A stretch of DNA of 64,000 bases. It comes from Candidatus Peribacteria bacterium. GTDB taxonomy: Bacteria > Patescibacteriota > Gracilibacteria > Peribacterales > Peribacteraceae. This document shows positions 1-64,000 of the stretch, piece by piece (positions within the stretch are counted from its first letter, which is position 1; the number at the start of each line of letters is the position of its first letter). The position numbers were made by a program, and so were the translations under genes. The notes under the pieces were generated by a model. It was not told the origin of the DNA. It ran no database searches and saw only the letters and a list, made by a program, of their open reading frames with translations. The stretch lies in contig JACKFU010000001.1 in assembly GCA_020632295.1 (NCBI GenBank), forward strand, positions 601,442 through 665,441, given 5' to 3'.

Positions 1-437
1 TATGCATACTTTGGTGGTTCCTCTAGTGTCTTTAAGAGTGCGTTAAATGATTCTTTCGTAAGCATGTGCACCTCATCGATAATGTATACCTTGGCCCCAG
101 CAACGACGGGGGAGAATTGAATCTTTTCGATTAAATCTCGCACATGGTCGATACCGCGATTACTTGCCGCGTCGATTTCGAGCAGGTCTACGATGCTTCC
201 TTCCTCTACTCCTTTTTCAATTTGGTTCTTTACGCTGTCATCCTCTATGCCTTTGAGCATAAGATGTCTTGCGAGAATACGTGCTACAGATGTTTTTCCT
301 GTACCTCGGCTGCCGGCAAAGAGGTAGGCGTGCCCGAGCTTGTCTTTTTTGAGAGCGTTTTCCAACGTATCGGTAATGTGTTCTTGGCCATAGACATCTG
401 CAAAGAGCTTGGGCCGATATTTGCGGTAGAGAGACAT
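1..437 (-). CDS. dnaX: DNA polymerase III subunit gamma/tau, N-terminal part (runs off window start)
   Basis: Own translation from ATG at 437: MSLYRKYRPKLFADVYGQEHITDTLENALKKDKLGHAYLFAGSRGTGKTSVARILARHL...IDEVHMLTKESFNALLKTLEEPP. Walker A and clamp-loader boxes present. Absent from ORF track because there is no stop in the window. Confidence 0.85.
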   Translation of the reverse strand, partial: MSLYRKYRPKLFADVYGQEHITDTLENALKKDKLGHAYLFAGSRGTGKTSVARILARHLMLKGIEDDSVKNQIEKGVEEGSIVDLLEIDAASNRGIDHVRDLIEKIQFSPVVAGAKVYIIDEVHMLTKESFNALLKTLEEPPKYA

Positions 438-456
438 GGAGAAAAAGTATACAAGA

Positions 457-476
457 GGAAAGTGGAAAGTGGAAAG
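457..476. repeat. GGAAAGT heptamer tandem array (about 3 units) in divergent dnaX/dsbA-like spacer
   Basis: Direct reading: ggaaagtggaaagtggaaag. Confidence 0.9.
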
Positions 477-500
477 ATTCCAGTGTACTCTTGGGTCACT

Positions 501-1082
501 ATGAAAAAACTCCTCCTAACATCCCTCATTGTTTTACCTCTTGCAGCTTGTTCCACAGGTAGCAGCGACACTACACGCCCACCACGTGGCAATGCTAATG
601 CTTCTGTTCTCGTAGAAGAATTTGCTGATATACAGTGCCCAGCATGTCGTAGTGCCCATGAGCAGGTTTCTGCTCCGCTTCTTGAGAAGTATGGCAGTGA
701 TATTCGATTTGAATACAAGCACTTCCCACTACGCTCGATTCATCGCTTTGCACTCGATGCTGCTGAAATGAGCGAATGTGCAGCAGATCAGGGGAAGTTT
801 TGGGAGTTTCTTGATATGGCCTACGAGAACCAGCAAGACTTAAGTCAAGATGCTCTTCTCGAGTGGGTGAGTGCACTGGGTCTCAACACAGAGCAGGCAG
901 AACGATGCTTTAGTAGCCACAGTAAGCGCGGTACAGTTCTTGCAGATTACAAAGAAGGTCGCGATAGAGATGTTGGTGGAACACCAACGTACTTTGTCAA
1001 TGGTGAGCAAGTGCAAACTGGTTTCGATACACTTGGTGCAGCAATCGAGAAGGCGCTTGCAGGATCTGCGATGCCTCTTTAG
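501..1082 (+). CDS. DsbA-family thiol:disulfide oxidoreductase lipoprotein
   Basis: Start taken at MKKLLLTSLIVLPLAAC (lipobox). CPAC thioredoxin-fold motif in VEEFADIQCPACRSAH. The track ORF from 144 is an antisense-of-dnaX extension. Confidence 0.8.
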   Translation: MKKLLLTSLIVLPLAACSTGSSDTTRPPRGNANASVLVEEFADIQCPACRSAHEQVSAPLLEKYGSDIRFEYKHFPLRSIHRFALDAAEMSECAADQGKFWEFLDMAYENQQDLSQDALLEWVSALGLNTEQAERCFSSHSKRGTVLADYKEGRDRDVGGTPTYFVNGEQVQTGFDTLGAAIEKALAGSAMPL

Positions 1083-1657
1083 AACGGTTTGCTGATCTGC
1101 GCAAAACCATAGAGACGTTTTAGCTCTGTATCCCAGAGTGCAACTGTCCTGTAGGTAAATGGATTTTCTACTTCTGGCACAGGGAAGGATTGTGCACCAT
1201 ATGGCACTGTCATTACGCCGATGTCGAGTGCTGTCGTGTCGGGGAATGCACTGTCGCGTGGATCCACTACTGTCGTCAGAAATACGTGGAGTGATGGACC
1301 GGGTACGGTGTTGAAAAATGTAGAAAAATGAACCATGTTTTCTCTGTAGAGCACTTCTCCTTCGACGTATTGCTGCATAGGCACAAAGGTTCCGCGTTGT
1401 CCTTCACCTTGTGCAGCTCGTGCTGCTTTTGCAACCTTGAGCCACGTTTCCTTTGTACTATCTGCTAACGCTTTTACGGTTGTATCTTCCAGAATAGGAT
1501 CGTTGTAAATTTCTAAATTGACCATGGTATCTACCATGCTTTCAGCGTATGTCTCTGCGTAGAGGGGATTACTGAGCAGAGCATCTTGGTCTGGTGTAAA
1601 TTGCTGGGCACTGCAACCGATGAGGAGGATAGGTAGGAGTAGAGAGGTGTTTTTCAT
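1079..1657 (-). CDS. Lipoprotein with DM13-like domain
   Basis: Lipobox LLIGCSAQQ. C-terminal GTFVPM...EVLY...HFSTFFNTVPGPSLHVFLT pattern resembles the DM13 domain. Confidence 0.4.
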   Translation of the reverse strand: MKNTSLLLPILLIGCSAQQFTPDQDALLSNPLYAETYAESMVDTMVNLEIYNDPILEDTTVKALADSTKETWLKVAKAARAAQGEGQRGTFVPMQQYVEGEVLYRENMVHFSTFFNTVPGPSLHVFLTTVVDPRDSAFPDTTALDIGVMTVPYGAQSFPVPEVENPFTYRTVALWDTELKRLYGFAQISKPF

Positions 1658-1676
1658 AGACGGTATTGTAAGGTTA

Positions 1677-3725
1677 TTAGTTTAGGAGAGCTAGATAGTT
1701 TCGCGCAGAAGCAACGGTTTCTCCTTGTGCTTCAAGCGTACGCATGCCGGAGACAATTTGGCGTCGCAAGATGTAGGCAATAGAGCTGTACTGTCCGGCA
1801 GACACTCCTTTGATAATCAGGTTATTCCAGTACCAGTAGCTAAAGTTAAATTTGTTTGCATTCGCACTATCGACAATACGACCTGCTTCAGAGGAGCTTG
1901 TGCAGATATTTTGTGGTCCCCACCCTTCTTCACGGATTGCTGGGCGACCGTGTCCATCAATCAAATTATTTTCCAGTCCATCGCCGTGGCCCATGCCCGG
2001 ACGCATGCGCATTGGCGTTTCGGCTGCTGCACGTTCTCGTACTTTTGAAAGGTCTTGTGGTTGATACCCTCGTTCCAAACCCCATTGTACGTTGTAGAGC
2101 ATAACGCCAACAGTCCAGGCACAGTTTGAGTCGTGCTTGAATGCATGGTCATAGAATGGTTTTACTTCTGTGGGTAGTTGCTTGTATGCACTATCAATTG
2201 TTTCAAGCGCACTCCGTAGTGCGCGTGCCTTATCGGGCGTACTGGATTCTTTTGGTGCGCTGCTTCCAAAGTTCTTGAGGTAGTTTTCCATTGATTCAAG
2301 TTGTGCTTTATCTTGCTCTGTTATTGCCATTGGCCATGCCTCATTAAGTAGATTCCTTACTTCTTGCCAGTTTGCACTATCAAGTTCATGACGAATGCGT
2401 AGCATAAGGCCGTAGGGCAGGGTGCTTTCTATACCGTTGCGGCTTTCCATTTGGAGTCTGTATTCAACTTCAGCAACGTAGCTTTTTCTCTTTTCCCATT
2501 TCATCATTAGAAACAGTTCTACTGGAATGCGATGAAGCCCTTGGGGAGCTTTTTCTTTTGTCATCTGCTCCTCTACCTTATTGAATCGGTACCGTAGTTT
2601 TGCCCATTCTTTAATAAAGTTCTTTACTTCATGGAGCGTTCGTTCACTTTCTCGCATACTTGCTACAAGTTCTCCAACTCTATTAGCACTTATGTAGCCA
2701 GCTGTTGCTGCAGTTCTAATTTCTGCCGTTACTGCATTAGTCCACTCCTCTTTCCCTTTTTGTTTCGCAATAAGTGCATTATCAATACGTTTTACCATGT
2801 CTACTTTCTTGTCATAATGCAGCTCCATAAATTTCGTATCACTTTTAAAGATGCCGATATCCGCAATATCTTTTTGCCATAGTTCATGGAAGTGTGGTTT
2901 TTTTAGTAGCTCATCTCGTTTCCCATGCACTACTTTCCAACGCTCTATGTACGCGGGAAATTCTGCTGTCACAAATGCAACTTTTTTTTTAGGGCTGGTA
3001 CGAGGGTCTTTAAAACGTGCAATCCATCGTTTTTTTGAATCTGCTGTAATATGAACTCCAACAGATGCGCTGAGCAATTTATCAAATTGTTCAAAGAGTG
3101 ATTTTTCCGCTTCAATTAGCGGTAATGTGTTAATGAGTTCAGTTAAGAGATCTTCTCGCTCTTCAATCGATAGTTTTGAAAGAAACATCTTCGTATTCTT
3201 GAGGGTAGAAGCTTTGGTGCGTATTGCATAATTTGGCGATACCTCAAGCGATGCAAATCCTTTAGAGCCAAGCAGTCCTTGTCGCTTACTTGCAAGCGTG
3301 CGTCTACGTTGTAGGTAACTTGGTAGTATTTTTGCCATGGAGGTTAGTTTTTCTTCTGAATCTCGAGAGATGTCTTCCATCCATGTTATCCATTCATCAT
3401 ATGATTGTTTTGAAATAATATTATCCTGTAGAGCAATTGTAAGTTCTGCAACAGCACCGCTCTTTTTTTGTAGCTCAGAATGCAAGAGGGGTACAGCGTG
3501 TTTTTCATAGTTGTTCAGAGCCTCTTTAATAGCCGTGGAATCATGCCGAATACTATCAAGCCAGCTTTGAATTTGACGTACTTCTGCTTGAGAGGAGATA
3601 CGTTCTTGTATAAATATTGTACGAATGAAATCGTTATATTTGGATTGTAGTTGTGCATACATCCCTTCTGTATTTGCTTCTGTTTCTACAGCAAGCCGAG
3701 GAAATGTATCCGTACTCTCTTTCAT
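1677..3725 (-). CDS. Hypothetical 682-aa protein
   Basis: Long uninterrupted ORF, mostly helical-looking. No motif recognised. C-terminal GMGHGDGLENNLIDGHG segment. Confidence 0.6.
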   Translation of the reverse strand: MKESTDTFPRLAVETEANTEGMYAQLQSKYNDFIRTIFIQERISSQAEVRQIQSWLDSIRHDSTAIKEALNNYEKHAVPLLHSELQKKSGAVAELTIALQDNIISKQSYDEWITWMEDISRDSEEKLTSMAKILPSYLQRRRTLASKRQGLLGSKGFASLEVSPNYAIRTKASTLKNTKMFLSKLSIEEREDLLTELINTLPLIEAEKSLFEQFDKLLSASVGVHITADSKKRWIARFKDPRTSPKKKVAFVTAEFPAYIERWKVVHGKRDELLKKPHFHELWQKDIADIGIFKSDTKFMELHYDKKVDMVKRIDNALIAKQKGKEEWTNAVTAEIRTAATAGYISANRVGELVASMRESERTLHEVKNFIKEWAKLRYRFNKVEEQMTKEKAPQGLHRIPVELFLMMKWEKRKSYVAEVEYRLQMESRNGIESTLPYGLMLRIRHELDSANWQEVRNLLNEAWPMAITEQDKAQLESMENYLKNFGSSAPKESSTPDKARALRSALETIDSAYKQLPTEVKPFYDHAFKHDSNCAWTVGVMLYNVQWGLERGYQPQDLSKVRERAAAETPMRMRPGMGHGDGLENNLIDGHGRPAIREEGWGPQNICTSSSEAGRIVDSANANKFNFSYWYWNNLIIKGVSAGQYSSIAYILRRQIVSGMRTLEAQGETVASARNYLALLN

Positions 3726-3797
3726 GCCGACGTATTAAACGAGACTGGGCTGGAAAGAGCAATGGAGATCCGCTATTTTTGTGTTACCATCCTTCTC

Positions 3798-3824
3798 CTA
3801 ACACTCTAATACTCTAACACTCTA
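3798..3824. repeat. CTAAYACT octamer tandem array abutting the dcd start codon
   Basis: ctaacactctaatactctaacactcta followed directly by ATG at 3825. Confidence 0.9.
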
Positions 3825-4451
3825 ATGATTTTATCTGACAAAGACATTCGTAACGCAATCGCTACCGGTCGCGTAAAGGTGGAGTCCACTCAACAGGAAC
3901 TCTTCCAGTATATCCACGCCTCGTCGATGGATTTCCGTCTTGGAAACACGTTTAAGCTCTACGAGCATAGTAAGTTCCCGGTGCTTGACCCTCGTAACCC
4001 GGAGAGCTTTGCCGGTAATATGCGCACGATTACGGTTCCCGATGGTGAGGCGTATGTAGTGCAGCCAGGGGAGTTTGTCCTTGGTGTCACACAGGAGAAA
4101 ATCAGTTTACCCGATGACCTTGTTGCTCGTGTCGAAGGACGCAGCAGTCTTGGGCGTCTTGGTATTATCGTGCACTCTACTGCAGGGTTTGTGGATCCAG
4201 GGTTCTCCGGAACGATTACGCTTGAAATTAGCAACTTAAATCGTCTGCCAGTTGCGCTCTACCCAGGGATGCGTATTTGCCAGATTGCTTTTGAGCAAAT
4301 GAGCTCTGCTGCTGAAATGCCGTACCATAGTAAGCCCTTTAGCAAGTACCAGGGGCAGGTGCTCCCTGAAGAGAGTCGACTTGTTGTTGATCCTGAATTT
4401 GCGCAAACGGCAAAGGATTTGCCGTTAAATCAAGAGGTTCAGGTTGGTTGA
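3825..4451 (+). CDS. dcd: dCTP deaminase
   Basis: MILSDKDIRNAI... N-terminus and GFVDPGFSGTITLEISN motif typical of Dcd. Confidence 0.93.
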   Translation: MILSDKDIRNAIATGRVKVESTQQELFQYIHASSMDFRLGNTFKLYEHSKFPVLDPRNPESFAGNMRTITVPDGEAYVVQPGEFVLGVTQEKISLPDDLVARVEGRSSLGRLGIIVHSTAGFVDPGFSGTITLEISNLNRLPVALYPGMRICQIAFEQMSSAAEMPYHSKPFSKYQGQVLPEESRLVVDPEFAQTAKDLPLNQEVQVG

Positions 4452-4959
4452 ACTTCGTTGTAAACTCTATCTCCTCGAGTGTTATTACTGCACTCAGCAG
4501 TGAGGCTATTACTGTCTGCTGTCTTGTGACGGTTCTAAATTTGGATTTTGTGCTTTCAGCATCTTGCCAGATATTAGTTGCTGTGTGCCCATATTGCTTT
4601 TGAATTTCTGCATACGTCAGTCCATTACCAACACCGATGAGATAATCATGCTCACGTACTGAAACTTGCACTTTTCTCTGATTTGAGAGTGCATCGCGGA
4701 TAGGTGATGGTGCTTTCTTGTCCGCAAACACCTCAGGGGCATATATCAATGTATTCAATGAAATTCCCATACGACTTCCATGAAATATGCTGAGAACATC
4801 ACGCAATTTATTCACAGTCGTTTTCAATTGTATTGCCATTATGTCTGATATTTGTGCGTTATTTAGACCCCAAGCAACATAGGTGAATGCTTCGTATTGG
4901 CGTGGATGCAGCTGCATTGCATGCGCATATTCCTTTGAAGACAGTAAGGGGATCGCCAT
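4339..4959 (-). CDS. Hypothetical protein with two LuxR/GerE-like HTH modules
   Basis: RQYEAFTYVAWGLNNAQISDIMAIQLKTTVNKL and REHDYLIGVGNGLTYAEIQKQYGHTATNI resemble GerE-type HTH. The 3' end overlaps dcd by 113 nt. Confidence 0.45.
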   Translation of the reverse strand: MAIPLLSSKEYAHAMQLHPRQYEAFTYVAWGLNNAQISDIMAIQLKTTVNKLRDVLSIFHGSRMGISLNTLIYAPEVFADKKAPSPIRDALSNQRKVQVSVREHDYLIGVGNGLTYAEIQKQYGHTATNIWQDAESTKSKFRTVTRQQTVIASLLSAVITLEEIEFTTKFNQPEPLDLTANPLPFAQIQDQQQVDSLQGAPAPGTC

Positions 4960-5021
4960 AGGGTGCGCGATGCTATAGAAGCAGTGGCGAATTGTCTAAT
5001 AAAAGCGCTACACTCTTTTTG

Positions 5022-6464
5022 ATGCACCAATCGCGTTTTCATCAGCTATTTCTGACAGTTTTGATTGTTGCCATTGCCATTTCTGGCATTGGCCTCCTCT
5101 CCTATTGCTGGTTTCAGCTTACATCCGGATACCTCCACGGTGATGCGCTGATTTTCCAAACAGTGGGGAGGGGAATGCTGCACGGATACAAACCGTATGT
5201 CGATCTCTTTGAAACCAAGCCACCCGGAGTCTTTTTGCTCCACGCGCTTTCGTGGAAGCTGTTTGGGAGTCAGCTTCTTGTTTCTCTGCTGAGTGTTGCT
5301 TGCCTGCTTGGCATTCCGATTCTCGTGACTGTTCCTGTGGTGCAGGAGCGAAAGGTGCTCATTCTGCTGACTATGCTTTTTGGTCTTACACTTGCATTGT
5401 ACGTTGCCAATCAGGCCGGTGGGGGGCTTGCGGAAAGTTACGGGGCGTTCTTTGGTGTTGCCTTTCTGGGATTGTTGATTTCCGAGAGAATATCAACACT
5501 GAAGCCACTGCTTCTCGGCATACTTCTGCTCCTTGCAGTTGGCTTTAAAGAACCGTTTCTCCTTTCTATTCTTGCAGGCGTAATCGTACTTACAGATAGG
5601 CCAAAAGATCTGGTAACATCTTTTCTTGTTCCTGTTGGCATTACAGTCGTGCTGGGGCTTATTGGCTTATTTGCTTTTTCGCTCTTCGATCCGTTCTTCT
5701 CAATCTACCTTCCACACATGCTTGGGTTTCATGTGCATCAACATGATGGATCGACGTTTGTTCATGCACTTGAAATCTGGAGGACGTTTATCAATATGGG
5801 TGCGTACTCGTGGGGGTTTGCGGGAGCAATTACTGTACTTTGGCTTTTAGCTTTCAGCTTTCAGCTTTCAGCTTTCAGATATGTTGCTGCTTCGTATCTC
5901 ACGCTTCTCGCGATTGCCATTGGCGGAGACTTCTACGGTCATCACTTTGTGTTTGCCGTACCGTTTTACAGCGCACTGTGGTGGAAATTTTTAGGGAGCG
6001 GAAAGTGGGTGTTTGTGCTTATTGCGACAGGCTTGGTGTTTGCCGCACTGACTAGCACGCAGTTTTCGTATAAGAATGCTGCTACGCAATGGAAACAAAA
6101 AGAGGTGAGTATGCGGCAGGCCGCTACTACGATTGATGATGTTATGGATGCGTGTAACTGGGAGAAGTATCTGCAAATTATTCCGCGAGTGGGAGATGCA
6201 TTTGCGTATACCGATCATGTTCCGTACGGGCCAATCTTTCTCCACTATGCACGGTTTATTGGTGCGCGTCGCGAGTATCAAACAGCATTTATTCATGCCC
6301 TGAATGAGGCGAAGCTCATTTTGGTTCTCGACCTTCAGGAGTCTAACCTCTCTGAAGATGCCATTGAGTTTATTGGGGTGCATTTTGATGAGAATCCTCC
6401 TGCGTGTGTAGGAGGAGAATTTAGCCAGCCAGAGCCGTATTCTCTTCTCTTTAGGAAAAATTGA
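5022..6464 (+). CDS. ArnT/PMT-like (GT39/GT83-type) polytopic membrane glycosyltransferase
   Basis: About 12 TM segments. N-terminal loop GDALIFQTVGRGMLHGYKPYVDLFETKPPG is typical of the family. ATG at 5022 preferred over TTG at 4992. Confidence 0.6.
   Translation: MHQSRFHQLFLTVLIVAIAISGIGLLSYCWFQLTSGYLHGDALIFQTVGRGMLHGYKPYVDLFETKPPGVFLLHALSWKLFGSQLLVSLLSVACLLGIPILVTVPVVQERKVLILLTMLFGLTLALYVANQAGGGLAESYGAFFGVAFLGLLISERISTLKPLLLGILLLLAVGFKEPFLLSILAGVIVLTDRPKDLVTSFLVPVGITVVLGLIGLFAFSLFDPFFSIYLPHMLGFHVHQHDGSTFVHALEIWRTFINMGAYSWGFAGAITVLWLLAFSFQLSAFRYVAASYLTLLAIAIGGDFYGHHFVFAVPFYSALWWKFLGSGKWVFVLIATGLVFAALTSTQFSYKNAATQWKQKEVSMRQAATTIDDVMDACNWEKYLQIIPRVGDAFAYTDHVPYGPIFLHYARFIGARREYQTAFIHALNEAKLILVLDLQESNLSEDAIEFIGVHFDENPPACVGGEFSQPEPYSLLFRKN
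5843..5878. repeat. GCTTTYA heptamer tandem array (5 units) inside the glycosyltransferase CDS
   Basis: gcttttagctttcagctttcagctttcagctttcag, encoding LLAFSFQLSAFRY. Confidence 0.9.
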
Positions 6465-6497
6465 CATTAAATAATAAAAGTTTATTATATAAAATAT

Positions 6498-6755
6498 ATG
6501 GCATTGAAAGCACCTCACAATCACAACTCTTCCGGTGGCGAATTGCTCCCCGTTCTTGGTTCTTCCGACCTTCACGATGTTCTTCAAAGAGGCGATACGC
6601 GTGATGAGCGATATGCAATCGCACTAGCGTTGCATACGGGTCACATGGATGATTTTTGTCATAGCATGGAGAACTATAGGAAGCATCATGCAGGACAGTT
6701 AGCCTTTCCAGCAGATAGTGTTCCCTGTGGATCGTGCGCCCTGTATCGTGAGTAG
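6498..6755 (+). CDS. Possible small protein (85 aa), Cys/His-containing C-terminus
   Basis: ORF preceded by TTGACA (6454), 17 nt, then an A/T-rich -10-like box. FCH...CGSC could be a metal site. No family recognised. Confidence 0.3.
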   Translation: MALKAPHNHNSSGGELLPVLGSSDLHDVLQRGDTRDERYAIALALHTGHMDDFCHSMENYRKHHAGQLAFPADSVPCGSCALYRE

Positions 6756-6756
6756 C

Positions 6757-7422
6757 ATGACTATTTCCCCAGATCGCATTCTCTACGAGGACGAGCACCT
6801 CCTAGCCGTGAATAAACTCTCCGGTGAGCTTGTTGTGAAAGGGAAGGGAAAAGTGGGGAAGCTCCCACTCTTTGATTTCCTTAAGAGGGATTACCCTGGC
6901 TTGCATGTCGTGCACCGGTTGGATTTTGAAACGTCTGGTGTGGTTCTCTTTGCAAAACATAAAGAAGCAGAGGCAAAAATATTGATCAACAAATTTGATC
7001 AATGGGAGAAAAAATACGTCACCCTCGTCATGGGTCGTCTCCAGAGGAGACGGGGTGCAATTAGAACGAAACTCCCCGCTCGGAGCAGAGGGATGATTGA
7101 GGCAGAGACACTCTATACGGTTCTCGATCTCTTTGGGAATTCCTCGTACGTTGAATGCACCATTACGACGGGAAGACACCATCAGATTCGACGGCACTTT
7201 GCGAGTATTCATCATCCCCTTGTTCTGGATAAAGAGTATGGGCATGCGAAGTTTAATCAGCTGTTTCGCCAGGAGCTTGGATTTAGTAAGTTCTTCCTCC
7301 ACGCAGCCTCTCTTACATTTCCGCATCCGATGACAGGAAAGATAATCAAAATAGAGGCGCCACTCCCGAAGCCGTTTGCTGCGTGCATCAAGACATTGAA
7401 GTCGCTACAATCAACTCGATGA
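6757..7422 (+). CDS. RluA-family pseudouridine synthase
   Basis: ILYEDEHLLAVNK and catalytic HRLDFETSGVVLFAKH motif. ATG at 6757. Confidence 0.85.
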   Translation: MTISPDRILYEDEHLLAVNKLSGELVVKGKGKVGKLPLFDFLKRDYPGLHVVHRLDFETSGVVLFAKHKEAEAKILINKFDQWEKKYVTLVMGRLQRRRGAIRTKLPARSRGMIEAETLYTVLDLFGNSSYVECTITTGRHHQIRRHFASIHHPLVLDKEYGHAKFNQLFRQELGFSKFFLHAASLTFPHPMTGKIIKIEAPLPKPFAACIKTLKSLQSTR

Positions 7423-8375
7423 AAGTACTGTCTGCAATGCAGCCATCGGGAACGCTCCACCTGGGAAACTATTTTGGTTCTATGGTGCCAAATCGTGAGC
7501 TGCAGGAGCAAAGTGACGCAAGCTACTTCTTTATTGTTGATCTCCACGCTCTTACGACGGTGCACGATCCAGCAGTACTCAGGGCAGCACGCAGAGATGC
7601 TGTTCGTGATTATCTTGCTGCAGGCTTTGACCCAGAGAAGTCCATTATGTTTTTTCAGTCTGCAGTACTGGAGCATAGTGAGCTTATGTGGATTCTCTCA
7701 ACAGTGACGCCGATGGGTCTTTTGGAGCGGGCGGTAAGTTATAAGGACAAGGTGGAAAAGGGGATTGATGCGACGGCAGGACTCTTTACCTACCCTGTGC
7801 TTATGGCAGCAGATATTCTGCTGTATGACGCAGATCTCGTTCCTGTTGGCAAAGACCAGAAGCAGCATCTTGAGATGACACGCGATATTGCCATGAAGTT
7901 TAATAATATCTTCGGTGAAACATTTACGATTCCTGATGTGCAGATTCAGGAGATGGTTGCTGTTGTTCCAGGGACAGACGGTCAGAAAATGAGCAAAAGC
8001 TACGGAAACACCATTCCGCTTTTTGGAGATGAAAAGGCAATAAAAAAGGCAATTATGGGTATCGTGACTGACTCTAAGGATATGAATGACCCGAAAGATC
8101 CCGAAACGTGTGTTATCTATAAGATCCATCAGCTCTTCTTGAGTGTTGATGAAGCAGAGGCGCTTGCTGATGAGTATCGAAGTGGCATTGCGTACGGTGA
8201 TGCCAAAAAGAAGCTCTTTGAGACCTATATGGATTACTTCAAAGACATGAGGGAGAAACATGCATCTATTTCTGATGCGGATATTGATGATGTTATGGAA
8301 AAGGGGGCAGAACAAGCTTCAGCAGTAGCAAAAGCAAAAATGGAGCAAGTAAAACAGGCTGTAGGACTTATTTGA
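7419..8375 (+). CDS. trpS: Tryptophan--tRNA ligase
   Basis: QPSGTLHLGNYFG (HIGH-type) and KMSKS motifs. ATGA overlap with the upstream stop. Confidence 0.95.
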   Translation: MKVLSAMQPSGTLHLGNYFGSMVPNRELQEQSDASYFFIVDLHALTTVHDPAVLRAARRDAVRDYLAAGFDPEKSIMFFQSAVLEHSELMWILSTVTPMGLLERAVSYKDKVEKGIDATAGLFTYPVLMAADILLYDADLVPVGKDQKQHLEMTRDIAMKFNNIFGETFTIPDVQIQEMVAVVPGTDGQKMSKSYGNTIPLFGDEKAIKKAIMGIVTDSKDMNDPKDPETCVIYKIHQLFLSVDEAEALADEYRSGIAYGDAKKKLFETYMDYFKDMREKHASISDADIDDVMEKGAEQASAVAKAKMEQVKQAVGLI

Positions 8376-8425
8376 AATATTTTGCTTTTTTTGCTATAAT
8401 ATACAAGTAAGTTCAAACAAACATT

Positions 8426-9142
8426 ATGCTTAACATTCGAAATGTCCTCGTCGCAGTACTCATTGGTGTCATTGCAGTTCCTACCGCGATGACCGGTCTG
8501 TTTCAGTCGATTGATGACGATGGCATCAACTCAATTACCTCGACAATTGACCTAAGACAAAAGGCGCTCAACGATGCCGGTCGCGTCCGATATCTTCGCA
8601 GGAACTATTGGAGAGCTGTTGATGTGTATAATGAGCTTGTTCGTCTTGGATATGAGAACTTGATTCCTCCTGAAATTAATGAGGTGGATTCTATTGAGTA
8701 CTATCTGGATCCGGAGAATTTTACTGAAGCAGATCTTGATACTGTGCATGCTAGTGCTCCAGAGGAGATTGATGCTGGATATCTTGTTGCTGTCTCTGAG
8801 GCGCAACACGAGTACAACATGCTACCGCCACGTTGGAGGGATTTAATTGATGGATCTGTGGATTCGCAGTTCTGTGCACCTACTCTCAGCAAGTATACTG
8901 TTCAGGGGCAAGAAGATACTGATTTACACGATCTCTGTGTACGCCTACTTGATGAACGATTGGCTGCCATTTCCCCAAATTTATTCCAGCGTAGTGCGTA
9001 TCTTCGTGGGTTTAACCCGGTTGGATATGCTCCGCTTAGAAACCTTCGGAACAGGTTAAAAGTTTTGGAGGAATCGCTTATGTATGAAGATGGAACTTCT
9101 ATCCGTCCAAAAACTCATTCTGGTAACCGTCCACGATTATAA
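8426..9142 (+). CDS. Hypothetical N-terminally anchored protein, paralog A
   Basis: TM VLVAVLIGVIAVPTAMTGLF. Shares VH(A/G)SAPEE and overall layout with the next gene. Confidence 0.6.
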   Translation: MLNIRNVLVAVLIGVIAVPTAMTGLFQSIDDDGINSITSTIDLRQKALNDAGRVRYLRRNYWRAVDVYNELVRLGYENLIPPEINEVDSIEYYLDPENFTEADLDTVHASAPEEIDAGYLVAVSEAQHEYNMLPPRWRDLIDGSVDSQFCAPTLSKYTVQGQEDTDLHDLCVRLLDERLAAISPNLFQRSAYLRGFNPVGYAPLRNLRNRLKVLEESLMYEDGTSIRPKTHSGNRPRL

Positions 9143-9144
9143 TT

Positions 9145-9849
9145 ATGAAACAGCTCCACATCACTCCACACAAAGTTATGATTGCCCTTCTTGTGGGCAT
9201 CATCGCTGTACCGCTTACTTCTACAGCACTCTTTATTCAACAGGATTCTTTGCCAACCATGAATATGGACGCAGAGGATTTGCGTAGTGCTGCACTGCAG
9301 GATCGTTCACGCATTCGTGCACAAACCAGGTTGTACTGGAATGCAATTACACAATTTCAGAAGCTGACCGAGGAGCAGGGCATTGATGTCAAGAAGCCAG
9401 ATTTTAACGATACTTCTACATTTGATGTACACGGCAGTGCACCGGAAGAGGACGCGGTAATTGAGGATGACAAGGAAGTCTCTTCATTAACGACTGATCA
9501 GCTTGAATGGCAGGATCGTTCGCTTCTGCGCAGGTATACCCGTGCTGGTTTTTGCCCAGAGGGCCTGCGGGACTTTTACATTCCTGGCTACTACGAACTT
9601 TGCAATGCCCTTATCGATGATAGTCGTAAACGCATGCAGCCGGTAACTGGACTTCTTAATCACAATGCGTATTTGTACCGTGCTTTACGTAGAGCAGCTC
9701 CTAATACCGATGTCACTGGTTGGAAGCTTCGACAGCGCATGATTGATGAGGCGTACAATGGTGAGCGTCGTGATGGTGGTGCAACACCTGGTCGTCCCGT
9801 TACTTGCACTATGAATCCAGATTGTTTAACACCGAGGTATAGCGATTAG
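9145..9849 (+). CDS. Hypothetical N-terminally anchored protein, paralog B
   Basis: TM VMIALLVGIIAVPLTSTALF. Similar length and motifs to 8426-9142. Confidence 0.6.
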   Translation: MKQLHITPHKVMIALLVGIIAVPLTSTALFIQQDSLPTMNMDAEDLRSAALQDRSRIRAQTRLYWNAITQFQKLTEEQGIDVKKPDFNDTSTFDVHGSAPEEDAVIEDDKEVSSLTTDQLEWQDRSLLRRYTRAGFCPEGLRDFYIPGYYELCNALIDDSRKRMQPVTGLLNHNAYLYRALRRAAPNTDVTGWKLRQRMIDEAYNGERRDGGATPGRPVTCTMNPDCLTPRYSD

Positions 9850-9869
9850 AGTGTTAGAGTGTTAGGTGT
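9846..9869. repeat. TTAGAGTG octamer array (reverse complement of CTAACACT family) abutting the maf start
   Basis: ttagagtgttagagtgttaggtgt followed directly by ATG at 9870. Confidence 0.9.
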
Positions 9870-10454
9870 ATGAGTCAGCATCTTGTATTAGCGTCGGCGA
9901 GTCCTCAGCGGAAGAGGTTGCTTGAAGGACTTGGTCTGACATTTGAGGTGCATCCGAGCACGTACGATGAATCTGCGTATGCAGAGCAAGATCCAGTAAT
10001 GCGCTGCAAGCACTTGGCAGCCTATAAAGCACAAGAGGTAAATGAGCGATTCCCAGATAGCTTTGTCATTGGCTGCGATACACTTGTTGTTGCTCAAGAT
10101 GGTACGTTGCTTGAGAAGGCAGCAACGCCGGAGGAAGCGAGAGCGGCAATAGTACTTCTTTCAGGGAAGTCTTGTGTTGTGCATTCTGGGCTATCTGTGT
10201 TTGATCCTCAACAGAAACACTACGAGGGTATCAGCTCGTCGACCGTATATTTTAAACAGCTGAGTGATGAAGAGATTGCCTGGTGGATCTCGACTGGTCT
10301 CTGGCAAGATCGATCTGGTTCCTTCCAAATTGATGGTCCAGGACAGCTGATGATTGAGCACATCGAAGGAGACTGGAGCTCGATTGTGGGGCTTCCTGTT
10401 TTCTTACTTGGAGAATTGCTTAAGAAGGCAGGATATGAATTACTCTGTTTATAA
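9870..10454 (+). CDS. maf: Maf-family nucleoside triphosphate pyrophosphatase
   Basis: LVLASASPQRKRLLEGLGL N-terminus and overall Maf pattern. Confidence 0.9.
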   Translation: MSQHLVLASASPQRKRLLEGLGLTFEVHPSTYDESAYAEQDPVMRCKHLAAYKAQEVNERFPDSFVIGCDTLVVAQDGTLLEKAATPEEARAAIVLLSGKSCVVHSGLSVFDPQQKHYEGISSSTVYFKQLSDEEIAWWISTGLWQDRSGSFQIDGPGQLMIEHIEGDWSSIVGLPVFLLGELLKKAGYELLCL

Positions 10455-11264
10455 TTCCATCTTTGTTGTCACCCATTCCCAGAGCTCATCGAAGATTGGG
10501 GTAGTTGCTGTTGCACAGCGGTAGCCTGTTCGAGGATTGCCTGGGTCGAGAGGATCGAGCTTCATCTTTCCTCCCGCTTCTTCTACCAACAAAAATCCTG
10601 CTGCAATGTCCCAGAGTCGGATGCCAAGAAAGAAGGCGCCGTCTGTTTTTCCTCTGAGGATCTCGCCAATTTCCTGTGCGGCACATCCTGTATTTTCGAT
10701 GGAGGCACAGTAGGGCATTGTTGCTCTGTAAATACCATCTTCTCCCTGAACAGCACGTCGCATGGTGTTGCAGTTTAAAACTGCATCGGTCATTCCTTTT
10801 GTCTCTCGTAGTTGTACGGGTTCACCATTAAAAAATGAACCAAGTCCTCGCGCTCCGTAAAACTTCTGATTGAGTAGTGGCAGCTCCATGGAACCTGCAA
10901 GCAGCTCACCGTCTTTCTGAACAGCGATAATCGTGCCAAAATTTTCCCGTTTGTGAATGTAGTTGAGCGTTCCATCGAGTGGATCGATGATCCATTCGTA
11001 TGGACTGTTTGGGTCTCCAATATGTTCTGCACCACTTTCCTCAGCAATAAATCGATGGTCAGGAAAATGGTTCTGAATAATGCTAATAATCAGTTTTTGT
11101 GCCTTTCCATCGAGTTCGGTGACGTAGTCTGTTGCGGATTCTTTTGTTGTAATCTCTAGGCTTCCTCCTTGGCAAAATGCCTCATACTCTTTGACGAGTA
11201 ATGCAGATGCTGCCGCTGTCGCTTCTCGACAGACGTCAAGCAGCTGTTTGTTGTCAGGGGACAT
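10449..11264 (-). CDS. Inositol monophosphatase family protein
   Basis: WIIDPLDGTLNY and WDIAAG motifs. ATG at 11264 overlaps the upstream stop by 1 nt (TAATG). Confidence 0.8.
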   Translation of the reverse strand: MSPDNKQLLDVCREATAAASALLVKEYEAFCQGGSLEITTKESATDYVTELDGKAQKLIISIIQNHFPDHRFIAEESGAEHIGDPNSPYEWIIDPLDGTLNYIHKRENFGTIIAVQKDGELLAGSMELPLLNQKFYGARGLGSFFNGEPVQLRETKGMTDAVLNCNTMRRAVQGEDGIYRATMPYCASIENTGCAAQEIGEILRGKTDGAFFLGIRLWDIAAGFLLVEEAGGKMKLDPLDPGNPRTGYRCATATTPIFDELWEWVTTKMEL

Positions 11265-11962
11265 TAGAGTGTCGGTAAACGGTAGTCGTAGAGTTTTCTT
11301 CGAATGCGCTCGTATGCAGGCAGTGCCCATTCTACCCATGCCCAGTACTGTGCGCTATGGTCTGCACGCTTACGGTGCGCAAGCTCGTGAATAATGACAT
11401 ACCGTAGGACATCTGGTGTAACAAAGAGGAGGGCAGCATTGAGCATGATAACGCCCGATGGACTACAGCTACCCCATTGGGAAGAGGCAAACTGGAGTTT
11501 GACTGTGGAAATATGGACGCCAAATGTCTCTGTGTTAATGGTGCGTACCAGCTTTTCGATACGGGAAAGCTCTTGCTTGCAGAGTGTCTTCCATAGGAGC
11601 CTATGCAGCCCCTGACGCCTCATTTTTGGTCCGATAGTTACCGTCCAACCACTCGCTGTACGTTTAATTGTTGTTTTATTCCCGGGTCGCAACGAGAAGC
11701 GGTATTTCTGTCCATTCTGGAGAGTGATAGTCGTGCTTTCTCCACTATCGAGTAGCCTGCCAAAGGGGTGAATGAGCGTCTTTTCCTGCTCCTCAACGAC
11801 TTGCCGCGTCATGCGCTCTAAGAGGTCTGAGATATGCTCTTTCTCTTCATCAGCAGAAAGTCCCTTTGCAAGCCGTATTACGATAGTATCGTCGCGGAAG
11901 ACGGCACGACTGTGCTTGTTTCCAGTACGCTCAACCCGGTGGCGAATGGGGTATTTTTTCAT
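11264..11962 (-). CDS. YgjP/DUF45-like M48-type zinc metallohydrolase
   Basis: C-terminal VIIHELAHRKRADHS (HExxH) in a protein of about 230 aa, typical of the DUF45 family. Confidence 0.7.
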   Translation of the reverse strand: MKKYPIRHRVERTGNKHSRAVFRDDTIVIRLAKGLSADEEKEHISDLLERMTRQVVEEQEKTLIHPFGRLLDSGESTTITLQNGQKYRFSLRPGNKTTIKRTASGWTVTIGPKMRRQGLHRLLWKTLCKQELSRIEKLVRTINTETFGVHISTVKLQFASSQWGSCSPSGVIMLNAALLFVTPDVLRYVIIHELAHRKRADHSAQYWAWVEWALPAYERIRRKLYDYRLPTL

Positions 11963-12007
11963 TGGGACTAATGAGTATACAGATGCGTCAAGCCCACGGC
12001 TTGGAGA

Positions 12008-12034
12008 GGAAAGCGGAAAGCGGAAAGCGGAAAG
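12008..12034. repeat. GGAAAGC heptamer tandem array (about 4 units), intergenic
   Basis: ggaaagcggaaagcggaaagcggaaag. Confidence 0.9.
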
Positions 12035-12074
12035 AGATGGTTGGTATACCTACTATTTGGCTCTAGGAAGCCAT

Positions 12075-13052
12075 CTATTTGTACGAATCACTATTTTCGG
12101 CTTCAGCTTGCTCAATTTCTGTGTTCAATGTCTTCGCCGCGAGAGCCAAATCATTACAGAATTTTACATCGGATTGGACTTGACGGAATCCTGTGATAAG
12201 TTCGTTTTGTTCCTCTTCCTGAAGAAGGGTCTTCAAGACAGCCTCCTGCTCTTCTAGACAGGCGATTGCAGCTTCTATTTTCTCTGTAACAAGAGGGGGA
12301 GGAGGGGTGTTTCCAACACGAATATCATCGAGGCGGACCATCAGGTGGATAACCCACGTTCGTGCTCTATCAACGCGTAGGTGGCTCATAGCTAGGCTTC
12401 TTTGGACATTGTAGGTGATGCCAAGGTTGCGCTTGGCTTCTTCCAAACCTTCTTTACTGTCGTAGACGCCAACATCCATTGCTTGGATCACGGTAGAGAT
12501 GGCATCCATCAGGTTTCCGATGTGGAAGAGAGCAGTCTTCTTTGTCGATTCCACGGGGCCTGCCATTGTTTCTACAAACTGTTTCTCTTTGCGGAGCATC
12601 TCTAAATCCATTGTTAGAGTTGCTCGGAAACAGGTAAAGGTGACAGTGGTTACTGTATCGCGGTTTGCCTTGCGAACATCATCACGGCATGCACGTCTTT
12701 TTTCCGTACGCTTTTGTCGCCGAAGTTGCTGTTGTTCTCGAAACGCAGCAGCCTCTTTACGTGTGTTCATCATAGCAGCCCAGAAGCCCTGGTCACGCGA
12801 TCTACGTTCTTGCCACTTGAGTTGTGTGGCTTGTATTTCGAGGAGTTCTCCGGTGCTAAGGGAGAGGGAAGAGGTCTCAGAAGGTACAGAGGAATCAGAG
12901 GAAAGAGAGGAGCTCGAGGAACTTGAAGAGCTCGAAGATGTTTTCTGTAGCCCTATTGCTGCGAAGGTTTTCATCGGAGCGCAGAGGGTTCCAAGAAGAC
13001 AGAATACGATGAGGAGCCGTGAGAAAGAAGTCACGGGAAGGCAGTGTAGCAT
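12075..13052 (-). CDS. Secreted hypothetical protein with poly-Ser tract
   Basis: Signal-like N-terminus, SSSSSSSSSSSLSSDSS run, helical remainder. Starts 6 nt after the upstream stop. Confidence 0.6.
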   Translation of the reverse strand: MLHCLPVTSFSRLLIVFCLLGTLCAPMKTFAAIGLQKTSSSSSSSSSSSLSSDSSVPSETSSLSLSTGELLEIQATQLKWQERRSRDQGFWAAMMNTRKEAAAFREQQQLRRQKRTEKRRACRDDVRKANRDTVTTVTFTCFRATLTMDLEMLRKEKQFVETMAGPVESTKKTALFHIGNLMDAISTVIQAMDVGVYDSKEGLEEAKRNLGITYNVQRSLAMSHLRVDRARTWVIHLMVRLDDIRVGNTPPPPLVTEKIEAAIACLEEQEAVLKTLLQEEEQNELITGFRQVQSDVKFCNDLALAAKTLNTEIEQAEAENSDSYK

Positions 13053-13058
13053 TTATTA

Positions 13059-13979
13059 CTACGCTTTTGCTACTTTCAGTACATGGCCACTAAGACTTTC
13101 GACAACTGCTTCAAGTTCATCATTGATAATGAGATGATCAAAGAGATCTTTTTGGTCTTCGAAGAATTTTAGGTCCTCCTCTGCATTCTTCAGTCGGTCT
13201 GCAATTTGTTTCTCGGTGTCACGTCCACGTTCACGGAGTCGGTGGAGGAGGGATGAGAGCATTTGACGTTTACTGCTACCTGGAGGAAGGAGCCCAAACG
13301 AGAGGATCGATCGTCGTCCGAGCGTCGACGACAGTCCTTGCAGCAGGCCCATCTCGGTAATGACAATCGGAATCTTTTTCTTCGACCAAATTGCTTCGAT
13401 ATCCTTCTTCCTGTATCCATACCAGCGCTTTTCATCGGACGAGGGGATACTGGTTGATGCTGCTAGTTCATCATTTCTTTTCAGGTTCAAAAACTCTTCA
13501 GTGGTGACATGAATGTATTCATCTTCATCACTGGCTTTAGGAGGACGTGTTGTCAGAATTGGTACGCGCTCAACGTACGAACCAACTTTCGTAGAAAGGA
13601 GAATGGAGACGGTTGTCTTTCCCACGCCCGATGGCCCCGTAAGTGCGAGGAGATAGCCAGGGAATTCCTGCTTTACGTCCTGATGTACCGGTACTTCATA
13701 GGCAATGTCGTAGGATCGCAGGCCATCTGCTGTCACCTGGGAAAGGCGCATGCGGGGGGTGACGTGCATGCCAATGGCTAACGACAATTGACGATTAACA
13801 ATTAACTGACCTGCCACTTTTGTTCCGTCTTCTAGTTCAATGAGACCGATTATTCTTGGTTCACTGGGAAACCCTTCTGGGGGATGATGGACGACGGTCC
13901 ACGAGAGAATGGTACCCTCTTGAAGTTTTTTCTTGAGGTTTGCTTGAGCTCGGTGAATAGATGGAGGAGTACTACGCAT
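13059..13979 (-). CDS. Fusion protein: DUF35-type OB-fold domain plus guanylate-kinase-like P-loop kinase domain
   Basis: N-terminal GTILSWTVVHHPPEGFPSEPRIIGLIELEDGTKVAGQL...IGMHVTPR (DUF35 OB pattern, no Zn ribbon). C-terminal GPSGVGKTT P-loop, TTRPPK..., YGY, LID RLRERGRD. ATG at 13979 overlaps the thiolase stop by 8 nt. Confidence 0.7.
   Translation of the reverse strand: MRSTPPSIHRAQANLKKKLQEGTILSWTVVHHPPEGFPSEPRIIGLIELEDGTKVAGQLIVNRQLSLAIGMHVTPRMRLSQVTADGLRSYDIAYEVPVHQDVKQEFPGYLLALTGPSGVGKTTVSILLSTKVGSYVERVPILTTRPPKASDEDEYIHVTTEEFLNLKRNDELAASTSIPSSDEKRWYGYRKKDIEAIWSKKKIPIVITEMGLLQGLSSTLGRRSILSFGLLPPGSSKRQMLSSLLHRLRERGRDTEKQIADRLKNAEEDLKFFEDQKDLFDHLIINDELEAVVESLSGHVLKVAKA
13788..13808. 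repeat. Degenerate heptamer array TTGACGA/TTAACAA/TTAACTG inside the DUF35 domain CDS
   Basis: Direct reading. Encodes the loop IVNRQLS. Confidence 0.7.
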
Positions 13980-15081
13980 GTTCCAGTATATGAATTCCGC
14001 AAGTGGCAGCAGCACCGCCGAAGTTATGGGTCAGGCCATATGTTTTTTCGCTTGTTTTCAACTGCTTGGCGATGTCAATCATCTGCTTAATGCCGGTTGC
14101 TGCGACCGGGTGTCCGCATGCTTTTAGTCCGCCAGAGGCATTAATTGTGATTTGTGATTCGTGATTTGTATAGAGATTGATCCCTTCACCAGGGAGCGCA
14201 AAGCCCATATCTTCCAGTGAGATGATGGCGGCGATAGAGAAGCAATCATGGAGCTCGATGCAATCAATCTGATCACGCGTAATATCTGCTTCTTGTAGTG
14301 CGGCAACCATCGCATCTTTTGTAGCAGCAAATGATGTCACCGTTTGTCTGTCACAGAGACTCAGTGCATCGGTTGTTAGTTGTGATGCAATGATCTTGAG
14401 AGGGCTCTCGTGCTTTGTTGAGAGAATAACGGCTGCCGCACCGTCACTAATCGGCGAACAATCGAGCATACACAGTGGGTCAGCGACCTTCGGTGATGCA
14501 CTAATTGCCTCCGCGGGGATCTCTTTTCGAAACTGTGCAAAGGGATTTGAGACTGCATTTTTGTGATGCCTCGCACTCACCGCATTGAGCCTCTCTCTCG
14601 TTAGGCCATGCTCAAACATGTAGCGGTTTGTAATGAGTCCGAAGATACCGGGGAAGGTGAGTCCGGATGGACTGTCTTTCTCCGCATCGGCAGCTCCCAT
14701 AAGTGCAGAGGCAATAACGGAGCCGGGTACATCCGTCATTTTTTCTACGCCAACAACGAGGACAGTTTCTGCTTTACCGCTTTCGAGCATTGCACAGGCC
14801 GTGTGCAGTGCAACTGCCCCCGACGCGCATGCTGCTTCTGCGCGAAGTGCTGGCGGCTGGTGAGGCAGCAGACTTGCTGCCATTGCACCGAGGTGTGCTT
14901 GGTCATTTGTTGCTTCGCCAAGCATGTTGGCAACCACGACCATATCAATATCGAGTGCAGTGCATGTTGCGTTTTCTATTGCTGCATCGATCGCTTCTTC
15001 CATTAGGTCACGAATACCTTTGTCCCAGTGCTCACCGAAGCGTGTTTGCCCTGAGCCGGTGAGGTAGATAGAAGTGTTCAA
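13972..15081 (-). CDS. Acetyl-CoA acetyltransferase (archaeal/SCP-x-type thiolase)
   Basis: LTGSGQTRFGEHW, active-site region AACASGA, C-terminal GGLKACGHPVAATG...NFGGAAAT. Apparent TTG start. Confidence 0.85.
   Translation of the reverse strand: MNTSIYLTGSGQTRFGEHWDKGIRDLMEEAIDAAIENATCTALDIDMVVVANMLGEATNDQAHLGAMAASLLPHQPPALRAEAACASGAVALHTACAMLESGKAETVLVVGVEKMTDVPGSVIASALMGAADAEKDSPSGLTFPGIFGLITNRYMFEHGLTRERLNAVSARHHKNAVSNPFAQFRKEIPAEAISASPKVADPLCMLDCSPISDGAAAVILSTKHESPLKIIASQLTTDALSLCDRQTVTSFAATKDAMVAALQEADITRDQIDCIELHDCFSIAAIISLEDMGFALPGEGINLYTNHESQITINASGGLKACGHPVAATGIKQMIDIAKQLKTSEKTYGLTHNFGGAAATCGIHILEHA
14145..14172. repeat. Heptamer array TTGTGAT/TTGTGAT/TCGTGAT/TTGTATA inside the thiolase CDS
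   Basis: Direct reading. Encodes YTNHESQIT. Confidence 0.85.
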
Positions 15082-15104
15082 GTGGAAAGTGGAAAGCGGA
15101 AAGT
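15082..15104. repeat. GTGGAAA/GCGGAAA heptamer array that fills the whole HMGS-thiolase spacer
   Basis: gtggaaagtggaaagcggaaagt lies exactly between the stop at 15105 and the start at 15081. Confidence 0.9.
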
Positions 15105-16130
15105 TTAGTGACTATTAGCTGTGAGAGATTGATATTCAGAATAATTCAGGTAGTGTGTTTCTCTGGTGTCGGGTTCTAACTCTATGCCATCGCGGAGCAT
15201 TGTCATGAGGAAGGCATCGCTTCCTGCACCGGACCCGTAGGAAACAAGAAGAATGGTCTCATCTTTTTTGGCTTTCTGCAGTACGTGAGCAAGTCCGAGA
15301 GGACTACAGGCACTGTAGGTGTTTCCGATGTGCGGAACAATGAATCCATGTTCCATCTGCTCTTTTGAGAATCCAAATTCTTTTGCCATGCGGCTGGGGA
15401 ACTTTCCGTTTGGCATGTGGAAGATGACGTGGTCGATATCTTTTACCTCTATCTTTGTCAGTTCAAGTATCCCGGCTGTGGCTTCACGCACATGGCGGAA
15501 GTAGGCAGGTTCCCCGGTAAAGCGTCCGGCGTGGCTCGGGTGCTTCTCTCCGTTGGCTCTCCAGAAGTCTGGGGTGTCTGTTGTAAAACTTAGGGTTTTT
15601 TCTATGCGGCAGAGTGCGTGCTTTTGCTCGGCAGATCCCATGACAAACGCAGCAGCACCAGCAGCAGCGGTGTACTCGAGTGCATCACCGGGCTTGCTCT
15701 GCGCTGTATCGGCACCAATGGCAAGACCAAAACTAATCTGCTTTGCTCGTACCATGCTGTCAACAATCTGCATGGCAGCTGTTCCTGCTTTACAAGCAAA
15801 CTCTAGGTCTGCTGCATGACAGAAGGGGTCACACTCAAGGGCAGCTGCTACCATGCCGCTTGTTGGTTTTACGGCATAGGGGTGACTTTCGGATCCGACA
15901 AAAACAGCGGAGATCTGGGTTGATTCAATGCTTGCCATCTCTATGGCTTGCTTTCCTGCGGCAAAGGCGAGGGTAAAGGTGTCTTCTCCGGCATCAGGAA
16001 CAGTTTTTTCGTTCACACCAAGGCCGGATTTATACTGAGCAGCGTCCTGTTTCCAGGCGGCAGCAATTTCCTCCACGGTGATCTTGTTGGAGGGCACAGA
16101 CAAACCAAATCCAATAATGGCGGAATTCAT
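15105..16130 (-). CDS. Hydroxymethylglutaryl-CoA synthase (archaeal-type, about 340 aa)
   Basis: IIGFGLSVPSNKITVEEIA, VFVGSESHPYAVKP, ACKAGT. Size and order next to the thiolase fit. Confidence 0.85.
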   Translation of the reverse strand: MNSAIIGFGLSVPSNKITVEEIAAAWKQDAAQYKSGLGVNEKTVPDAGEDTFTLAFAAGKQAIEMASIESTQISAVFVGSESHPYAVKPTSGMVAAALECDPFCHAADLEFACKAGTAAMQIVDSMVRAKQISFGLAIGADTAQSKPGDALEYTAAAGAAAFVMGSAEQKHALCRIEKTLSFTTDTPDFWRANGEKHPSHAGRFTGEPAYFRHVREATAGILELTKIEVKDIDHVIFHMPNGKFPSRMAKEFGFSKEQMEHGFIVPHIGNTYSACSPLGLAHVLQKAKKDETILLVSYGSGAGSDAFLMTMLRDGIELEPDTRETHYLNYSEYQSLTANSH

Positions 16131-16165
16131 GAGGGGCAGTGTAGCAGAAATTTGGCTTTAAAAAG

Positions 16166-17332
16166 CTATCTAGCCATCTTTTTATGACTACTTGCAAGCT
16201 TCTGTGCAGCCTGTGCTGCAAGCAGACTTATCTCTCCAGCAAGGACTGCAGCTCCGATAGATTCTGCAAGTTGTTGAGCAGGTTTTAGGTTTGAGGTGTT
16301 AGGTTTTAGGAGGAGGGCAAGACATTGGTGTTGTGCGGGAAGTTCCGTTCCACCCCCGCGAACACCACAGAGGAGTGCGGGGAGGCGAGTGGTTATTTGT
16401 AATTCGTGATTCGTTATTTGTTCTACGGTTGTGTCGGCGAGCGAGCCTTCCACGGTGTGTGCAGCATCTTGTCCTGTTGCAAGATACAAAGCGGCGATGA
16501 TATTTGCTGCATGTAAATTCGATCCAATTGCTCCGGCGATCTTCGAGCCACGTTTGAGTTTTGCTTCTGCGACCTCAAGCATGGCTTCGGGCGTAGTCTT
16601 TAGTATCTCTGTGCAGGTTTCAGATGTTAGGTGACAGGTAGCAGTGACTTCATACCCGCGACCCTTGTGGTGCGTGCGCTTACTAGGTTTTTTATCACTA
16701 TCAATATTTCCTGCGATGGTAATCAGACGCGCCGATGGCATGTCTGTACAGATTCTGTTGCCAATCTCCTGAGCGGCAATCGTAATCATATTCATGCCCA
16801 TTGCTTCATCGGTATCTGCGTTCAGCGTGAGGAAGAGGTAGTTATCGTCAGTGTCGATGTCGTAACTAAGGATCTTCAAGTGATTACTTGTTGCTTCTCC
16901 CACGGCTTTCCACTCATCTTCATTCTTCTTGATTGAATTAATTAATTGATCAATGTTTTTCTCTGATTTAAAAGCAATTGTTCGACTGATTCCATGATAG
17001 ATTGATGTGAGTTTTATGCCGTCGCCTTCGGAGACTGCTTTGCAGCCGCGGTTCACACTAGCAACAAGTGCCGCCTCTGTCGTTGCGAGAGGTAGGTGGA
17101 GCGTACTTGTTTCGAGTGAGCTGAATGTTGCCTTGAGAGGGCCTGCGTATCCGACAGGAATCGGGACACTTCCGAACATTTGCTCGCAGTTCTTCTCTTC
17201 CGCCTGCCCAATGCGACTTGGCTCCGTGCCAAGCAGAGAGAGGTTTACATTCAAGGTATCTTGAATTTGCATACGCCTGTGTGCGCAGCGTTCGTGAGAG
17301 GAAAGGTTTTCTGGAAGGTTACGAAGATCCAT
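16166..17332 (-). CDS. HMG-CoA reductase, class I-like
   Basis: LPLATTEAALVASVNRGCKA, DEAMGMNM, RGGGTELPAQHQCL motifs. Confidence 0.85.
   Translation of the reverse strand: MDLRNLPENLSSHERCAHRRMQIQDTLNVNLSLLGTEPSRIGQAEEKNCEQMFGSVPIPVGYAGPLKATFSSLETSTLHLPLATTEAALVASVNRGCKAVSEGDGIKLTSIYHGISRTIAFKSEKNIDQLINSIKKNEDEWKAVGEATSNHLKILSYDIDTDDNYLFLTLNADTDEAMGMNMITIAAQEIGNRICTDMPSARLITIAGNIDSDKKPSKRTHHKGRGYEVTATCHLTSETCTEILKTTPEAMLEVAEAKLKRGSKIAGAIGSNLHAANIIAALYLATGQDAAHTVEGSLADTTVEQITNHELQITTRLPALLCGVRGGGTELPAQHQCLALLLKPNTSNLKPAQQLAESIGAAVLAGEISLLAAQAAQKLASSHKKMAR
16281..16308. repeat. Heptamer array GGTTTTA/GGTTTGA/GGTGTTA/GGTTTTA inside the HMGR CDS
   Basis: Direct reading. Encodes LKPNTSNLKP. Confidence 0.8.
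16393..16420. repeat. Heptamer array TTATTTG/TAATTCG/TGATTCG/TTATTTG inside the HMGR CDS
   Basis: Direct reading. Encodes QITNHELQIT. Related to the array at 14145-14172. Confidence 0.8.
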
Positions 17333-18285
17333 TAGACTAAGTGTGCACCTTTTCCCACACTAGCTTCAAACACTTTACATCCTTTCTGCACATTTGCGTA
17401 TGCCCTTACTGTTTCCAGTGCCTCTGCTTCACAAATCACATGGACTGTTGGTCCGGCATCCATGGTATAGAGCAGGGGAAGATGCTGTGTTTTTCTTAGT
17501 GTCTTTAGTTCGTCGACGATGCGATACGTTTCATCACTTAAGTAGTGCAGCGGAGGATCTTGCGTTTGCATGCAATGATGCATATCCAAACAGTCTTCTT
17601 CGGTGACTGCCATCAATTTTTCAAAATCTTTATTGGCAATAGCATCAATGCATTCTTGCTGACGTCGCTCCGTGATGTCTGTAATACGTTTTTTATAGTG
17701 TGGGCTTGTCCATGCAGAGGCGTGTCCTTCTGTTGAGCCTACCTTCTTATGATCCGTATTTGGTGCAATAACAATATCAAACAACTCCCAGTGATCTTGT
17801 GGGGCAATTTGTCTTGCAATAGCCGAGTCTTCGGTATTTTCTAGTGCAACAAACCCTCCAACAATCGAGCGAGCTGCACTACCAGAACCCAGTCGTGCCA
17901 TTTGCGAAATTTGCTCATCGTTTAGTCCGCAATCTGCGAGTGCTGCAATGGCTTTTGCAAGTGCACTGAAGACTGCTGCAGAGGAAGCGAGTCCAATTCC
18001 CGGTGGAATCTGTGAGTCGATTTCTATCGAAATCGTATTTTGTACCTTTGGATGGTATTGCTTGATGAGATCAACGGTTTTTTGAAAACGTTCGATGTCT
18101 TTATCTTTCATCTCTTTATTATTTGATGAGACGGAAAATCGGTCGGATTCCGTTACCGTAATCTCAACGCAGGGTTCGCTGAGTGTCATGCTTAGTGAAT
18201 CTGCAGCGGGGAGACGAAGCTCATTGTTTCTGTTGCCCCAGTATTTAATAAGGGCGATGTTTGGCGTGGAGCAGGCGGTGATCAT
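17332..18285 (-). CDS. Diphosphomevalonate decarboxylase family (could instead be phosphomevalonate decarboxylase)
   Basis: PNIALIKYWGNRNNELRLPAADSLSMTL, GLASSAA GHMP motif. 1-nt TAATG overlap with the HMGR start. Confidence 0.85.
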   Translation of the reverse strand: MITACSTPNIALIKYWGNRNNELRLPAADSLSMTLSEPCVEITVTESDRFSVSSNNKEMKDKDIERFQKTVDLIKQYHPKVQNTISIEIDSQIPPGIGLASSAAVFSALAKAIAALADCGLNDEQISQMARLGSGSAARSIVGGFVALENTEDSAIARQIAPQDHWELFDIVIAPNTDHKKVGSTEGHASAWTSPHYKKRITDITERRQQECIDAIANKDFEKLMAVTEEDCLDMHHCMQTQDPPLHYLSDETYRIVDELKTLRKTQHLPLLYTMDAGPTVHVICEAEALETVRAYANVQKGCKVFEASVGKGAHLV

Positions 18286-19154
18286 GAGATAGAGAGTGTT
18301 AGAGTGTTAGAGTTTTGGGGAGTGAGGGTACTTAGTATCATGCCACATCCGCCAGTGCGTGCCCCTGCACCAATGACTTTTGCTGCGCCGCCTTCTTGTT
18401 CAATTTTTTTGATCAATTCTTTTGCCTCTTCTGTCACAATACCGAGAGAACACTGTGCTTGATGATGGTCACGGATTACTGTTGCAAGGTCTTCGCCACT
18501 CAGCAGTCGATCGGCGCATGATCCTATCGTCTTAAGGGCGTCTTGTAGCTCTTCTTTTCTCTCTGTTATCCACGCGATAAGTTCCGGTGTTTGTTCATGG
18601 GGTGTTCCGGTATCAATCAGGCACGCATCCTTCAGCAGATTTTCAGGCAGATGAATTGGTTCTGGTTCAGACCCTTTCGTAAACTTCATAGGTTGCTTGT
18701 TCCATATCACGGCAAAGTCCAGTCCGCTATGACCTGGGTTAAGTCTATCTTCAATGTGGAGGGCAGGTTCTTTGTAGTGATGATCAAGGAGTACCCCAGT
18801 AATTGCAATATTGAGTGCTGTTGAGCTTCCCATACCTTTACCAAGTGGCAAATGGTTTTCGATAGCGAGTGTGCCACCAGCTACTGACCGTGCTTCTCTA
18901 CAGTGTTTTATAATCTTTTGTGCGTATGTAATCCAGAGAGGATGCGCATCCCATTCAAGTGTAATTTCGTCTGTTGATGTATTTTCTGTGAACCGCGCAA
19001 TAAGCTCTTGGGAGGAGGGAATGGCAATACCCGTGTATCCAAATAACACGGCATATTCGCCGGAGAGGATAATCTTCCCACAGACGTGTGCAGTTCTATC
19101 CGCCAAATCGCCTTGTACGGGAAGAAAATGCATCGACAGATTCCTGCAGCTCAT
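18282..19154 (-). CDS. Mevalonate kinase (GHMP kinase)
   Basis: GKIILSGEYAVLFG and PLGKGMGSSTAL motifs. Alternative start at 19133. ATGA overlap with the downstream decarboxylase. Confidence 0.85.
   Translation of the reverse strand: MSCRNLSMHFLPVQGDLADRTAHVCGKIILSGEYAVLFGYTGIAIPSSQELIARFTENTSTDEITLEWDAHPLWITYAQKIIKHCREARSVAGGTLAIENHLPLGKGMGSSTALNIAITGVLLDHHYKEPALHIEDRLNPGHSGLDFAVIWNKQPMKFTKGSEPEPIHLPENLLKDACLIDTGTPHEQTPELIAWITERKEELQDALKTIGSCADRLLSGEDLATVIRDHHQAQCSLGIVTEEAKELIKKIEQEGGAAKVIGAGARTGGCGMILSTLTPQNSNTLTLSIS
18291..18316. repeat. CTAACACT-family octamer array (read on minus strand) forming the mvk C-terminus, just upstream of the decarboxylase ATG
   Basis: Plus strand agagagtgttagagtgttagagtttt. 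Encodes NSNTLTLSIS. Confidence 0.85.
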
Positions 19155-19764
19155 TTACGCCAAAGTCTGGGAAGAGCATGTCGATAAAATCCCACTCCGC
19201 ATACGCTGCCTGGAAGAGGAAGAAGTTGCTTGTTCGATGTTCACCGGAGGTGCGAATAATCAGATCGATATCGGGAAGCTCAGGGTGGTCGAGATACGGC
19301 GAGATGAAATCTTCAGACTCAGCTTTTAGATGATAGCTTTTAGCTTTTAGAGCAGCCCTTAAGATTTCATCTTTGCCACCGTAGTCCACAGCGAGGTGTA
19401 GAGTAAATCCGTCATAGTCTTTTGTTTCTTCTTCTACTTCCTCAATCAGTTTTGCCAGTGAAGTGGGGATGCGGTCACGCCTTCCAGAATGAATAAATTT
19501 TGTGTTCTTATTGTTAAATCCTTCCCGTTCTTTGGCCAAATACTCCTCAAGCATCTTCATGAGCATTGAGACCTCTTTCTTATCGCGTTTCCAGTTTTCC
19601 GTGGAGAAGCACCAGACGGTGAGTGCATCTACTCTCGGGTCGTTTCTGCACCAGTCGGTTAAGCTCCGAAAATGTTCAATAGCTTCCTTGTGCCCATCCC
19701 ATGGATGGAGACTTCGTTTCTTCGCCCAGCGTCGATTGCCGTCAGGGATGATGGCTACATGCAT
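19096..19764 (-). CDS. uppS: Isoprenyl transferase (undecaprenyl-diphosphate synthase family)
   Basis: HVAIIPDGNRRWAKK and IRTSGEHRTSNFFLFQAAYAEW motifs. Confidence 0.9.
   Translation of the reverse strand: MHVAIIPDGNRRWAKKRSLHPWDGHKEAIEHFRSLTDWCRNDPRVDALTVWCFSTENWKRDKKEVSMLMKMLEEYLAKEREGFNNKNTKFIHSGRRDRIPTSLAKLIEEVEEETKDYDGFTLHLAVDYGGKDEILRAALKAKSYHLKAESEDFISPYLDHPELPDIDLIIRTSGEHRTSNFFLFQAAYAEWDFIDMLFPDFGVNELQESVDAFSSRTRRFGG
19321..19348. repeat. AGCTTTT heptamer array inside the uppS CDS
   Basis: agcttttagatgatagcttttagctttt, encoding KAKSYHLKAES. Confidence 0.8.
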
Positions 19765-20267
19765 AGTGCTAGAGCTTGGTGGAACCAGGGGGCATATTGA
19801 TTTGGATGTTTAGTCATATCTAATTTGAGCGTATCAATTGCAATCCATTTCAGCTCAGCTACTTCGCTTGGGGCGGGGCAAAGTTCTACAGATTCATCGG
19901 CTTCGCCGATCAATATCGTATCGTATTCATACTCTGTACCAGCTCCACTTGGGTCATCTGCTTTATATACGAATGTGTCAACAACAGAAAGAGGGCAGGT
20001 AAATCCACATTCTTCCTGGAGTCTTGCTGCCGCCTCTTCTTCGATTGGTTTTTTCTCTTGCGGGTGACTGCAGCAGGTATTTGCCCAGTAGCCCCCAAAG
20101 AGCTTCTTCTCTGGTGCACGTTTTTGGATGAGGAGCTTTGTTCTATCTGTCGAGAAGATAAAGATAGAGAAGGCTTTGTGGAGTTTGCCCCCATGTGTAT
20201 GTGCGTCCATGATGTCGCAGGTTCCGAGGGTTGTCCCTTTTGGGTCGGTGAGAATGACGGATTTCAT
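19755..20267 (-). CDS. idi: Isopentenyl-diphosphate delta-isomerase, type 1 (Nudix)
   Basis: HKAFSIFIF, WANTCCSHP, EEAAARLQEECG motifs. Confidence 0.85.
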   Translation of the reverse strand: MKSVILTDPKGTTLGTCDIMDAHTHGGKLHKAFSIFIFSTDRTKLLIQKRAPEKKLFGGYWANTCCSHPQEKKPIEEEAAARLQEECGFTCPLSVVDTFVYKADDPSGAGTEYEYDTILIGEADESVELCPAPSEVAELKWIAIDTLKLDMTKHPNQYAPWFHQALALCM

Positions 20268-20309
20268 ACAGAGAGTGTAACAGGGAAATTTGGGAATGAT
20301 AGAAAATTA

Positions 20310-20318
20310 TGCTATAAT
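20310..20318 (+). promoter_or_regulatory. Extended -10 box TGcTATAAT, 7 nt upstream of ATG 20326
   Basis: Direct reading. Implies a leaderless mscS-family transcript. Confidence 0.5.
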
Positions 20319-20325
20319 AGACCTA

Positions 20326-21375
20326 ATGGAGCAAATACAGACCATTCTAAATTTAACCATAGGAGGGAATACTGTCGGCGAATGGGCTGTTGCCGCTTCG
20401 GTCTTTCTTGGCATCTTTATCGCGCTGCAAATGGTGCGAAAGTTTATTATCAGCAGACTGCATACCCTTGCAAAAAAGTCGACTATCAAAATTGATGATG
20501 TGATTGCAGGGTTCTTCAACAGCATGAAGACGCCAATCTTCTTTCTTATTGCATTGTTTGTTGCTGTACGAGGCGTAGAAGTGCCTCAATCTATTCAGTT
20601 AATCTTGAATATTGCTCTTGTTGTTGTCATTGTCGCGCAAGCGGTGCGACTACTTGAAGAGGTGACAGTCATGCTTGTCGAGAAACAGTTTCACAAGAAG
20701 AATTCCCAAGCACCGCTGCCAGGGATTTTTCGTATTGCTATTCGTATTCTCCTTTGGTCTGTCGGCTTTCTCCTTATTCTCAGTAACATCGGTGTCGATA
20801 TTACGTCACTCGTTGCGGGTCTAGGTATTGGAGGTCTTGCCGTCTCACTTGCGCTTCAGAGCATTCTGACGGATATGTTTTCTAGCTTCTCGATCGCGGT
20901 GGATCGCCCATTTGAGGTAGGAGACTTTATTATAGTTGGAGAGCACAAGGGAACAGTAAAACACATTGGTCTCAAGACAACACGTATCGAAGCACTTGAA
21001 GGTGAGGAAATTGTTATCTCCAATACAGAGCTAACGACTGCACGAGTGAGAAACTACAAGAAAATGCATAAACGTCGTATTCAATTTAGTATTGGTGTCA
21101 CGTATGACACGACACCGGAGAAATTGCGTTTGGTGAATGATATTGTAAAGCAGTCCATAGAAGGCATGGAGCATGTTGAATTTGATCGTTCGCACTTTAA
21201 AACATTTGGTGATAGTGCGCTGCTCTTTGAAGTGGTGTACTTCATGCTTATCAGTGACTACGCTGTCTACATGAATGCTCAGCAGGAAATGAATTTAAAG
21301 ATTCATGAAGCATTTACAAAAGAGGGTATAGAAATGGCGTTTCCTACACAGACCATAGTTGTGAAGAAGCAATGA
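20326..21375 (+). CDS. MscS-family mechanosensitive channel
   Basis: FEVGDFIIVGEHKGTVKHIGLKTTRIEALEGEEIVISN beta-domain motif after TM helices. Track start 20290 is TTG and lies inside the promoter. Confidence 0.85.
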   Translation: MEQIQTILNLTIGGNTVGEWAVAASVFLGIFIALQMVRKFIISRLHTLAKKSTIKIDDVIAGFFNSMKTPIFFLIALFVAVRGVEVPQSIQLILNIALVVVIVAQAVRLLEEVTVMLVEKQFHKKNSQAPLPGIFRIAIRILLWSVGFLLILSNIGVDITSLVAGLGIGGLAVSLALQSILTDMFSSFSIAVDRPFEVGDFIIVGEHKGTVKHIGLKTTRIEALEGEEIVISNTELTTARVRNYKKMHKRRIQFSIGVTYDTTPEKLRLVNDIVKQSIEGMEHVEFDRSHFKTFGDSALLFEVVYFMLISDYAVYMNAQQEMNLKIHEAFTKEGIEMAFPTQTIVVKKQ

Positions 21376-21393
21376 GCGCGCTACCATGAGTGC

Positions 21394-21882
21394 ATGCGCA
21401 GAGGATTTACTCTCATCGAACTCATTGTTGTTATCGCTATTATTACCATAATAGCGGCAACAGTTTTCGTTGCGGTTGACCCTGCAAAGCAGCTTCATAA
21501 AGCGCGAAACTCTTCGCGCTGGTCTGATGCCACGTCACTCCTAGAAGGCATAAAGAAGTACCAGTTTGATAACGATGGAATTCTTCCGCCAATTGATAAT
21601 GATGAGCGTACAGTGCAGCTTATTGGCTCAAGTGTTTCTGGCTGCGGTGGTACGTGTGCAGGCTACACCGTAGCAGGTAGCAGTTGTGGGGTGGACCTTG
21701 CTACTGCGTTACGTCCGTATATGAAAGATCTACCGTTCGATCCGCGTAGTGGTTCCCTGACAAATACCCGGTATTACATCAATAAAGATGAGTTTAGCCT
21801 GGTATCTATTGGAGCATGTGATCCAGAAGGGGAGGGCGCAGGAGGCCAGGGAGAGGTTCCAGAGATTGAATTAACACGCTAA
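21394..21882 (+). CDS. Type IV pilin (prepilin-type N-terminal cleavage/methylation domain)
   Basis: MRRG|FTLIELIVVIAIITIIA class III signal. Confidence 0.85.
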   Translation: MRRGFTLIELIVVIAIITIIAATVFVAVDPAKQLHKARNSSRWSDATSLLEGIKKYQFDNDGILPPIDNDERTVQLIGSSVSGCGGTCAGYTVAGSSCGVDLATALRPYMKDLPFDPRSGSLTNTRYYINKDEFSLVSIGACDPEGEGAGGQGEVPEIELTR

Positions 21883-21901
21883 TTAGCCAATAAAGCTACT
21901 A

Positions 21902-21930
21902 TTTACGGCAATCGTGTTTTTTGATATACT
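21902..21930 (+). promoter_or_regulatory. Promoter: TTTACG, 17 nt, TGaTATACT, 6 nt before the pilB ATG
   Basis: Direct reading of tttacggcaatcgtgttttttgatatact atcaag ATG. Confidence 0.5.
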
Positions 21931-21936
21931 ATCAAG

Positions 21937-23631
21937 ATGACTTCAAAAACACCAACACCAACCCTCGATAACGATCTTCTGAGCCTTCTTGTCGAGAGTG
22001 GCGTCATGACCGAAGAAGGTCTGCGCACACTCACAAGTCGTAGTAAGGGTGAGCAGAGTATTTTTGAGCGGCTTCTTCTGAATGAGGGGTACCTCATTGA
22101 TAATCAGTTAGGTCAACTTAAAGCACAGGTGCATGGCTGGCATTTCGTCGATTTGGAAACAATGGACATTGCTGAGCAGGAACTGAGCGCTCTACCGACA
22201 GTAATGCGCGAAGCGCAGGGAGTTGTTCCGTATCGTTATAACAGTGAGCTGCGTATTGCGATGAAGAATCCCGCTGATACGAAGCTTGTGCGCCTTCTTC
22301 GTAAGAAGTTTGGTGCATCGGTATCTATCGCTTATGCAACGGATGCTGATATTTCTGAGGCACTTGCTTCCAATAATGCAGAGTACGCAGAGCATTGTGA
22401 ACTCGTTCTCAAGCGACACTTGGAGGCCAGCAAGCAGCAGAAGACTGATGATAATTCTATCATCGAACTGGTAGATTCATTGCTACTTCATGGTGTTCGT
22501 TCCCGCGCTTCTGATATTCACATAGAGCCACGTCGTGAGGAATCTATTGTGCGTGAGCGTGTTGATGGGGTGCTTGGTACTACGCTTCGATTTGCTCCAT
22601 CTGTACACGATCTCGTTTGTCTTCGCATTAAGGTTCTTGCAAACCTTGCAACAGATGAGCATAGCAAGCCGCAAGATGGCAAACTGCAATACATTACTCC
22701 TGGCGGCAAGCGTGTGGATGTCCGTGTATCTATTTCGCCGATTACGAGTGGCGAAAAAATTGTGATGCGACTTCTTGCCCCAGAAGACCAAGCGCTTTCT
22801 ATGGAGGCAATTGGGTTGCAGCCTGAGGATCTTCATCGTCTTCAGAAGGAGATGGGTCGGTCATGGGGTATGGTTCTTGTCACTGGGCCAACAGGTTCTG
22901 GCAAAACAACTACACTCTATTCTGGCGTACGAAAGTTGAATCAAGACTCAGTGAACATTGCGACTATCGAAGATCCTGTAGAATATGATTTGCCTGGTGT
23001 AAACCAAATTCAGGTAAATGAGAAGGCAGGTATTACGTTTGCCAATGGTCTTCGATCTATTGTCCGTCAGGACCCAAACATTATTCTGGTCGGAGAAATT
23101 CGCGATAGCGAAACAGCGGGCATCGGTGTGAATGCAGCAATGACTGGTCACCTTGTGCTTTCTACACTGCACACAAACGATGCTGCAACGGCACTCCCTC
23201 GTCTTATTGATATGGGCATTGAGCCGTTCCTAATTTCGTCTACGGTCAATGTTATCATCGCACAGCGACTTGTACGCAATACGTGCTCTCGTTGTCGGGA
23301 GAGTAGGGAAGTGTCTGTATCGGAACTGAAAGAGTCTGTTCCTGCAGACCTTCTGAAGAAGTTGGCAAATGGGAAGAAGAAGATTCGTCTCTACGAGGGA
23401 AAGGGATGCAGTGTCTGTGATGGATCTGGCTACCATGGCCGAAGCGGTATTTTTGAACTGCTGATAGTCGATAAGTCTATTCAGGATCTTATTATGAAAA
23501 ATGCAGATGCCGATACGATTAAGCAGGCTGCTGTAAAAAACGGTATGAGAACGATGATAGAAGATGGTATCAGTAAGGTGCTACAAGGAGTAACAACGCT
23601 TGAAGAAGTACTCCGTGTTATTCGCTCATGA
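21937..23631 (+). CDS. pilB: Type IV pilus assembly ATPase (GspE/PilB family)
   Basis: VTGPTGSGKTTTLY Walker A, GEIRD, Cys tetrad CSRC...CSVC, N-terminal GSPII-like domain. Confidence 0.92.
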   Translation: MTSKTPTPTLDNDLLSLLVESGVMTEEGLRTLTSRSKGEQSIFERLLLNEGYLIDNQLGQLKAQVHGWHFVDLETMDIAEQELSALPTVMREAQGVVPYRYNSELRIAMKNPADTKLVRLLRKKFGASVSIAYATDADISEALASNNAEYAEHCELVLKRHLEASKQQKTDDNSIIELVDSLLLHGVRSRASDIHIEPRREESIVRERVDGVLGTTLRFAPSVHDLVCLRIKVLANLATDEHSKPQDGKLQYITPGGKRVDVRVSISPITSGEKIVMRLLAPEDQALSMEAIGLQPEDLHRLQKEMGRSWGMVLVTGPTGSGKTTTLYSGVRKLNQDSVNIATIEDPVEYDLPGVNQIQVNEKAGITFANGLRSIVRQDPNIILVGEIRDSETAGIGVNAAMTGHLVLSTLHTNDAATALPRLIDMGIEPFLISSTVNVIIAQRLVRNTCSRCRESREVSVSELKESVPADLLKKLANGKKKIRLYEGKGCSVCDGSGYHGRSGIFELLIVDKSIQDLIMKNADADTIKQAAVKNGMRTMIEDGISKVLQGVTTLEEVLRVIRS

Positions 23632-24683
23632 AACTGTTTTCCCGGCCAAAGCTCGGCGCAACAGATACGCAGCTCGTTCTTCGGAACTTGTCAGTATCAC
23701 TCAGCGCTGGCGTTCCACTTGCTCGTGCACTTCGGACCTTTGAAAGCGATTCTCCACGATCGAGAAAGCCCTTACTCACGCATCTACGACGTAGTATCGA
23801 ACAGGGGAAGTCTCTTGCTGATGCCATGGAATCTGCACCAAAGCGATTCCCAGCGATTGCTATTAACTTGGTGCGCACGGGTGAAACAAGCGGATCTCTT
23901 CCGAAAAGCCTCGATGCCGTTGCTGCGCACCTAAAGAAGATGATGGAGCTCAAGCGCAAGATTCGCAGTGCGATGATGTACCCAACATTTGTGCTCATTG
24001 CCGTCCTTGGTCTTGGGATCTCTATTGGCACTCTTGTTCTTCCCAAGCTCATTCCTCTCTTTGAAACACTTGATGTAGAACTGCCGTGGACAACGCGAGC
24101 GTTGCTTGCCACTGCGCATTTTCTCGACACCTATGGCTTACTGTTTGCTGGAAGCATCATTCTCTTGCTTATTGGTGTATTTCTGCTGACAAGAACAGAA
24201 TGGTTCAAGCCACACTGGCAACGATTTCTGCTTCATATTCCCTATATTGGAACTGTGCAGAAGCAGGCATCGGTTGCACAGATCGCTGCAAGCCTTGGCA
24301 CGCTCCTCGATAGTGGTATTCCTATTCATAGCGCCATTCCTTCTGCAGCTATGTCGACAGAGAACCGTGTCTTTCGTCAGGCACTGCTTGATACAATTCC
24401 TGTCATTGAATCTGGTCGCCCGTTTGCCGAAGGGCTGAAGCAGGCAGGCAGTACATTCCCACTGATGAGTAGAGCACTCGTGGAAGTAGGCGAGGAGACG
24501 GGGACGCTCACAGAAACACTGCAGTATCTTTCGGAGTATTTTGATGCAGAGGTGGATTACGCCGTGAAGAATTTAACGAATGCACTTGAGCCGATTCTTC
24601 TTATCTTTGTTGGTCTTCTTGTTGGTGGTGTGGTCATGGCGATCATCACACCGATCTACGATGTGACGAGTTCAATACGGTAA
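23628..24683 (+). CDS. pilC: Type IV pilus platform protein (GspF/PilC family)
   Basis: Two T2SSF-like repeats. EVGEETGTL motif. 3 TM. Confidence 0.88.
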   Translation: MKLFSRPKLGATDTQLVLRNLSVSLSAGVPLARALRTFESDSPRSRKPLLTHLRRSIEQGKSLADAMESAPKRFPAIAINLVRTGETSGSLPKSLDAVAAHLKKMMELKRKIRSAMMYPTFVLIAVLGLGISIGTLVLPKLIPLFETLDVELPWTTRALLATAHFLDTYGLLFAGSIILLLIGVFLLTRTEWFKPHWQRFLLHIPYIGTVQKQASVAQIAASLGTLLDSGIPIHSAIPSAAMSTENRVFRQALLDTIPVIESGRPFAEGLKQAGSTFPLMSRALVEVGEETGTLTETLQYLSEYFDAEVDYAVKNLTNALEPILLIFVGLLVGGVVMAIITPIYDVTSSIR

Positions 24684-24694
24684 CATTTTTCGCT

Positions 24695-25159
24695 ATGATG
24701 GAACGCAAGATGCGTTCCCGCCCTGCCTTCACCGCTATTGAACTGATTGTTGTTTTGGCAATTTTTGTTGTTGCCATAGCGATTACGTTGCCCTTTTTAG
24801 GGAAGTTTCAGCAGGAAGAAACACTGACGACGGTCACGCAAGATATCGTGCAAACGCTTCGAAGGGCGCAGAACAAATCGATGAATGGGGAGCGTGGAGT
24901 GGCGTGGGGTGTGGCTCTCCAAGAAGGGGCGTATATTCAGTTTGCTGGACCTTCTTATTCTTCTGGTCGCATTGTACGTCTCGATGAGAAGCACACACTC
25001 CAAAAAACATTTACGTTGTATGGGCCGCCAGAGATTCTCTTTGCGAAGCGTACAGGCTATGTCGGCACTGAGGCAGTGATTACTCTCCAGGGACCTGAGC
25101 GGGGCCTCTCGAACATTACCGTTAATGCTGAAGGTGGTATTTCCTATGAATCACTATGA
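24695..25159 (+). CDS. Pseudopilin / minor pilin
   Basis: RPAFTAIELIVVLAIFVVA prepilin-like N-terminus. Confidence 0.75.
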   Translation: MMERKMRSRPAFTAIELIVVLAIFVVAIAITLPFLGKFQQEETLTTVTQDIVQTLRRAQNKSMNGERGVAWGVALQEGAYIQFAGPSYSSGRIVRLDEKHTLQKTFTLYGPPEILFAKRTGYVGTEAVITLQGPERGLSNITVNAEGGISYESL

Positions 25160-28100
25160 GCATCCTGCAGCGTCGCCATGGGCAAATGCTTCTCGAGGTC
25201 GTGGTGGCCATGGGTATTCTTGTGCTGTTTGTCACGGCATTTATCAGCCTGATTCTCGGGGCGTACGATGGCGGCAGAAAAGCGCGTGAGCGAACAGAAG
25301 CGTCGTACATTGCTTGGGAAGGACTTGAGATGGTGCGCAGTATCGCTCGCGATCGGTTTGACGATATAGCTGAAGGGACATTCGGTGTTTTCGAGCTTGA
25401 TGGTGCTTTTGTCCTTTCTGGCGCCCTAACGATTCATGGGCAGTATGAACGTGAGATGATGCTGTCTCATCCCAAAGAGGACTCCTCAACGTGGATCGCA
25501 GAGTCGACCGTGTCGTGGGGCGGCAGATCACTCACGCTCACGTCTGCATTTACGGACTGGAGGCGCCCACGGTGGCGCTTTGATCTTCTCAATAAAGGAG
25601 ATGAAGGACTTGTGCATGCAACAGAGTCACTTGGTTCGGGTGGCATTGCCTTCCGTGGACAAGGGGATCTTTCGTTGCCGCATGTGTTTTACGAAGAAGG
25701 TCTCTTTGATGGGGTCACCGTTCGTGACCTTGAGGTGGATGCAAATGAAGACCGTCTCTATGTTCTCTCGCAGCTCAATGCACAGGGGCCAGAGTTTGCC
25801 GCGTTCGACCTTTCTAATATCTCTCAGCAAGATTTACCGTACATCGATGGCACGGAGCTGAATGCTGATGGTGTGAAGTTTGTTATGGGAGAGGAGTATG
25901 CGTATGTGCTTACTGCACATGGCGATCGGGATATCATCAAAATTCGCCTCTCCGATTTTGGTACAGCGGCTACCTGGGACATTCTCCGTGCAGCAAAGCC
26001 AATTGATATGGCAATTGATGAGACGCGTGGCAAAGCTTATGTTCTCACCAATCGATTAGAGCAAGGGAAGAGTGTCTCTGCTCTCCCACCGGAGATTGCA
26101 ACTACAGGCTTCTTTGTCGAAGAAGCGTATGCACAGGGGGTGCCAACGTGTAACGGCCAGACAGCAACTATCTACGTTGATGGCAGCAATAATATTGTCT
26201 CCACTGTCGCCAAGGATAACGGCGATCCATACACCGGGACACTAACGGGTAGTAACAGTGCAGACGTGATTGTTGGAACGTCGGGCAATGATATTATCAA
26301 TGCAAAGAATGGTGACGATATTATCTGTGGAGGTGACGGTAACGATACCATTGATGGTGGCAATAACAACGATACGATTTTTGGTGAGGGAGGAGCTGAT
26401 ATCATCACAACAGGCAATGGTGTGAATATCGTGTGTGGTGGCTCAGGAAACGATACGATTACTGGTGGTAACAGTACCGATAGTCTTGCCGGTGGCGATG
26501 GGACAGATACCCTCAACGGTAGTACCGGAACGGATATTTGCCGTGAAGGTGAAGTAAATACAGGGTGCGAAGATACGACGAGTGCTATTGCCACCTGTGG
26601 TGTTTCCGCCTCGGATACTACATCACCGACAATCAGTACACTGTCGCCTGCAGATGATGCAACAGATATCGATGTGACGACAAATCTCGTCATTACTTTT
26701 AACGAGAATGTGAATGTCGAAACGGGAAACATTACGATTTACAAGAGTGACAGCACACAGGTAGAGCAAATTGCTGTGACCTCGGGGCAGGTAACGGGGG
26801 ATGGGACGGCAACAATTACGATTAATCCGTCATCCGACCTTACGGCAGCAACGTCGTACTACGTGCAAATCGACGCAACGGCGTTCGATGACTTAGCTGG
26901 CAACTCCTACGCGGGAATCAGTAATACGACGAGTTGGACGTTTACAACAGCAGCTAGCTGCACGCCAGATCCGCTTCCAACCTGTAACGGGCTGACGGCA
27001 ACGGTGTACGTTGATAACTGTGGCAACATGGTGGGTGGTACTGATGATGGCAATGCATATTCCGGTACGATTAATGGTTCGCAGAGTATTGACGATGTCA
27101 TTGTCGGAACCAGTAGTGTAGATACCATCGATGGTAAGAGTGGCGATGATACAATTTGCGGTGGCAATGGAAACGACGATATTACAGCAGGGTCAGGTAA
27201 TGACACTGTCTTTGGAGAAGGTGGCAACGATACGATTACTGGCGAAGGTGGTGATGACATTATGTGTGGAGGAGAGGGGGATGATGACTTAACCGGAGCA
27301 GGTGGAAACGACCAACTGGATGGTGGACCTGGTACCGATACGATTGATGGAACAGGCCAAACTGATATCTGTCGTAACGGAGAAAGTTACACAAACTGTG
27401 ATGATTTCTCATCAGCGATTACTGCCTGTGGAGTCGCTGCCGATACAACTGCTCCAACCATTAGCACACTCTCTCCGGCAGACGATGCGACTGGCGTAGA
27501 CCCTGCATCGAATCTTGTGATTACCTTCAGTGAAGAGATATCTGTTGAAACCGGAAATATTTCTATTTACAGAACATCCAATGATTCACTCATTGAGGCG
27601 ATTGATGTGACGTCTGGACAAGTGACGGGGGATGGCACAACGAGCATTACCATCAACCCAACATCAGATCTGCTTACCGGTATTGAATACTATATTAAAA
27701 TTGATAGCACTGCATTCGACGACCTAGCTGCCAACAGCTTTGCCGGGATTAGTGATACGACTAGCTGGAGCTTTACGACCTCTGGCTCTCCGCCAGATGA
27801 GACGGCACCAACCGTGAGTTCCTACTCGCCGACGAGTGGTGCTACGGGTGTTTCCGTATCGACAAACCTCGTTCTGACGTTTAGTGAATCTGTCACTATT
27901 GTTTCAGGGAATGTTGCCATCTACGATTCGTCAGATACGCTTGTAGAAGCCATTTCTGTGACTTCAGGGCAGGTGACGGGCAGTGGGACGGATACGATTA
28001 CCATTAATCCAACATCTGATTTATCGCTCTCTACATCGTACTATGTTCTTATTGATGGCACTGCGTTCGATGATCTTGCAGGGAATAGTTACGTTGGTAT

Positions 28101-29484
28101 TGGCAGTACGTCTACATGGACGTTTACGACGACTACCACAAACGACACTACTCCTCCTTCCATCGGTTCACTCTCACCATCTGATGATAGTACCGGTGCT
28201 TCTTACAATACTGATCTAACGATTACGTTCGATGAGGAAGTGACCATTGTCAGTGGGAATATTACTATCTATCAATCTGATGGAACGGTGTACGAAACAA
28301 TTGATGTGACGTCTGCACAGGTCAGTGGCAGTGGCACAACTACTATCACCATTAACCCAGGTACAGACTTTGTTGCAGGTTCAGGGTACTACATTCAGAT
28401 TGATGCAACAGCATTCGATGACCTTGCCGGAAATTCCTTCGCAGGCATTACTAATGCGACAACGTGGAACTTTACAACGGGAGTTACGTCATCCTCATCT
28501 TCATCGTCCTCGAGCTCGTCGAGTGTTCCTTCTGGAAGAACAAAGTTGCCACCTCCAAGTCAAAAACTCTATGTCATTGATATTTCCGGTGAAAATAGTA
28601 GTGATATTGCTGATGCAACGGTGGTGAAAGAAGTAGATATTGGTGCTGCCAGACGCATAGAGATAGCCGGTGGATACGCCTACATTCTTACAGATAATGG
28701 TGGTGCAGAGCTCTCGATTATGAACTTGAGTTCGTACGAGGTGACCAAATGCGATCTTCTGGGAGACCAACTACCAAACGATCTCTTCATAGATGGAACG
28801 ACACTCTACATCTCCAGAAATAGCGGCGTCTTTGAGGAGTTTGTTGGTTATAAGATTAATCCGTCGGATCCCGATAGTTGCGAGTACATCAATGACCATC
28901 AGAATCTTGCAGTGGAGATGGGCAACGACGGGCGTGCCTTTACTGTTCTCTCAGATAGAGAACTTGCGTTTGTTCTTGCAGGATTCGGTCTCAGTGATTT
29001 TCATGTTATTGATCTCAAAAAAGAACAAACCCTACCTCTCTCTCCATTTTCCAATGAAGATGGTCTCTGCGACGTCGCTAGTACGGTTGGGTCCTATGTC
29101 TTTACCGGGTGCAGAGGCGATGGTGGTGTCACCGTGTTTGAAGGGGACACTAATGTATCCGACTACTTCCTCTGGGGAACGTATACCGCTCCACCGTTCT
29201 CGCTTGGAGAGTATGCTTCACAAATTCACAGCCTGAAATGGCAGGTGGAAGGAGACGGGGAAGTGTTGCTGCGTGTTCGTTCGGCAAACTCAGAAGAGGC
29301 ACTGCAGCAGGCGCAGTGGCATGGTCCCGATGGAAAGACGACATCCTTCTTTACTGATGCTTCTGGCCAAAGTCTTTCGCTTGATGAAAGCAGCGAAGGG
29401 ACATTTGTTCAGTGGAAGGCGTACTTTAAGAAAACCGGTAACGATACTCCGATACTTAAAAATGTTATTCTTTCGTTTGAATGA
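25156..29484 (+). CDS. Giant pilin-leader adhesin: minor-pilin-like N-terminus, propeller-like repeats, 2 RTX-like Ca-binding blocks, 4 Ig-like modules
   Basis: RRHG|QMLLEVVVAMGIL (Glu at +5). GGDGNDTIDGGNNNDTIFGEGGADII nonapeptide-like runs. Four copies of (T/P)PTISTLSPADDATG...ITFxE...GNITIY...VTSGQVTGDGT..ITINP...YY.QID..AFDDLAGNS. 12-Ser run. Confidence 0.85.
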   Translation: MSILQRRHGQMLLEVVVAMGILVLFVTAFISLILGAYDGGRKARERTEASYIAWEGLEMVRSIARDRFDDIAEGTFGVFELDGAFVLSGALTIHGQYEREMMLSHPKEDSSTWIAESTVSWGGRSLTLTSAFTDWRRPRWRFDLLNKGDEGLVHATESLGSGGIAFRGQGDLSLPHVFYEEGLFDGVTVRDLEVDANEDRLYVLSQLNAQGPEFAAFDLSNISQQDLPYIDGTELNADGVKFVMGEEYAYVLTAHGDRDIIKIRLSDFGTAATWDILRAAKPIDMAIDETRGKAYVLTNRLEQGKSVSALPPEIATTGFFVEEAYAQGVPTCNGQTATIYVDGSNNIVSTVAKDNGDPYTGTLTGSNSADVIVGTSGNDIINAKNGDDIICGGDGNDTIDGGNNNDTIFGEGGADIITTGNGVNIVCGGSGNDTITGGNSTDSLAGGDGTDTLNGSTGTDICREGEVNTGCEDTTSAIATCGVSASDTTSPTISTLSPADDATDIDVTTNLVITFNENVNVETGNITIYKSDSTQVEQIAVTSGQVTGDGTATITINPSSDLTAATSYYVQIDATAFDDLAGNSYAGISNTTSWTFTTAASCTPDPLPTCNGLTATVYVDNCGNMVGGTDDGNAYSGTINGSQSIDDVIVGTSSVDTIDGKSGDDTICGGNGNDDITAGSGNDTVFGEGGNDTITGEGGDDIMCGGEGDDDLTGAGGNDQLDGGPGTDTIDGTGQTDICRNGESYTNCDDFSSAITACGVAADTTAPTISTLSPADDATGVDPASNLVITFSEEISVETGNISIYRTSNDSLIEAIDVTSGQVTGDGTTSITINPTSDLLTGIEYYIKIDSTAFDDLAANSFAGISDTTSWSFTTSGSPPDETAPTVSSYSPTSGATGVSVSTNLVLTFSESVTIVSGNVAIYDSSDTLVEAISVTSGQVTGSGTDTITINPTSDLSLSTSYYVLIDGTAFDDLAGNSYVGIGSTSTWTFTTTTTNDTTPPSIGSLSPSDDSTGASYNTDLTITFDEEVTIVSGNITIYQSDGTVYETIDVTSAQVSGSGTTTITINPGTDFVAGSGYYIQIDATAFDDLAGNSFAGITNATTWNFTTGVTSSSSSSSSSSSSVPSGRTKLPPPSQKLYVIDISGENSSDIADATVVKEVDIGAARRIEIAGGYAYILTDNGGAELSIMNLSSYEVTKCDLLGDQLPNDLFIDGTTLYISRNSGVFEEFVGYKINPSDPDSCEYINDHQNLAVEMGNDGRAFTVLSDRELAFVLAGFGLSDFHVIDLKKEQTLPLSPFSNEDGLCDVASTVGSYVFTGCRGDGGVTVFEGDTNVSDYFLWGTYTAPPFSLGEYASQIHSLKWQVEGDGEVLLRVRSANSEEALQQAQWHGPDGKTTSFFTDASGQSLSLDESSEGTFVQWKAYFKKTGNDTPILKNVILSFE

Positions 29485-29951
29485 GAACCCTTACTTCAAG
29501 ATACGGCTTTACCCTCTTAGAGCTGATTGTGTACGTGGGCATTACAGCACTCGTGGTTGTCTCGCTGACAAATGTCATGATTACAGTGTTTGAGACACGG
29601 GAGCGGACAGAGGGCGTCAGTGAAGTGCAGCAGACTGGTCGGTTTCTCTTCGATCGTATTCGTGCATCTGCTCTTGCTGCCGCCACATTTGAAGGAACGA
29701 CATCAGATCGTCTTGTTCTTAACATGCCAGAAGGCGTTTTGGGCCCCATTGTTTTTTCAGTGAGTGAGGGTGTTGTCTATACAAGAACTGGGGAGAAGCC
29801 AGCGGAAGCACTTACGTCATCACTGGTGACAGTCGACGCACTCATTTTTACTGTTGTTCATGATACTGTCTTACAAATTGATCTGACTATTTCTGATGCA
29901 AAAGAGGATTCGATGACGTTGCATACATCCCATTCTCTCCGCTTACTATGA
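29481..29951 (+). CDS. Pseudopilin / minor pilin
   Basis: SRYG|FTLLELIVYVGITALVV. Confidence 0.8.
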   Translation: MRTLTSRYGFTLLELIVYVGITALVVVSLTNVMITVFETRERTEGVSEVQQTGRFLFDRIRASALAAATFEGTTSDRLVLNMPEGVLGPIVFSVSEGVVYTRTGEKPAEALTSSLVTVDALIFTVVHDTVLQIDLTISDAKEDSMTLHTSHSLRLL

Positions 29952-30337
29952 TGAAAACGTCCAATAGACCCGGCGCAATGCTCCTCATTACCGTCATGAT
30001 TATGGGTGCAGTTGCACTACTCATTGGTATGAGTTTGGCACTTCGGGGTATTGGGGAAATGGAGATGAGTTTTAGTTCGTCTCAGGCACTCAAAACGCAG
30101 GCCGTGCTCGATGGATGTATGGAGGAAGTGCTTATGCAAGTATGGGGTGATAGTTCCTATCGAGGAGGAACAATTTCCCTTGGAGAAGGGGAGTGCGTTG
30201 TGACGATTATCCCCGAAGATGACATCAAGATCGTTTCCATTCATGCGCATATCGGTAAGTGGGAACAGACGCTACAGGCGCGCGTTGATTCTGAATCAAT
30301 TGGCATGCAACTTCTTGAGTGGCGACAGGGGCAGTAA
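29948..30337 (+). CDS. PilX-like minor pilin (no Glu+5)
   Basis: NRPGAMLLITVMIMGAVALLIG hydrophobic N-terminus. Position in the pilin block. Confidence 0.55.
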   Translation: MMKTSNRPGAMLLITVMIMGAVALLIGMSLALRGIGEMEMSFSSSQALKTQAVLDGCMEEVLMQVWGDSSYRGGTISLGEGECVVTIIPEDDIKIVSIHAHIGKWEQTLQARVDSESIGMQLLEWRQGQ

Positions 30338-30362
30338 ATACTGTATACTCGATGCACCTTCC

Positions 30363-31355
30363 ATGTTTGCTCTTCAGTGTAGTCCGTCGGTCATTCGTGC
30401 TGCTGCTGCAAAGCGCAGTGGCAGTAACCTTGCAGTGCATGCGCGTGCTGAGAAGAAAATTTCAGGCGACATCTTTCAGGCAGGAGGCATTGCGGATACA
30501 GAAAAAGCACTCGAGGCGCTTCAGGAGCTTATGAAGATGCTCAAGATAAAGCGTGGTGCAGTGACACTTTGTGTCTCACCGAGAATGCTTTATACGACGC
30601 TTATTCGTGTTCCCAAAACTCGTCGACAACTCGCTGCCGCTGTTCGCGGAGAGCTGGAGGCAGTGTTGCCGGTGCCCATTGAGACGATGGATGTTCACTT
30701 TACGCAAGTTCGTCATGATGAGCAGGGATTGCGCATTGCCATCACTGCAGTTTCGAAGGATGCATTTGGTACATATCAATCGCTTTTAAAAGATGCAGGG
30801 CTTACCCTCAAGGGTGTGACGACAACAGGTCTTGCACTTGGTAATATGGTGAAAGAGGATTCATTTTTGCTGATTAATGCAGAAGACCCTGAACCGAGTA
30901 TCGTTGTTTTTTATGGTGGGAAACCTGTTGATGAGCATTTGCTTTCCTCGGTAGCAGTCAAGAATGTTCTTTCAGATACAAAAGCACTCCTCGATGAGTA
31001 TGCAGCAGATGGCATGCCCATTCAGCATATCGCTGTGCATGGCACTAAAGAACTGAGCGAGAAGGTTGAGGATGCCTTTACCCCGAAGAAGAGTCCGAAA
31101 GACAAACGAGAGGAAATTGAGCAGGCAACTACTGTGGAACGTCTCCTCCCAAATTTAGCAAAAAGTGATCTTGAATGGGGAGGTGTTATTATTTCTAGCC
31201 TTGGAAGGGGAATTGATATTCGCAAAGGATTTTCCAGAGGTACAATGCTGCAATATGTTCTTATGCTCACGTTTTTTACAGCAGCAGCCTACTTTTTTTG
31301 GATAGTGGGCTCACAGCAGATTCTTGGGATCTGGAGTGATTTGACTAGTCTTTAG
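30363..31355 (+). CDS. PilM-like pilus assembly protein with C-terminal TM (PilN-like) segment
   Basis: ATG at 30363. Actin-like fold pattern is weak. C-terminal [23 protein letters not shown]. Operon context. Confidence 0.5.
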
Positions 31356-31372
31356 TGCTAGGATCTCTTTCC

Positions 31373-32245
31373 ATGGAGAATAGAAACACCTTAGGCGAGC
31401 AGTTTGCCACTATGTTCAAAGGTGGTGTCATTATGGACGTGGTTACCCCAGAGCAAGCTCGTATAGCAGAGCAAGCTGGTGCGTGTGCTGTAATGGCTCT
31501 GGAACGCGTCCCGTCAGATATTCGAAAAGAGGGTGGTGTTGCGCGCATGAGTGACCCAAAGCTTATTAAAGAGATTAAAGCTGCAGTGTCTATTCCTGTC
31601 ATGGCTAAGGTGCGCATTGGTCATACCGCAGAGGCACGTATTCTTCAGGCACTGGAAGTCGACTATATCGACGAAAGTGAGGTGCTGACTCCTGCAGATC
31701 CATTTAGTCATATTGATAAGTCACAGTTCACGATTCCGTTTGTCTGTGGAGCAACGAACCTTGGCGAAGCACTCAGGCGTATTCAGGAAGGTGCTGCGAT
31801 GATTCGTACCAAAGGAGAGGCCGGAACAGGGAATGTCATTGAGGCTGTCCGTCATCTTAAGGAGATTACGCAGCAGATTGTGGATCTTACGACGGTGTCT
31901 CTCTCAGAGAGATCCCTCTTTGCAGAGCGTGAACGTGTAGCACTAGATCTTGTCGATCGCATTGTAGAGCTGAAGCGACTCCCAGTCGTCACCTTTGTTG
32001 CCGGAGGTATAGCAACTCCTGCAGATGCAGCATTGGTGATGGAACTTGGCGCAGAAGGTGTGTTTGTTGGTTCGGGTATCTTCAAGTCCGAGAATCCCGC
32101 TCAGCGTGCAGAAGCTATCGTGAAAGCAACGACGTACTGGCAAGACTCTGCAGTTCTTGCGGAGGTTTCTGAGGGGTTGGGGGAAGCAATGAGTGGAATT
32201 GAGATCGATCAACTTGAAGAGACACTTGCCGAAAGAGGATGGTAA
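31373..32245 (+). CDS. pdxS: Pyridoxal 5'-phosphate synthase lyase subunit
   Basis: [38 protein letters not shown]... near-canonical PdxS. Confidence 0.95.
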
Positions 32246-32790
32246 AAACAGTTGGAGTTTTAGCATTGCAGGGGAACTTTGAAGAGCATGGAGCTGTGCT
32301 TGATATGCTCAATTTGAATAAAATTTTTGTTCGAACTTTAGCAGATCTCCAAGCGGTCGATTGCCTTATCCTTCCTGGTGGTGAGAGCACGGTTATGATG
32401 AAGTTGCTCACAGAGTCGGGACTCGATGAGCAGATTAAGCAGCGTGTACTATCTGGTATGCCAGTTCTTGGTACGTGTGCTGGTGCTGTTCTTCTTTCGG
32501 ACACTCATCTGAATCTGCTTGATATCTCTGTCGATCGCAATGCGTACGGTTCGCAAGTTCATAGTTTCATAAAAGCCATTCATATTGGTGATGACGTTAT
32601 TGATGTTTCGTTTATCCGTGCACCGATCATCACGAGAGTTGGACCATCAGTTACTGTGCTTGCATCACATCAGCATCATCCTGTAGCTGTTCAGCAACAT
32701 CATATTCTTGCGAGCACCTTTCATACAGAGCTAACCGGAGATACCATTCTCCACACGCTGCTTGCTCATGTGCGTTTGAATAAGGTTTGA
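32239..32790 (+). CDS. pdxT: Pyridoxal 5'-phosphate synthase glutaminase subunit
   Basis: [18 protein letters not shown] catalytic Cys, FHTE motifs. Confidence 0.93.
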
Positions 32791-32862
32791 GTTCATCAAA
32801 ACTAGAATTTGTGGCAAATCTATTGCACAGTGTATTCCTAGTTTGACATTCCACCCCTTCTT

Positions 32863-35800
32863 ATGAATGCAGCACGTCGATTGTTTATTTCCGTTGCGGT
32901 CGGGTCATCGTTTCTTATGCCCACTTCATCTTTTGCTCAAATATCTGTTGGTAGTATCGATTCATTCTTTGATATCTATCAGGATATTTCTCTACCAAAG
33001 GCGCCTGCTACACAATTTGATCATCCAGATTGTATAACTTGTGATGACATTGTGGACGCTATTATGGATACACAAGCAACATTGCAGCATCTCGGGGCAG
33101 AGGCAGATAAACTGCTTGCTCAGCATACAGTGTATCAGGGATTGATTCAGACGATGCAAGCAAGTCTTGCTTTGCTCGAGGCAGACCTCACTCGTATTCA
33201 GAGTGAAGATTTTGTTCGTGATGAAACCACCGGTGAAACTGAAACAGCGCGAAATCAGGCTGCTCGCAAAGCGTATAGAAATGATACCTATCAGCAATGG
33301 AAGGCTGGAGACATTAGTAGTGAAGAGAAGATGCAGCGCGATAGTCACAGCTACGAAATGACAGAGTCAGAGCTTGCAAAGTGGTATAAGAATGCCAAGG
33401 CCGATACAGAGAGTGAAATCAAGACGATGAAAGAACAAATCGAGTCTATGCAGGGGACTATTGATGATATTCTTGATGATCTTGAAGATGTTCTTGATGA
33501 CATAGAGGCAGGCGACGCAACGCTCTCTCAGCTCTTAGATGCCCTCGAGGACTGTTGGAAGATGTGCATTGATGGGCCAGTGTCCCTCAATGACTTAGAG
33601 ATTATGCCAGAGCCACTTCCGCCACTGCACGATGGCCCGTTTGGCAAAATACAGGATTGGATATTTGGCATACCAGACATTGCGTTAGTACCACCTTCAG
33701 ATCCATTCAATGTTGATTCATTCTTCGATATCTTTGTGGATATTCCACTACCGGAAGCTACCTGTCCCTTCTGCGACCCTTTGCGCAACCAAATTGCTGC
33801 AATGCAAAAAGATGCTACTGCATTGCAAACACGCCTTACTGCTATGAAAGCAGATCTTACGCAGGCTAATAGAGGTCTTGCACAAGCGGAGCGAGAGCTT
33901 GCAACAGCACAGCAAGCGTGGGATCGCATGAATTCCGATGACTTTGTAACAAACCATTCTACTGGAGTTACGGAGACCGCTCGCGATCAGGCGGCACGCA
34001 GAGAGTTCCGTAGAAATTCACACGATTACTCTCAAACGGGTTCAGACCTTACAGAGGCAGAACTTAATCGTTGGGCACAGAAGGCAGAAGCACGTCTTCA
34101 AGCGGAGCTTGCTGCTGCTAAGAAAATGGTCAATGCAGCACGAACCAAAACGAAGGGAATTCAGGATGCAATGCAGAATATTGCAGATCAACTGGCAGCA
34201 TCTCAGAAAGCATTGAGTGCACGTATGGAGTCACTTGCTCAATGCGAAGCATCGTGTAAAAACATGGATGAGCTTAATCGCACCCTCGAGGATGTATCTG
34301 TCCTCACTCCACCAACGTCATTTGAGCCAAGTGGTTACTTCTGCAGTATTCCAGTTATCCGTAGCGTGACCTGCGGCGAAGATGACAATGAGGGCTGGAT
34401 GTGCAATACATTTAATTTGTTCTGTCCAGAAGAGGAATTTTTCATTGATGATGCACTTGCCTGTATTACCGGTGCTTCATCCTCACTGTGTGATAGCATA
34501 GGAACAGAACCCCAGTTCTTTATTGAAGGTGCACTCGGCACGGAGTTTCCGCTGATTATTAGTGGTATGGACGGTGATATCAATGCGCTTCAGCATTGTC
34601 TTTCCAATGGCCCAGAAGATTGTACTGGTCTTGATTTCGGTCTCCCTGGAGAAGATATTCTCTTTGGAAACGATTTTCTTAATGCAGATCCTGGTGACTT
34701 TCACCTTGGTGTTCATGGGCCAAATGATGATGGTTTTTTACTCGGCGATCCCATTGATTCTGATCTTATCAATGTAGGAGGCGGTAGCAATGACATTCTC
34801 TTTGGTGGGCCAGTAGCCCTCTCTGATGACCTTATTGGCCCGGGCGATGACAGTATTCTTGGTGGCCCTCCGAGCGTCGATATTCTTGGTGACCCACCAC
34901 CACAGTCTGAACCAAGTGTGGCAAATGATCCTCGTGCACGTCAGGTTGCGCAAGCAGCTGTAGATGCATACTTACAGAGGAATCCTCTGCAACCTTGCGA
35001 GAAGCTGGTCGTGTCAGTCTCGCGTGTTCGTATCGGAAAACGGGTTCGGTATACGGTCAAAATTACCCGTGATCGAGATGAGGCACTCTGTCCTAAACAG
35101 TGCACGAAAGATGGTGGCTTTGAAAACATGGCAGCTTGCCAATCTGCTTGTCCAGATCCTTCACGTTGTGGATACGATGGTGGTACCTGTTGGCTCTGCA
35201 ACAGAGGAGACGAGAGCTCCTGCCAAAAGGATAATGGTTTTAACAGTATGGAAGCATGTCGTGCAGGTTGTAACAACCCAGAGTCCTGTGGTTATGATGG
35301 TAGTCTGTGTTACGTTTGTGGTCTGTATGATGATGACGATAGGGATCTTTGTAAGGATGTTGAGTGTGATGATGGCGATGAATGTACAGAGGATGCATGC
35401 AATCCAGATACAGGGGAGTGTACTAATACTCCTATTGATGGATGTGGTGATCCAGAGTGTGGAAATGGTGTAGTAGAAGCTGGAGAGGAGTGTGAATCGA
35501 ACGTTGATTGCAAGTTTGATCAACAGTGCAATCCAGAGTCATGCGCATGTGAGCGTATGGAGATTATTTCCAATGCTAAGTGTCCAGACCTTTCCTACGC
35601 TACGCAAAATGAATGCAGACAGGCATGTAGTGGCTCTTGTCAGTACAAACAGTATGAAGATATTTGGTGCTTCTTCTGCTACTCAGAAGATTTGTGGGGT
35701 GGCTCATCAAGTTCCAAGCGGTCGGTTGATGAACAATGTGACAGTCCAATGAAGAAGAAAGCAGATTGTGAGCGTAGTTGTGATGGCAAGTGTCACAAGT

Positions 35801-36291
35801 CCTATACAACGATTAGCGGTCTTGAATGTTACGAGTGTCAGGAGGTACAACCAGTGTGTGGAGATGGGACATTTATTGACGAGTGTCCAAGTTCGTGTAG
35901 CAGCGGATGCGATGTTGCTAGTTCTCAAAATGGGGTTACCTGTTATCAGTGCGCCCAGAGTTGTGAGGATGTTTGTTCGCAGAATGGTTATCATACTGAA
36001 GACTATGATCATAGCAGCGCTATTCTCTCAGAGCTGAATGGCTACAGCTGTGTTTCTGGTGCAAATATCAGCATTCAGACTGCGACAATTGGTAGTTGTC
36101 ATTGTATTGGTGAGTACAGTTTGTCTGTAAACCAAACACCTCCAGTGTGTACAGGTACGCCATGTGGTGATGTCACTTGTAATAGTTCAGCATCATGTAC
36201 CGATGGAGATACAACAATTACTGTGAACTGTAGCTGGGGAGGCTGGGAGAAAATAGGTAAAGAGCAGTTCCGCCCGAAGGTCGGCAACTAA
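32863..36291 (+). CDS. Secreted 1142-aa protein: duplicated coiled-coil module, Gly/Asp/Pro-rich linker, C-terminal Cys-rich region of about 400 aa
   Basis: Signal MNAARRLFISVAVGSSFLMPTSSFAQ. Two modules start with (I/V)DSFFDI(Y/F).DI.LP. CGNGVVEAGEECE resembles the Myxococcus-type Cys-rich repeat. Paired units C.KD(G/N)GF(E/N)(N/S)M.AC...C..P..CGYDG..C..C. Confidence 0.8.
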   Translation: MNAARRLFISVAVGSSFLMPTSSFAQISVGSIDSFFDIYQDISLPKAPATQFDHPDCITCDDIVDAIMDTQATLQHLGAEADKLLAQHTVYQGLIQTMQASLALLEADLTRIQSEDFVRDETTGETETARNQAARKAYRNDTYQQWKAGDISSEEKMQRDSHSYEMTESELAKWYKNAKADTESEIKTMKEQIESMQGTIDDILDDLEDVLDDIEAGDATLSQLLDALEDCWKMCIDGPVSLNDLEIMPEPLPPLHDGPFGKIQDWIFGIPDIALVPPSDPFNVDSFFDIFVDIPLPEATCPFCDPLRNQIAAMQKDATALQTRLTAMKADLTQANRGLAQAERELATAQQAWDRMNSDDFVTNHSTGVTETARDQAARREFRRNSHDYSQTGSDLTEAELNRWAQKAEARLQAELAAAKKMVNAARTKTKGIQDAMQNIADQLAASQKALSARMESLAQCEASCKNMDELNRTLEDVSVLTPPTSFEPSGYFCSIPVIRSVTCGEDDNEGWMCNTFNLFCPEEEFFIDDALACITGASSSLCDSIGTEPQFFIEGALGTEFPLIISGMDGDINALQHCLSNGPEDCTGLDFGLPGEDILFGNDFLNADPGDFHLGVHGPNDDGFLLGDPIDSDLINVGGGSNDILFGGPVALSDDLIGPGDDSILGGPPSVDILGDPPPQSEPSVANDPRARQVAQAAVDAYLQRNPLQPCEKLVVSVSRVRIGKRVRYTVKITRDRDEALCPKQCTKDGGFENMAACQSACPDPSRCGYDGGTCWLCNRGDESSCQKDNGFNSMEACRAGCNNPESCGYDGSLCYVCGLYDDDDRDLCKDVECDDGDECTEDACNPDTGECTNTPIDGCGDPECGNGVVEAGEECESNVDCKFDQQCNPESCACERMEIISNAKCPDLSYATQNECRQACSGSCQYKQYEDIWCFFCYSEDLWGGSSSSKRSVDEQCDSPMKKKADCERSCDGKCHKSYTTISGLECYECQEVQPVCGDGTFIDECPSSCSSGCDVASSQNGVTCYQCAQSCEDVCSQNGYHTEDYDHSSAILSELNGYSCVSGANISIQTATIGSCHCIGEYSLSVNQTPPVCTGTPCGDVTCNSSASCTDGDTTITVNCSWGGWEKIGKEQFRPKVGN

Positions 36292-36298
36292 GCAATAC

Positions 36299-36330
36299 TA
36301 AAAAAAGGCCCCGCATGCGGGGCCTTTTTC
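36299..36330. terminator. Bidirectional Rho-independent terminator
   Basis: A-run, then perfect palindrome ggccccgcatgcggggcc, then T-run, between convergent genes. Confidence 0.85.
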
Positions 36331-36337
36331 AAACTAC

Positions 36338-36478
36338 TTATTTCTTGCGCTTTGCCGGCTTCTTCTTTGCAACTGCCTTCTTTACTGTCTTTTTCTTGGC
36401 AGCCTTTTTTGCTGGAGCTTTCTTCACTGTCTTTTTCTTAGCTGGAGCTTTCTTGGCAGCCTTCTTTTTTACTGGCAT
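36338..36478 (-). CDS. Lys/Ala-rich histone H1-like basic protein (46 aa)
   Basis: MPVKKKAAKKAPAKKKTVKKAPAKKAAKKKTVKKAVAKKKPAKRKK. Internal ATG at 36478 preferred. Confidence 0.6.
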   Translation of the reverse strand: MPVKKKAAKKAPAKKKTVKKAPAKKAAKKKTVKKAVAKKKPAKRKK

Positions 36479-36589
36479 GACATGAGTGGGGAAGGAATAA
36501 GATGAGCAAATTATCGTCAGAAATTTTTTGTACACAAGAGGCAATAGAAAAATCCTCTTGCCCGAGGAATAAAAAGAGTTCAGATCGTT

Positions 36590-37885
36590 CTATTTTTTTG
36601 TGCCAAAAATAACACATGCCGTAAGGTCACCGGTGACATTTACTGCTGTCCGACACATATCAAGCAAACGATCGACGCCAAGAATAAGCCCATGTGCACC
36701 TGTTGGAATGCCGAGGTTGCTTGCGACGGTCATGAGAATAGCGACCCCTACACCTGGTGTTCCGGGTGATCCAATGGAGGAAGCAATAAGTGTAATAACA
36801 ATAAGAACCATTTGTGCAAGAGTGAGTGCCATACCTGCACTTTGCGCCATAAAGATAATCGCAATGGATTGATAAATCGCCGTACCATCCATATTGATGG
36901 TTGTCCCAAGGGGAATAATGACTTCACTAATCGATGGATCGATACCGAGATTCTCCTCTGCAGTTTTAATGGAGACAGGCATGACAGCAGCGGAGCTCGA
37001 TGTAGAGAATGCGAGTAGCTGTACTCCAGTGACGCTGGAAGCAAATTCCAATGGTCGTCGCTTGGTAAACATCATGATGAGGAGGTGGTACATCATCATA
37101 ACAAGCATGAGTCCTAATAAGACCGTCAGAATGTACATGCTCATGCCAAGGAGTACAGAAAGACCTGTCTCAGCTGCCATACGTGCAGTGAGTCCAAAGA
37201 CAGCAAGTGGGGCGAGATGCATAGCCCACTTTACGATGGTCATAAAGATATTGAGCAGGTCATCAATAATACTCAGGAGATGTTTTATAGTGCGAGTTGG
37301 CTGCATAGCAAACGCTAGTCCGAGGAGGAGAGAGAAGACAACCGTTCCAAACATTTCACCATCAATAGCAGAAGACAGTGGGTTTTCTGGTAAAATATTT
37401 ATAAACGTTTCTGGAAGCCTTCCGACAATGTTTCCTTTTGCTATTACATTGAGCGCTCCAGTATGAGGAATCACAGATTGTTCAATGTGTACATAGGATC
37501 CCGGGTGAAGCACACTCGCAAGGCCTATTCCAATAATGCAAGAAAGCGCTGTAGTACACAGAAGATAGATAAGGAACCGAGGACCAATGTTTTTGAGTTG
37601 TTTGAGGTTGGCACCTCCAAGACCGCGAATAATTGAGAAGAAAACCAGAGGAATCAGTACCATTTTTATCAGTCGTAAAAAGAGTTCACCAGGGAGTGCG
37701 AGCCACTCGGCAAGTATTTTTGATAGCTGAGGATCTATGAGTTTTAGGTCTGGACCAAGCGCAATACCAATAGCAGTACCACATGCCATACCTACGAGTA
37801 CCTGTAGCCAAAGTCTTCCATGTATATGCCGCTCAAGCGTGTGGGCAAGAGCGCCGATGGATCGTTTTCCATCTACGAAAAGCAT
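36590..37885 (-). CDS. Dicarboxylate/amino acid:cation symporter (SDF/DAACS family)
   Basis: IPLGTTINMDGTAIYQ hallmark motif. Polytopic, 431 aa. Confidence 0.85.
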   Translation of the reverse strand: MLFVDGKRSIGALAHTLERHIHGRLWLQVLVGMACGTAIGIALGPDLKLIDPQLSKILAEWLALPGELFLRLIKMVLIPLVFFSIIRGLGGANLKQLKNIGPRFLIYLLCTTALSCIIGIGLASVLHPGSYVHIEQSVIPHTGALNVIAKGNIVGRLPETFINILPENPLSSAIDGEMFGTVVFSLLLGLAFAMQPTRTIKHLLSIIDDLLNIFMTIVKWAMHLAPLAVFGLTARMAAETGLSVLLGMSMYILTVLLGLMLVMMMYHLLIMMFTKRRPLEFASSVTGVQLLAFSTSSSAAVMPVSIKTAEENLGIDPSISEVIIPLGTTINMDGTAIYQSIAIIFMAQSAGMALTLAQMVLIVITLIASSIGSPGTPGVGVAILMTVASNLGIPTGAHGLILGVDRLLDMCRTAVNVTGDLTACVIFGTKK

Positions 37886-38446
37886 CTAAAAAAGCAGCTT
37901 GTACACAAGCTGGGTGATGAAATCAAAATCCGGACCATAGACAAGCATCGCTCCGAGTGCTCCTGTAAGGCCTAGTGTTAAAAATCCGAGTGCGGCAAGC
38001 ATTGGGGCAAGTACACTACCGAGGATGCGTTCAGCAATTCTTCGTGCGATTGCAACGGGCTTTGCAAGTTTTTCGTGCGGAGATCCAAGCAGTGCTGTGT
38101 GGGTCTCCAGCCAATAGAGTACGTAGCATGCTGCAAGAATTGCGTAGATCCATGTTGTGACAACTCCCATTAATGAATGTACCTCAAGAATGCGACGTAG
38201 CTCTCCAACGCCGTGAAATTGGTGTTCGGCACCTTCTCCTGTTGAGAGGCTCATAAATGCACCAATCGCTCCTGTTATTACTAAGACTGCCCGCACTGTT
38301 ACCCAGTGTGAGTTTTTGGTAAACACTTTTATCACTTCAAGTAGACTGTAGAGAGTAAGCAGTGCTATTGGAAAGTGTACAAAGAGGGGATGTAGATCCA
38401 TAGGCAGCAGTATACCATTTTCTGTAGATGAGTGATATATTTTCAT
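37886..38446 (-). CDS. DUF2231-like membrane protein
   Basis: [13 protein letters not shown]-terminal motif. 4-5 TM. Confidence 0.5.
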
Positions 38447-38467
38447 TATTCTCTTCCCTTCTTGCTT

Positions 38468-38836
38468 ATGTTTAAAGAATTTAAAGAATTTGCCATGCGT
38501 GGCAATGTTGTAGATATGGCAGTTGGTATTATTATCGGTGCTGCATTTGGTAAAATTGTTTCTTCGTTAGTACAGGATATTATCCTGCCTATTATTGGGT
38601 CATTTGGACGATTTGACTTTACTGCACTACATCTTACGATTGGCGAATCAGTTATTGCTTATGGCAACTTCATTCAAACGGTTGTTGATTTTCTCATTGT
38701 TGCATTTTCCATTTTTATTGTCGTTCGTCAGATGAATCGCCTTAAGAAGCGTGAAGAAGCCCCAAAGAAAGCAGCGCCACCACGGCAGGAAGTTTTGCTT
38801 GAAGAAATTCGTGATCTTCTCAAAAAGAAGAAGTAG
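38468..38836 (+). CDS. mscL: Large-conductance mechanosensitive channel
   Basis: [35 protein letters not shown] canonical MscL N-terminus. Confidence 0.93.
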
Positions 38837-39164
38837 TGCCAGTTAGAATGGTGGCAGCAAGTGCTGTAGCCAGAAGTATTCCCAACCACAGTGCACTCCA
38901 GAGAAGAACAGCGATAGATCGTCGCGCGTTTTTCTCAAAGAGGAGAATAAGAGGATACCCAAGCATCGTACTTCCACAGATGAGAGCGGAGAAGACAAAG
39001 GTTGTTAAGAATAATGCCATTCCGACAAATGGGTTTGGAAATGGCTTTTCGCCCATGGTACTTACCATCGTCTGGATGACAGTCACAAAACAAAGAATGT
39101 AGGTAACAAGTGCGAGTACTTGCCCCAGCGCTATTTTCCAAGGGGGGACCGTTTGGAGTGTCAT
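38820..39164 (-). CDS. Hypothetical membrane protein
   Basis: Three or four hydrophobic helices. 4-nt overlap with the upstream gene. Confidence 0.5.
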
Positions 39165-39466
39165 ACCTGGTTAGAGTGAAAGAGTTCAGTTCCGTTTTGC
39201 GATGAAATTGATGTGGTGTCATAGCACGTAAACCATGTGCTATCGGTTGGAATCTCTGTCATGTTCTTCTCTGCATTTTTCGCAGAGTCTTTCGAATCCC
39301 ATTGAACAATATCCACATAGTCCCCGTTTTCTAATTTGTTAATTTGCCAAGACACAAACCCTGGTTGGTTTTGCATCCAAGATGTCAGTATTTCTCGTGC
39401 TGCCTCTCGTAATGTTTCCTCTGTAATGCCACTGGCCAGCTTATACTGGATAATGTCTGTGTACAT
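39161..39466 (-). CDS. Small ABM/Dabb-like protein
   Basis: About 100 aa. Pattern GFVSWQ...DIVQWDSKDSA resembles the antibiotic-biosynthesis-monooxygenase fold. Confidence 0.35.
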   Translation of the reverse strand: MYTDIIQYKLASGITEETLREAAREILTSWMQNQPGFVSWQINKLENGDYVDIVQWDSKDSAKNAEKNMTEIPTDSTWFTCYDTTSISSQNGTELFHSNQV

Positions 39467-39504
39467 GCGTACAGTGTATTGTTTCTTGCGGTAATTTCAA
39501 TGGT

Positions 39505-39576
39505 GTACTTCGTGGAGCGGGTGGCTGAATGGTATTACAATTTTAGCAATATCTACCTAGGAGTTTGTGTCCATGA
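39505..39576. repeat. Junction repeat J1 (att-arm-like). Contains the core ggagcgggtggctgaatgKtattacaa and a relic gene 3' end.
   Basis: Aligns with 40367-40435 and 42083-42163. The relic reads LMDTNS* versus VMDKNS* of the gene at 42144. Confidence 0.8.
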
Positions 39577-39587
39577 GAGAACTCTTC

Positions 39588-40091
39588 TTACAACGGCAGT
39601 GGAACTTCAATTCTCATATCTGTTGTTTTTTCTGTTACTTGTTTTTCGCTTAAATTATTGAGCCACATTCTTTTAGGAGTGGCTTTGAAAACTCTTTTTA
39701 CAGCATTTCCCACATGGTCAATTAATTCGTACGTCCTATTGTTACTATGAAAATGTTGTAATGCTTCTGATGCCATTTGCTCATCGTCAATCTGCTCGGC
39801 GCTTGCTTGAACATAGACTCCTCGACGATGGTTGTCTCCCCTTTGTCTTTTTGAGTCAAAGATGGTTATAAATGCCCTACGGTTATTTCTAATGTTTTGT
39901 GAATGTTGAGCTTCAACCCATGAAATCCAATAAAAATTGTAGTCTTCATCATGAAATGCTGTAACTGGGCTGCCCCACGGCTCTCCATCGGCATCAGCAG
40001 TTGATATTGTTACGTACTCAAGCCCATCAATTATCTCTTTTGCTCTTGATTGCAGTTTACTAGACATCATTTGAATTATACTTAATGTCAC
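39588..40091 (-). CDS. Pyridoxamine 5'-phosphate oxidase-fold (general stress protein 26-like) protein
   Basis: YVTISTADADGEPWGSPV...FYWISW...RRAFITIF pattern. Confidence 0.65.
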   Translation of the reverse strand: MTLSIIQMMSSKLQSRAKEIIDGLEYVTISTADADGEPWGSPVTAFHDEDYNFYWISWVEAQHSQNIRNNRRAFITIFDSKRQRGDNHRRGVYVQASAEQIDDEQMASEALQHFHSNNRTYELIDHVGNAVKRVFKATPKRMWLNNLSEKQVTEKTTDMRIEVPLPL

Positions 40092-40118
40092 TCAGGTGTC
40101 AATGATGCGCTTGCAAAT

Positions 40119-40351
40119 AAAAGCCGCAGTAGTAGATCTCGTGCTGCGCACTCGATCACTACACGGCACTCAGTACTGCTTATGCCAGTTATTCGATTCT
40201 AGAGGGCTGTGCCACGAAGTCTGCGAGCGCAGCGGAATACTAAGAAAAGCCGCAGTAGTAGATCTCGTGCTGCGCACTCGATCACTACACGGCACTCAGT
40301 ACTGCTTATGCTAGTTATTCGATTCTAGAGGGCTGTGCCACGAAGTCTGCG
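40119..40351. repeat. Two direct copies of a 107-bp unit (period 126 bp, 1 mismatch)
   Basis: 40119-40225 versus 40245-40351, differing only at gccagtt/gctagtt. Confidence 0.9.
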
Positions 40352-40366
40352 TGGCGAAGCGAAGCA

Positions 40367-40435
40367 GTACTTCGTGGAGCGGGTGGCTGAATGTTATTAC
40401 AACTGTAGCAGCACCTGACTAGTAGTCTATGGGTA
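40367..40435. repeat. Junction repeat J2
   Basis: gtacttcgtggagcgggtggctgaatgttattacaactgtag... Confidence 0.8.
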
Positions 40436-40456
40436 AAGGAGATCTTGATGCAGGAA

Positions 40457-41665
40457 TCATTTTTTTTCGGTACTCCGCCTATTGCGAATCTTTTCTTGTT
40501 CCCACTCTGGCAACTGCTCAATCATTTGTAGGAATAACTGACTTTTCTCTTCTTTGCTAGCTGCATTTAGATAACGAAGAAAGTCATCTGTATCTTTACT
40601 ATCTGCTCTACAGGATGCGTAGAGTCTGAGAGCACCAGGTTCCAGCAAACGTTCGATTTCACGCAAATGTAGCATTTCACCAGAAAAGTACCCTTTCTTT
40701 ATCTTGTTCCAAACATCTTGTTTTGGAACATTTCGGGTGAGTGCAATTTTTTCAATAAGAGCGTCTAATAGTTGAATATCTTTTTCATAAGATGGAGGTA
40801 AGAGTTTTTCAGCAGACTCTGTTATATGCAGATCAGTGTCCCACTCTTCTTCATTAAATGTCTCAACGCATTCCTGTAATAGTTGTGTTGCATTTTTCAT
40901 GTCATGCAATAACTCGTTGGTCATTTTTTCTGTAACAGCCTCATTTAAACTTTCAAATAATTTCTGCTTGGGATCAGGTCTATGCAGAGAGTATCCAATG
41001 CGAGTACCTAGCCATGTTTCACACATGGTGTCGGCGAATTGTTGATTCGTATGTGATGCAACATGCAATGCTTCGTGAAGAAGAACTCTTCGTTGTATTT
41101 CCCTGTATATACGATCAATTTTTTTTGGGGTCTCTTCTATAACCATTTCATAGTAGCCATCACGATCCTTGTGCTTCTCCTCCAAGATGTGATCAACGTA
41201 CTCTGCAAAAAATTCATCTTCGCTACCTTCAGGGCAAGTGCCATGCAATTCTTCTGCTTCGTCCCATGCTTCTTCGGATAGTGCGTCGTCACTTGTATCG
41301 GGGTCTTCACTGCCGCTTGATAACCTCTCAAGTGCAGATTCTGCATTCCCTATAATTGCACTATGCAAAAAGTTGAAGTCGTCACGCTCATCTTTTACAT
41401 CGATAAGGTGTCTATCATCCAAATATGCGATGCCTACAGATTTCGGAAATTCTGCCCACTTCTTCTCATACTCGTATGTTGAAAGAAGGTGAACTTGATC
41501 CTCTTGAATGCAAGCTGGTACAGCCACACCAAGAGAAGTACATTCCTGTTGGAGGAGTGTATTTATCACTTGTAGATTTTCAGAGAGATCCCAGGATGCT
41601 TCCGCTACTTCATTCCTTGCATCGTTTGGCATCTCATCTGGTGTTTGACTTTCATTGATATTCAT
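40457..41665 (-). CDS. Hypothetical 402-aa protein with HExxH (HEALH) zincin-like signature
   Basis: RRVLLHEALHVASH followed about 40 aa later by LNEAVTE. Acidic N-terminal half. Confidence 0.55.
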   Translation of the reverse strand: MNINESQTPDEMPNDARNEVAEASWDLSENLQVINTLLQQECTSLGVAVPACIQEDQVHLLSTYEYEKKWAEFPKSVGIAYLDDRHLIDVKDERDDFNFLHSAIIGNAESALERLSSGSEDPDTSDDALSEEAWDEAEELHGTCPEGSEDEFFAEYVDHILEEKHKDRDGYYEMVIEETPKKIDRIYREIQRRVLLHEALHVASHTNQQFADTMCETWLGTRIGYSLHRPDPKQKLFESLNEAVTEKMTNELLHDMKNATQLLQECVETFNEEEWDTDLHITESAEKLLPPSYEKDIQLLDALIEKIALTRNVPKQDVWNKIKKGYFSGEMLHLREIERLLEPGALRLYASCRADSKDTDDFLRYLNAASKEEKSQLFLQMIEQLPEWEQEKIRNRRSTEKK

Positions 41666-41728
41666 CAGTATATTATATCATTTTATTTGTTATTTGTCAT
41701 GGAGCTCCTTAGTGGAGCTTATTCGGAA

Positions 41729-41959
41729 CTAGTTTAATTCTGAAGCGAGACTTGTATCTATAAGTTCGATCAGTTTGCGTCGAGTTGCATCTGGTTTGTA
41801 GATCTCTTCAGAACCAAGAAATTCATTTAACTTGCTTTCCATTTGAGGATTAAGTATCTGACTCAATCGAAACGTAATCTCTGCAACAGGACCGACATCA
41901 AATTCCCCCAGTTGAAGGAGTCTTTTTTTGAAAGCCAATAGTTGTCCTTTCTCTGGCAT
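41729..41959 (-). CDS. Hypothetical 76-aa protein
   Basis: ORF with its own TGaTATAAT box 7 nt upstream. Confidence 0.45.
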   Translation of the reverse strand: MPEKGQLLAFKKRLLQLGEFDVGPVAEITFRLSQILNPQMESKLNEFLGSEEIYKPDATRRKLIELIDTSLASELN

Positions 41960-42082
41960 TAATGATATTATATCATTATCTTATAATATTTGCAAACAGC
42001 AAATTTCCATTTGCTGACCCCTCGTTTTTTGAATCATCAGGAACTCGTGATAGGAGGTTGATTCCATGATAATTAGACTTGA

Positions 42083-42163
42083 CAACCTGCTACGCAGGTT
42101 GGAGCGGGTGGCTGAATGTTATTACAACTGTAGTGTCGTCTAACTAGGAGTTCTTGTCCATGA
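42083..42163. repeat. Junction repeat J3. Includes a 27-nt exact copy (42083-42109) of the tRNA-Gly 3' end plus flank.
   Basis: caacctgctacgcaggttggagcgggt is identical at 42083-42109 and 42644-42670. Confidence 0.9.
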
Positions 42164-42512
42164 CCTTTTGATATTTTTCTCTTAATTTCCAAACCAAATT
42201 TCTAGAAGGAGAGTCCACACCTAAATCAGACACCATACGATATAACTTATCGAGCCTGTCTGTAACTTTGCTAACTTCTAAATCTTTCTTAATCCTTTCC
42301 GTTACAGAATTCAATGCAATAACACTCATTGCTTGTTGTACTGATCCGTACATGATCGTCCATGGGCACGTTTCTATATATCCAGGACGTGCAGTGATTG
42401 GCGCTCTATTGTTAGATGCTAACTCTTCATTGATTGAGTGTAGAAAATCCTCAGCTTCTTGGACTTTGCCCCACCAATAATCCCACCATAAATCATTTGA
42501 TTCAGATTCCAT
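42144..42512 (-). CDS. Hypothetical 122-aa protein (Trp-rich N-terminus)
   Basis: ORF preceded by TTGACA, 17 nt, then an AATAAT-like box close to the ATG. Confidence 0.5.
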   Translation of the reverse strand: MESESNDLWWDYWWGKVQEAEDFLHSINEELASNNRAPITARPGYIETCPWTIMYGSVQQAMSVIALNSVTERIKKDLEVSKVTDRLDKLYRMVSDLGVDSPSRNLVWKLREKYQKVMDKNS

Positions 42513-42660
42513 AAGTTTATTATTTAACTATTTCTTTGGCTTGTCAATGGATCTCCCTACTCGAGCCTATGCGGAACTATCAAAATTCTCTTTCGTAAGC
42601 TCCAATGCAAACCTGCGCTCGCCTGCGGGCGAGCTTCGGTCTGCAACCTGCTACGCAGGT

Positions 42661-42735
42661 TGGAGCGGGTAACGGGAATCGAACCCGTATGTTCAGCTTG
42701 GAAGGCTGACGTACTAGCCATTGTACTATACCCGC
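42661..42735 (-). tRNA. tRNA-Gly (anticodon UCC)
   Basis: Hand-folded cloverleaf: acceptor GCGGGTA/TACCCGC, anticodon loop CTTCCAA, T-arm ACGGG-TTCGATT-CCCGT, encoded CCA. Confidence 0.9.
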
Positions 42736-42783
42736 GAATACAGATAGTGTTGCAACACCCAGAGAGCATACTAAGACTTCTGC

Positions 42784-43041
42784 CTATTGTGAAGCCTTTG
42801 CGATGAGTTTTCGGAGTTTCTCATCAGAGGGTTTTACGAAGGGATTACAGGAGAGAATACGCTTGATGGTCATCAAGGAGCCAATAGCTGCTCCACGTTC
42901 AGCAATCACCTTCTTTCCATACTCACTGCAGGTTGGTTCGTGACGGCAGAAGCCGTATGGATGCAGTCCCTTCAGTGGACCATGGTCTGGGGAGAGGGTT
43001 TTTTGGTACAGCTCGATCAGAAAAATGAGGAGATTGCGCAT
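42784..43041 (-). CDS. yidD: Membrane protein insertion efficiency factor
   Basis: LIELYQKTLSP...CRHEPTCSEYGKKVI...KRILSCNPF. Internal ATG at 43041 avoids a 5' overlap with the divergent gene. Confidence 0.85.
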   Translation of the reverse strand: MRNLLIFLIELYQKTLSPDHGPLKGLHPYGFCRHEPTCSEYGKKVIAERGAAIGSLMTIKRILSCNPFVKPSDEKLRKLIAKASQ

Positions 43042-43069
43042 GTAGTGAGGAATCGGTACTCTAGTATAC

Positions 43070-43318
43070 ATGAACGATATCATACTGTATTTACATGTTA
43101 CGGTTGGAGTGCTCCTGATAGTGGTACTCTATCATATTCTCTTTGTGGTTGTTGATTTACGAAAGATCATGCGACGTGTTCAGTTGATTACCAAGGAAAT
43201 AGAAGGTCTCGTGATGAAACCGATTACTGTTGCCGATCAGATCCTTGAAGGTGTTTTATCCCTTCTTGAGGATCAGCAGAAGAAGACATCAAAAAAATCC
43301 TCTAAAAAAAAGCGCTAG
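43070..43318 (+). CDS. Small N-terminally anchored protein with Lys/Ser-rich tail
   Basis: One TM then a helical segment. Confidence 0.5.
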   Translation: MNDIILYLHVTVGVLLIVVLYHILFVVVDLRKIMRRVQLITKEIEGLVMKPITVADQILEGVLSLLEDQQKKTSKKSSKKKR

Positions 43319-43319
43319 T

Positions 43320-43607
43320 ATGGCTACAGAAAAGAAGCCACCGCTGGAAGACGATCTTGCCTCTATCATTCACATGCTGAATGACAATGTTCAGTACCTA
43401 GCAAGTCTTCAGGAGACAGCGCGATTTCTCTGGGTCGCATTCTTGCGAGGTATTATGTACGGTCTTGGCATTATTGTTGCGTTTGCCATTGTTGTCCCCA
43501 TTATTCTTTGGTTACTAAGCACAATTAACTGGATTCCGTTTATTGGCGATATCGTCACAGAAATAATCACCCGCATTGAGGCGACTCGCACTGGTGCAGG
43601 ATTTTAG
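43320..43607 (+). CDS. Small membrane protein
   Basis: ATG at 43320 (MATEKKPP...). Two TM. Confidence 0.5.
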   Translation: MATEKKPPLEDDLASIIHMLNDNVQYLASLQETARFLWVAFLRGIMYGLGIIVAFAIVVPIILWLLSTINWIPFIGDIVTEIITRIEATRTGAGF

Positions 43608-44098
43608 AGAGATTGCCTATCAATAAAGACTCGAATAAAGATGCGCTTGAGCACATCCACGGATGCTTCCATTAGCTCACTGAGAAGACTATTAAGTCGG
43701 CGGATTTTACCATAGAGTTCGTTAAGCTGGTGGGCACTTCCCGGCTTACTGGCACGATATGCCTTGCGTCGTACCTGTTTTCTGAGCACTTTAATTTCTT
43801 TTTGGATATAGCTGCTTAAATCACTTCGCATCACTGCAAGTTCTGGCAAGTTGGCGATTGCCTGTGCGCGTGCAGACTGCGTATTATCATCTCCTTGGCT
43901 ACTACTACCTACTGCACCAGATCCAGAAGATCCCATGTCTCCAGATCGATCTTCCCCCATGCGCTCAGACACCTTGTCCATTAAAGAAATAGTATCCAGT
44001 AGCCCCTGGAACTTTTCGGGTTGCGTGACAACCAGATGTGCTGTTTCCGGCGAGTCGTTTGTTTCTGCCTGTTTATCGGGGGATGATCCGCTCGGCAT
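43604..44098 (-). CDS. Hypothetical protein
   Basis: Long ORF. Disordered Ser/Gly-rich centre and helical C-terminus. Confidence 0.45.
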   Translation of the reverse strand: MPSGSSPDKQAETNDSPETAHLVVTQPEKFQGLLDTISLMDKVSERMGEDRSGDMGSSGSGAVGSSSQGDDNTQSARAQAIANLPELAVMRSDLSSYIQKEIKVLRKQVRRKAYRASKPGSAHQLNELYGKIRRLNSLLSELMEASVDVLKRIFIRVFIDRQSL

Positions 44099-44175
44099 AC
44101 GGTTCTATTATCTCATGAAATGGCTTATAATGCAAGGTTTGCGACGTTTGCAAGGTCTGCTATGTTGCCCTTGAT

Positions 44176-44511
44176 ATGCATGAACGTACTATTTTTCATA
44201 AGATTGTTTCCGGCGATATTCCTTGTGAGGCTGTCTACGAGACAGATGATGTTCTAGGATTTAAAGACATCCATCCCAAGGCGCCAACTCATATACTCTT
44301 CATTGCCAAGCGTGAGGAGGATTTTGTAGCATCTATCAACGATCTCACCGAAGAGACAGCACATGTACCAGGACTCCTTATTCGGGCAGCGCAAGACTTT
44401 GCGAACCAGAAGGGGATGAGCGGATACCAGCTGAAGTTCCATGTGGGTAAAGACGGTGGGCAGGAAGTGTTTTACCTGCATTTGCATCTTCTGAGTCAAC
44501 AGAAAGTTTAG
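44176..44511 (+). CDS. HIT-family (histidine triad) protein
   Basis: IFHKIVSGDIPCE and HLHLHLL triad. Confidence 0.88.
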   Translation: MHERTIFHKIVSGDIPCEAVYETDDVLGFKDIHPKAPTHILFIAKREEDFVASINDLTEETAHVPGLLIRAAQDFANQKGMSGYQLKFHVGKDGGQEVFYLHLHLLSQQKV

Positions 44512-45872
44512 GCACTGAAACCTGCAGCTTCCGCTTCTTTCTCGTCTTTGAAGTACACGCGATTCTCTTCTTTAATTTTCTGTCCTGCAGCAGAGTCGAC
44601 TGTGTAGTACTTCTTTCCGGTCTTACTGGCTACAAAAGCAGCATCTGGCGCATCGCCGATGTCCATGCTCAATTGTTCAGCTTTTTTCGCCTCGGACTCT
44701 TCGGACTCTTCAGAATCTTTCTTCTTTGCTTCCTCTTCAGCTTGCTCCCTCTTAATGCGCTCAAGTGTCTCCTTATCAATTGGGAGTAGTGCCTTTACTG
44801 AGAGGCCGATACGACGTTCATCCACATCAATGTTAATGACCTGTGCATCAACTTTTTGGCCAATCTTTAGCACTTCCGAAGCATCTTCTACCTTGTGATG
44901 AGAAAGTTCTGTAAGGTGCACAAGTCCATTGATGTCTTTCTCCAGCTTTAGGAAAGCACCGTAGTCTGCGAAGCGTACAACAGATCCTTGTACTTTTTTA
45001 CCAACAGGGTAGCGCTCGGCAATTTCTTCCCATGGGTCTTTGGTCAGTTGCTTGATGGAAAGGCTGAGCTTGTCTCCATCCAGACCAATAATTTTTACGC
45101 GAACCTTATCGCCAACCTGTGCATGTTCACTAGGGTTTTTTACGTGTCCCCATGCAATTTCAGAGATATGAACAAGCCCCTCAAGACCATCGAAGGCAAC
45201 GAAAATTCCAAACTTTACAATGCCAGTGACCATACCATCTTTTTCGTCTCCAATGTGAAGGGATTCGAGTGACTTCGAACGCTCCTCAGCCATTGCCTCT
45301 CGCTCGGAAACGACAATTTTGCCAGCTTCTTCATCCATCGTAATAATTTTTACAGTGAACGTATGACCAATGTACTTAGAGAGGCGGTGGATAATTTCAC
45401 TACTATCTGCATTGTTGACACGTGGGTAGTGGACCGGAGCCAACTGGGAAACTGGTAGGAAGGTTCGAATACCATCAATGTTTGCCAGGAGACCTCCTTT
45501 ATTTGCTTCCTGTGCGATGAATTTCATTGTTCCCTCGCTATCAATAAGTTCATGGAACTTGTCCCATGCCTTTTGCTGGCTTGCCATACGGAGGCTCAGG
45601 ACTACCATTCCTTCATCGTTCTCCTCTTCGAGGACGAGAGCCATGACTTCATCACCTACCTTTAGGTCTTTGAATGTGTTAAATGAATCGCGTAACTCAC
45701 GCCCAGAGACAATACCTACAGCAACACCATCAATATCAATGAGCAGTTTGTTTTTACCTCGGAATACAACCTTTCCCTCAACGGTTTCGCCGGGGCGAAC
45801 ACGTAAAGGAGTAGGAGCATCTTGGAGGAGCTTCTCCATAAGTTCGTTTTTCTGTACAGTTGCTTGAGCCAT
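44508..45872 (-). CDS. rpsA: 30S ribosomal protein S1 with acidic linker and extra C-terminal module
   Basis: Four S1/OB repeats (GxV....FG.FV....GL.H.SE pattern). ATG at 45872 (MAQATVQKNE). Confidence 0.88.
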   Translation of the reverse strand: MAQATVQKNELMEKLLQDAPTPLRVRPGETVEGKVVFRGKNKLLIDIDGVAVGIVSGRELRDSFNTFKDLKVGDEVMALVLEEENDEGMVVLSLRMASQQKAWDKFHELIDSEGTMKFIAQEANKGGLLANIDGIRTFLPVSQLAPVHYPRVNNADSSEIIHRLSKYIGHTFTVKIITMDEEAGKIVVSEREAMAEERSKSLESLHIGDEKDGMVTGIVKFGIFVAFDGLEGLVHISEIAWGHVKNPSEHAQVGDKVRVKIIGLDGDKLSLSIKQLTKDPWEEIAERYPVGKKVQGSVVRFADYGAFLKLEKDINGLVHLTELSHHKVEDASEVLKIGQKVDAQVINIDVDERRIGLSVKALLPIDKETLERIKREQAEEEAKKKDSEESEESEAKKAEQLSMDIGDAPDAAFVASKTGKKYYTVDSAAGQKIKEENRVYFKDEKEAEAAGFSA

Positions 45873-46007
45873 AGGAAATGAGAGGTGCAAGTGGGAGGAG
45901 TAAATGGGGGGTAGTGTTTGGTCGCCCTTGCACGAGCAACGCACCAAATACCGGCCCATTTTGCGTAAAGAGGCGTACGGAGTCAACGAAATGACACAGA
46001 TTCTTGT

Positions 46008-46739
46008 TTACAGGTATGCAGCACTCGTATTGAGGTCTGAGTGTGGTAGTTTTTGCTCCTGGCTGGTTTTTGGGTTGTAAATTTGGTAGTAGAGCTCAAT
46101 CAGCTCCATTGTGGTTAACCTTTGTGTGCGCAGGCCAACATTATGTAAGCCGGTTTCTACCAGGTTCACACGTTCTTTAAGCTTACTTGCTTTTTCAGCA
46201 AAGTACTTGCGACGGTTGCTTACCTTGCCTGAAGAATCATCAATGCCTATCCATGAAAAGAACTGCGAAAGAGTTGTTTTCTTTTCTTCGGCATCATCAA
46301 GTGGTACAACCACAAGGAAGCGTTTTTGCATGATGTCTGCCACTTCAACGATCTTTTCCATGAAGGTGGCGTAGGCGAGTGTTTGCTCTTTGAGCAGCGT
46401 GTTTGGTTGCTTGTTTGCCATTTCATGAATTTGAGCGATATACGGATCAATATTGACTTTGGTTGAGCGGACAACAATCTGAAGAGGGAATACGAGTGTA
46501 TTTATAAATGATTCATATCCTGCGATAATGCCCTGTTGTTCTGTTTCACTCTTGAGGTTGAAATTCAATGCCTCCACCTCAAGTACAGCGCGAAGACCAC
46601 CTTTCTTGAGGATAACAGTGTCATTCCGAATTTCTGAAATGGGCACGAATCTCTGCGTTGCCGCCTTTGCGTTTTTGTTTCGCTTGCGCACGGTGTCCTT
46701 TGGATTCTTAGGCATGAGATGGGGCAGGGGAGATATCAT
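46008..46739 (-). CDS. VirB4/TrsE N-terminal-domain-like protein without ATPase domain
   Basis: FVPISEIRNDTVILKKGGLRAVLEVEALNFNLKSETEQQGIIAGYESFINTLVFPLQIVVRS resembles N-termini of Gram-positive/CPR VirB4 homologues. No Walker motifs. Probable start at 46715. Confidence 0.4.
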   Translation of the reverse strand: MISPLPHLMPKNPKDTVRKRNKNAKAATQRFVPISEIRNDTVILKKGGLRAVLEVEALNFNLKSETEQQGIIAGYESFINTLVFPLQIVVRSTKVNIDPYIAQIHEMANKQPNTLLKEQTLAYATFMEKIVEVADIMQKRFLVVVPLDDAEEKKTTLSQFFSWIGIDDSSGKVSNRRKYFAEKASKLKERVNLVETGLHNVGLRTQRLTTMELIELYYQIYNPKTSQEQKLPHSDLNTSAAYL

Positions 46740-47217
46740 CTATTGGTTTCTTGCGTTTGTTTACCTGAATACGGTCTTGCTGCACTGGTTCCGGAGGCCC
46801 TTGGTCGAGTACACGACTCAGTTCTTCAATCTGGGATTCTTGCTGCTTCTTTTCTGAGTGTGTACTCGGTTCTTTTTTTGATGGTGTGGACGTAATGATA
46901 TTGATATAGATTCCTTTATGCGGCATCCATACACGTCGAGCGGGCTTATCGATACGCTCTAGAAAGAGAAGAACCATGCGCAACAGGCTGATTCCATTGA
47001 TTTTGACGAATGCAAACAGTGCTCCGATGAGTGTTGGCGTCCATGCTATTGCTGTATGAATACCTGATGCCATGCCGTTCGATCGCATGATCGCCCACAG
47101 GGCGTAGCTGACACCAGAAGAGATCATGATGATCATAATCTGTTTTAGTGTGACCGGGCCGATAATACGGTCCTCTATATAGACGTTTTGTGGGATTTTG
47201 ACAGGGTCAATAGTCAT
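46708..47217 (-). CDS. PrgI-family (VirB3-like) membrane protein
   Basis: KIPQNVYIEDRIIGPVTLKQIMIIMISSGVSYALW matches the PrgI-family N-terminal pattern. Confidence 0.55.
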   Translation of the reverse strand: MTIDPVKIPQNVYIEDRIIGPVTLKQIMIIMISSGVSYALWAIMRSNGMASGIHTAIAWTPTLIGALFAFVKINGISLLRMVLLFLERIDKPARRVWMPHKGIYINIITSTPSKKEPSTHSEKKQQESQIEELSRVLDQGPPEPVQQDRIQVNKRKKPIDDISPAPSHA

Positions 47218-47223
47218 CAGATT

Positions 47224-47232
47224 ATTATAGCA
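47224..47232 (-). promoter_or_regulatory. Extended -10 TGcTATAAT, 6 nt upstream of ATG 47217
   Basis: Reverse complement of attatagca. Confidence 0.5.
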
Positions 47233-47283
47233 TGAACATGCGTTTTCTTCGAGGTTAGGAGAGTTGATTTATTTTAATAATTG

Positions 47284-49935
47284 TTAGCTAATAGCTTCAT
47301 TGATTTCTTCCATTTTTGGCTCTTTCTTAGCTTTTGTTTGGTCTCCATGAAGGAAATCGAAGCGATCTTTTCCTTTTGCTACGATACGAATCGTATCACC
47401 CTCCTCAAAGATCCCCTTAAGGATATGTTCTGCTATCTCATCCTCAATACGTTCCTGAATAACGCGTCGGACGGGCCTTGCTCCATATTCTGGGTCAAAA
47501 CCAAGCTCTCCAAGGAGATGAACTGCTTTTTGGTCAACCTCAATGGAGAAGCCTTTGTTTTTGAGGCGAGCTTCAAGATTGTCGAGGTGAATTTTTACAA
47601 TTTTGCGAATGGAGTGCTGATCGAGAGCATTGAAAACAATGATGTGATCAATACGGTTGATAAACTCCGGACGAAGGTTTGCCTTGAGTTCCTTAATAAC
47701 CTCTTTTCGTTTCTCTTCGTATGCTTTTTCCTCGGCAGTTGCTTCTTCTTCGAGCTTGAATCCAATTTTTGCTGCCTGCTTGGTGAGTTTTGCTGCACCA
47801 ATGTTACTTGTCATAACAATGATAGTATTTCTGAAGTCGACCTGTTTTCCCTGTGCATCGGTGAGCACACCATCTTCGAGAATTTGCAGGAGGATGTTGA
47901 AGAATTCAGGGTGCGCTTTTTCAATTTCATCAAACAGCACTACAGAGTACGGCTTGCGACGTACAGCTTCTGTTAGCTGTCCACCTTCTTCGTATCCGAC
48001 AAATCCTGCTGTTGCGCCAATGAGACGAGAGACATTGTGTCTCTCCATGAACTCGGACATATCAATCTTAATGAGTGCATCTTCGCGACTAAACACTTCA
48101 CTTGCTATTGTACGAACAAGTTCTGTCTTACCGACACCTGTTGGCCCTAGGAAGAGGAATGAGCCGATTGGCCTACGCTGATCTCCAATACCAATACGAC
48201 TTCTGCGAATGGCACGCGCTACTTTTTTGATTGCATCCTCCTGTCCAACGACATGTTTGCGCATTGTCATCTCCAGATTTTGGAGCCTCTTCTTATCGGA
48301 TTTAAGCAGCTTGGTCACCGGAATACCCGTCATACGACCAATAACATGTGCGATGTCATCTTCGTCAATTTTAAGAGGAGAACGACGGTCTCCGTCAGAA
48401 GCCGCACGCATCTCTTGAATCTTTTCCTGTAAGATTTGCTGTTCCTGTTTTAGCTTAAGTGCAGTGTGGTACTTTTGTTCTTTTACAGCTGTTTGCTGCT
48501 TCATGATAAGCTTTTCTAATTTATCTTCTGTCTTCTTGAGTTCTGGATTTACGTCCATTTCCTGCAGACTACGACCTGCAGAGGCTTCATCTAGGACATC
48601 AATTGCTTTGTCTGGCAGGAACCGATCTGCAATGTAGCGCTTACTGAGTGTTACCGCAGCTTCAAGTGCTTCATCACTGATTTCCAGGTTATGGAATTCT
48701 TCGAAGCTCTTACGAATACCTTGAAGAATGATAATGGAATCTTCGACCGTTGGTTCGTTCACTGTGATCGATTGGAAACGTCGTTCTAAGGCGCGATCTT
48801 TTTCGATCGTGCGGTACTCATCGAGTGTGGTGGCACCAATGACTTGGATGGAACCACGACTGAGAGCTGGCTTCAAAATATTTGCCGCATCAAGTGAGCC
48901 TTCAGCACTGCCGGCGCCAACAACGGTATGAATTTCATCGATGAAGAGGATAATTTCGTTTTCACTCTGCAGTGCCTCTTTGATGATGTCGTCGAAACGC
49001 TGCTCGAACTCACCACGGTATTTGGTACCGGCAATAAGTGACCCCATGTTGAGGACAAGTACGCGTTTATTTTTCAGTGGCGTTGGTACGTTCCCCTCAG
49101 CAATCCGTACTGCAAGACCTTCAACGATTGCGGTCTTTCCTACACCTGGCTCACCAATGAGCACAGGGTTGTTCTTTGTTTTACGGTTGAGAATATGGAC
49201 AACACGCTCAATCTCTTCATCTCGTCCGATAATTGGGTCAATCTTTTTGTCCTTTGCGAGCGCAATGAGGTCGTCGGTGAAGTAATCGAGGACAGGTGTT
49301 TTACTTTTGCCGTCACTCTTTTGTTTGCGAAGCCCTTCGGGGTCTGCATTTGCCCCTGGTGCCATGCCACTTTGCATGCCAACAATTGCGCCTTGAAGTC
49401 CTTGGAAGAACGATTCAAGCGATTGTTCCATATTCCTGCTTTGTGACTTAAACTGCGAAATCTGCCCAAACATCTCTTCGACGTGTGCTTTGAGATCTTC
49501 GGGCTCTACTTGCATCTGCTCAAGCAGTATTGTTGCGGCATTTTTTCCGGTCGATACAAGTGAGTGAAGCAAGTGTTCCGTTCCCACGTTAGCATGACGG
49601 AACTTGTGTGCGGTAATAACACTTTGTTCAATTACGTTATGAAGGTATGTGGAGAGACCGTGCTTAATGTGTTTTCCTTCAATGCTCGGCGTCTTCATCG
49701 ATTTCAGCAGTATGCGCACGTTTTCCTGTGTAACTCCTGCGCCGGTAAAGATAGAAAACCCAAGGGATTTTGGAATTGAGAGGAGTCCCAGGAGCAAGTG
49801 CTCTGTTCCTATGTAGTTACTCTTCATGTTCTTTGCTTCTTGCTCTGCAATTTGTAGTGCAAGTTTAGCGTTGGGAGTAAAACGATCGAAGGGGTGCATA
49901 GGAGGAGTGGAAAGAGGAGAGAGGAAAGTTTCCAA
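47284..49935 (-). CDS. clpC: ATP-dependent Clp ATPase, ClpC-like
   Basis: Two Clp_N repeats, two AAA+ modules ([20 protein letters not shown]), short UVR-like middle domain, IGF loop. Confidence 0.9.
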
Positions 49936-50073
49936 GTGTGAACCCTGTCATTATCAGTCTACTTGTTGGAGTGATAAATGTCGATGAAGGTTCCAAACAT
50001 TTTATCAAAAAATCTCTCTTCTGTGCAGTGACAAGATGGTGTTAATTATCGTTTTGTATTGATTTGAATACTA

Positions 50074-50406
50074 TCATTTACATTTTTGCATCACCGCTTC
50101 AATTTGCTTATACACTTGATAGCATTCTGCAACTGCAGTTAAGAGCGCTGTTTTATCTGGTTCTTTTGGATATTCATTTGCAAAACTTGCGTTGAGTAGA
50201 AGCCAGCTTCTATTGCTTCCCATTTGTTTCCCAAGTTCATACGCAGCGGTAAGAGTCGTCACGTTCTGTATAGATTGCAACAATTGCCTTAGCGACTGCT
50301 GCGTTTCTTGTATCACTGCAAGTTTTTCCTGAGTCTCGGCAGAGTATTGAGGAACATCTTCTCTCTCCCTAAAGATACGAGGGCTTTTATAAGGATTTGT
50401 CTTCAT
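50074..50406 (-). CDS. Hypothetical 110-aa helical protein
   Basis: ORF with 4-nt overlap to the upstream receiver-domain gene. Confidence 0.45.
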   Translation of the reverse strand: MKTNPYKSPRIFREREDVPQYSAETQEKLAVIQETQQSLRQLLQSIQNVTTLTAAYELGKQMGSNRSWLLLNASFANEYPKEPDKTALLTAVAECYQVYKQIEAVMQKCK

Positions 50407-50786
50407 TGTTTCGTATTCAAATATGTATTCCAGTATGGTAATTCATCACCTTTGCTTGTTACATCAATCACTATACCCGATTGAGCAAGTTGGACACGTA
50501 CTGCGAGCATATTATCTTGTACATGATGGCTGCAGAGGCAAATTTTTTCCAATTGCTCCAGTACTTCCTTTCTTTGCGCCAGTAGCGCAAGGAGAGTCTC
50601 AGGTCCATTCATTGGCATATCTGTGTCGAGACGCAGCGCTGTAATGGATGTTGTATTCGTTAGCATTCTTGTCACCTCGCTACCGTCTGTTGCTGTAGAG
50701 ACAGTCGCACCAATGCCTACAAGCTGATCTGCTAATATACGTAGCTGTGTGAGGTTATCGTCGACAACAAGAATATGTTTTTCCAT
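50403..50786 (-). CDS. Stand-alone response-regulator receiver (REC)-like protein
   Basis: MEKHILVVDDN...LDTDMPMNG pattern. ATG at 50786. Confidence 0.6.
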   Translation of the reverse strand: MEKHILVVDDNLTQLRILADQLVGIGATVSTATDGSEVTRMLTNTTSITALRLDTDMPMNGPETLLALLAQRKEVLEQLEKICLCSHHVQDNMLAVRVQLAQSGIVIDVTSKGDELPYWNTYLNTKQ

Positions 50787-50820
50787 AGCGGAGGATCTTA
50801 TGGTGCTTGGCAACCTGTGG

Positions 50821-52068
50821 TCAAGATTTCTTTCCACTAGTTCTCCAGTCTTCTAGGAAGATAGAAATCAGTGTTGTTGTTGGTACTGCAAGCATAACAC
50901 CAAGTACGGGGTGAATCGTATCGGGGAAGCTGACACCGACAAGCATAGCAAAGAGAATAGCGATAGGAGAGAGGCCGACAGCACGCTTCATAATAAGCGG
51001 AACAAGGAGGTTGTTCTCGCACCATTGAATAATGTAGTACACACCAGCAACAACGAGCCCCATGACAAAACCTCCTTGGGTAAACGCAATGAGGACAGAA
51101 GGAACAGCGGCAATGAATGGACCAACTGCAGGAATAAACTCACAGATACCCGCAAGCACGGCAAGGGTTAGCGCATAGGGCATACGCAGGATAAGTAGAG
51201 CGATGAGAGTTAAGGTAAAGATGGCAAGCATCAGTAGAAGCTCCCCACGAGCCCATTGACCGATTTTGGTATGCATCGCTTCAAACTTGTTATCAAGGTA
51301 GTTGCGGTAGGAGCTTGGGAAAAAGCTGCGCATCCAACTGAGGATTCCCTCTTTTTCTATTTGCATAAAAAACGCAAGAACCATGACGACAAGCATGCTC
51401 ACAAAAAAGCTTACAAGTCCTGTTGCCAATCTTCCTGCGAATCGCACACTTCCTTGTGCTGCCGTAGAAAGGCTTTGGCCAAACTGTGTGAGCGCATCTG
51501 CAAACTGATTAATGTTCATTGTTTGTAGCGTTGATTTTGCAAGCCCTGTCATTCGTAGATTCACTTCGTCTTTTACAAATGGGAGGTTGATATGAGGATT
51601 ACCAAGGAATAGGTCTACCTCGCTTGAGATAATATCGGCAATTCCCTTAATTTGATCTGCGATAATAGGAATAAACGATAGTAGAAGGAATAGCAGAATG
51701 AAAATAGCAAAGAAGTAGTGCACCAAAATAGCAAGTCCTCGTGGAATGCCGTGCTGCTCCATTTTTTCAACACTTGGGTCGATAACTGCTGCAACAAACA
51801 TTGCAAGTAGCAGCAGAAGAATCTTGTGCCGGAGCTGGTAAAGAGCCAGTGCACCTAAGATGATAGCCAAAATACTAAACGCTCCACGGACAATGCTTTG
51901 CACGGAGATGTGCATTACCACCTCATCTAATTTTTTTGATTCAGGCATGCGCACTGTTTTTTTCTTGCTCTCTTGCTCGATTGGCATATTTCGCTGCAGG
52001 AGTCGCTGTGCTTTTTTGCCAATGACACGAATAGAGGTGAATGGGTTCTGGTCTTTTTTCTTCGGCAT
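50821..52068 (-). CDS. AI-2E family transporter (PerM/UPF0118)
   Basis: LAVLAGICEFIPAVGPFIAAVPSVLIAF motif. Polytopic. Confidence 0.75.
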   Translation of the reverse strand: MPKKKDQNPFTSIRVIGKKAQRLLQRNMPIEQESKKKTVRMPESKKLDEVVMHISVQSIVRGAFSILAIILGALALYQLRHKILLLLLAMFVAAVIDPSVEKMEQHGIPRGLAILVHYFFAIFILLFLLLSFIPIIADQIKGIADIISSEVDLFLGNPHINLPFVKDEVNLRMTGLAKSTLQTMNINQFADALTQFGQSLSTAAQGSVRFAGRLATGLVSFFVSMLVVMVLAFFMQIEKEGILSWMRSFFPSSYRNYLDNKFEAMHTKIGQWARGELLLMLAIFTLTLIALLILRMPYALTLAVLAGICEFIPAVGPFIAAVPSVLIAFTQGGFVMGLVVAGVYYIIQWCENNLLVPLIMKRAVGLSPIAILFAMLVGVSFPDTIHPVLGVMLAVPTTTLISIFLEDWRTSGKKS

Positions 52069-52080
52069 AGAAGAGGTGGG

Positions 52081-52437
52081 TTAACCGGTAATGGCTGAAA
52101 TAATAAAGTCCATGATGAAAAATGATGTTGCTGCCATAATAAAGCCAATAATAGCCCAGGTCAGCCTATTTTTACCAGCTTCGCTACTTCCTCCGGGAAG
52201 ACTCCCTGTAACAATTTCGTAGCCTGCAAACATAATCATGAGTATGCAAATGCCGGCAGCAAACCCAAAAACAAATTGAATCAGATGTGCAAGAAATGCT
52301 GGAAGACACTGTCCGGCGTTAATAGTTCCTTCTGCAAAATCGCACCCCATATTTTTGAGTGCAGGCGTAATAATAGATGGAGTTTGTGCATATGCTGTTG
52401 CCACAAGGAGATGTGTGAATTGCCACATGGTGCCCAT
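52081..52437 (-). CDS. T4SS-pilin-like (TrbC/VirB2-type) small membrane protein
   Basis: Signal ending AYAQ, Cys pair, TM, short Gly/Ser loop with basic residues, then a second TM. Confidence 0.5.
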   Translation of the reverse strand: MGTMWQFTHLLVATAYAQTPSIITPALKNMGCDFAEGTINAGQCLPAFLAHLIQFVFGFAAGICILMIMFAGYEIVTGSLPGGSSEAGKNRLTWAIIGFIMAATSFFIMDFIISAITG

Positions 52438-52505
52438 ATTTTGCCATGAAAAAAGACTTCAATGCTTGTTTCTGGCTTTACACAGGGAAATGGTTATATT
52501 GTTAT

Positions 52506-53474
52506 ATGGTTATGCCATTTTCTTGGAGTACCTGTCCTCGGCCCATTGTTGCCCTCGCGCCTATGGCAGGCGTTACCGACGCGTCGTATCGTCAACTTAT
52601 TAAACGCGTTGCGCCAGAGACGATTGTATATACAGAGTTTTTGAGTACGGATGCAATTCACTACGGTGCAAAGCGAACCATGAAAGAGCTAGAATTTGAT
52701 GCGCAAAAGGAGCACCCATTTATCGTTCAAGTCTTTGGAAAAGAACCTGAACATTTTCTTTCTGCCGCAAAAGTTATTGAGCAGATGGGTGCAGACGGTA
52801 TTGATATCAACATGGGATGCCCTGCCGCAAAAGTGGTATCTAGTTGTCATGGATCTGCACTCATAAAAAATGCAGACCTTGCGAAGCGTCTTGTTGAAGC
52901 AACAAAAAAGGAGGTCAGTATTCCGGTAAGTGTTAAAACGCGACTTGGATGGGATACCTGTGGAACACTCATTGAATTTTGCAAAGGCCTTGTTGATGCT
53001 GGTGCTGATGCACTTGCTATTCATGGACGTACATATGCAGAAAAGTTTTCTGGCGAAGCCGATTGGGAACCGATCTATCAACTTAAAGAAGAGGTAAGCG
53101 TTCCAGTAATTGGCAATGGAGATATTTGCAGCGCTCAGGATGCTCTTGAAAAGATTGGGAACCTTGATGGTGTTATGGTGGGGAGAGGTACTTTCGGGAA
53201 CCCTTGGCTCATGAAAGATATTGTTGAAGCCCTCTCAGCAAGAGGAGCGATGATAATTCCGACAAAAGATCGAATGACATTTGAAGAGAAAATTCCATTC
53301 ATCATTGAGCATTGCCGCCTTGCGGTAGAGGTAAAAGGAGAGAAGAGGGGAATGCTTGAAATGCGCAGGCACCTTGCTAGTTACATTAAAGGCATTGATG
53401 GAGCAAAAGACCTCCGATCCAAACTCGTTCGTGTTGAGTCTGTTGCGGAGGTCGAGCGTATACTCTGTGCTTAG
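52506..53474 (+). CDS. tRNA-dihydrouridine synthase
   Basis: IVALAPMAGVTDASYRQL, DINMGCP, HGRT motifs. Track start 52446 lies only 8 nt from the divergent start, so the in-frame ATG at 52506 behind a TATATT box is preferred. Confidence 0.88.
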   Translation: MVMPFSWSTCPRPIVALAPMAGVTDASYRQLIKRVAPETIVYTEFLSTDAIHYGAKRTMKELEFDAQKEHPFIVQVFGKEPEHFLSAAKVIEQMGADGIDINMGCPAAKVVSSCHGSALIKNADLAKRLVEATKKEVSIPVSVKTRLGWDTCGTLIEFCKGLVDAGADALAIHGRTYAEKFSGEADWEPIYQLKEEVSVPVIGNGDICSAQDALEKIGNLDGVMVGRGTFGNPWLMKDIVEALSARGAMIIPTKDRMTFEEKIPFIIEHCRLAVEVKGEKRGMLEMRRHLASYIKGIDGAKDLRSKLVRVESVAEVERILCA

Positions 53475-54148
53475 AGAGCAATCTTTACACCTGGTCCCAT
53501 ACTTGGGCTCACGGAGATACTTTTAATGTACTCACCCTTGATGCCTGAAGGTTTCGCATCTTTGATAGCGGTGAGGATAGTTTCCAAGTTCTCTTGTAGC
53601 TTCTTGCTACCAAACGACATTTTTCCAAACGCTGCATGGATAATACCTTGCTTGTCCATTTTACACTCAATTCGTCCTTTCTTCAGCTCGTCAATTGTTT
53701 TCGCAATATCTGTTGTTACTGTTCCTGCTTTAGGGTTTGGCATTAGGCCGCGTTGACCTAGAATTTTTGCCACTTTACCAAGATCTTTCATAACGGTTGG
53801 TGTAGCGATAGCGACATCGAAATCAATTTTCTCTTGTTCAACGTCAGGAAGAAGTGTCGAAATACCAGCGATATCTGCACCAGCTTTCTTAGCGGCATCA
53901 GCTTCTCCATCTGCAACGAATGCAGCGATACGCACTTTCTTTCCTGTCCCATGTGGCAATGCAATTGTTGTACGAACAAGCTGGTCTGCCTGGGTAGTGT
54001 CGGCACTAATGTTGATGTGCACCTCGGCAGTGGCATCAAAGGTAACGGTACTAAGACTCGGAAGGAGCTCGGTCGCTTCTGATACAGAATAGAATTTGCC
54101 CTCTTCTACAAGAGCGGCTTTTTCCTTATATTTTTTACCTCTTGGCAT
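53471..54148 (-). CDS. rplA: 50S ribosomal protein L1
   Basis: MPRGKKYKEKAALVEE... and GTVTTDIAKTIDELKKGRIE motifs. ATG at 54148. Confidence 0.93.
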   Translation of the reverse strand: MPRGKKYKEKAALVEEGKFYSVSEATELLPSLSTVTFDATAEVHINISADTTQADQLVRTTIALPHGTGKKVRIAAFVADGEADAAKKAGADIAGISTLLPDVEQEKIDFDVAIATPTVMKDLGKVAKILGQRGLMPNPKAGTVTTDIAKTIDELKKGRIECKMDKQGIIHAAFGKMSFGSKKLQENLETILTAIKDAKPSGIKGEYIKSISVSPSMGPGVKIAL

Positions 54149-54258
54149 GGTTATAGGGGGAATGTGGTGCAAATGTCCCAAGCGAACGTCGAGGGACTCC
54201 CACAAGTAAAACAGGGCATATCTTTGCCTGTAGCGTACGTGTAGGCAAGAAAAAACTC

Positions 54259-54885
54259 CTACTTCTTTCGACGCGTTGCCTTTCGTTTCTTTGGCTTAAG
54301 GGCTGCAGATTTTGCTGGAGTAGCAGGTACATGGAGTGTTTTTAGAATTTCCCATTCATGTGCTCCGCGAGTACACCAACTGAGCAGCAGTCCATAGAGC
54401 AGGAGGACAAATGGTGTTACCCACCAGCCATCTTGGAAGGATGCAAGGACTATACTGAGAAAAATGGAGATGGCACTGAGTATAGCCATCAAATTGCCGA
54501 TAACTTTGAGTGTTGTCATGTATACAGCCTCAACAACTGCCTTAGAGGCGCTGTCGAGCTTACGCACTTCTTGGTCTTGCATAAGAAAGAGAAGTCCTCC
54601 GCACGCAAACACAAGGAGCAGTGCAATATATGTTCGACCTGTGTACGGAACTCCTGCAAAAACAGAAAAAATCGTTGGTAGTGCACCTATAGTCATTAGG
54701 AGAACACTGACAGCATGCATGAGATATGTGTAAATTGCTTCACCAACACTCTTTGGCTTTGCGCCGGGAACGGACATGCTTGCCAGAAATAAGACTGTCA
54801 GAAAGAAGAGCGTAGCAAGTGGGAGCACGAGTCCGTAGAAGGAGCCGATGAATCCAAAAATTGTAGAGAGGGGATTTTCAACCAT
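54259..54885 (-). CDS. Hypothetical polytopic membrane protein with basic tail, inserted between rplK and rplA
   Basis: 6 TM. C-terminal KPKKRKATRRKK. ATG at 54885. Confidence 0.5.
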   Translation of the reverse strand: MVENPLSTIFGFIGSFYGLVLPLATLFFLTVLFLASMSVPGAKPKSVGEAIYTYLMHAVSVLLMTIGALPTIFSVFAGVPYTGRTYIALLLVFACGGLLFLMQDQEVRKLDSASKAVVEAVYMTTLKVIGNLMAILSAISIFLSIVLASFQDGWWVTPFVLLLYGLLLSWCTRGAHEWEILKTLHVPATPAKSAALKPKKRKATRRKK

Positions 54886-54978
54886 GGTTTTCGAAAAGGA
54901 AGGATGAAAACAGCATACACAAAACACATTCACGAATACTATTGCAAAAAGTACGTTCAGTGATGCAATTTTACTTTA

Positions 54979-55401
54979 CTATTCAATGGTGACTCCCATG
55001 CTGCGGGCTGTTCCTTCGATGATGTTCATTGCCATCTCAATAGAATTTGCGTTGAGGTCTGGCATTTTTGCTTCAGCAATCTCTTTCACTTGTGCCTTTG
55101 TCAGCGTGCCTACCTTATTCTTGTTTGGTTCACCGCTTCCCTTCTTAATCTTTGCTTTTTCGATAATCATCTGTGCAGCTGGTGGCTGTTTCATTTCGAA
55201 GGTAAAGCTGCGGTCGTCGTATACTTTAATGACAACGGGAATCACCTGACCCTGCTTATCCTTCGTCTGTTCGTTAAACTGTGTACAAAATGCATTGATA
55301 TCAATACCAGCCTGTCCAAGGACAGGACCGAGTGGTGGTGCAGGGTTTGCCTGCCCTCCACGCGCTTGAGCTTTGATAATCTTTTTGACTTGTTTTGCCA
55401 T
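54979..55401 (-). CDS. rplK: 50S ribosomal protein L11
   Basis: [35 protein letters not shown] canonical L11. Confidence 0.95.
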
Positions 55402-55444
55402 AGCGAAGCGCAGTCTATGGACTTGGGATTTGAGAGTCAAACGA

Positions 55445-56065
55445 TTACTTCGTTAAATCTTCGATGAGATTGAAAATTTCATCGCTAGCGCCTTCTGCAA
55501 CGTGAAATTCATATAATCGCTCTCGAACGCGGACGAAGACGACTCGTTCAGGAAGAAGGCCAGGATCGTAAAAGGTAAGGAGGTTTCGTGTGGGATGGTT
55601 TTCTCTGCGCTGTGTTTCGTCTAATAAATCTTTTACTTCTGGTGTAAATGCGCTGTGCAACGCTTCTTTGAGTACGACATAATGCTTCTTCACTTGTGGT
55701 GAACTTACCCACGCAATACTACCAGCCCGGTCACCATGGAGCAGCAACGCCTTGCTGGTGACGGTGTCTCCACCACCGGTAACAACTCGATCAAGAATAA
55801 TCTGCTCGCTCGTTTCCGTAATAGAGAAGCCTTGCATGCCGAGTGTTTTTTCGACATTCGGTCCTTCGAATTTGCGCACTCCTCCTTCGGGAATTGTTGA
55901 TGGTGGTTCGACGGGGTTTGTTCGATCGATGACAGGTTCCGATACCTCATCAGCTTGCGCCATCATTTGGTATCCTGGGCTTCCTTCGAGCACGATGATA
56001 TCAGAAGCTCCCAGCAGCAGCATGGTGGCAAGAACTCCGATAGTCAGCTGTAACTTTTTTGCCAT
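55445..56065 (-). CDS. Hypothetical N-terminally anchored protein
   Basis: [20 protein letters not shown] anchor. ATG at 56065. Confidence 0.5.
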
Positions 56066-56124
56066 GACGACGCAATTGTACATGGTGGTGCCTGGAAACA
56101 AAAACTCTGGTACCATACATTCCC

Positions 56125-57174
56125 ATGGCCATAACAAGAACACAGCGCAAGGAACCTATCGTTGAACCCAGCAAGACGTCTGCACGAGATAGCGATACGT
56201 TCGATAGTACACTGCGTCCGAAGAAGCTTTCTGAGTACGTAGGACAATCAACTATTAAGGAGCACCTCATTGTGCATATTGCTGCCGCAAAGAAACGTGA
56301 TGAACCTCTGGGGCATGCCATTCTTCATGGCCCCCCAGGTCTTGGTAAGACAACACTTGCCTATATCATTGCGAGAGAGATGGGTTCGCAAATGCGCTCT
56401 ACCTCTGGACCGGCAATTGAAAAGCCTGGTGATCTTGCATCACTTCTTACTAACCTTGAGCAGGGAGATGTACTCTTCATCGATGAAATTCATCGTATGC
56501 GACCAGTAATAGAAGAGGTTCTTTACAGTGCTATGGAAGATTTCGCCCTCGATCTCGTTATTGGCAAAGGCCCAACTGCTCGCAGTATGCGTCTCGACCT
56601 AAAACCGTTTACATTGATTGGCGCTACGACGAAGATTGGGTCGGTCAGTGCACCGCTTCGCGATCGATTCAGTCATAACTTTAAACTCAACTTTTACGAT
56701 GATATCGAGATGGAGCAGATTGTTGAGCGCACAGCATCGATCTTGGATGTTCACATGGAAGAGGGCGCTGCACATCTTGTAGCGCGGTCCTGCAGGTCAA
56801 CGCCACGTATCGCTAACCGTCTTGTTCGTAGTGTGCGAGACTTTGCGCAGGTCAGTGATGAGGAGCGGATTTCTCAAAACCGGGTAAAAGATACTCTTAT
56901 GAAGTTGGGTGTTGATGATAAGGGTCTCGATGCAACTGACAGAGAAATTCTTCGCACTATTATTGAAAAGTTTGGCGGGGGGCCGGTTGGGCTTTCCACA
57001 CTTGCTGCTGCAACAGCAGAAGAGGCGGATACCCTTGAAGATGTGTATGAACCGTTTCTTATGCAGTGCGGGTATCTGCAACGCACACCGAAAGGCCGAA
57101 CAGTTACACGACTTGCATACGACATTCTAGGGATTACCCTATCTGAGGATGCTCAGCGCAATCTTTTTGCGTAA
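56125..57174 (+). CDS. ruvB: Holliday junction branch migration helicase
   Basis: LRPKKLSEYVGQ, GPPGLGKTTLA, DEIHR, RTPRIANRLVR. Confidence 0.95.
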   Translation: MAITRTQRKEPIVEPSKTSARDSDTFDSTLRPKKLSEYVGQSTIKEHLIVHIAAAKKRDEPLGHAILHGPPGLGKTTLAYIIAREMGSQMRSTSGPAIEKPGDLASLLTNLEQGDVLFIDEIHRMRPVIEEVLYSAMEDFALDLVIGKGPTARSMRLDLKPFTLIGATTKIGSVSAPLRDRFSHNFKLNFYDDIEMEQIVERTASILDVHMEEGAAHLVARSCRSTPRIANRLVRSVRDFAQVSDEERISQNRVKDTLMKLGVDDKGLDATDREILRTIIEKFGGGPVGLSTLAAATAEEADTLEDVYEPFLMQCGYLQRTPKGRTVTRLAYDILGITLSEDAQRNLFA

Positions 57175-57177
57175 ACT

Positions 57178-57624
57178 ATGGATATGCAACCACAAACTCT
57201 CGGCATCATTATCGGTGGACTTATACCAGGGGTACTGTTTGGTTTTTCTAATGTGATTGTGAAGTATGCAACATCAAAAGGAATTGCGTTACCTCTCTAT
57301 CTTATTGTTACCGGACTTGCCGTTGTTCTTGTTGGTGTTGTGCTTCTGTTTATCGTTCCGGAGAGACATGTTTCTGTGCAGGGTGGTATTGCAGGGTTTG
57401 TAGGGGGAGCTATTTGGGCAAGTGGTATGTCGCTTATCGTGTTTGCACTCGAAAGGTATTCGGCATCTATTAGTGTGCTTACACCTTTGTTTAACTTGAA
57501 TACTCTTGTTGCAGTTGTTCTGGGTCTGTGGATTTTTTCCGAGTGGAAAACAGTCAGCATTTCTCAACTTTTCCTTGGTGCAGTTTGTATAGCTGTCGGT
57601 GGGACGCTCGTTGCTAGAGCATAA
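57178..57624 (+). CDS. Small DMT/EamA-like 5-TM transporter
   Basis: Single EamA-like half-domain, size about 148 aa. Adjacent to a glycosyltransferase. Confidence 0.45.
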   Translation: MDMQPQTLGIIIGGLIPGVLFGFSNVIVKYATSKGIALPLYLIVTGLAVVLVGVVLLFIVPERHVSVQGGIAGFVGGAIWASGMSLIVFALERYSASISVLTPLFNLNTLVAVVLGLWIFSEWKTVSISQLFLGAVCIAVGGTLVARA

Positions 57625-58741
57625 GGTTTGATACAGCTTGCTTCATCTGTATCTCAAACTTCTCTCTTGAAAATTGTTGAGCTTGTGCTTTGCACAATTC
57701 AGCATCAAATGCTGATGCATTGAATATTTGCAAAACATCTGCGAGTGACTGCGGTGTCTGCTCATCAAAGAACAGTCCCGTCTTTCCTTCGACGATGGTT
57801 TCGAGTGGTCCTCCGGCCCGGAAGCTGATTACTGGTGTGCCACATGCCATTGCTTCGAGCGGTGCGATGCCGAAGTCTTCGATACCGGGGAAGAGGAGAG
57901 CGGAGGCGTTTGTGTAGAGTTCTTTGAGACTTTCTTGCTCTTGATATCCAAGAAAGGTGATTTGCGATGCGTGATTCGTGCGTTGCTCTAGACGTTTTCT
58001 GTCAGGTCCTTCGCCTACTATCTTCAGGGGAGCGTTGATCTTGTTGCATGCGTCTATGGCGATATCAATTTGTTTGTAGGGAACGAGTGTAGAAACAATC
58101 AGGAAGTATCTTTCCGCTTTCCGCTTTCCACTTTCCACTTTTTTTAGCCAGAAATCATCTATTGGCGGGTAAATGACATCACTCTCTCGTCGCCAGTAGA
58201 GCTCTATTCTTCGTTGAACATCGTTCGATGCAGCGATAAGTTTGTCAGCACGCCCAGCACATTCGGCATCCCACGCGCGAAGTTTGTGAAATGTTTTTTG
58301 GAGATAGCGTTGCTTGAGAGGTCCGAATAGCCCGTGCCGTGCGTGTTTTTGCACATCGAATGTTCTGTCCCAGAGATACCTGGCAGGTGCATTAATGTAC
58401 GAGAGGTGCTTTGGTTTACCATTGGTAATGATGTTGTGGGTGAATGCAGAGGAGGTACTAATCACCACATCATATTCGTTAAAATTCCACTGTTCTACAG
58501 CTGAGGGAAACCGTGATAGGTGTATGTGGTGATTAAGCGGAAAGCGGAAAGCGGAAAGCGGAAAGCGTGGTTGGAGTGTGCTTGTACGCACTCTCTCCCT
58601 TGGAAACCAGTCGCCAAGCTTCTTCTCGTTGTAGAGAAGTGTATAGATGGGGGCTTCGGGATAGAGGTCTGCAAGGATCTTTGCAACCCGCTCGGCGCCA
58701 CCGCGCATGGTCAGCAGTTCGTGGACAAGGGCTATTTTCAT
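57614..58741 (-). CDS. GT4-family (GT-B) glycosyltransferase
   Basis: MKIALVHELLTMRGGAERV N-terminus and EDFGIAPLEAMACGTPVI (EX7E). ATG at 58741. Confidence 0.85.
   Translation of the reverse strand: MKIALVHELLTMRGGAERVAKILADLYPEAPIYTLLYNEKKLGDWFPRERVRTSTLQPRFPLSAFRFPLNHHIHLSRFPSAVEQWNFNEYDVVISTSSAFTHNIITNGKPKHLSYINAPARYLWDRTFDVQKHARHGLFGPLKQRYLQKTFHKLRAWDAECAGRADKLIAASNDVQRRIELYWRRESDVIYPPIDDFWLKKVESGKRKAERYFLIVSTLVPYKQIDIAIDACNKINAPLKIVGEGPDRKRLEQRTNHASQITFLGYQEQESLKELYTNASALLFPGIEDFGIAPLEAMACGTPVISFRAGGPLETIVEGKTGLFFDEQTPQSLADVLQIFNASAFDAELCKAQAQQFSREKFEIQMKQAVSNLML
58110..58137. repeat. CTTTCCR heptamer array (4 units) inside the GT4 CDS
   Basis: ctttccgctttccgctttccactttcca, encoding VESGKRKAE. 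Confidence 0.9.
58537..58567. repeat. GCGGAAA heptamer array (4 units) inside the GT4 CDS, inverted relative to 58110-58137
   Basis: gcggaaagcggaaagcggaaagcggaaagcg, encoding RFPLSAFRFPL. Confidence 0.9.
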
Positions 58742-58748
58742 TGAAAAT

Positions 58749-58769
58749 AGCTTATAGCTTTTAGCTTTT
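58749..58769. repeat. AGCTTWT heptamer array (3 units), 8 nt upstream of the GT4 start
   Basis: agcttatagcttttagctttt. Confidence 0.85.
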
Positions 58770-58903
58770 TCTGTACATTTTTGCTCATTTCTGTACACTT
58801 CTGCCGTTTTCTGGGTCGGTAGCTTCCGCCTTCGCGCTTCGCGGCTACGGCGGACAGGGCAAGTACCTGCCTTCAATGATCTTTTTCTTCACTATTGTAT
58901 TCT

Positions 58904-58978
58904 GGGTCGGTAGCTCAGTGGTAGAGCAGTAGGCTTTTAACCTATTGGCCGTGGGTTCGATCCCCACCCGACCCACCA
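58904..58978 (+). tRNA. tRNA-Lys (anticodon UUU)
   Basis: Hand-folded: GGGTCGG/CCGACCC acceptor, loop CTTTTAA, T-arm GTGGG-TTCGATC-CCCAC, encoded CCA. Confidence 0.9.
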
Positions 58979-59086
58979 ATCAGAAAAATGGCTTTGGCTA
59001 AGAAAGAAGTTATAGAGTTTTCTACGGGAATTGATTGTAATCGATACTGCCTGATAGTATCCTAGTGCACTTTTCACAATCTAAAT

Positions 59087-59494
59087 ATGACACAGGAAGT
59101 ATTCACAGAGGAGGTATGTAGCCAAATGACTCTAGTAGAAAAAGTACGAGCAATGCACAGAATTCGTAATGAAAAACTAGAAGTAAGTAAGGAAGTGGCA
59201 TTAGCACTTACAGAAGGTATTTCTAGCTTAGAACAGCTGAATGCTCTATTGGATGAAGCTAAAATTCCTCGTTACGATGGAATGGATGTTCGGTTGGGTG
59301 TAAGACTTGTGAATCTGGCGTTGTTAGAGCAAGCCCATAACCTATTAGGTACAAGAATTCAGTTAATGGATTCTAAGCAAACAGTAACAACAGCAGATGT
59401 TATTGACTATGTAACCGATGCAAACTATCAGACTATTGACCTATCAAATCGTATTGATGAGATTCCATTTGCTGAAGAATATCCGCCTGAGTAG
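59087..59494 (+). CDS. Hypothetical 135-aa protein
   Basis: ORF in an A/T-richer stretch just downstream of tRNA-Lys. Confidence 0.45.
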   Translation: MTQEVFTEEVCSQMTLVEKVRAMHRIRNEKLEVSKEVALALTEGISSLEQLNALLDEAKIPRYDGMDVRLGVRLVNLALLEQAHNLLGTRIQLMDSKQTVTTADVIDYVTDANYQTIDLSNRIDEIPFAEEYPPE

Positions 59495-59671
59495 AGAGTG
59501 TTGGTTGCTGAAATAACTTTCTGGTTAGACGAAAATTGTTAGCATTACACGCCTTGTATGCTACTGGAGCTTCAGAAGCATACCGACCCACCATTGACAT
59601 ACATTCATAACAGTATATAGTATACATGTTCCAATTTCTGTCTCGGTCCTTAACAAGTAAAGGGTAATACG

Positions 59672-60037
59672 ATGAAGCGACACAAGAGTAGTATATTCTT
59701 AGTAGTACTGTCGTTGATCCAAGGGTCTTTGATTTTCTTCGTCTTTCCAACAATGATAGTGGAAAGTCCTCTGGTGTTCCTTGGGTTGCTGGCGAGTATC
59801 GCGTGCATGCTGCTTGGTGGTTTTGCCTTGTACAAGGCAGAAAATCACTTGGCAATCGAGCGGTACCAGCAAGACAGGGTTCTTGCGCACAGGACCTCCG
59901 AGCACCGAGAGGCACATCAGGAGGTTGCAAACAATCATCGCTTCTTGAGAACTTGGGGCGGTGCGATATGCATCGCTTTAGCAATTGGAGCATTTGTGAT
60001 ATTTACGGTAACAACATTTCTTGCAATGTTGTCATAA
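59672..60037 (+). CDS. Hypothetical 3-TM membrane protein
   Basis: Preceded by TTGACA, 16 nt, TATAGT. Followed by a terminator at 60049-60083. Confidence 0.55.
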   Translation: MKRHKSSIFLVVLSLIQGSLIFFVFPTMIVESPLVFLGLLASIACMLLGGFALYKAENHLAIERYQQDRVLAHRTSEHREAHQEVANNHRFLRTWGGAICIALAIGAFVIFTVTTFLAMLS

Positions 60038-60048
60038 GTATTACAGCA

Positions 60049-60083
60049 CCTGCGTTTACATCTTCTGTGAACGCGGGTTTTTT
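60049..60083 (+). terminator. Rho-independent terminator
   Basis: cctgcgtt / aacgcggg stem (one G-U pair) followed by TTTTTT. Confidence 0.65.
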
Positions 60084-60693
60084 ATAGCAGTTCTTCCACT
60101 CCTTCTACTATCAAGCTAATAGCAAAGAGTGTGAGGAGGATACCGGAGAATTTAAAGAAGATTCCCAGAGGGAACCACTTCAGCATGCCACGGAAGAGGA
60201 GCCATGCCATACCAATAGCAATAACAATGCCAGCGATAGCACCGATGTTTTGTGTGAGTGATTGCGATTGAAAGAATGCAGCCTGGAGAAAGATAACGGT
60301 TTCGAGTCCTTCTCGGAGCACCGATGTATACACAAGCAAAAATAGACTAAGTAGTGCGCCTGTCTCTAGGTGAAATGCCATCTTTTGTTCGATGGCGGCA
60401 TGCATCTGCTTTCCGTTTCGCGCAAGCCAGGTTACCATCCAAAGGATGAGCCCTGCTGCAATCAGCATCATCACTCCTTCGTATAGCTCTTCTGCTTCTC
60501 CTTCAAACGATGCACCGATATGGAGTATCCATGCAGCGATTGAGAGTGATGTCAGTATGCCTGCGCCTACACCTGCCCAGATGACAGGGTTATGCTCTCT
60601 GTTTTGTGTACGGTTGAGAAACGCGAGCATAATTCCGACAATGAGTGATGCCTCGAAAGTTTCTCGGAGAGTAATGAGGAGTGAAGTTCCCAT
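60082..60693 (-). CDS. FTR1/EfeU-family iron permease
   Basis: RETFEASLIV and REGLETVIFL (REXXE) motifs. Confidence 0.8.
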   Translation of the reverse strand: MGTSLLITLRETFEASLIVGIMLAFLNRTQNREHNPVIWAGVGAGILTSLSIAAWILHIGASFEGEAEELYEGVMMLIAAGLILWMVTWLARNGKQMHAAIEQKMAFHLETGALLSLFLLVYTSVLREGLETVIFLQAAFFQSQSLTQNIGAIAGIVIAIGMAWLLFRGMLKWFPLGIFFKFSGILLTLFAISLIVEGVEELL

Positions 60694-60774
60694 AATGCGT
60701 CAATGCAGGAAGCGCGAAGAGCGGACAATAGACGTTGAAGGCATTGTAGCAACATTGCTGTATGATGCAATTAT

Positions 60775-61554
60775 ATGATTGATTCTCACTGTCATCTTGC
60801 CGATCGTAAATTTGCAGCAGACCTTTCGGGTGTTATTTCACAGGCAAACGCTGCTGGGGTTACCCATATGGTGACGATTGCTGACGATGTGTCTGAGGCG
60901 GAAAAATGTCGACAGCTTGCTGAGAAATATGATCAATTATTTTATACAGTTGGAGTACATCCACACGCAGCTAAAGAGTGGAACGTGGAACATGGAAAGA
61001 GCAAAGTTTTGGAATGTGCTCAGGATAAGAAGATGGTTGCGGTCGGAGAGATTGGCTTGGACTATCATTATATGAACAGCCCGAAAGACGATCAGATCCG
61101 AGCGTTTTATGATCAAATTGTGATCGCGCAGGAACTCAATTTTCCTATTGTCGTACATAACCGCGAATCGTTTGAAGACCTCCTCTCGATCATTGATGAA
61201 CTGAAACCTACAGCAATGGTATTGCACTGTTGCACAGAAGAATGGGCGAATGCGAAGAAGCTTATTGAACTCGGGTATCTTCTTGGGTTTACAGGTATTG
61301 CAACGTATCCCAAATCAGTGGCAATTCGAGAAGTCATCAAGCAGTGTCCACTCAAGCAGATGATGATTGAAACAGATGCACCCTATCTTGCCCCAGAAGG
61401 AAGGCGAGGGGAGCGATGCGAGCCTGCAATGGTTACGGAGGTGGCAAAATGTATTGCAGATATCAAGGGGGTATCGCTGCAAGAGGTTGATAGAATAACC
61501 ACGAAGAATACGATGGACTTTTACCGCCTTTCTCCTGATATACTTGCCTTGTGA
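60775..61554 (+). CDS. tatD: TatD-family metal-dependent hydrolase
   Basis: MIDSHCHL, GEIGLDYHY, ETDAPYL motifs. Confidence 0.9.
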   Translation: MIDSHCHLADRKFAADLSGVISQANAAGVTHMVTIADDVSEAEKCRQLAEKYDQLFYTVGVHPHAAKEWNVEHGKSKVLECAQDKKMVAVGEIGLDYHYMNSPKDDQIRAFYDQIVIAQELNFPIVVHNRESFEDLLSIIDELKPTAMVLHCCTEEWANAKKLIELGYLLGFTGIATYPKSVAIREVIKQCPLKQMMIETDAPYLAPEGRRGERCEPAMVTEVAKCIADIKGVSLQEVDRITTKNTMDFYRLSPDILAL

Positions 61555-62945
61555 CCATGGATACTCAAGCGCTTCTGGCGGATCTCTCTCATCAAGATCG
61601 GTCTACGCTTTTATCCGTGATTACGTTTTCACGTACGCATCTTTCTGGGCTTCAGCGCCGCAGTGGGGAAAGCTATGCAGAGCATGGGGTTGAAGTCGCT
61701 TGCGTTCTTAAGGAATCTCAACCAGATATATCACTCCTGTGCGTTGCCGTATTGCATGATGTATTGGTGCACCCGGATGGCAAAGATCTTTTGTCCTTTG
61801 CGCCAATTTCCGATCATGAAAAAATGCTTGTGCGACATATGCACGCACTCCGTCGTTTGCATATTAATGAGAATACCGATGATTTAGATACCGTTATGGA
61901 TGCGTTTATGGAGCAGCCGGTTTTGCTCCCATTGCGTATGGCACACCGTGTAAATGACGTTCGTCATATTGCTCGATTTACATCGCCACTCTGCAAGGAA
62001 ATTGCGAAAGAGTCATTGCATATGTATGCAGCAATTGCTGGTCGACTTGGTATGCAGCGTTGGCGTGTGGAATTAGAAGACGGGAGTTTTCCTCTGCTGC
62101 AGCCGGGTATTGCAGCAAAACTCAGTCGTCAGTTTGAGGCAACGAAGGTAGCAGATAATCTTTGCCTTCAGCATACCAAGCAATTTCTTGAATCAATGCT
62201 ACAACAACATGGTATCAATGCAGTCGTTGACGTGCGTATTAAGGGACACTACTCCACGTACAGAAAAATGATTATCAAACATCGCTCCTTTGAAGATCTT
62301 ACCGACCGTCTTGCCCTTCGCATTGTTGTAGAAAAAACCGAGGATTGTTATCTGGCACTTGGGGTTGTTCATGCGGCTATGCATCCAATTCCTGGTAAGT
62401 TAAAAGATTACATTGGCGCACCTAAGGAAAACGGTTACCAATCCATTCATACGGTTGTCTATCCTCTCCCCGGAGTGACAGAGCAACCTATGGAGCTTCA
62501 GATTCGTACGCAGAGTATGCATCAAGACTGTGAGTATGGTCCTGCTGCACATGCAGATTATAAGCAAACGGTGTATGCACTTGGTCGAAAGGCTTCTCGT
62601 GTAAACCTATTTCGCAATTTAGAACAGTTGCGGGAAGAGGCGACTACGCCGCAGCAATTTGAAGAGGCGCTTCGTATGTACTTTCGAGAAGATCACATTG
62701 CTGTGTTTGATGCCGATAACAATATTTATCACATTAAAACTCCGGCAACTGCGATGGATTTTGCGCGCCATGCGTACCCAAAGAAATACAGACGTATGCG
62801 GGATGTAAGGATTAACGGCCGCAAGCAACCATCTGAGATACCTCTTCAGGATGGTGACACGGTTGATATCGTATTTGGGAGATCAAATGGAGCGGATGAC
62901 GGGATTCGAACCCGCGACCTTCGCCATGGCAAGGCGACGCTCTAG
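61551..62945 (+). CDS. Small RelA/SpoT-family (p)ppGpp synthetase/hydrolase (HD + synthetase + TGS)
   Basis: LHDVL HD region, RIKGHYSTYRKM...DRLALRIVV...YQSIHTVV synthetase motifs, TGS-like C-terminus. The last 58 nt are antisense to a tRNA. Confidence 0.85.
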   Translation: MTMDTQALLADLSHQDRSTLLSVITFSRTHLSGLQRRSGESYAEHGVEVACVLKESQPDISLLCVAVLHDVLVHPDGKDLLSFAPISDHEKMLVRHMHALRRLHINENTDDLDTVMDAFMEQPVLLPLRMAHRVNDVRHIARFTSPLCKEIAKESLHMYAAIAGRLGMQRWRVELEDGSFPLLQPGIAAKLSRQFEATKVADNLCLQHTKQFLESMLQQHGINAVVDVRIKGHYSTYRKMIIKHRSFEDLTDRLALRIVVEKTEDCYLALGVVHAAMHPIPGKLKDYIGAPKENGYQSIHTVVYPLPGVTEQPMELQIRTQSMHQDCEYGPAAHADYKQTVYALGRKASRVNLFRNLEQLREEATTPQQFEEALRMYFREDHIAVFDADNNIYHIKTPATAMDFARHAYPKKYRRMRDVRINGRKQPSEIPLQDGDTVDIVFGRSNGADDGIRTRDLRHGKATL

Positions 62946-62964
62946 CCAACTGAGCTACATCCGC
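62888..62964 (-). tRNA. tRNA-Gly (anticodon GCC)
   Basis: Hand-folded: GCGGATG/CATCCGC acceptor, loop TTGCCAT, T-arm GCGGG-TTCGAAT-CCCGT, encoded CCA. Confidence 0.9.
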
Positions 62965-63084
62965 ATAGCGGGGGCATGCTACGGGTTTACCACGCGTATC
63001 GCAAGCACGTGACGACTAGACTTGCAATTTTTTTATAAATGTTACACGGCAATACACTTGAGGATCGCCTAGAACAGCGATATT

Positions 63085-63093
63085 TGTTATAAT
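63085..63093 (+). promoter_or_regulatory. Extended -10 TGtTATAAT, 7 nt upstream of GTG 63101
   Basis: Direct reading. Confidence 0.45.
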
Positions 63094-63100
63094 TCTTACT

Positions 63101-63553
63101 GTGAGTCTACAGAAACACCCGTTGACACTATCGGCGCTTGCTGTAGTCCTCTTTGTAGGACTTACCTTTGGTGGAGAGTCAGTGTTTGCAGCGGGGCCAC
63201 AGCCCAGTGCTCAACCAGCGACCGTACAAGATTGTCAGACTGGCAATAATCTCAAGCGTGGATGCATTCCTCTTATACAACCACTTGGTTCTATCAATGT
63301 ACTGACAGTGCAACCAGGCGCACGAACCTTTATTGATTACTTCAATGACGCTGCAGGTTTATTGTTAACTGTTGCCATTGGCTTTTGTGTGCTGTGGATC
63401 TTAATTGGTAGCTATTTTATAATGGTATCTGGGAGCGATGGCGGGAAACGCTCTACCGGAAAATCGATTATTACGTGGGCACTTATTGGTTTGATTATTG
63501 TGACCTTCGCAGGGTTTTTCTTGCGAACGCTCAATAGCGTTTTCTTTGTGTAA
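63101..63553 (+). CDS. T4SS-pilin-like small membrane protein
   Basis: Signal peptide, Cys pair (QDCQTGNNLKRGC), TM, loop SGSDGGKRSTGK, second TM. Confidence 0.5.
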   Translation: MSLQKHPLTLSALAVVLFVGLTFGGESVFAAGPQPSAQPATVQDCQTGNNLKRGCIPLIQPLGSINVLTVQPGARTFIDYFNDAAGLLLTVAIGFCVLWILIGSYFIMVSGSDGGKRSTGKSIITWALIGLIIVTFAGFFLRTLNSVFFV

Positions 63554-64000
63554 TGATGCATTTCTTTCACTCTCTTACCAGCATTTTAACACCTGTTGCT
63601 TTCGCACAAGGCCCTTGTGTTGGCATCACCTGTGGTGCTGGCGGCAACCCCCTTCCACTGTTTATTTCGGTAGCTGCTGCTGTAGTGCTCGAGATAGCGT
63701 CTGGCCTTGCGGTTGTTTCTGTTGTTGTTGGTGGGGCAATGCTTGTATTGAACTTTGGAAACGAATCTCGTGCAGAGAGAGGGCGCAAGGGGATTTTCTA
63801 CGGACTCGTTGCCTTTGCGGTTGCTCTGAGCTCTCAGGCAATTATTTCGTTTGCTGTTTCCAAAGCAAATCTTGTTGAGGCTGATGCGCCACATATCAGC
63901 ATTATGAACGTAACTGTTAGTGCGATGCTTGCGGTCTTTAATGTTGTTTTTGCTCTTATGATGCTTTTCTTCGGCTTTAAACTTGTTTTAGCTCGTGGTC
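63554..64000 (+). CDS. T4SS-pilin-like N-terminus followed by further TM segments (partial, runs off window end)
   Basis: Own translation: MMHFFHSLTSILTPVAFAQGPCVGITCGAGG...VVGGAMLVLNFGNESRAERGRKGIFYGLVAFAV... No stop before 64000, so it is absent from the track. Confidence 0.55.

Follow-up and report, generated by a model that had tools for sequence, protein, structure and literature searches.

Stacked cargo units at the 3′ end of a Peribacteria tRNA-Gly gene, with left ends resembling leaders of small GIY-YIG genes

Integrons and CALINs are built of small co-oriented units of one or two genes, a CALIN being a cluster of attC sites without an integrase. In a Peribacteria (Peregrinibacteria, CPR) genome, we describe three units, E3, E2 and E1, arranged in series directly 3′ of tRNA-Gly(UCC), which resemble such arrays in that each closes with a conserved element resembling a recombination site, whose distal edge is the crossover point, and in that they occupy a fixed site and carry similar classes of cargo. 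They differ from them in the lack of IntI, attI, an attC hairpin or GTTRRRY/RYYYAAC boxes, in having promoters of their own and in their anchor, the 3′ end of a tRNA gene; integron cassettes are mostly promoterless, whereas the cassettes of the window (the whole 64-kb stretch of DNA analysed) have strong promoter-like sites at their 5′ ends. In the case of Xer-dependent modules (IMEX, Acinetobacter pdif), short conserved sites bound recombinase-less DNA that is moved by a host enzyme acting in trans. The present units are likewise small, without a recombinase of their own and bounded by short conserved sites, but no dif-like 11-6-11 palindrome was evident in an informal look at the arm, the sites repeat in direct orientation instead of alternating as inverted copies, and a tRNA end serves as target. 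Paquin et al. reportedly described in 1994 a mobile GIY-YIG ORF in the mitochondrial atp6 gene of Allomyces that carries along a copy of that gene's 3′ end. The similarity lies in the insertion near the 3′ end of a conserved gene, with a replacement end supplied and the resident end left as a repeat; that element differs in belonging to a eukaryotic organelle, in its protein-coding target and in having neither cargo nor arrays.

Two further systems act at tRNA genes. The tycheposons of Prochlorococcus are tRNA-targeting islands with serial integration (bioRxiv 10.1101/2020.12.28.424599), and as in their case we find insertion at a tRNA gene, flanking partial tRNA copies, newcomers that push older elements distally, and an accumulation of remnants and cargo-only pieces that drives variation in streamlined genomes. 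Tycheposons, however, have tyrosine (or other) integrases, replication modules, att sites of ~40 nt and lengths of several kb or more, whereas here 138 loci gave no integrase, the repeat spans 9-15 nt, unit length is 0.06-4 kb and the enzyme gene that recurs encodes a GIY-YIG nuclease of ~80 aa. SegB, a GIY-YIG endonuclease of phages T4/T6, cuts inside tRNA genes at RAWTSGAAC, the T-loop box (PMC13096335), and promotes co-conversion and microhomology-driven tandem amplification into arrays (PMC13096335, PMC2988022). Its gene, like the one discussed below, lies beside tRNA genes and is present or absent between relatives, although Seg proteins have at least 200 aa, contain DNA-binding domains and act in phage co-infection (PMC13096335, PMC2988022), in contrast to a bare domain of 79-91 aa encoded in bacterial chromosomes, whose element has a copy of the tRNA 3′ end as its boundary, carries cargo and includes a leader that is long and structured.

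Each unit of the array runs from a GC-rich hairpin leader (a relic) through its own promoter and cargo gene(s) to an arm of ~62 nt and the tRNA decamer ACCCGCTCCA (Table 1). The units are modules of 0.5-1.7 kb, and all their cargo ORFs lie on the tRNA strand. Their gene content is that described in an earlier note on this DNA: a PNPOx-fold gene in E1 (PF01243, 9e-13), a 402-aa HExxH protein in E2b, which contains HEALH and for which a set of 1.8 billion representative proteins includes 326 relatives, all unnamed, and ORFs of 76 and 122 aa, for which a family search gave no match. That note had counted three junctions; the array has more, including two of type C, between 42547 and 42548 and between 41699 and 41700. 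Distal to E1, the ABM-like 101-aa and 114-aa ORFs are missing in other species, save for the 114-aa one in the variable region of L056, and are probably older cargo. The conserved flank (MscL) starts at 38836.

Table 1. Feature coordinates of the tRNA-Gly(UCC) array, in positions of the window
Feature	Position	Strand	Basis or remark
tRNA-Gly(UCC)	42661..42735	-	CCA encoded; ARAGORN, Rfam (72.3 bits)
Core ACCCGCTCCA, the tRNA's last 10 nt, insertion point	42661-42670	-	core counts
E3 left end, relic of 'L1-type' leader of a GIY-YIG gene	42548..42660	-	leader identity to L014, L161
Hairpin CAACCTGC-GTA-GCAGGTTG, opens E3 left end (span given for the whole left end) and takes in the tRNA's terminal CA	42548..42660	-	
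Type-C arm AGTTCCGCATAGGCTCGAGTAGGGAGATCCA, closes E3 left end	42548-42578	-	
Promoter-like TTGACA-17-AATAAT, begins exactly at type-C junction	42519..42547	-	11/12 positions
E3 cargo, 122-aa ORF without family match	42144..42512	-	stop codon is the TAG of the arm
J3, type-A arm (42110-42164) and core (42100-42109)	42100..42164	-	nhmmer E = 1.8e-17
E2 left end, first 17 nt of L1-type leader (hairpin)	42083..42099	-	identical to the 17 nt after the tRNA
E2a, promoter TTGCAA-17-TATAAT (41967-41995) and 76-aa ORF (41729-41959)	41729..41996	-	
Type-C arm AGTTCCGAATAAGCTCCACTAAGGAGCTCCA	41700-41730	-	same arm in L051, L090, L137, L138
Promoter ATGACA-17-TATAAT at type-C junction	41672-41700	-	
E2b cargo, 402-aa HExxH protein	40457..41665	-	
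J2, type-A arm and core (40375-40384)	40375..40432	-	
E1 left end, relic of 'L3-type' GIY-YIG leader (CGAAGTACTGCTTCG...)	40103..40374	-	
126-bp unit of E1 leader, tandem duplication (repeat family D2)	40116-40351	-	
E1 cargo, perfect promoter TTGACA-16-TATAAT (40075-40102) and PNPOx-fold gene (39588-40070/40091)	39588..40102	-	
J1, type-A arm including LMDTNS-stop relic, and core (39513-39522)	39513..39576	-	
CGAAGTAC, opening 8 nt of another L3-type leader, also in J2 flank	39505..39512	-	
ABM-like 101-aa and 114-aa ORFs, probably older cargo	38820..39466	-	

The repeats that delimit the units are real and far beyond chance. We confirmed the 27-nt exact direct repeat CAACCTGCTACGCAGGTTGGAGCGGGT at 42083-42109 and 42644-42670, which consists of the tRNA's final 10 nt (with the CCA) and 17 nt of the downstream hairpin, and which arises because the left end of E2 repeats the 17 nt following the tRNA. 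A 33-nt core, GGAGCGGGTGGCTGAATGTTATTACAACTGTAG, for which shuffled sequences give 0.00 expected matches, is exact at 40376-40408 and 42101-42133 and recurs with 3 mismatches at 39514-39546; the end given earlier for this third copy (39540) was 6 nt short. In addition, TGGAGCGGGT occurs in 4 copies in 64 kb, only at junction or tRNA sites, against 0.06 expected. The repeat family (D1) reaches ~65 nt and takes in the gene end shared between junctions (...MD(T/K)NS-stop) to which the earlier note had drawn attention.

Comparison with relatives places the insertions to the nucleotide. In the related species L028, whose tRNA is 100% identical to that of the window, the DNA after the tRNA is the sequence that follows J2 in the window; as the tRNA there runs straight into post-J2 DNA, E3+E2 (2286 nt) were inserted exactly after ...CCCGCTCCA, in agreement with the serial insertion at a tRNA 3′ end already proposed. 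An empty site is provided by L018, in which MscL begins 132 nt after the tRNA, and two loci of one metagenome (L100 and L105) have 99 nt in common up to CCA and diverge immediately beyond. The lack of an empty site, together with a core confined to this locus, had been named as what would overturn the proposal; since an empty site exists and the core occurs elsewhere (63 distinct arm copies in related loci), neither applies. As in tRNA-integrating elements, a direct repeat of the tRNA 3′ end bounds the insert and the tRNA is regenerated; as in free-standing homing elements, there are a conserved target, presence/absence polymorphism among relatives and decayed copies. Independent assemblies of the same organism (Logan SRR14234114 and others; GCA_020429195.1) contain the same pieces and break at the array repeats, a Logan contig terminating exactly at CCA, and in k=31 graphs of L007 the 33-nt repeat lets E2 be resolved either as integrated or as a 1.7-kb circle.

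The window array is one instance of an insertion hotspot found across Peribacteria. A comparison set of 138 related loci, with about 1.7 Mb of flanks, contains 57 arrays, 98 intervals and 63 distinct arm copies, which lie 3′ of a co-oriented tRNA-Gly ending in CCCGCTCCA wherever enough upstream sequence exists. A metagenome scan added 58 loci, which, wherever the sequence extends far enough upstream, have there a co-oriented tRNA-Gly (anticodon UCC, CCC or GCC) ending in CCCGCTCCA, and dozens of related species have the arm signature at this tRNA. The tRNA-terminal 9-10-mer recurs 1-6 times 3′ of tRNA-Gly in many species (chance ~0.01-0.03 per locus), and in species with an inverted tRNA the variable DNA still follows the tRNA 3′ end. 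Intervals measure 0.3-4.4 kb, with a median of about 0.9 kb, and their genes are mostly co-oriented (53 versus 19 opposite); cargo families include GNAT, SRPBCC/AHSA1, DUF1428, NUDIX and a ParE toxin-antitoxin pair. Species without any shared cargo have leaders, arms and tRNA in common.

The type-A arm has the consensus tcA.gGACAcAaACTCCTAG.aggac.cAtca.aGTTGTAATAa..TCCAGtaACCCGCTCCA over its 63 distinct copies, with conserved blocks interspersed with variable positions, an invariant 9-nt core at the crossover edge and a sharp end of conservation at CCA; no conservation was found to the right of the core. Such a sharp right boundary is the pattern expected of a site-specific recombination site. 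The arm folds no better than shuffled sequences (z = +1.07 and -1.6), has no Rfam match even at E <= 10 and shows, by eye, no GTTRRRY/RYYYAAC pair in its consensus and no obvious inverted core-binding sites. An attC site, with its bulged-hairpin fold and R''/R' box pair, does not describe it. A derivation of the arm from the tRNA was also considered: local and anchored alignments to the tRNA body score only about 1-1.4 sd above shuffles, tRNA models give no match to the arm at E <= 10, and the clearly tRNA-derived part is the last 9-15 nt only. Right ends of types B and C finish in the same GCTCCA without a type-A arm, those of type C being a hairpin followed by UCCA.

The first 51 nt of E3 are 96% identical to the leader before the GIY-YIG gene of L014 and near-identical to L161, where the same tRNA end precedes a GIY-YIG gene that is intact. 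The left end of E1 is 73% identical over 293 nt to the post-tRNA DNA of L028 and, twice, 93% identical over 61 nt to the leader of L104. The E3 leader folds strongly (z = -5.6), and leader folding is accompanied by compensatory changes at 6/31 pairs. In relatives, a leader of this kind stands before a small GIY-YIG gene, and the left ends of the window units are its relics, the L1 leader being broken off after 51 nt and the L3 leader duplicated and truncated at the promoter. No GIY-YIG gene was found in the 64-kb window, where two leaders remain (E3, E1).

The gene in question encodes a recurrent stand-alone protein of 79-91 aa (Pfam PF01541, E = 3e-18), with GIY-YIG motifs visible throughout the family alignment. 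It is present in 32 of 139 sequences (138 loci and the window) and apparently intact in 23 distinct related units and in L161; its absence from the window and from 77% of related loci speaks against a GIY-YIG reading of the arrays. The gene is linked to tRNA 3′ ends. Wherever tRNA-Gly is present, it lies on the tRNA strand, and in every inspected case it is the first gene, about 60-460 nt past the core, usually followed by cargo and then by the arm (a type-A arm on the same strand after 16 of the 21 evaluable distinct genes). Gene-less units of 55-198 nt retain the leader and the gene's 3′ end, like deletion derivatives. Outside Peribacteria, the homologue was found in six contexts, in each of them 23-70 nt beyond the 3′ end of a tRNA gene in the same orientation (Tyr, Pro, Glu, Pro, Lys, Lys); in four, direct repeats of the tRNA end, 14-21 nt long and beginning in the T-loop, lie on either side. 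It has to be considered that the gene could be common cargo favouring the first position.

A search of the window and of the 138 related loci with their ~1.7 Mb of flanks gave no XerD-, Cre- or resolvase-like gene (E <= 1 to 10), with three single-sequence queries that would miss novel folds, DDE/HUH enzymes and genes elsewhere in the genome. Pfam labels within ±10 kb included no integrase, and among 206 variable-region ORFs the 25 top families comprised no integrase family with at least two members and the recurrent matches no transposase-like one. The absence of an integrase noted earlier extends to all the related loci, and these queries found around none of them a tyrosine or serine recombinase, which the earlier note had proposed to look for next to the core. 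Several known classes were set aside: an integron proper (no IntI with attI and Pc, no XerD-/Cre-like ORF in the window or the 138 loci), an integrase-type element (neither an integrase nor fragments of one in the window, the 138 loci or the 25 top Pfam families of the variable-region ORFs) and an IS/MITE-type transposon (unit ends that are not inverted repeats of each other, a direct repeat varying from 9 to 21 nt, no recurrent transposase-like family). Nothing points to a classical integrative element of the integrase type; as the left ends are leader relics of GIY-YIG genes, a homing-endonuclease-like element is the likelier agent, ahead of a tyrosine or serine recombinase.

Our best reading, held at about even odds, is that the units are non-autonomous relics of GIY-YIG elements that target tRNA 3′ ends, stacked serially and mobilised in trans. 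A full unit would consist of the tRNA end with its core, a hairpin leader, the GIY-YIG gene, promoter-bearing cargo, a type-A arm of ~62 nt and the tRNA's last 9-10 nt. The GC-rich hairpin leader base-pairs with the tRNA's GCUCCA end. The GIY-YIG enzyme would act as a free-standing homing endonuclease, breaking element-less tRNA genes near the T-loop or 3′ end. In the ensuing repair, a donor would be the template for the element with its cargo and for a substitute tRNA end, the old tRNA end being displaced downstream to give the direct repeat, and repeated rounds would stack the units, E3, E2 and E1 having been inserted successively at the last base of tRNA-Gly(UCC). Decay of the nuclease gene, usual in the homing cycle, would leave leader-plus-arm relics and cargo-only units; the three units of the window would be in such a state, mobile only through a nuclease in trans or through recombination via shared tRNA, arm and core sequences. 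The decay and mobilisation in trans suggested by the earlier note fit the data. Architecture, exact junctions, presence/absence polymorphism, arm conservation and the association of the GIY-YIG gene with tRNA 3′ ends are observed, whereas cleavage of the tRNA gene by the GIY-YIG protein, its part in driving insertion and the role of the arm are inferred. Since this protein is a catalytic domain of ~80 aa without a DNA-binding domain, the model leaves site specificity unexplained, and homing alone accounts neither for the 62-nt arm conserved at unit right ends nor for its sharp right boundary.

A rival is an integron-like or satellite system, in which a site-specific recombinase elsewhere in the genome (host Xer-type or other) recombines arm and core with the tRNA-Gly 3′ end and inserts and excises promoter-bearing cassettes, the GIY-YIG gene being one frequent cassette. 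A conserved 62-nt element with a sharp boundary at the crossover and an invariant core, the size and predominant co-orientation of the intervals, their cassette-type cargo and a missing cis recombinase, as in CALIN-type arrays, all agree with it. We nevertheless regard it as rather unlikely, given the lack of any match to three single-sequence tyrosine/serine recombinase queries in about 1.7 Mb around the 138 loci, an arm with neither an attC-like hairpin (z = +1.07) nor obvious inverted core-binding sites, no conservation right of the core, and type-B and type-C right ends that reach GCTCCA without the arm; nor does it explain why, across phyla, GIY-YIG genes are linked to tRNA 3′ ends and direct repeats. 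Dispensing with a dedicated enzyme altogether, RecA-dependent homologous or homology-facilitated recombination could import relatives' DNA, with tRNA, arms and leaders as portable homology and the repeats as scars. Efficient RecA recombination needs more than 10 nt of homology, and the 10 nt at the unit ends are too short; the origin of the tRNA's last 10 nt at every unit end, junctions exactly at CCA and the position-specific conservation of the arm would also go unexplained, which makes this an improbable account, even though leaders, arms and tRNA are common to species with different cargo, the window units are mosaic, type IV secretion/pilus-like genes lie nearby and RecA and Ruv have been reported from Peribacteria (PMC4736985). 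Least probable, in our estimate, is that the repeats are functional RNA or regulatory elements (mRNA 3′ ends mimicking tRNA ends, terminators, operators) and no trace of mobility: as in a mature tRNA, ...GCUCCA does stand at the end of every unit, type-C arms consist of a hairpin and a following UCCA, and leaders show compensatory changes, but the type-A arm has neither structure nor an Rfam match, and presence/absence polymorphism with unrelated cargo shows that insertion and deletion events occurred. A regulatory role could come on top of mobility but cannot take its place.

Returning to the GIY-YIG model, its extension beyond this locus falls a little short of an even chance: small stand-alone GIY-YIG nucleases may represent an undescribed cross-phylum class of mobile elements, with hairpin ends, that insert at tRNA 3′ ends and duplicate the terminal 10-21 nt. 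In Peribacteria they would be cargo carriers building integrase-free, integron-like tRNA-Gly arrays, with the 62-nt arm as a right-end recognition or homology signal and the window as a decayed, trans-dependent state.

CPR/Patescibacteria have tiny genomes with few recognised mobile elements. The locus shows where accessory genes enter, at the last base of tRNA-Gly, a site that is well defined and conserved widely. MAG contigs of Peribacteria often break at tRNA-Gly because of the array locus. Together with this entry point, the leader-cargo-arm-core grammar allows a class-wide accessory gene pool to be located readily in metagenomes. Should the GIY-YIG protein prove to be the driver, a minimal, ~80-aa nuclease would be aimed at the ends of tRNA genes in several phyla. 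This would amount to a homing element of a new type that carries cargo, and to a candidate tool for inserting DNA site-specifically.

Three small cargo units, E3, E2 and E1 in order from the tRNA, are stacked 3' of the tRNA-Gly(UCC) gene of the window, and their right ends (J3, J2 and J1) each consist of an arm of about 62 nt, termed type A, followed by a core, the terminal 10 nt of the tRNA. The repeats from which an earlier note had read a tandem array of integrative-element remnants were re-found as described, and shuffled sequences are expected to give 0.00 matches to the 33-nt core. The repeat family reaches ~65 nt. Within the 64 kb there are four copies of the terminal decamer of the tRNA (TGGAGCGGGT, plus strand), all at array sites, against an expectation of 0.06. 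The window's own tRNA-Gly(GCC), whose end (ATCCGCTCCA) has one mismatch to the core, carries no array. The same pieces are present in independent assemblies of the organism (Logan runs and GCA_020429195.1), with contigs breaking at the repeats and one Logan contig terminating exactly at the tRNA CCA. All cargo genes lie on the strand of the tRNA. A family search confirmed the PNPOx identity of the E1 gene; the 402-aa HExxH protein, the 76-aa ORF and the 122-aa ORF are without family match, and defence-system and NCBIfam searches of the cargo returned no names.

Coordinates of the array and of related features (window positions unless a comparison locus, L followed by three digits, is named; a slash marks the unit junction)
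Feature	Location	Strand	Remarks
tRNA-Gly(UCC)	42661-42735	minus	CCA encoded
27-nt exact repeat	42083-42109 and 42644-42670		
33-nt core	40376 and 42101; 39514-39546		First two exact; third copy with 3 mismatches
126-bp tandem duplication	40116-40351		2 copies, 98% identical; piece of the L3-type leader preceding GIY-YIG genes in L028, L104, L101, L113
Type-C right end	42548-42578, 41700-41730; L090:14753; L137:899; L138:464 and 1154		AGTTCC.(C/A)ATA(A/G)GCTCC-loop-GGAGCTCCA
Promoters at unit junctions	42547, 41700, 40102	minus	CCA/TTGACA, CCA/TGACA, TCA/TTGACA
Long leader stem between tRNA end and GIY-YIG start	42548-42660		Alignment A3 (L014, L114, L094, L138, L099, L075)
Distant GIY-YIG units (among L152-L159)	L153:2857-3312; L154:2877-3332; L158:2904-3332; L159:720-1160		
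GIY-YIG unit with cargo	L161:149-1525		ParE toxin with partner gene, and Zincin_1 gene
Tandem tRNA-Gly(UCC) genes	L035:15527-15702		26 nt between them, 101 nt from start to start; ACCCGCTCCA at the end of each
Secreted cysteine-rich protein	32863-36291		1142 aa, Dicty_CTDC repeats
TraC-like, PrgI-like and T4SS-pilin genes	46008-47217 and ~50.3-50.7 kb		3-8 kb from array (Pfam labels, identical Logan contig)

With the neighbouring S1 protein as query, GTDB species representatives yielded 80 loci of Peribacteria (Peregrinibacteria, CPR) at 67-82% identity, in most of which YidD adjoins tRNA-Gly(UCC) and in none of which a homologue of the window cargo proteins was found. An empty site exists in one relative (L018), where 132 nt separate the tRNA from the start of MscL, a conserved gene; in the window MscL lies 3.8 kb away, and the ABM-like and 114-aa genes past J1 are likewise lineage-specific, the conserved flank beginning at MscL. 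The tRNA is inverted in about 20 species, in which variable DNA (0-7 kb) then separates its 3' end from YidD, so that the variability tracks the tRNA 3' end. In locus L028 a tRNA 100% identical to that of the window continues directly with the sequence that follows J2 in the window, and E3 and E2 together (2286 nt) are therefore an insertion placed exactly after ...CCCGCTCCA, as the serial insertion proposed in the earlier note would have it. L100 and L105, contigs from a single metagenome, are identical over 99 nt up to the final CCA and diverge beyond it. Many MAG and Logan contigs stop at or just past this tRNA (L021, L031, L085, L087, L070, L003, L155, L156, L160); assemblies of Peribacteria break systematically at the array. 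E2 of the window assembles at k=31 as a separate 1751-bp contig (L007, 5 samples), whose ends fit an integrated or a circular form alike, and one further locus, L035, holds two tandem copies of the tRNA gene.

In many species between one and six further copies of the last 9-10 nt of the tRNA lie downstream of it as direct repeats (six in locus L069, three each in L020, L077 and L090), the chance expectation being ~0.01-0.03 per locus. Left of most copies lies the conserved arm, of which an nhmmer profile found 33 copies in genome loci, while its degenerate pattern TTGTAATANNNTYCANNNRCCCGCTCCA led to 58 further metagenome loci; this recurrence of arm and core at tRNA-Gly, in genomes and metagenomes alike, supports the hotspot that had been suggested. 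Wherever enough upstream sequence exists, a co-oriented tRNA-Gly ending in CCCGCTCCA is found upstream of the arm loci, mostly UCC, with CCC or GCC in three loci (L102, L116, L135). In the consensus of 63 distinct copies, tcA.gGACAcAaACTCCTAG.aggac.cAtca.aGTTGTAATAa..TCCAGtaACCCGCTCCA, conservation sets in ~62 nt to the left and ends exactly at the CCA insertion point. In 12 copies the TAG of the arm terminates an ORF that runs on the tRNA strand for 90 codons or more, and this double use accounts for the shared MD(T/K)NS* tail remarked on earlier. Over all loci we count 57 arrays with 98 intervals, 24 of them gene-less units of 55-198 nt and 74 of 0.33-4.4 kb (median ~0.9 kb). Of the longer intervals, 72 have a scorable ORF (60 aa or more); the longest one runs in the direction of the tRNA in 53 of them and against it in 19. 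Pfam matches among 206 variable-region ORFs are typical accessory genes (seven AHSA1/SRPBCC, five GNAT and three DUF1428, with NUDIX, ABC and SLH).

Several identities of the arm were considered. IMG/VR contains neither the core nor the pattern of the arm, which speaks against a viral or satellite origin. On folding, the arm is unstructured, so that a structured RNA or attC-like hairpin is rejected, and a known RNA family is not indicated by Rfam, which matched only tRNAs and nothing in the array even at E <= 10. The stretch GTTGTAATA..TCCAGTA looks T-arm-like by eye; derivation of the arm from a decayed tRNA is not demonstrable statistically. Its reverse strand has AGGAG-N9-ATG, as at the start of an opposite-strand gene, but the ORFs that begin there are mostly shorter than 60 codons.

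An all-against-all comparison of cassette ORFs brought out one widespread family. Its members, 79-91 aa long, consist of a GIY-YIG domain standing alone (PF01541, 3e-18), and the conserved motifs of this domain are seen in the alignment. The gene occurs in 32 of the 139 sequences searched, on the tRNA strand wherever tRNA-Gly is included, and in every inspected case it is the first gene, ~60-460 nt past the core and preceded by a GC-rich leader of one of few types (L1 to L5). Cargo and then a same-strand type-A arm follow it in 16 of 21 evaluable distinct genes, so that the full unit reads core, leader, GIY-YIG, cargo, arm, core. The gene-less short units retain the leader and the 3' end of the GIY-YIG gene, and in sequence they look as deletion derivatives would. 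In the predicted consensus fold of L1 and L2 leaders, GCUCCAACC of the tRNA pairs with GGUUGGCAGGC ~90 nt downstream, with compensatory changes in 6 of 31 pairs; possibly the folded leader serves in termination or processing, switches nuclease expression or forms a DNA cruciform.

The three window units can be read against this scheme. E3 opens with an L1 leader, its first 51 nt being 96% identical to the leader before the GIY-YIG gene of locus L014. In the window this leader is interrupted and passes into a type-C arm, a second kind of right end formed by a hairpin and then TCCA; next come a promoter that begins right at the junction, the gene for 122 aa and J3. The type-C hairpin with its UCCA resembles a tRNA acceptor minihelix, and in the window a promoter follows it immediately. 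E2 keeps merely the first 17 nt of the L1 leader, which explains the 27-nt repeat, and continues with a promoter and the 76-aa ORF, a second type-C arm, a promoter and the HExxH gene, and J2. E1 begins with an L3 leader, tandemly duplicated and cut off at a perfect TTGACA-16-TATAAT promoter, followed by the PNPOx gene and J1, directly after which stand the first 8 nt of another L3 leader. The -35 boxes of the cargo promoters start exactly at unit junctions, and among 198 distinct junctions from related loci 14 likewise begin with TTGAC. In locus L161, which has the same tRNA end, the E3 position is taken by an L1 leader and a GIY-YIG gene, both intact; the genes that follow there are typical cassette-type cargo. 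The window units keep relics of GIY-YIG leaders and lack the gene, in agreement with mobilisation in trans as the earlier note envisaged.

Outside the array, the large secreted protein of the window has relatives in several loci and corresponds to what have been reported as 'C-rich proteins' in Peribacter (PMC4736985), and the TraC-like, PrgI-like and pilin genes are possibly a DNA-exchange apparatus in this CPR genome.

Recombinases were sought by phmmer among all ORFs in six frames, both of the window and of the loci, the queries being XerD of E. coli, Cre and gamma-delta resolvase; the XerD-Cre match used as control was recovered. No match to any of the three was found in the window or in 138 related loci (~1.7 Mb; metagenome set to E <= 10). 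The absence of an integrase stated in the earlier note is supported, and the integrase mechanism it implied is not. Pfam labels within 10 kb on either side of the window array include no recombinase, and the families listed for the 206 variable-region ORFs include no recurrent integrase; recurrent cargo families inspected as hidden recombinases (SLH proteins, TauE, NYN, Asn-synthase) proved to be ordinary cargo.

At E <= 1e-8, 153 relatives of the GIY-YIG protein were found; phage homologues are limited to seven weak matches. Six distant relatives were looked up, from other Patescibacteria, Margulisbacteria and unclassified bacteria, and each of the six genes follows the 3' end of a tRNA gene of the same orientation at a distance of 23-70 nt (Tyr, Pro, Glu, Pro, Lys, Lys). 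Four of these units have on either side a direct repeat of the tRNA end, 14-21 nt long and starting within the T-loop, and the two units read closely (L153 and L154) have hairpins at both ends. Judged from these sequences, small GIY-YIG units linked to tRNA 3' ends look like a general element class. SegB, a GIY-YIG endonuclease of T4/T6, cleaves tRNA genes at the T-loop box, with tandem arrays arising via microhomology (PMC13096335). The literature searched contains no description of chromosomal small GIY-YIG elements linked to tRNA 3' ends, nor of the Peribacteria arrays.

All together, the locus is a hotspot with precise junctions, serial insertion and a conserved unit grammar; it has no detectable integrases, a strong association of GIY-YIG with tRNA 3' ends, and GIY-YIG leader relics in the window. 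We propose, at about even probability, that units spread by endonuclease-initiated gene conversion (homing), and that the nuclease gene would then decay, leaving trans-dependent cargo units such as those of the window. The chief alternative is a site-specific recombinase, unlinked to the array, with arm and core as its site; it would better account for the conservation of the arm and its sharp boundary, and we regard it as a tentative, rather doubtful possibility. Plain homologous recombination appears improbable, and a purely RNA or regulatory role very improbable indeed. The units lead on to a cassette system that is conserved in one class of the CPR, and elements of the GIY-YIG type that target tRNA ends probably constitute a new class.
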